Part shown: positions 1 through 4,067 of the stretch, piece by piece | Layout: each line of letters begins with the position of its first letter | Numbering within the stretch: the first letter of the stretch is position 1 | From: a virus | Lineage: Duplodnaviria; Heunggongvirae; Uroviricota; Caudoviricetes | Virus record (IMG/VR): IMGVR_UViG_2690316188_000007 | Strand: one strand, 5' to 3' | DNA length: 4,067 bases | Position numbers and translations under genes: made by a program | The notes under the pieces: model-generated | What the model saw: only the letters and a program-made list of their open reading frames with translations | Database searches by the model: none | Told to the model about the DNA's origin: nothing

Positions 1-190
1 GGTCAAACACCCACGGTGCGCAGGACTCCCCGAACGTCGGGCTACCCGGTGCATCCACAATCCGCAGTTGTTTAAAAATCGCCAGTGCATGTGCAGCCTG
101 GTCCGGATAAATCGGAGCCGGAATAATCGACAGCCCCTTTTTCAGGCGCTCTGCCCAGTCCGGGCAGGCTGTGCTCCATACAGGTATCAT
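1..190 (-). CDS. Probable terminase large subunit, N-terminal fragment (continues beyond window start)
   Basis: Minus-strand ATG at 190-188 overlaps the TGA stop of the small-terminase ORF (ATGA overlap at 187-190). The frame is open for 63 codons to the window edge (MIPVWSTACPDWAERLKKGLSIIPAPIYPDQAAHALAIFKQLRIVDAPGSPTFGESCAPWVFD...). Assignment rests on synteny and coupling to TerS; too little sequence to see ATPase motifs. Confidence 0.6.
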   Translation of the reverse strand, partial: MIPVWSTACPDWAERLKKGLSIIPAPIYPDQAAHALAIFKQLRIVDAPGSPTFGESCAPWVFD

Positions 191-750
191 CCGTTGCCCT
201 CATTATCGTTATTCACCACCAGTCGGGGTGGCGGTGGCACCGCAAAACGGTTAGCCGCTTTTTTCGCGGCATCACCTTTTGCCGATTTTTTACCGGCATC
301 CCCTTTTTTATGGTGCGTGAACTGCGCCAGACGCCAGGCCGCATCCAGTGCCAGTTTCGGATCAATGCAGAGGTTTTCCACCAGGATCCGCCCCATGGCT
401 TTCACCGGATCGGGAAGACCATCCTCCATATATTCAATACCAGGAGACATCACCGCGGACGGTGGCATCTCCGGATTGTTTTCGTCCGGCTGTGGTATTG
501 CAGCCACCTCACGGCGACGGGGTTTATCCTCCTGCTCTGATTTTTTCTGCCGGTAAACAGGAACCTCATCCACCTCCACCGTCTCGCACTGTTTACGGGC
601 TATAAACGCGAGCACCTCCGGATCTTTTGCCAGCTGCGAGCCTTTAACCCTGGCTGTCTTCGCCGAATAACCGGCGGCAATGGCTGACGCTGTTTTGTTT
701 TTCCCGGACATGAGCGCCAGCGCAAATTTTCGTTTTTGCGTTGTCAGCAC
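187..750 (-). CDS. Phage terminase small subunit (HTH, Terminase_2-like)
   Basis: 187-aa ORF. GTG start at 750 is preceded by GGGAGGAGG; an in-frame ATG at 711 is an alternative start. N-terminal KRKFALALMSGKNKTASAIAAGYSAKTARVKGSQL fits the ..AGYS.KTA.. DNA-binding signature of this TerS family as I recall it. Lys/Ala/Pro-rich C-terminal tail. Stop overlaps the start of the downstream large-subunit ORF. Confidence 0.75.
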   Translation of the reverse strand: MLTTQKRKFALALMSGKNKTASAIAAGYSAKTARVKGSQLAKDPEVLAFIARKQCETVEVDEVPVYRQKKSEQEDKPRRREVAAIPQPDENNPEMPPSAVMSPGIEYMEDGLPDPVKAMGRILVENLCIDPKLALDAAWRLAQFTHHKKGDAGKKSAKGDAAKKAANRFAVPPPPRLVVNNDNEGNG

Positions 751-824
751 AGCCTCCTCCCGGGTCCAGAACGCACTCAGCCGGGTATGGTTCAGCCCAT
801 TTTTCCCGGCGTCTCATGCCGCAA

Positions 825-948
825 ATGTTAACTGCTGCCTGGTTAACATTTGCTGAAAAAGCCTGTTAACATTTTTTCCGCACAACAAACTGAATAATAA
901 AGATAAAAACCGCAAAAATGCCCGGGCAGCCAGTTAACATGTTAACTG
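825..948. repeat. Array of five GTTAACAT/ATGTTAAC 8-mers including an 18-bp perfect palindrome; candidate terminase-binding (cosB-like) or other protein-binding sites
   Basis: ATGTTAAC at 825-832, GTTAACAT at 842-849 (inverted pair with 9-bp spacer), GTTAACAT at 865-872, and overlapping GTTAACAT/ATGTTAAC at 933-946 forming the palindrome CAGTTAACATGTTAACTG (931-948). A-rich spacer 873-920. Located 75-200 bp upstream of the TerS start and downstream of the HNH gene. Confidence 0.45.
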
Positions 949-1024
949 CCCTGAAACGGGAATTTTTTCTCTGCGTGAGAGGGGGCGCGGTGTCCAAAGC
1001 GATCGTTTTTTACGCCGGATGATA

Positions 1025-1032
1025 CCCCCCCC
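1025..1032. repeat. C8 homopolymer tract (G8 on the coding strand) just downstream of the HNH stop
   Basis: cccccccc at 1025-1032 followed by gggttggg, 9 bp from the HNH stop codon (1041-1043). The existence is certain; the function is unknown. Confidence 0.9.
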
Positions 1033-1040
1033 GGGTTGGG

Positions 1041-1406
1041 TTACAGTCCGATGATGTCGTCCTCTCTGCCACTACCTCCGGACACCTCCGGCAGCGTCGG
1101 GTCCGGCATACCACTCGCCGCTTCACGAGCAGACTTTTGTCGATGGCATTCGGTACAGAGCGTCCAGAGATTCGTCTCCTCATTACCACCACCGAACTGA
1201 AGTGCAATTCGGTGATCGAGTTCACTGTCACAGAGGTCAACCACACGACCACAGAGACGGCACTGCCCGGCGTCCCTGAGCCAGATATGACGCTTGAGGG
1301 AAACACGTGCACTGCCACTGACACGACGCTGTTCACCCTTCAGAATATTCACCCGTCGGGTATTCAGTGTTTTGATTCTGCTCTGGAGTGTACGAAGCTC
1401 AGCCAT
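1041..1406 (-). CDS. HNH endonuclease (phage packaging-associated, HK97 gp74-like position)
   Basis: 121-aa ORF with GGGGA SD-like sequence 6 nt upstream of ATG 1406. Contains CRLCG...DHRIALQFGG...NLWTLCTECHRQK, i.e. paired CxxC zinc ligands plus a His-Asn-His catalytic core. Lies immediately upstream of the putative cos region and terminase genes. Confidence 0.85.
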   Translation of the reverse strand: MAELRTLQSRIKTLNTRRVNILKGEQRRVSGSARVSLKRHIWLRDAGQCRLCGRVVDLCDSELDHRIALQFGGGNEETNLWTLCTECHRQKSAREAASGMPDPTLPEVSGGSGREDDIIGL

Positions 1407-1447
1407 GTAAAATCCCCGTCATATGGCAATCAGTAAAGGAAATAAAT

Positions 1448-1648
1448 ATGTCATCGAAAAACCGTACCCGCAGAACCACAACCCGCAATATCCGTTTCCC
1501 CAATCACATAATTGAACAGATCAACATCGCCCTTGAGCATAAAGGGTCCGGTAACTTTTCAGCGTGGGTTATTGAAGCCTGCAGGAGAAGGCTGGCAACA
1601 GATGCAACGCATCTGCGCCCGGCCAGCATGACAAATAACGAGAAATGA
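1448..1648 (+). CDS. Small basic prophage protein, YlcI/DUF3950-like
   Basis: 66-aa ORF with AAAGGA SD 7 nt upstream of ATG 1448. MSSKNRTRRTTTRNIRFPNHIIEQINIALEHKGSGNFSAWVIEACRRRL closely resembles my recollection of E. coli DLP12 YlcI (DUF3950). The track ORF 1388..1648 begins at an upstream GTG without an SD, so it is trimmed to the ATG. Only substantial gene on the + strand, divergent from HNH. Confidence 0.6.
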   Translation: MSSKNRTRRTTTRNIRFPNHIIEQINIALEHKGSGNFSAWVIEACRRRLATDATHLRPASMTNNEK

Positions 1649-1846
1649 ACGTTCGGTTTCTTCCACCATCGCACCGGACAGGCGACTATGAGGGGACAAC
1701 GCCGCGCTCCGTTAACGCGGTAAACCCCGGTGTGTATCGTTTTTGATTATCCCCGCACACTCGCGCAGAGGAGTCTCCCTGTCGGGCTGCGGTCTCTGTT
1801 AATGCAGGAATACGGCGACAATACCGCGCATGGATAATAAGGTCGC

Positions 1847-2071
1847 TCAACACACTGGCTGTAATGCAGCGGATACCATGCGGCATTTAGCGGCATTCAT
1901 CGTACACTCCACGGTTAGCTCTTCATTCGTGGCATTCACCTGAAAGGTCCGGGAGTGTAATTGCGTACATTTACCACTGAACGAACCTTCAACAAGAACA
2001 CGACCACGCTGCAAAATACGGAACGGAATTGTTCCCTGAAAAGGTTCTACGGTTACCCGTAATTTCTTCAT
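1847..2071 (-). CDS. Hypothetical protein (74 aa), translationally coupled to Rz
   Basis: ATG at 2071-2069 overlaps the Rz stop TGA at 2070-2068 (ATGA), with GGAGGA 4 nt upstream inside the Rz 3' end. [45 protein letters not shown]...; no family recognised. Confidence 0.5.
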
Positions 2072-2562
2072 GTATCCTCCGGATAATAAAAAGCCAGCTT
2101 AGTGCACTGAGTGCGGATATATTCCTGCGCCCCTTCCAGCTGCTTCTGCATTGTCATCAACCGTTCTCTGAGGATGAAATAATCCCGTTCAGCGGTGTCT
2201 GCCAGTCGGGGGCCGGTTGCATTATCCACGCTGGAGGTGCCGGTGGCTTCACGCACGGTACCGGGGCAGGTGGCGTTGACCCGCAGGCGCTTACGACCAG
2301 CGGCAACATCAGCGCGCAGAGTTTCATTTTCAGCTCTCGCATCGGCTAATTCCTTCGTGTATCTGGCATCAAGCGCAGCGACATCTCGCTGGCGCTGCTG
2401 CATGTCAGTAATAGTGGCATTCGCCAGTTTCAGCTCACTGACTTTTTTATCGCGCTGCGCTTTGTAGGTGATGGCGTTATCGCGGTAATGATTCAGCCCC
2501 AGACTAAGCACACCACAGGCTACCAGCAGGACAATAATCACCACACACAGAACACGGTTCAT
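2068..2562 (-). CDS. Rz: Spanin inner-membrane subunit (i-spanin) Rz
   Basis: 164 aa from ATG 2562. N-terminal TMD then coiled-coil region; [55 protein letters not shown]...[24 protein letters not shown] aligns closely with lambda Rz as I recall it. The track ORF extends upstream to a GTG at 2646, but the lambda-like start is MNRVL at 2562. Confidence 0.9.
2157..2342 (-). CDS. Rz1: Spanin outer-membrane lipoprotein subunit (o-spanin) Rz1, embedded in the +1 frame of Rz
   Basis: 61-aa ORF wholly inside Rz in another frame. [61 protein letters not shown] has a lipobox (VSAC) and proline-rich mature region, closely matching lambda Rz1. Confidence 0.85.
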
Positions 2563-2563
2563 A

Positions 2564-2650
2564 TCACCACCAACGGATTGCCCAGACCAGAACAGCAATG
2601 GCCACAATACGAATGGCAAATGCCATTGCCCGAATAAGTTCAGCACTCAT
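2564..2650 (-). CDS. Small hydrophobic peptide, 28 aa (ORF-d), single predicted TMD
   Basis: ATG 2650; [28 protein letters not shown]; stop TGA ends 1 nt before the Rz ATG and its 3' end GGTGGTGA doubles as the Rz SD. Typical E. coli codons. Paralogous to ORF-c (shared RA[LM]AFAI[KR]xVA[VI] core, with synonymous codon differences). Confidence 0.45.
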
Positions 2651-2661
2651 CTTTTTAAAGT

Positions 2662-2784
2662 TCACGATTTCAGCGCAATGACCAGTTTTGCCAGCCCATA
2701 CAGCATCGGAGACACAGCAATACCAACAGCCACCCACTTAATAGCAAAAGCCAGCGCTCTGCTGATGTCATCAGTCACTGTCAC
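2662..2784 (-). CDS. Small hydrophobic peptide, 40 aa (ORF-c), putative GTG start overlapping the ORF-b stop
   Basis: GTG at 2784-2782 overlaps the ORF-b TGA at 2783-2781 (GTGA). (M)TVTDDISRALAFAIKWVAVGIAVSPMLYGLAKLVIALKS. This is the C-terminal part of track ORF 2662..2934, whose N-terminal part overlaps ORF-b in another frame and reads as non-protein-like. Paralogue of ORF-d. Confidence 0.45.
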   Translation of the reverse strand: MTVTDDISRALAFAIKWVAVGIAVSPMLYGLAKLVIALKS

Positions 2785-2912
2785 CCCAGCAGCCCCGACG
2801 AAGACAACATCACCCAGGCGAAGGACAGAAAAAGAGCAACCAGCATTAGTGAAAATGAAATACCGACAATCACACACAGGACCTTTGCCGGCGTTATGAG
2901 TTTGTCTGACAT
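2781..2912 (-). CDS. Small hydrophobic protein, 43 aa (ORF-b), single predicted TMD
   Basis: ATG 2912 with AAGGGG SD 5 nt upstream; MSDKLITPAKVLCVIVGISFSLMLVALFLSFAWVMLSSSGLLG; short polar N-terminus followed by a ~25-residue hydrophobic stretch. Starts 2 nt after the ORF-a stop. Confidence 0.5.
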   Translation of the reverse strand: MSDKLITPAKVLCVIVGISFSLMLVALFLSFAWVMLSSSGLLG

Positions 2913-2914
2913 AG

Positions 2915-3010
2915 CTACCCCTTAATTGCCACAATTAACTGGGATACTACCCATAAAAAAGGGATGCTCCAGACCAGCAAAAATTTCCAGTTTGGTAATT
3001 GACTAATCAT
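2915..3010 (-). CDS. Small hydrophobic peptide, 31 aa (ORF-a), single predicted TMD
   Basis: ATG 3010 with AGGGAG SD 9 nt upstream; MISQLPNWKFLLVWSIPFLWVVSQLIVAIKG. An in-frame TTG at 3049 preceded by GGGAGG would give 44 aa. The track ORF 2915..3127 extends through the terminator hairpin and is trimmed. AT-rich codon usage relative to neighbours. Confidence 0.45.
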   Translation of the reverse strand: MISQLPNWKFLLVWSIPFLWVVSQLIVAIKG

Positions 3011-3081
3011 GAGTCGCAACTCCCTAATCAGTTTGCTAAAATCAATCAAGGCAGCCTCCCATAGCTTACTGCCATAAAAAC

Positions 3082-3124
3082 AAAACCCCGCTTGCTGCCA
3101 ACAAACGGGGTTTTTACTTTTATT
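3082..3124. terminator. Bidirectional rho-independent terminator-like hairpin between the endolysin gene and the small-ORF cluster
   Basis: AAAACCCCG (3082-3090), 15-nt loop, CGGGG (3106-3110), then TTTTTACTTTTATT on the + strand; the complementary strand reads AAAAACCCCG...CGGGGTTTTGTTTTT. GC stem flanked by A and T runs on both sides. Confidence 0.6.
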
Positions 3125-3204
3125 CACTTACATTTTGCCAGTTCGCAGGATTTCGTGTTATCCATCCGCCTTGGCCAACGTCATTTATTAGCAAAATATT
3201 CTGC

Positions 3205-3738
3205 TTATCTGTCGATTCCCCAGCACGCCAGCGCGCTCTCCTGGTCACGACGGGATACCTGACCGTAACAGTTATTTGAGCGAATACGGCAGTCCCTGCC
3301 ACCGTCCTTAATCCACCAGCGAATCGCCTCACACGCTCCCCTGCGATCACCTGCATTAATTCGTTTATAAAACGTCGACGGAAAACACTTACCGGGGCCA
3401 ATGTTGTACGGACAGAATGACGCGATCCCCGCTTTCTGGGGTTCACTCAATGGCACTCTGATGTTTTTCTCCACCCATGCCAGCGCCTTATCACGCTCAA
3501 TGGCGTTAACCCGGTCGCATTTTTCCTTCGACAACTTCATGCCAGGAACGACAGGTTTGCCATCCACCAGGATGGCACCGCGGCAGATGGTCCAGATACC
3601 CGCGCCATCACGGTATGCCGTGGTGTGGTTACCTTCCTTTTCATCCAGAAACTGGTCGAGAATGTCAGGCGCAGGCGCACCAGCGGCAATCAGCGCCAGA
3701 ACGGCAGCCGACAGGCCGTATTTGATTTTGGTGTTCAT
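3205..3738 (-). CDS. Phage endolysin, GH24 (T4-lysozyme-like) with N-terminal signal-anchor/SAR-like segment
   Basis: 177-aa ORF from ATG 3738. N-terminal KIKYGLSAAVLALIAAGAPAP is an Ala/Gly-rich weakly hydrophobic segment. DEKEGNHTTAYRDGAGIWTICRG carries the Glu/Asp/Thr catalytic arrangement of T4-type lysozymes. Resembles lysozymes of E. coli lambdoid prophages. No SD before the ATG. Confidence 0.9.
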   Translation of the reverse strand: MNTKIKYGLSAAVLALIAAGAPAPDILDQFLDEKEGNHTTAYRDGAGIWTICRGAILVDGKPVVPGMKLSKEKCDRVNAIERDKALAWVEKNIRVPLSEPQKAGIASFCPYNIGPGKCFPSTFYKRINAGDRRGACEAIRWWIKDGGRDCRIRSNNCYGQVSRRDQESALACWGIDR

Positions 3739-3984
3739 GGATATTTATCAGGATTTATCGGTTTCTGCCCACGGACAGGTTTATCTGTTCCGGTCAGTGA
3801 CTTAAGGTTGTGATTCCGGAGGAGTCTTCAGAGAACCAGTAATTATTCCCGGTAGCTTTCCTTTGTAGGTTATCCATACATTCTGCGCCTCTAAAATTAC
3901 GGGGCGCTTTTCCGGCGACTGCTCATCCCCTTCACATAACCCGGCAGCAACATCCAGGAAGACCTGTCTGATGCTCCTTCGTAA

Positions 3985-4010
3985 GCGTCAACGGAGCACC
4001 GTATTGACGC
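3985..4010. promoter_or_regulatory. Perfect 7-bp inverted repeat GCGTCAA-N12-TTGACGC abutting the stop of the upstream gene
   Basis: gcgtcaa at 3985-3991 and ttgacgc at 4004-4010 are exact reverse complements with a 12-bp spacer; followed on the + strand by ttatttatt. Could be a protein-binding site or an RNA hairpin in the late leader. Confidence 0.4.
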
Positions 4011-4067
4011 TTATTTATTGGTGAGTACTACGTTCCATGGCAGGAGTTCATCAACTCGGTTGGAAGG
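4011..4067 (-). CDS. 3' end of an upstream minus-strand gene (possibly a late antiterminator Q-like gene, by position only)
   Basis: Only one minus-strand frame is open from the window edge: ...PSNRVDELLPWNVVLTNK, stop TAA at 4013-4011. Eighteen codons are too few for assignment. Confidence 0.3.
   Translation of the reverse strand, partial: PSNRVDELLPWNVVLTNK

Follow-up and report, generated by a model that had tools for sequence, protein, structure and literature searches.

The 290-bp gap between the HNH endonuclease gene and the small terminase gene (TerS) of the window, by which we mean the whole 4067-bp stretch of DNA that was analyzed, is probably a cos packaging site, and the repeats beside its predicted cut most likely form a cosB-like array that is bound by TerS. 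Data from relatives of the window support the predicted position of the cut, a conserved core, and repeats that co-vary with TerS.

Gene Order and Prophage Family

The arrangement of an HNH gene, a non-coding gap, and terminase genes, from which the original prediction started, was borne out by the gene calls, with Pfam matches to HNH and Terminase_2 and with the start of the large terminase (TerL), 63 residues, inside the window (Table 1). Because all these genes lie on the minus strand, the order "HNH, then cos, then TerS" runs from right to left in window coordinates. The HNH protein corresponds to the HNH endonuclease of PHROG 589 (E 4e-44) and is labeled HNH or DNase in annotated relatives, in which the order HNH, gap, TerS, and TerL is also found. 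TerS starts with GTG in the window and with ATG at the same codon in relatives, and the 553-amino acid TerL genes adjoining TerS in relatives contain the Pfam domains TerL_ATPase and TerL_nuclease. The small DUF3950 gene on the plus strand occupies the same place in two relatives (L176 and L177) and is annotated in ON470626.

At 91–98% identity, the window matches the late region of Escherichia coli phages and prophages of the long-tailed, Stx-type lambdoid group, among them vB_EcoS-783R2, BP-4795, 2851, 1717, and YYZ-2008. A search of 5426 complete E. coli genomes located the gap itself (751–1040) in 1277 of them, at 2999 places and with up to seven copies per genome. No annotated feature lies beneath the gap match in the 10 records listed. 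Phage 2851 has a "putative secreted protein" annotated within the corresponding gap. A 43-amino acid ORF of the window (866..997, minus strand) is annotated as "putative Dnase" in ON470626; it spans the predicted cut and the repeats, crosses the relic TerS start described below, and is probably not a gene, and we rejected it as such.

Table 1. Genes of the window and elements of the putative cos site. Positions relative to the predicted cut are counted on the minus strand, with +1 = 979.
Feature	Window position	Strand	Relative to cut	Remarks
Lysozyme R gene	3738..3205	-
Rz gene	2562..2068	-		Rz1 nested inside at 2342..2157
Small ORF	2071..1847	-
DUF3950 gene, 66 aa	1448–1648	+		Between lysis genes and HNH
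HNH endonuclease gene, 121 aa	1406..1041	-		Last gene before cos; Pfam HNH PF01844, E 3.7e-8
Gap, 290 bp	1040..751			Between HNH and TerS
G8 tract (C8 on plus strand)	1025..1032	-		Upstream edge of core; G5–G9 run here in nearly all relatives
Block TATCATCCGGCGTAAAAAACGATCGCTTTGGACAC	990..1024	-		Ends GAC(AC) directly before the 10-mer
Predicted cohesive end CGCGCCCCCT	980..989	-		Expected 10-nt 3′ overhang; homologous to mapped CGCCCCCCCT
Block CTCACGCAGAGAAAAAATTCCC	958..979	-	+1..+22	A6 tract at 963–968
Palindrome CAGTTAACATGTTAACTG	931..948		+32..+49	Two motif half-sites
T-rich spacer (A-rich on plus strand)	873..930	-		T tracts at ~+62, +71, and +79, about one helical turn apart
Direct motif copy AAATGTTAACAGGCT	865..872	-	+109
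Inverted motif pair	821..853		+127..+159	12-bp arms, 9-bp gap; copies at +132 and +148
Linker to TerS	751..820	-		Shine-Dalgarno GGAGGAGG at 753–760; near-invariant in 53 distinct close relatives
TerS gene, 187 aa, GTG start	750..187	-		Pfam Terminase_2; PHROG 641
TerL gene, first 63 codons	190..2	-		Overlaps TerS stop (ATGA)

Predicted Cut Site and Conserved Core

The position of the cut can be predicted from a close relative. For the Stx1 phage Lys8385Vzw (MT225100), which was induced from an O103:H11 strain (Zhang et al. 2021, PMC7946995), PhageTerm analysis of virion reads gave the cos class with 3′ cohesive ends of sequence CGCCCCCCCT (PMC7946995). On cos, termini, and packaging, that paper provides the 10-mer and the cos class only, and its site coordinates are garbled (50,977–50,953 in a genome of 50,953 bp). 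Lys8385Vzw belongs to the phage family of the window. Its TerS is 95% identical to that of the window, and its gap has the layout of the window and all of the repeats, with only a few single-base differences in the stretches read. The Lys8385Vzw record ends with ...ggacaccgccccccct and starts with ctcacgcagagaaaaaattcccg, a junction that aligns to 980|979 of the window, where the minus strand reads ggacaccgcgccccct|ctcacgcagag. Therefore, the homologous 10-mer of the window is CGCGCCCCCT (989..980), which differs from the cos 10-mer of Lys8385Vzw by one base. The left end of the genome would accordingly be predicted to begin at 979, heading toward TerS. The G/C-rich block gagggggcgcggtgtcc (979–995) and the C8 run (1025–1032) are present as originally described, and the cut of the relatives falls inside this G/C-rich block, in line with the nicking region that had been proposed for the gap.

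A second line of support for a cut at 980|979 comes from the Burkholderia phage Bcep176, the TerS of which is 37% identical to that of the window. In TerS orientation, its linear record starts with CGCACGTTCC|CTCACGCGCAGAAAATTTTCCC and ends with ...CTAGAC|CGCACGTTCC, so that CGCACGTTCC stands at both record ends, at a position exactly homologous to the 10-mer of the window. A 10-mer at both record ends is the usual deposit form for genomes with 10-nt cohesive ends. Our literature search found no publication on how the Bcep176 ends were determined, and the phi330 paper holds no data on phage ends. Other Burkholderia phage records start at variable distances from TerS and were dropped as evidence for ends.

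Among close relatives, the 10-mer is polymorphic (CGCGCCCCCT, CGCCCCCCCT, CGCCCCCCGT, CGCGCCCCGT, and CGCGCCCCCC; loci L006/L007, L173, L175, L177, and L089), so that prophages residing in one host may differ in their cohesive ends.

The predicted cut lies within a core that is found upstream of TerS in 23 genomes from Enterobacterales and Burkholderia with TerS relatives at 33–49% identity. In these relatives, a G5–9 tract is followed by ∼35 nt containing CGATCGC and GGACACCGC, then by the 10-mer, and finally by CTCACGCACAGAAAAAATTCCC with an A tract. CGATCGC and GGACACCGC are kept in the Enterobacterales relatives, and the GAC before the 10-mer is also found in Bcep176 and in HK97. Regardless of the TerS type, the block CTCACGCAGAGAAAAAATTCCC is near-identical across relatives as distant as E. 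coli and Burkholderia, and also in the candidate satellite islands described below. Across 53 distinct close relatives, variation is concentrated in the 3′ end of the HNH gene and in a few core positions, including the 10-mer. Because the core is constant while TerS varies, it is probably read by TerL and HNH.

In several relatives (L013, L014, L017, L018, L021, L022, and L026, up to ∼150 nt upstream of the G tract) and in HK97 (L005:900-985), AT-rich repeats of the GAAATCATTT and TGATA.. types precede the G tract. These repeats may represent a cosQ-like or an additional recognition element. The window has no AT-rich repeats before the G tract, and its HNH stop codon lies 8 nt from that tract.

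The same order of elements (G tract, GAC and a CGC... 10-mer, A/T tract, TerS) emerged from the comparison with the HK97 cos sequence that the original prediction had called for. The HK97 ends read ...GCAGGGGGGGGGATCAAATC...AATGAC|CGCCGCCAAA and GTTTGAATTTAACGCTAACCCGATTTTTTTAG...ATG. A G9 tract is located 32 nt before the terminal 10-mer in HK97, compared with a G8 tract and 35 nt in the window, and both HK97 and the window family show a GAC directly before a 10-mer starting with CGC as well as an A/T tract just after the cut. HK97 has 10-nt 3′ overhangs (PMC11331095), and its HNH protein gp74 stimulates cos cleavage in vitro (cited in PMC11331095). The full-length TerL from a relative at 98% identity aligns with HK97 gp2 over 489 residues (23% identity, E 2e-11).

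However, the TerS of the window shows no similarity to HK97 gp1, and the HNH protein has no detectable similarity to gp74 beyond the HNH motif. Therefore, the designation "HK97-like" can be retained for the layout, for TerL, and for the cohesive ends (as seen in relatives), but not for TerS, which belongs to Terminase_2.

Instead, the N terminus of TerS (residues 2–57) matches positions 1–56 of the Pfam profile Terminase_2 (PF03592, E 1.4e-8). The TerS family profile matches the solved small terminases 21di, 4zc3, 3zqp, and 2cmp (E 4e-4 to 6e-3; 0.002–0.006 for the latter three), and the DNA-binding domain of SF6 is among its solved-structure matches. By these profile matches, TerS is of the SF6/SPP1 type with a predicted N-terminal HTH domain. 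HK97 gp1 uses its central tunnel to bind a single site of 15 bp (+15..+29; PMC11331095). Since the HK97 TerS is unrelated and acts on a single site, it provides no precedent for a multi-site array, and its binding mode is not transferable to the window. The TerS gene starts at +50 in HK97 and 40–50 nt after the cut in the short-form relatives described below, whereas it starts at +230 in the window, which possesses an extra array of ∼190 bp with five motif copies; HK97 in turn has the AT-rich repeats before the G tract that are absent from the window.

Repeat Array and Its Co-variation with TerS

The 4067-bp window contains exactly five copies of the motif GTTAACAT, all of them in the gap; shuffled sequences contained 0.13 copies on average, and none of 200 reached five. 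As had been predicted, the copies are found in both orientations (825–832 minus, 842–849 plus, 865–872 plus, 933–940 plus, and 939–946 minus), the palindrome around the last two is perfect over 18 bp, and the A-rich stretch at 873–920 is present. In addition, GCAAATGTTAAC and GTTAACATTTGC (821–832/842–853) form a perfect inverted repeat of 12 bp. The array spans +34 to +155 downstream of the predicted cut.

No match to the IHF site WATCAANNNNTTR was found in 751–1040 with up to one mismatch allowed. The spacer at 873..930 is probably an intrinsic bend, as suggested by its phased T tracts, the positions of which are kept in diverged relatives of the long form despite a different sequence.

Most relatives do not possess the extra array, and their TerS start codon is located inside the palindrome. 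In Salmonella phage FSL SP-016 and ∼18 further genomes, the TerS ATG lies in GTAAACATGTTAAC, 38–39 nt past the cut and after the ribosome site GGAGGG, and ATGTTAAC encodes TerS codons 1–3 (Met-Leu-Thr, ATG TTA AC). The corresponding ATG in the palindrome of the window (940..938, minus strand) is a relic of this short-form start, where the ribosome site has decayed and the reading frame is dead, and the TerS of the window begins with the same MLTTQKRK 190 bp beyond it. Given the short-form starts and a TerS start 190 bp further on in the window, the stretch 751–930 is lineage-specific. From its wide taxonomic distribution, we infer that the short form is the ancestral one. Since the palindrome is the only part of the array in most relatives and overlaps their TerS start, ATGTTAAC could partly reflect coding of Met-Leu-Thr.

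These observations bear on the possibility that the repeats are non-functional relics, the ∼190 bp having arisen when the 5′ end of TerS was duplicated or underwent illegitimate recombination, with TerS recognition confined to the conserved core or to the palindrome. Such an origin would account for the identity of ATGTTAAC with the first three TerS codons in ∼19 relatives, for the decayed start at the same spot of the window, and for the direct repetition of GCAGTTAACAT 114 bp apart, and short-form phages evidently manage without the array. Nevertheless, we regard it as unlikely: all copies change jointly between lineages, the copy positions and the phasing of the T tracts persist despite diverging flanks, the arrays of satellites use GTTACAC and not the start sequence of their TerS, and GTTAAC-type repeats are independently arranged in Pantoea and Morganella.

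Far less probable still is that the extra ∼190-bp segment represents a small MITE-like insertion with ends that resemble the motif by chance. Although the segment does not occur in most relatives and has similar sequences on its two sides (ATGTTAACTGGCTGCC and, as complement, GGCAGCAGTTAACAT), it was seen only as part of the gap at the 2999 places in E. coli, in a search for which the gap was the query, which makes such an insertion unlikely. Furthermore, a recent transposition does not agree with the diverged versions, those of satellites included, in which the layout is retained but the motifs differ.

The candidate function as a TerS-binding array is consistent with the variation among relatives. 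At short distances there is little to see: positions 975..751 are almost invariant in the 53 distinct close relatives, so that motifs and spacers give no contrast at that distance. In diverged E. coli relatives, by contrast, both the long layout and the copy positions (+34/+41, ∼+108, ∼+132, and ∼+148) are conserved, while the motif is changed in every copy at once, giving the classes GTTAAC, GTTTAY, GTTAACC, and GTTACAC across TerS variants. Loci of the window type, including those with the TerS variants P0019 and P0035 (69–80% identical to that of the window; L175–L178), contain the palindrome CAGTTAACATGTTAACTG, the direct copy AAATGTTAAC(A/T)GGC, and the inverted pair AAATGTTAACCAGGCAGCAGTTAACATTT. 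With the variants P0023 and P0033 (68–77%; L173, L174, and L090, the last a partial locus with only the last two repeat elements), the palindrome reads TATAAACATGTTTATA, the direct copy AAATGTTTATACCC, and the inverted pair AAATGTTTACAGGGCAGCGGTAAACATTT. The locus of P0038 (65%; L089) has the palindrome GGTGGTTAACATGTTAACCACC, the direct copy ATGTTAACCACC, and, for the inverted pair and other copies, ATGTTAACCGG, GTGTTAACCAGG, and GGTTAACAT. Pantoea and Morganella relatives show their own arrangements of GTTAAC-type repeats.

On the protein side, TerS of the GTTTAY lineages has E25 and the sequence KSARCKG, whereas GTTAAC lineages have KTAR(V/I)KG. These residues fall in the predicted recognition helix of the HTH domain and match the motifs at the level of about four specificity classes, not one-to-one. 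TerS relatives in genome contigs were retrieved by an alignment-based search, whereas a single-protein query gave no matches; a second search of viral contigs, with the alignment, returned close relatives only and no new motif classes. The concerted change of the motif, the kept positions, and the HTH domain at the TerS N terminus suggest that the repeats are probably cosB-like recognition sites of TerS.

The same data set can be held against the idea that the repeats serve another factor, such as HNH or a late regulator, or form an RNA hairpin that tunes TerS translation or mRNA stability. The inverted pair does fold into a 12-bp hairpin (−14 kcal/mol, z −3.6), and both of its arms are altered together, in a compensatory manner, in L173 and L090 (ATGTTTAC...GTAAACAT). 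However, the direct copies and the loop-less palindrome change along with the inverted pair. In each lineage, the direct copy matches the right palindrome arm together with the adjoining flank over 12–13 nt (ATGTTAACTGGCT, ATGTTAACCACC, and ATGTTTATACCC), and base pairing cannot explain this match. The fold of the whole gap is ordinary (z −1.5), no terminator was found, and no Rfam family matched anywhere in the window at E up to 1. A sigma-70-like match on the plus strand (843–872) is built from the motif, but this sole promoter-like match in the gap is weak and points away from TerS. Finally, satellites keep the array and TerS without HNH. Taken together, a role of the repeats for another factor or in RNA folding appears improbable, and binding by TerS is the reading that we prefer.

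An array of this kind resembles known packaging sites in part. In phage lambda, cos consists of cosQ, cosN, and a cosB with the order R3-I1-R2-R1, the ends are 12-nt 5′ overhangs, and no HNH protein is needed. In both lambda cosB and the window, several short repeats that resemble TerS sites stand in both orientations ahead of the TerS gene and past the nicking site, and a bend, predicted for the window from its T tracts, separates the first repeat from the others. Whereas lambda uses an IHF site, the window lacks the IHF consensus and has phased T tracts instead. Lambda further differs in its Nu1-type TerS and its 12-nt 5′ overhangs from the window, which has a Terminase_2 protein and relatives with 10-nt 3′ ends. 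The N-terminal HTH domain family of the window TerS is common to the G1P family of SPP1 and SF6. In SPP1, the G1P protein recognizes a set of repeated boxes, which lie in bent DNA that flanks the cut. SPP1 and SF6 package by a headful (pac) mechanism with permuted ends, in contrast to the defined cohesive ends and the HNH partner of the relatives of the window. In co-varying with the TerS HTH variant, the repeat sequences of the window family behave like those of lambda, 21, and N15, in which R sites and the Nu1 HTH co-vary between specificities (PMC4669245).

During late growth, TerS and TerL, aided by HNH, would cut concatemeric DNA at CGCGCCCCCT, leaving 10-nt 3′ overhangs, and packaging would proceed from 979 toward the TerS and TerL genes. 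In this proposed mechanism, the G8 tract, the GAC^CGC context, and the A6 tract would represent the family-wide core, probably read by TerL and HNH. The adjoining cosB-like array would offer five copies of an 8–13-bp motif, organized as palindrome, T-tract bend, direct copy, and inverted pair. The HTH domains of a TerS oligomer on this array would confer packaging specificity and hold the terminase beside the cut. We infer three parts of this scheme, namely TerS as the binder, the bend of the spacer, and the identity of the proteins that read the core.

Putative Satellite Islands and Implications

Homologues of TerS in E. coli (P0063 and P0055, 46–47% identical) are located in small integrative islands (L265:3446-11944, also L091/L092 and L179/L180) that encode an integrase and a replication protein of the AAA_25 or D5 type. 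The island in L265 comprises the integrase, the replication protein, the cos core, TerS, and a 307-amino acid homologue of a capsid protein. The islands have no TerL, portal, or tail genes, and their TerS is present without HNH. They carry the cut-site core of the window but the repeat AAAAGTTACAC in place of GTTAACAT; L091 has two copies of it, and L179 has about six, an inverted pair among them. By gene content, the islands look like satellites that could use TerL and HNH of the phage family of the window.

A separate observation concerns the PPompW prophage (L181:1046-2520), in which an ISEc20 element of the IS110 family abuts the G tract of cos (…aataaagtaac|gggggatcatcc, at window ∼1028). 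The order in this prophage is Q, tRNAs, and the insertion sequence, then cos and TerS. Because the lysis cassette and HNH are missing, the PPompW prophage is probably defective.

The islands raise the possibility, which we put forward tentatively, of a packaging signal in two layers, with a universal cut core and an exchangeable cassette of repeats and TerS HTH, in which satellites bring their own cassette and divert the helper. The first layer would consist of the G tract, the GAC^CGC 10-mer, and the A tract, to be read by TerL and HNH. The second layer would be the cassette, which in E. coli would have diversified into at least three to four classes (GTTAAC, GTTTAY, GTTAACC, and GTTACAC). 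By keeping the core and bringing their own TerS, array, and capsid homologue, the islands might divert TerL, HNH, and capsids of the helper. If true, the common Stx-type prophages would act as helpers for cos satellites that encode their own TerS, a class not yet described.

As a cos site, the element belongs to a kind that is known in general, and for a close relative the position of the cut is already in print; the literature searched seems to contain no description of the repeat array or of its concerted variation. Many Shiga-toxin-converting and other lambdoid prophages carry this packaging module, and their ends become predictable with a located cut site and a candidate array. Knowledge of the module may help to judge which co-resident prophages or satellites one terminase could package, and knowledge of the site can inform the design of transduction or cos-plasmid assays for the mobility of Stx phages. 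The natural set of TerS and site variants also provides material for studying DNA recognition by SF6-type small terminases in a cos system.

Follow-up and report, generated by a model that had tools for sequence, protein, structure and literature searches.

Lambdoid phages are, on the standard model, lysed out of their host by a module of four genes (PMC2629481, PMC8136144), and nearly all Shiga toxin (Stx) phages are predicted to use a pinholin paired with a SAR endolysin (PMC8136144). The cassettes of phage 21 and the Stx phages, and that of Qin in Escherichia coli K-12 (essQ-ydfR-rrrQ-rzpQ), are the nearest counterparts of the locus described here. They share with it an endolysin related to R21/RrrD and an Rz1 gene lying within Rz; in Qin, as in the relatives of the present locus (whose holin belongs to PF04971), ydfR is placed between S and R. 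Cassettes of the Qin and phage 21 kind join R directly to Rz, whereas here the two genes are 642 bp apart, the interval being occupied by a terminator and four micro-ORFs; in addition, ydfR is split by an insertion sequence (IS), unlike in those cassettes.

Small membrane proteins encoded in or next to the lysis genes are known from other phages: P2 LysA, whose gene lies between the endolysin and spanin genes, P1 LydB, T4 RI and the Mu releasin gp25. These proteins are dispensable for lysis itself and tune the function of the holin or of the SAR endolysin; for the peptides of the present locus, function is predicted from context. Mu gp25 is encoded within five genes downstream of the SAR endolysin and promotes its release, and Mu-type releasins (DUF2730) are composed of an N-terminal transmembrane domain (TMD) and an acidic cytoplasmic domain of ∼70 aa (PMC9239132). 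The peptides considered below have 28–60 aa and one transmembrane (TM) helix, as against the 99 aa of gp25 and the four TMDs of LysA. They gave no Pfam match to DUF2730, and at the C-terminus hardly anything of them extends beyond the membrane; Pfam and PHROG comparisons revealed no relation in sequence between the small ORFs and any family of known lysis function.

A further comparison is with the morons of lambdoid late operons (HK97 gene 15, lambda bor and lom, P22 ant; for the concept see PMC2629481). Like the small ORFs, morons are present or absent between conserved late genes, mosaic, small and often membrane proteins, and ant occupies this very slot in Stx phages. A classical moron, however, is preceded by a promoter of its own, followed by a terminator and expressed in the lysogen. 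In the present slot, presence or absence between conserved flanks was observed, but the terminator precedes the small ORFs, the scan detected no promoter and the last ORF abuts Rz.

The DNA analysed (hereafter the window) is a stretch of 4,067 nucleotides of the IMG/VR record IMGVR_UViG_2690316188_000007. It represents the late region of a lambdoid prophage of E. coli that resembles Stx phages, and its genes lie on the minus strand (Table 1).

Results

Organization of the lysis region

Gene calls and the PF00959 match agree with the preliminary description of this DNA in placing four hydrophobic ORFs (there given 31, 43, 40 and 28 aa; ORF-a to ORF-d) between the endolysin gene and Rz. The close junctions that it listed were also recovered: a 2-nt gap between ORF-a and ORF-b, a GTGA overlap between ORF-b and ORF-c, and an ORF-d stop codon 1 nt before the Rz ATG. 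Its remark that the ORFs have no charged C-terminal tail stands as well, the C-termini being ...AIKG, ...SSSGLLG, ...ALKS and ...AIRWW.

Endolysin R is related to the SAR lysozyme of phage 21, of solved structure (3HDE/3HDF), and to RrrD (4ZPU). Its N-terminus (MNTKIKYGLSAAVLALIAAGAPAP), as read from the sequence, is basic (two Lys) and then weakly hydrophobic and rich in Ala, Gly and Leu, and an E-x8-D-x5-T motif is readable in the translation; the protein fits a SAR domain plus a T4-lysozyme-like catalytic triad, and its release from the membrane is predicted. Rz1 lies inside Rz in a different frame, as expected for a two-component spanin. The clustering of hydrophobic ORFs is not a product of chance: when the 95 stop-to-stop segments of at least 28 codons in the six frames were ranked, the seven most hydrophobic were all on the minus strand, with ORFs b, d, a and c and the TMD of Rz among them. 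Hydropathy maxima of ORFs a–d reached 1.9–2.9 over 19 residues, which corresponds to at least one TM domain in each.

Table 1. Features of the lysis region (positions refer to the window)
Feature	Position	Strand	Description	Basis
ISEc23, right end	3981..4067	-	IS66 family; terminal repeat ...CGTTGACGCTTAC	98.9% identity to the ISEc23 end of strain 21714
ydfR (DUF1327), 3′ fragment	3802..3980	-	∼codons 58-116; cut off by the IS	Collinear with a gene of locus L001 annotated as YdfR family
Endolysin R	3205..3738	-	SAR-type, 177 aa	PF00959 at 1.3e-23
Spacer	3115..3204	-	Conserved, non-coding, after the R stop	E. coli/Salmonella alignment
Intrinsic terminator	3072..3114	-	15-bp stem (3114-3082), then U-rich tract	Terminator scan
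ORF-a	2915..3049 (short form 3010-2915)	-	Family A (phrog_6632); start at 3049 probable	phrog_6632 match
ORF-b	2781..2912	-	Family B (phrog_4906), 43 aa, single TM	phrog_4906 at 5e-21
ORF-c	2662..2784	-	Family C/D (phrog_1115/3246/4493), 40 aa; GTG start overlapping the ORF-b stop	phrog_1115 at 6e-25
ORF-d	2564..2650	-	ORF-c paralogue by alignment, 28 aa	phrog_4493 at 4e-6
Rz	2068..2562	-	i-spanin, 164 aa	PF03245 at 4e-51
Rz1	2157..2342	-	o-spanin lipoprotein, embedded in Rz, +1 frame	PF06085 at 1.7e-21

The upstream end of the cassette

The ∼270 bp upstream of the endolysin hold no hydrophobic ORF, as had been reported, but the absence of a holin that was deduced from this does not follow, because the stretch is made up of a ydfR fragment and the end of ISEc23. 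The 3′ part of ydfR lies within bases 3739-3980 and is broken at 3980/3981 by the right end of the IS; the fragment matched phrog_406 (2.5e-35), and a full-length ydfR relative matched PF07041 (6e-43). The counterpart of the IS end in strain 21714 (L002, 3001-3087) is annotated as ISEc23 transposase/IS66-like element. The insertion point in ydfR differs between the window and that strain, and the best IS-bearing matches are 98.1% identical, with a different IS junction. ISEc23 has inserted into ydfR, with a predicted 8-bp target duplication (GAAGGAGC), and the window ends inside the IS, which would hide the holin.

The IS-free relatives (99.5–100% identical, one of them 100% across this region) have a class II holin of 71 aa that belongs to the S family of phage 21 (PF04971), the gene order being P21-type class II holin, ydfR, SAR endolysin, small ORFs and Rz/Rz1. 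The order holin-ydfR-R was seen in nearly all E. coli-type loci that reach far enough upstream (∼100 loci), and in K-12 Qin. The preliminary description had regarded the cassette as non-canonical and devoid of a holin, while naming a canonical holin just beyond the window as an observation that would speak against this; the relatives have precisely such a gene upstream of R, and the window itself ends in ISEc23. The holin is probably missing in appearance only, owing to the window edge and the insertion sequence; since the window ends inside the IS, what lies beyond it is seen only through relatives. In practical terms, a window edge or an IS insertion can make a holin look absent.

The small ORFs belong to conserved families

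By sequence criteria the four small ORFs are real conserved genes, all of them giving PHROG profile matches over most of their length. ORF-a, taken to be 31 aa long from the ATG at 3010, probably begins 13 codons upstream at the TTG at 3049, which would give 44 aa, since a Shine–Dalgarno sequence (GGGAGG, 3060-3055) stands 5 nt before this TTG, the long form matches phrog_6632 from end to end (1.4e-13, positions 1-43 of 45), and homologues in other genera have an ATG at the same place. Family A is conserved across six genera: Citrobacter, Enterobacter and Klebsiella have homologues of 44–45 aa that start with MIDFSKLIRELR, and the annotated homologues of Salmonella and Providencia, which contain this motif too, are longer. 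A second scan of viral contigs with the family A alignment returned near-identical E. coli copies only, with no added diversity. The first 13 codons show synonymous-site conservation (pS 0.195, against 0.70–0.77 downstream). Conservation of the N-terminus purely as protein was considered and rejected as the sole reason, since synonymous sites are also unusually conserved. The AF2 model of family A has a helix at residues 4-16 and a TM helix at 21-43.

ORF-b is annotated by PGAP as WP_001280933. Family B comprises 101 homologue clusters, all from E. coli/Shigella and all named hypothetical; phage VT2-Sakai (Stx2) has a 65%-identical copy between ant and Rz.

ORF-c, for which PGAP gives a 51-aa version starting at 2817, has homologues in E. 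coli and Salmonella. ORF-d (WP_032140280 in the PGAP annotation) aligns with family C, and the same N-terminal variants are common to both. As judged by these alignments, ORF-c and ORF-d are paralogues of a single family, both N-terminally shortened with respect to family members of 48-60 aa; the AF2 model of a 60-aa relative of ORF-c has a helix at residues 3-16 and a long helix at 22-59. The ORF-d stop codon falls inside the ribosome-binding region of Rz (GGTGGTGAtATG), and the C-terminus of the peptide is ...RWW because the stop lies in that Shine–Dalgarno region. A family C/D profile search of 1.8 billion cluster representatives returned 20 clusters, all of the same small family, with no link to a known one.

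The small ORFs are under purifying selection, as judged by pN/pS ratios that in the annotated frame always fell below those of the two alternative frames: 0.09 versus 0.85 and 5.6 in the core of family C, 0.36 versus 0.65 and 1.67 in ORF-d, 0.44 versus 0.65 and 1.48 in ORF-b, and 0.25 in codons 14-27 of family A. These values are sums over pairs of a few related sequences and not independent tests.

Homologues of the small ORFs all bear the database name ‘hypothetical’, scans of all the peptides with Pfam, NCBIfam and PADLOC returned nothing significant, and literature searches turned up no article on small ORFs between R and Rz. The ORFs of the window are members of phrog_6632, phrog_4906 and phrog_1115/4493/3246, and correspond to the RefSeq hypotheticals WP_001280933, WP_042004856 and WP_032140280. 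The PHROG and RefSeq entries returned carry no functional annotation and do not record the shared architecture, the paralogy or the upstream terminator.

A strong terminator precedes the small ORFs

A strong terminator, missed in the preliminary description, lies between R and ORF-a. Its hairpin has a free energy of about -21 kcal/mol and a z-score of -4.55 in an 86-nt context; 4 out of 10 base pairs keep pairing through changes on both sides (13 contexts). The distance from the hairpin to the TTG of ORF-a is just 32 nt. In the spacer between the R stop and the hairpin, the motif GGATAACAC(G/A)AAATCC aligns between E. coli and Salmonella loci. An sRNA was considered for this conserved spacer, for which no Rfam family match and no promoter were found.

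The promoter scan detected no sigma-70-like site on the minus strand between positions 1800 and 4067, and an Rfam scan of the whole window (E <= 1) gave no matches. RNA polymerase modified by Q transcribes through intrinsic terminators, as is well established for lambda. The small ORFs are probably made only from the Q-antiterminated late transcript, because no promoter was found, a terminator stands upstream and the spacing to Rz is tight. A Q-antiterminated transcript, ignoring the terminator, would yield the peptides while lysis is being prepared, and the small ORFs would be silent in the lysogen.

Distribution of the R–Rz interval and of the terminator–ORF unit

Sequence matching the R–Rz interval is carried by >2,000 of 5,426 complete E. 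coli genomes, and hundreds of E. coli prophages, as well as isolated phages, contain the small ORFs in reshuffled sets; those with family C include isolated phages that were grown on E. coli C and K-12. The gap between R and Rz ranges from 0 to ∼1000 bp and falls into >10 content classes, among them a-b-c-d (26 loci), an A-type ORF alone (23 loci), c-b (22 loci), ant plus b (5 loci), d alone (4 loci) and R abutting Rz (∼12 loci), as well as a-b and c-d. Some copies of the small ORFs carry stops or frameshifts. In K-12 Qin, which was examined for a named small homologous protein, there is no R–Rz gap and the small ORFs are absent. Since many relatives join R directly to Rz, the small ORFs are accessory and, on that comparison, dispensable. 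They are nevertheless kept in related prophages, the opposite of the lack of conservation that had been named beforehand as telling against them.

The unit formed by the terminator and small ORFs was also seen behind endolysins of three other types and, now and then, within clusters of tail genes. The hairpin plus a family A, C or D ORF was found in Salmonella after a different PF00959 lysozyme accompanied by an HP1-type holin, after a GH19 endolysin in Enterobacter, after a Peptidase_M15_4 endolysin and, in E. coli A41, after a GH108 endolysin. In most of these cases the unit lies just upstream of Rz or of spanin-like genes. Family A units were also seen flanked by tail genes in Citrobacter (L181) and inside a baseplate cluster of Klebsiella grimontii (L182), and a family C pair in the remnant of a Salmonella prophage that has no lysis genes in the vicinity; the link with the lysis cassette is therefore frequent but not exclusive. 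A separate ‘GWGWF’ peptide family was observed after endolysins in other genera.

Discussion

The reading favoured here, to which a probability of roughly 0.45 is given, is that the cassette is an ordinary phage 21-type lysis set (pinholin S, ydfR, SAR endolysin R and Rz/Rz1) with two additions, the ISEc23 inserted in ydfR and the occupied R–Rz slot, that this slot is a widespread mosaic junction where a strong terminator is followed by one to four micro-genes of families A, B and C/D, and that the small ORFs act as late accessory lysis adjusters. The full-length family A and C/D peptides are predicted to have a short N-terminal amphipathic/basic helix followed by one TM helix. The products of the small ORFs would enter the inner membrane at a late stage of infection and there modify one of the membrane events of lysis, for which pinholin triggering, SAR endolysin release and spanin action are candidates. 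Our best guess at their role is thus modulation of lysis or of the envelope, and not replacement of the holin. The data are compatible with two of the roles suggested at the outset, namely a lysis-timing module comparable to P2 lysA and a module of small membrane peptides unrelated to lysis.

A somewhat unlikely account, yet one with several observations behind it, is that the small ORFs are cargo, expressed late but with no part in lysis, the terminator and micro-ORFs being a portable unit for which the R–Rz junction is a permissive insertion site; candidate jobs are a block to superinfection or to re-adsorption of progeny, interference with host membrane proteins, or that of selfish toxic peptides. 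The units amid tail and baseplate genes in Citrobacter and K. grimontii, and the family C pair away from lysis genes in Salmonella, agree with this, as does the occupation of the same slot by the unrelated ant gene in Stx phages. So do the free variation in presence, order and number of ORFs, and the fact that the hairpin travels together with them. However, in five of eight independent contexts the unit comes directly after an endolysin, mostly upstream of spanin genes, none of the peptides matched a PADLOC defence model, and exclusion genes are usually expressed in the lysogen, whereas the small ORFs lie behind a terminator and no promoter for them was found.

Families A, B and C/D (and perhaps the GWGWF peptides) might be unrecognised portable lysis regulators, that is, one-helix, terminator-gated peptides placed at the spanin junctions of at least four unrelated endolysin types and setting the timing of membrane triggering or of endolysin release. 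This broader proposal is unlikely as it stands; within it, the use of two starts may give a long and a short form of the peptides of families A and C/D.

It is improbable that the ORFs have no protein function and are recombination scars kept open for translational coupling to the Rz start. The last ORF always ends within a few nucleotides of the Rz ATG, c and d are truncated forms in the window, and frameshifted, stop-containing and alternative-frame variants exist; the synonymous-site conservation of the first 13 codons of family A likewise suggests a constraint on the nucleotides rather than on the protein. Against this stand the pN/pS ratios of the family C core and of family A codons 14-27, below those of the alternative frames, the amino-acid motifs kept across genera despite DNA divergence, and the presence of the same families where no Rz follows.

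The original proposal, in which the cassette has no canonical holin and its SAR endolysin is triggered by the small ORFs as a holin/antiholin set, relocated or of a new class, has become very improbable. The window itself contains no holin, the small, membrane-spanning peptides are encoded near the endolysin, and families A and C/D have two in-frame starts, each behind an SD-like sequence, reminiscent of the dual-start motifs of holins. Relatives, however, make the idea unnecessary, since a phage 21-type holin is present upstream in those that are 100% identical and in nearly all related loci reaching far enough. Moreover, no significant match to a holin family was found in Pfam, NCBIfam or PHROG (the PHROG matches are to families without assigned function); the sole holin-annotated match was marginal (phrog_526, E 0.036) and concerned an unrelated peptide at another locus. 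The charged C-terminal tail is missing, and many relatives whose S, R and Rz are the same lack the small ORFs.

Equally hard to credit is a type I toxin–antitoxin-like module, in which a hydrophobic toxin would be repressed by a plus-strand antisense RNA ending at the hairpin: although a promoter-like site at 2906-2935 on the plus strand points antisense through ORF-a towards the hairpin, whose A-run on one side and T-run on the other could terminate in both directions, one such site was found against 2.3 expected by chance, it spans the a-b junction, which other arrangements lack, and neither Rfam nor the toxin families of Pfam and NCBIfam gave a match.

With late accessory adjustment of lysis as the preferred reading, what the locus adds is a set of R–Rz genes that have neither a name nor an assigned function, although >2,000 E. 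coli genomes match the interval. Lysis timing sets the burst size of a phage and, in Stx phages, also the time at which toxin is released. If the small ORFs tune lysis, they would be a missing and easily testable layer of control over these events, and if their families are portable regulators of lysis, the timing of toxin release by Stx phages would be affected as well. Should they have another role, a terminator placed upstream of micro-ORFs would still be an unusual way of limiting a gene to antiterminated transcription.

Organisation of the lysis region

All genes of interest lie on the minus strand of the window, whose DNA shares 99.5–100% identity with prophages of several E. coli chromosomes and 98.7% with a prophage of EPEC E2348/69; the endolysin gene (R) and parts of the interval between R and Rz are common to Stx-converting phages. 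The ATG of the 74-aa ORF overlaps the Rz stop codon (ATGA), and its product is a 'hypothetical protein' in relatives. The layout of the HNH, terminase and YlcI/YnfO genes (187–1648) is typical of HK97-like packaging modules.

Features of the window
Feature	Coordinates	Strand	Remarks
End of insertion sequence	4067–3981	minus	right end of ISEc23
ydfR, 3′ part	3980–3802	minus	
Endolysin gene (R)	3738–3205	minus	PF00959
R–Rz interval			642 bp, between endolysin and Rz
Non-coding spacer	3115–3204	minus	endolysin stop to terminator
Intrinsic terminator	3114–3082		between R and ORF-a
ORF-a	3010–2915	minus	31 aa as first delimited
ORF-b	2912–2781	minus	43 aa
ORF-c	2784–2662	minus	40 aa
ORF-d	2650–2564	minus	28 aa
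Rz	2562–2068	minus	PF03245
Rz1	2342–2157	minus	embedded in Rz; PF06085
74-aa ORF	1847–2071	minus	phrog_2571 at 2.7e-28 ('unknown function')
YlcI/YnfO gene	1448–1648	opposite	DUF3950
HNH endonuclease gene	1406–1041		just upstream of small and large terminase genes
Small terminase subunit and start of large one			low-coordinate end of window

The preliminary description had presented the endolysin as lacking an upstream holin. Its statement that the ~270 bp upstream of R contain no hydrophobic ORF is correct for the window, but the absence of a holin gene is probably an artefact of the window edge and an insertion sequence, as relatives carry one upstream of R. The synteny comparison it had proposed gives the order class II holin, ydfR, R, small ORFs, Rz in these relatives. 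In NZ_AP022177, which is 100% identical to window 3980–2500, the annotated genes are, in order, class II holin (71 aa; Pfam match PF04971, 'Bacteriophage P21 holin S', 9e-33), YdfR family protein (DUF1327 in Pfam), lysozyme, three small hypothetical proteins and 'lysis protein' (Rz); in K-12 Qin the holin, ydfR, endolysin and Rz genes (essQ-ydfR-rrrQ-rzpQ) follow one another in this order too. Among 169 loci collected around homologues of the endolysin, a PF04971-type holin gene was present upstream in nearly every E. coli-type locus reaching far enough in that direction, in most cases separated from R by ydfR or another small gene. The first 87 bases of the window's minus strand belong to ISEc23 (IS66 family; terminal repeat ...GACGCTTAC), directly after which ydfR resumes at about codon 58. 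This junction differs from the ISEc23 insertions in ydfR of strains 21714, 20377 and 22919, and therefore reflects an independent insertion or an IS-adjacent deletion. The explanation of the missing holin is thus probably an ordinary one, window edge plus IS; a holin gene may still lie beyond ISEc23 in the source genome.

The endolysin has a basic and then Ala/Gly-rich N-terminus, carries an E-x8-D-x5-T motif and is homologous to RrrD and to the phage 21 lysozyme, whose structure has been solved (3HDE/3HDF); judged by its sequence, it is of the SAR type. A pinholin and SAR-endolysin pair has been predicted for almost all Stx phages in a published survey (PMC8136144). Leaving aside the holin, which is not visible in the window, the whole cassette belongs to the phage 21/Stx/Qin type.

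Identity and coding capacity of the small ORFs

The coordinates, lengths and junctions first reported for ORF-a to ORF-d were recovered, and these ORFs are among the most hydrophobic stop-to-stop segments of the window in all six frames. Three of the four had already been annotated by the RefSeq pipeline as hypothetical proteins, and all match PHROG families labelled 'unknown function' (ORF-a, phrog_6632; ORF-b, phrog_4906; ORF-c and ORF-d, phrog_1115/3246/4493). ORF-a probably encodes 44 aa rather than 31 aa, from TTG 3049, 5 nt after GGGAGG. The 44-aa product matched phrog_6632 over positions 1–43 of 45 at 1.4e-13, whereas the 31-aa form reached 6e-5. In Citrobacter, Enterobacter and Klebsiella the homologues (with ORF-a, family A) have 44–45 aa, start MIDFSKLIRELR and bear an ATG at the position of TTG 3049, and longer annotated homologues with the same MIDFSKLIRELR motif occur in Salmonella and Providencia. 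ORF-c and ORF-d are, by alignment, paralogues: both align with one family (C/D), whose fuller members (48–60 aa) have the form M(S/E/R)KYKRILLRLT-MKNGLELKAPVTDDISRA followed by a hydrophobic helix, and C-type and D-type C-termini are found behind one common set of alternative N-termini, with intermediates present. D-type proteins end ...IRWW because the region of the following gene's ribosome-binding site (GGTGGTGAtATG) contains their stop codon. AlphaFold models of family A and of the 60-aa C form (pLDDT ~80 and ~78) consist of a short helix at the N-terminus and, after a break, a single long helix.

pN/pS by reading frame (sums over pairs of few related sequences: indications, not independent tests; family A from six diverse loci)
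Segment	Annotated frame	Other two frames
C core	0.09	0.85, 5.6
B (family of ORF-b)	0.44	0.65, 1.48
D	0.36	0.65, 1.67
A, codons 14–27	0.25	0.43, 2.23
A, C-terminal half of helix	0.61	0.90, 1.69

These comparisons indicate that the small ORFs are real small membrane-protein genes. Stops or frameshifts disrupt some copies, in line with decaying prophages, and isolated phages grown on E. coli C and K-12 carry family C. In the first 13 codons of family A, pS was 0.195, against 0.70–0.77 downstream (about four-fold fewer synonymous differences), which argues for constraint at the nucleotide level, such as a translation-initiation region for the internal Met14. Met1 and Met14 are both invariant (window 3049–3011; loci L096, L178, L181, L182 and L183), each preceded by an SD-like sequence, and the long C/D forms have a matching layout of start, ~12 basic codons, SD-like GAGG and internal Met. 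This pattern points to a pair of translation starts or to an RNA element.

A terminator precedes the small ORFs

The terminator between R and ORF-a is strong (15-bp stem, U-rich tail; free energy ~–21 kcal/mol, z-score –4.55 in context), and only 32 nt separate it from the TTG start. Every context examined has a hairpin of this shape 25–35 nt ahead of its first small ORF; the stem sequences differ, and 4 of 10 stem pairs still pair after changes on both sides. The terminator is part of the small-ORF module. The hairpin has A- and T-runs on both sides. A promoter scan of 1800–4067 found zero sites on the minus strand. Its sole sigma-70-like site (2.3 expected, hence at or below chance) is on the plus strand at 2906–2935, antisense to the ORF-a/ORF-b junction and pointing at the hairpin.

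The spacer, with the imperfect palindrome GGATAACAC(G/A)AAATCC in it, is conserved across E. coli and Salmonella loci; it gave neither an Rfam nor a promoter match. A 24-codon TTG-start ORF overlapping it looks like a by-product of DNA conservation.

The R–Rz interval is a mosaic

Contents of the R–Rz interval in loci where both R and Rz were found
Contents	Gap (bp)	Loci
a-b-c-d	642	26
divergent A-type ORF alone, ending IRWW	298	23
c-b (reverse order)	~490	22
d alone	~336	4
ant plus b, as in VT2-Sakai	~990	5
a-b or c-d	various	a few
empty, R abutting Rz (mostly other species/genera)	0–30	~12

Such varied contents indicate that the small genes are accessory and exchanged as modules. In VT2-Sakai (NC_000902; locus L003, 2343–2492) a 65% identical family B homologue lies between ant and Rz; it has ATA in place of the usual ATG, with a start further upstream, and is absent from the annotation of this Stx2 phage in RefSeq.

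In E. coli the hairpin and small-ORF unit comes after a SAR lysozyme, in Salmonella after a different lysozyme whose partner is an HP1-type holin, and in Enterobacter after a GH19 endolysin. It also follows a Peptidase_M15_4 endolysin (where an A-B pair recurs) and, in E. coli A41, a GH108 endolysin, with a D-type ORF and then a small lipoprotein gene. The A41 endolysin is accompanied by two holin genes (L177, 1948–2250); the D-type ORF ends ...RWW TGA T ATG, and the next gene, where Rz would be, encodes a 60-aa lipoprotein (lipobox LLVGC) that may be spanin-like or an exclusion lipoprotein.

A fifth family comprises ~33-aa peptides with a GWGWF motif (e.g. MNPSCICFIVAGILACLGMSGWGWFLFVGVILL), found in Enterobacter, Kluyvera, Citrobacter, Trabulsiella, Morganella and Salmonella (L057 3034–3135, L062 3016–3117, L075 3007–3111; also L021, L030, L077, L078, L080 and L173). 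Its ORF shares bases with the stop codon of the endolysin gene and, in several loci, with the start of Rz; in L173 the order is GWGWF ORF, terminator, family C gene. Its pN/pS was 0.34, and its sole family match was phrog_14810 ('unknown function'), by the Morganella form.

Possible role of the module

A model can start from what is directly observed: the genes encode small membrane proteins, a terminator stands immediately ahead of them, no promoter was matched and Rz follows closely. Ordinary RNA polymerase would stop at the hairpin, so the peptides would be silent in the lysogen. In lambda, Q-modified polymerase reads through intrinsic terminators; here it would express the small peptides together with Rz late in infection. 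Since the unit so often sits between endolysin and spanin, the peptides may act in the inner membrane on a lysis step (probability about 0.4–0.45). The main alternative, late cargo serving some other membrane function at an R–Rz junction that is simply permissive, is rather unlikely, though it is favoured by the family A units found without an endolysin inside a Citrobacter tail cluster and a Klebsiella baseplate cluster, and by a unit in a Salmonella remnant without lysis genes. Less likely than either reading are pure scars or coupling relays, which are improbable, and the relocated holin/antiholin set first proposed or a type I toxin–antitoxin system, both very improbable.

By position, the small ORFs are comparable to P2 lysA and to the gene of the Mu releasin gp25, the latter located downstream of a SAR endolysin gene (PMC9239132), but they are much smaller and have no detectable sequence in common with either. 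Like morons, they are present or absent between conserved genes, but they fail the defining layout of promoter upstream and terminator downstream.

The small ORFs of the preliminary description, its secondary observation, are correct and moderately interesting. The ORFs themselves belong to already catalogued families; the novelty lies in describing them as one recurrent module. The module is a widespread set of micro-membrane-protein genes, headed by a terminator, that occurs in the lysis region of prophages of E. coli and Salmonella, Stx phages among them, and it yields testable hypotheses.

Follow-up and report, generated by a model that had tools for sequence, protein, structure and literature searches.

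ORF-c and ORF-d, two short open reading frames on the minus strand of a 4,067-nucleotide stretch of viral DNA (hereafter called the window), are almost certainly real coding sequences and paralogues of each other. By comparison with their homologues, both are N-terminally shortened members of one family, and this family is consistently linked to spanin or small lipoprotein genes. The window is the late lysis cassette of a lambdoid Escherichia coli prophage. The peptides may have an accessory role in lysis, a proposal that we find quite conceivable while rating it somewhat short of probable. Taken as a whole, the explanation that combines real paralogous genes with an accessory lysis role has our moderate confidence, a rating that is a compromise between its two parts. 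The result is solid at the level of annotation. Existing annotation lists the genes as hypothetical, and the PHROGs already implied their family membership; the corrected starts and frames, the N-terminal shortening of both copies and the consistent spanin or lipoprotein linkage are new.

On the minus strand, the order of the cassette is SAR lysozyme, terminator, ORF-a, ORF-b, ORF-c, ORF-d, and Rz/Rz1. The endolysin gene R (3205..3738, minus strand) matches Pfam Phage_lysozyme, and its product carries an N-terminal Gly/Ala-rich segment of the signal-anchor-release (SAR) kind. Between this gene and the array of mini-ORFs lies a bidirectional intrinsic-terminator hairpin (3082..3114), which is kept in all related loci with inner-stem sequences that differ yet stay complementary. 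The i-spanin gene Rz (2068..2562, minus strand; Pfam Phage_lysis, E=4e-51) follows the array, with the o-spanin gene Rz1 (2342..2157, minus strand) embedded in it. Beyond Rz/Rz1 are found a 74-aa ORF, a plus-strand YlcI/DUF3950 gene, an HNH endonuclease gene, and that of the small terminase subunit. Positions 2500-3210 are 100% identical to chromosomal prophages in many E. coli strains, and ST131 genomes match the c-d segment at 100% identity. Upstream of the lysozyme gene, the identical prophage has a class II holin gene (71 aa) and a YdfR-family gene. It is thus the combined context of holin, YdfR-family gene, lysozyme, Rz/Rz1 and terminase that identifies a late lysis cassette.

Two further mini-ORFs precede ORF-c and ORF-d. 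ORF-a (2915..3049, minus strand; phrog_6632) probably encodes 44 residues from TTG 3049, served by the Shine-Dalgarno (SD) sequence GGGAGG, the alternative being ATG 3010 (31 aa). ORF-b (2781..2912, minus strand) encodes a 43-aa hydrophobic peptide that belongs to a separate family, phrog_4906; it stands before ORF-c in the window and after c48, the usual form of ORF-c, in other phages, and its type-2 alleles have a pN/pS of 0.11. The SD duplexes of both are strong (-10.2 for ORF-a and -8.4 for ORF-b). PGAP already annotates ORF-b (WP_001280933), ORF-c and ORF-d as hypothetical proteins, the last two being exactly identical to the RefSeq entries WP_042004856.1 and WP_032140280.1, respectively. 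The four mini-ORFs and their region gave no match in Pfam, NCBIfam or Rfam, the Rfam scan being empty at E<=1. A consensus scan of the coding strand from the terminator to Rz found no sigma-70-like promoter site, although weak promoters could escape such a scan; one plus-strand promoter-like site (2906-2935) is within chance expectation for the same method. Likewise, an antisense RNA, an own promoter or a long structured 5' UTR for c and d were not detected in the promoter and Rfam scans.

ORF-c (2662..2784, minus strand; c' when the window copy is meant) has 40 codons when started at GTG 2784, GTG 2778 being the other choice, and encodes the c-type peptide VTVTDDISRALAFAIKWVAVGIAVSPMLYGLAKLVIALKS. 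ORF-d (2564..2650, minus strand) has 28 codons and an ATG start. The original prediction held that the two share RA[LM]AFAI[KR]xVA[VI] at the same relative position, and the sequences confirm this: the 16-codon shared core occupies 2713..2760 in ORF-c (RALAFAIKWVAVGIAV) and 2585..2632 in ORF-d, in register and on the minus strand. The codon pairs cited in that prediction are all correct as well (GCG/GCA, GCT/GCA, GCT/GCC twice, and GTG/GTC, with TTT, ATT and GTG identical). When the ORF-c peptide ISRALAFAIKWVAVGIAV is aligned with ORF-d without gaps, 9 of 28 residues are identical. The BLOSUM62 local score of the c-d pair is 47, against 21.5 +/- 4.2 for shuffles of the same composition (z=6.0, p<=2e-4). 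The same test is not significant for b-c, b-d and a-d, and gives p~0.005 (z=3.6) for a-c. Profile-HMM matches to phrog_4493, phrog_1115 and phrog_3246 have E values of 7e-17, 2e-24 and 4e-27 for ORF-c, and of 4e-6, 5e-2 and 9e-5 for ORF-d. The arginine of RAxAFAI falls on position 29 of the phrog_4493 profile in both ORFs, and this register is confirmed with the canonical proteins c48 and d37. Judging from these matches, c and d belong to PHROGs 4493, 1115 and 3246, which are phage proteins of unknown function.

The tandem paralogy that had been proposed is therefore supported by the shuffle test and the PHROG register, as well as by the c48/d37 identity and the natural hybrids described below. 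It is detectable at the protein level only. Indeed, a DNA repeat search returned no signal of a c/d tandem duplication, only a 15-nt direct repeat of 80% identity spaced by 122 nt. Between ORF-c and ORF-d, pS is 0.63, with synonymous sites near saturation, and pN is 0.33-0.39. Because synonymous sites are close to saturation and the DNA-level signal is gone, the duplication appears to be old. As for the neighbouring ORFs, ORF-b is unrelated to c and d. At its C-terminus, ORF-a has a weak likeness to ORF-c (hhalign P=0.0018, probability 15%) and is possibly related to the pair through this end.

Homologues of ORF-c are mostly a 48-aa protein, c48 (MKNGLELKAP...KS; MKNGLELKAPVTDDISRAVAFAIKWVAVGIAVSPMLYGMAKLIIAVKS), and those of ORF-d mostly a 37-aa protein, d37 (MKGIEVETP...RWW), found on >999 contigs. 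Over their first 31 residues, c48 and d37 share 15 identities (48%). Family members range from 28 to 50 aa and consist of a single hydrophobic helix, within which lies the core RAxAFAI[KR]x[VIL]A, also present in the window ORFs. The canonical forms are MKNGLE...KS (48 aa), MKGIE...RWW (37 aa) and MKNGLE...RWW (45-49 aa). Natural hybrids combine a c body with a d-like N-terminus (P0048), a d body with a c N-terminus (P0078) or, as a chimera, a d body with the N-terminus of ORF-b (P0081); a Yersinia member (P0088) has the length of c and a d-like RWW ending. MKNGLE and RAxAFAI are common to the E. coli and Yersinia members, which are 53-59% identical.

A profile search run exhaustively over 1.84 billion representative proteins retrieved only 24 clusters at E<1e-3, the named sources being E. 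coli, Salmonella, Citrobacter, Yersinia enterocolitica, Y. kristensenii and one record labelled Achromobacter. From these clusters, the family appears narrow and confined, apart from the Achromobacter-labelled record, to temperate phages and prophages of Enterobacterales. Two scans of GTDB species-representative genomes gave no confirmed locus and were taken as uninformative, so that the taxonomic breadth rests on the protein clusters alone. Among complete E. coli genomes, 1779 of 5426 match 2564-2784 and 612 have the tandem c-d arrangement; some genomes have up to seven matching places, and the ST131 and O157 lineages are among the carriers. The plaque-forming phages PhiR5 and PhiR12 carry c48. 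A tblastn search of the phage collection with d37 gave no hit, probably owing to the low-complexity filter. Neither the peptide strings nor the accessions turned up in full-text searches of the literature. Two EHEC Ribo-seq studies of uninduced cultures offer weak evidence, none of the peptides being present in the supplementary files searched.

Coding constraint was evaluated on distinct alleles extracted from 264 related loci, taken from IMG/VR, public assemblies and annotated records. pN/pS was computed from pooled pairwise counts; the alleles share ancestry and recombine, these values lack phylogenetic independence, and the d-type diversity amounts to about three lineages. For the c core (27 alleles), variable sites are distributed 10/2/18 over the three codon positions, with a pN/pS of 0.20 and a binomial p for excess synonymous change of 1e-4. 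A first set of 8 alleles of the d core gave 8/1/12, a pN/pS of 0.205 and a binomial p of 1e-3, and the full set of 14 alleles gave 9/2/15 and 0.19. For full-length d37 (9 alleles), the distribution is 6/1/25 and the pN/pS 0.074. At loci with the window architecture, c has two polymorphic sites, both synonymous, and d has three synonymous and one nonsynonymous. In the two other sense frames, ratios range from 0.48 to 3.7 and most contain stops, while the three antisense frames give 0.45 to 13. All these frames are rejected as coding, their ratios being at least 0.45 and most of them having stops.

The claim that both ORFs are coding in the frame proposed is thus borne out by a frame-specific pN/pS of 0.07-0.20 across loci, and the codon comparison among homologues that had been suggested as a check indeed gives low ratios in that frame. 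Purifying selection had been deduced from nine residues shared by a single pair, which is a thin basis; the conclusion stands on the cross-genome alleles instead. The alternative frame in the ORF-c region (ATG 2771, MTSAERWLLLL..., 33 codons) does contain CTA, TTA and CGA, as had been pointed out, and it fails the cross-allele constraint test. Elsewhere a few alleles carry frameshifts, P0056 on 33 contigs being an example, which fits an occasional decay of a dispensable gene.

The allele comparison also bears on the start codons. In canonical loci, substitutions are mostly nonsynonymous up to the MKNG ATG, and from there on 6 are synonymous and 2 nonsynonymous. Because the substitution pattern switches exactly at this ATG, which has its own GAGG SD, we prefer a product of 48 aa to the 60-aa form given by PGAP and the PHROGs. 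The 60-aa start, which adds MxKYKxILLRLT to c48, is not favoured since its 12 extra codons change mostly nonsynonymously within E. coli. Across genera, changes in this extension look more conservative and K-Y-[KR]-R is conserved, which may keep a dual-start reading alive. More generally, many PHROG and RefSeq entries have over-long starts: in addition to the 60-aa form with its 12 added codons, the 90-aa form of phrog_3246 is a TTG ORF that overlaps ORF-b.

In the window, homology of ORF-c to c48 begins at VTDD, right after the ORF-b stop (window, GGGGTGACAGTGACTGATGAC; canonical, GCGCCTGTAACTGATGAC). ORF-c is devoid of the canonical ATG, of the SD and of the first 10 codons (MKNGLELKAP), and begins VTVTDD. 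Its only possible starts are the two GTG codons, of which GTG 2784 overlaps the ORF-b stop as GTGA; their SD duplexes reach -5 to -6 kcal/mol. PGAP starts ORF-c at CTG 2817 (51-aa form), where there is no SD. ORF-d begins MSAEL and is devoid of the canonical MKGIE tail. Its MS[AT][ED][LF]IRA start recurs after a full-length c48 at one locus (L138) and, in diverged form, after an unrelated 49-aa ORF at another (L136); the short d N-terminus therefore forms a genuine class. Canonical members have their own ATG and the MKNGLE or MKGIE tail directly after the terminator and leader. The window copies have no such arrangement, ORF-a and ORF-b standing between the terminator and ORF-c.

The junctions between these genes are tight. 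The ATG of ORF-d is 11 nt past the ORF-c stop and, because ORF-d has no SD, its translation probably depends on coupling to ORF-c. The TGA of ORF-d ends 1 nt before the Rz ATG (TGAtATG), within the 1-8 nt that our working definition of the canonical peptide sets between its stop and the spanin or lipoprotein start; ORF-c lies one gene further upstream. The RWW* codons of d (CGTTGGTGGTGAT; CGUUGGUGGUGAU) supply an SD-like GGUGAU for Rz, with a duplex of -6.2. The same stop/start junction is observed in L085, L138, L257 and L260-L264. These arrangements suggest that translation of the four mini-ORFs and of Rz is coupled in a single chain.

Every related locus examined has a family member whose immediate downstream neighbour is a spanin gene or a small lipoprotein gene. 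The window type (SAR-lysozyme, a, b, c, d, Rz) accounts for 76 loci. SAR-lysozyme is also followed by d37 and Rz (50 loci), by c48, b and Rz (37 loci), or by d37, Rz and a 60-aa lipoprotein, lipo60 (8 loci). With a GH108 endolysin, the genes are c48, b and lipo60 (41 loci) or d37 and lipo60 (14 loci), and with an M15 peptidase, d37 and lipo60 (11 loci). Lipo60 is phrog_7528; it takes the place of Rz/Rz1 in the cassettes with a GH108 or M15 endolysin, where no spanin can be recognised. The divergent loci L257 and L260-L264 have a 45-49 aa gene followed within a few nucleotides by an i-spanin gene with an embedded o-spanin, of several unrelated types; the endolysin varies there too, one being GH19-like and another 140 aa long. 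Overall, the linked spanins are of at least four sequence types and the upstream endolysin may be any of five classes, and Holin_8 and Holin_3_7 are present in other contexts of the family. The constant neighbour is thus the downstream spanin gene or the 60-aa lipoprotein gene, not the endolysin gene. In canonical loci, the terminator hairpin and a conserved leader of roughly 65-90 nt are always upstream. At one locus where d is absent (L137), a relic of it, GTGGTGATATG, remains. In the Qin prophage of K-12, R overlaps Rz directly and there are no mini-ORFs; the module is therefore optional and cannot be essential for lysis.

The physical properties of the peptides are those of small membrane proteins. 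The best 18-residue Kyte-Doolittle mean is 1.9 for c and 2.5 for d and the hydrophobic moment is low, which argues for a transmembrane rather than an amphipathic helix. The N-flank carries a charge of zero or less and the C-flank of +1 or +2, so that by the positive-inside rule an N-out/C-in orientation is favoured. One Lys/Arg is conserved inside the helix, seven residues past the conserved Arg. AlphaFold2, run on the family alignment, predicts a single helix (residues 3-47, mean pLDDT 86), and at most about 17 residues lie outside the membrane.

In the mechanism that we propose, the peptides would be produced in lytic growth alone, when Q-antiterminated late transcription reads through the terminator; this expression pattern is suggested by the lack of a promoter-like site on the coding strand. 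They would insert into the inner membrane, N-out/C-in, and would serve as dispensable accessory lysis factors at the step of envelope disruption, at or near the spanins. Translation of c and d would also deliver ribosomes to the spanin start codon. A bolder version, which we regard as rather doubtful, is that the MKNGLE/RAxAFAI peptides form an unrecognised class of Gram-negative phage lysis protein acting at outer-membrane disruption, either as a partner or regulator of the spanins or, together with phrog_7528, as a minimal alternative to them. The spanin linkage could also reflect co-inheritance of mosaic modules rather than shared function, and ORF-c of the window may be poorly translated or untranslated.

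The last point leads to the most serious rival of this proposal, which we still consider unlikely: the family is real, but c' is a decaying remnant. A rearrangement would have put ORF-a and ORF-b in front and removed the start, the SD and 10 codons, leaving only d (and b) to be made, with c' serving at most as a ribosome relay. The exact onset of purifying selection at the ATG of c48, which has its own SD, fits this idea, as do the beginning of window homology at the ORF-b stop, the weak SD duplexes of starts that are only GTG, and the resort of PGAP to CTG. However, 612 complete genomes and 77 ungapped IMG/VR loci preserve the frame, and the sole two polymorphisms of c' are synonymous. Moreover, the GTGA stop/start overlap is a standard coupling arrangement, and ORF-d, being without SD, seems to need a ribosome that terminates at the ORF-c stop. 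On another reading, the c-d likeness would be a chance resemblance of two hydrophobic, alanine-rich ORFs in a non-coding spacer. The peptides are indeed short and of low complexity, with only 9 identical residues in the window pair, but the shuffle test, the agreement in register of independent profile matches, the full-length relatives and hybrids, and the frame-specific purifying selection refute this reading, to which we attach next to no probability.

Two other explanations accept the genes and dispute their role. An improbable one makes them a moron or a module akin to type I toxins, whose expression in the lysogen would not depend on the late operon and which would benefit host or prophage instead of acting in lysis (for example through superinfection exclusion, membrane toxicity or persistence). 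The strong terminator ahead of the array, the optional and mosaic nature of the module, and the match of the peptides to type I toxins in size and hydrophobicity all agree with it. Against it, the coding strand has no promoter-like site from the terminator to Rz, the single plus-strand hit is at chance level, no Rfam family matches, and in each genus examined a tight coupling joins the ORFs to the spanin start; the absence of the peptides from the EHEC Ribo-seq supplements of uninduced cultures adds weak evidence. Slightly less credible still is that the ORFs are pure translational couplers or leader ORFs, which bring ribosomes and an SD to the start of the spanin gene and whose amino acid sequence would not matter. 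The coincidence of the RWW* codons with the SD of Rz or of lipo60, the persistence of the relic in L137, and the lack of an own SD for ORF-d speak in its favour. Nevertheless, pN/pS stays at 0.07-0.2 over the full length of the peptide, with the N-terminal tail, remote from the SD, included, exchanges among I, L and V are conservative, as is typical of a constrained helix, and MKNGLE and RAxAFAI are kept between E. coli and Yersinia. Paralogous genes with a possible accessory role in lysis thus remain the preferred reading.

In roughly one complete E. coli genome out of three, a prophage lysis cassette contains at least one family member. All copies bear the annotation "hypothetical," frequently with an incorrect start, and the evidence of constraint fixes frames and starts. 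For researchers on phage lysis, the linkage to spanin and lipoprotein genes designates a concrete accessory-lysis candidate, and the finding also flags cassettes seemingly without spanins. Should the peptides have no phenotype, a useful correction of annotation would still be gained, and no more.

Among known lysis systems, the releasin of phage Mu, gp25, assists lysis as a membrane-anchored protein; its gene lies downstream of the endolysin gene at a distance of a few genes, and it accompanies several classes of endolysin (PMC9239132). It has 99 residues, with an N-out/C-in transmembrane domain and a 73-aa cytoplasmic domain, defines Pfam DUF2730, and occurs in Mu-like phages without holin (PMC9239132). 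In contrast, the c and d peptides have 28-49 residues and no Pfam match, and their cassettes already have a holin. They are not Mu releasins, since there is neither a match to PF10805 (DUF2730) nor a cytoplasmic domain of roughly 70 aa. Type I toxins such as Hok, Ldr, TisB and Ibs are of similar size, have a single hydrophobic helix and are often found in prophages; c and d differ in being located inside a late operon, and the consensus and Rfam scans detected no own promoter or antisense RNA for them, weak promoters aside. Small hydrophobic proteins of lysis cassettes also include holins and antiholins such as S105/S107 of lambda and the pinholin S68/S71 of phage 21. In this respect, the in-frame upstream start of c48 would add a basic N-terminal extension that resembles a dual-start motif. 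However, the window copies are wholly devoid of this extension, and the c/d gene tracks the spanin rather than the holin or the endolysin. A holin or antiholin identity is unlikely for c and d because no holin model or function-annotated PHROG matches and a class II holin is already encoded upstream of the lysozyme. An i-spanin is rejected, as the peptides have no periplasmic domain reaching the outer membrane and no Phage_lysis or DUF2514 match, and are optional. The likeness to Rz/Rz1 is that of close neighbours: the genes are adjoining and translationally coupled in every genus examined, and Rz is also an inner-membrane protein.

In the window, a bidirectional intrinsic terminator (3082-3114), made up of an A-tract, a GC stem and a T-tract, divides the mini-ORF/spanin module from the endolysin region. 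A terminator is found at this boundary in all genera examined, and among the related loci collected for comparison (264 in all, designated L-numbers) it also lies directly upstream of a gene of the ORF-c/ORF-d (c/d) family in L085, L091, L135-L137, L232, L257 and L260-L264. The sequence of its inner stem and loop varies between loci while the complementarity of the stem is kept, as in the pairs CCCCGTTTG...CAAGCGGGG, CCCCGGCTG...CAGTCCGGGG and CCCCAG...CTGGGG.

Translation of the mini-ORF ORF-a probably starts at TTG 3049, which is associated with a GGGAGG Shine-Dalgarno (SD) sequence (duplex of -10.2 kcal/mol) and defines a 44-aa product (2915-3049) matching the phrog_6632 profile (45 positions). 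The C-terminus of this product, SIPFLWVVSQLIVAIKG, is similar to that of ORF-c, VSPMLYGLAKLVIALKS (shuffle p~0.005; hhalign P=0.0018, probability 15%), and ORF-a is possibly a third paralogue alongside ORF-c and ORF-d, though a more distant one.

At the junction of ORF-b and ORF-c (2781-2790), the mRNA reads CUG GGG UGA C, and ORF-c occupies the -1 frame. Hypothetically, if tRNA-Gly slipped by -1 on G_GGG at this stop codon, ORF-b and ORF-c would be fused into an 82-aa two-helix protein; ordinary termination-reinitiation at GTGA is the simpler explanation. The same GGGGTGA is present at the junction between ORF-b and Rz in L135. The starts given to ORF-c in public annotations (2662-2817 and 2662-2934) are doubtful: the first, WP_042004856.1 (PGAP, 51 aa), is set at CTG 2817, which has no SD sequence, and the second, an ORF starting at TTG 2934 and corresponding to the phrog_3246 profile (90 positions), overlaps the whole of ORF-b in a different frame.

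In several loci, a leader extends from the terminator to the MKNGLE gene, a canonical member of the c/d family (L085, 3860-4000; L260, 330-455; L261 and L263, 3370-3500; L135, 2400-2500), and its nucleotide sequence is better conserved than that of the gene itself. The long form of this leader contains a uORF of 8 codons, M[CGY]REV[CL]SL, with a strong SD sequence. The TGA of the uORF overlaps a GTG that starts an in-frame basic extension, VRKYKRILLRLT-MKNG. In the short form, the ATG of the uORF is joined straight to xKYKR. The leader with its uORF and extension might act as a dual-start device or serve regulation. It is absent from the window.

In Stx-converting phages (P13374, phi191 and others), the region containing the terminator, ORF-a and ORF-b is 86-87% identical to the window (compared over 2781-3205), but the next gene is an antirepressor gene (ant), which replaces ORF-c and ORF-d. 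Therefore, the gap between R and Rz is a hot spot for cargo exchange.

Variant junctions were also observed. In L044, the reading frame of ORF-d stays open and leads into a long tail-fibre-like ORF (...VWAINSYGQQGE...); this fusion reflects either recombination or misassembly. The stop codon of d37, the full-length relative of ORF-d, is lost in L230, where its frame runs into the region of the lipoprotein gene lipo60.

On the other side of the spanin gene, a 74-aa ORF (1847-2071; hypothetical in PGAP, WP_000736383.1) overlaps the Rz stop codon. Its match to the phrog_2571 profile is confined to positions 100-172 of 291, and the ORF appears to be part of what was once a larger phage protein.

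Finally, a lipoprotein of 60-69 aa (phrog_7528) takes the place of the spanin where the endolysin of the cassette is of the GH108 or M15 class (L091, 4574-4783; L137, 2656-2838; L232, 2616-2798; L136, from 2916); these cassettes showed no Rz-like gene within 2.5 kb. The lipoprotein gene is located downstream of Rz in 8 loci. The lipoprotein has an LVGC lipobox and a mature part of about 30 aa with two further Cys. This protein may be a non-spanin outer-membrane factor, and it resembles the colicin-release or entericidin-type lipopeptides.
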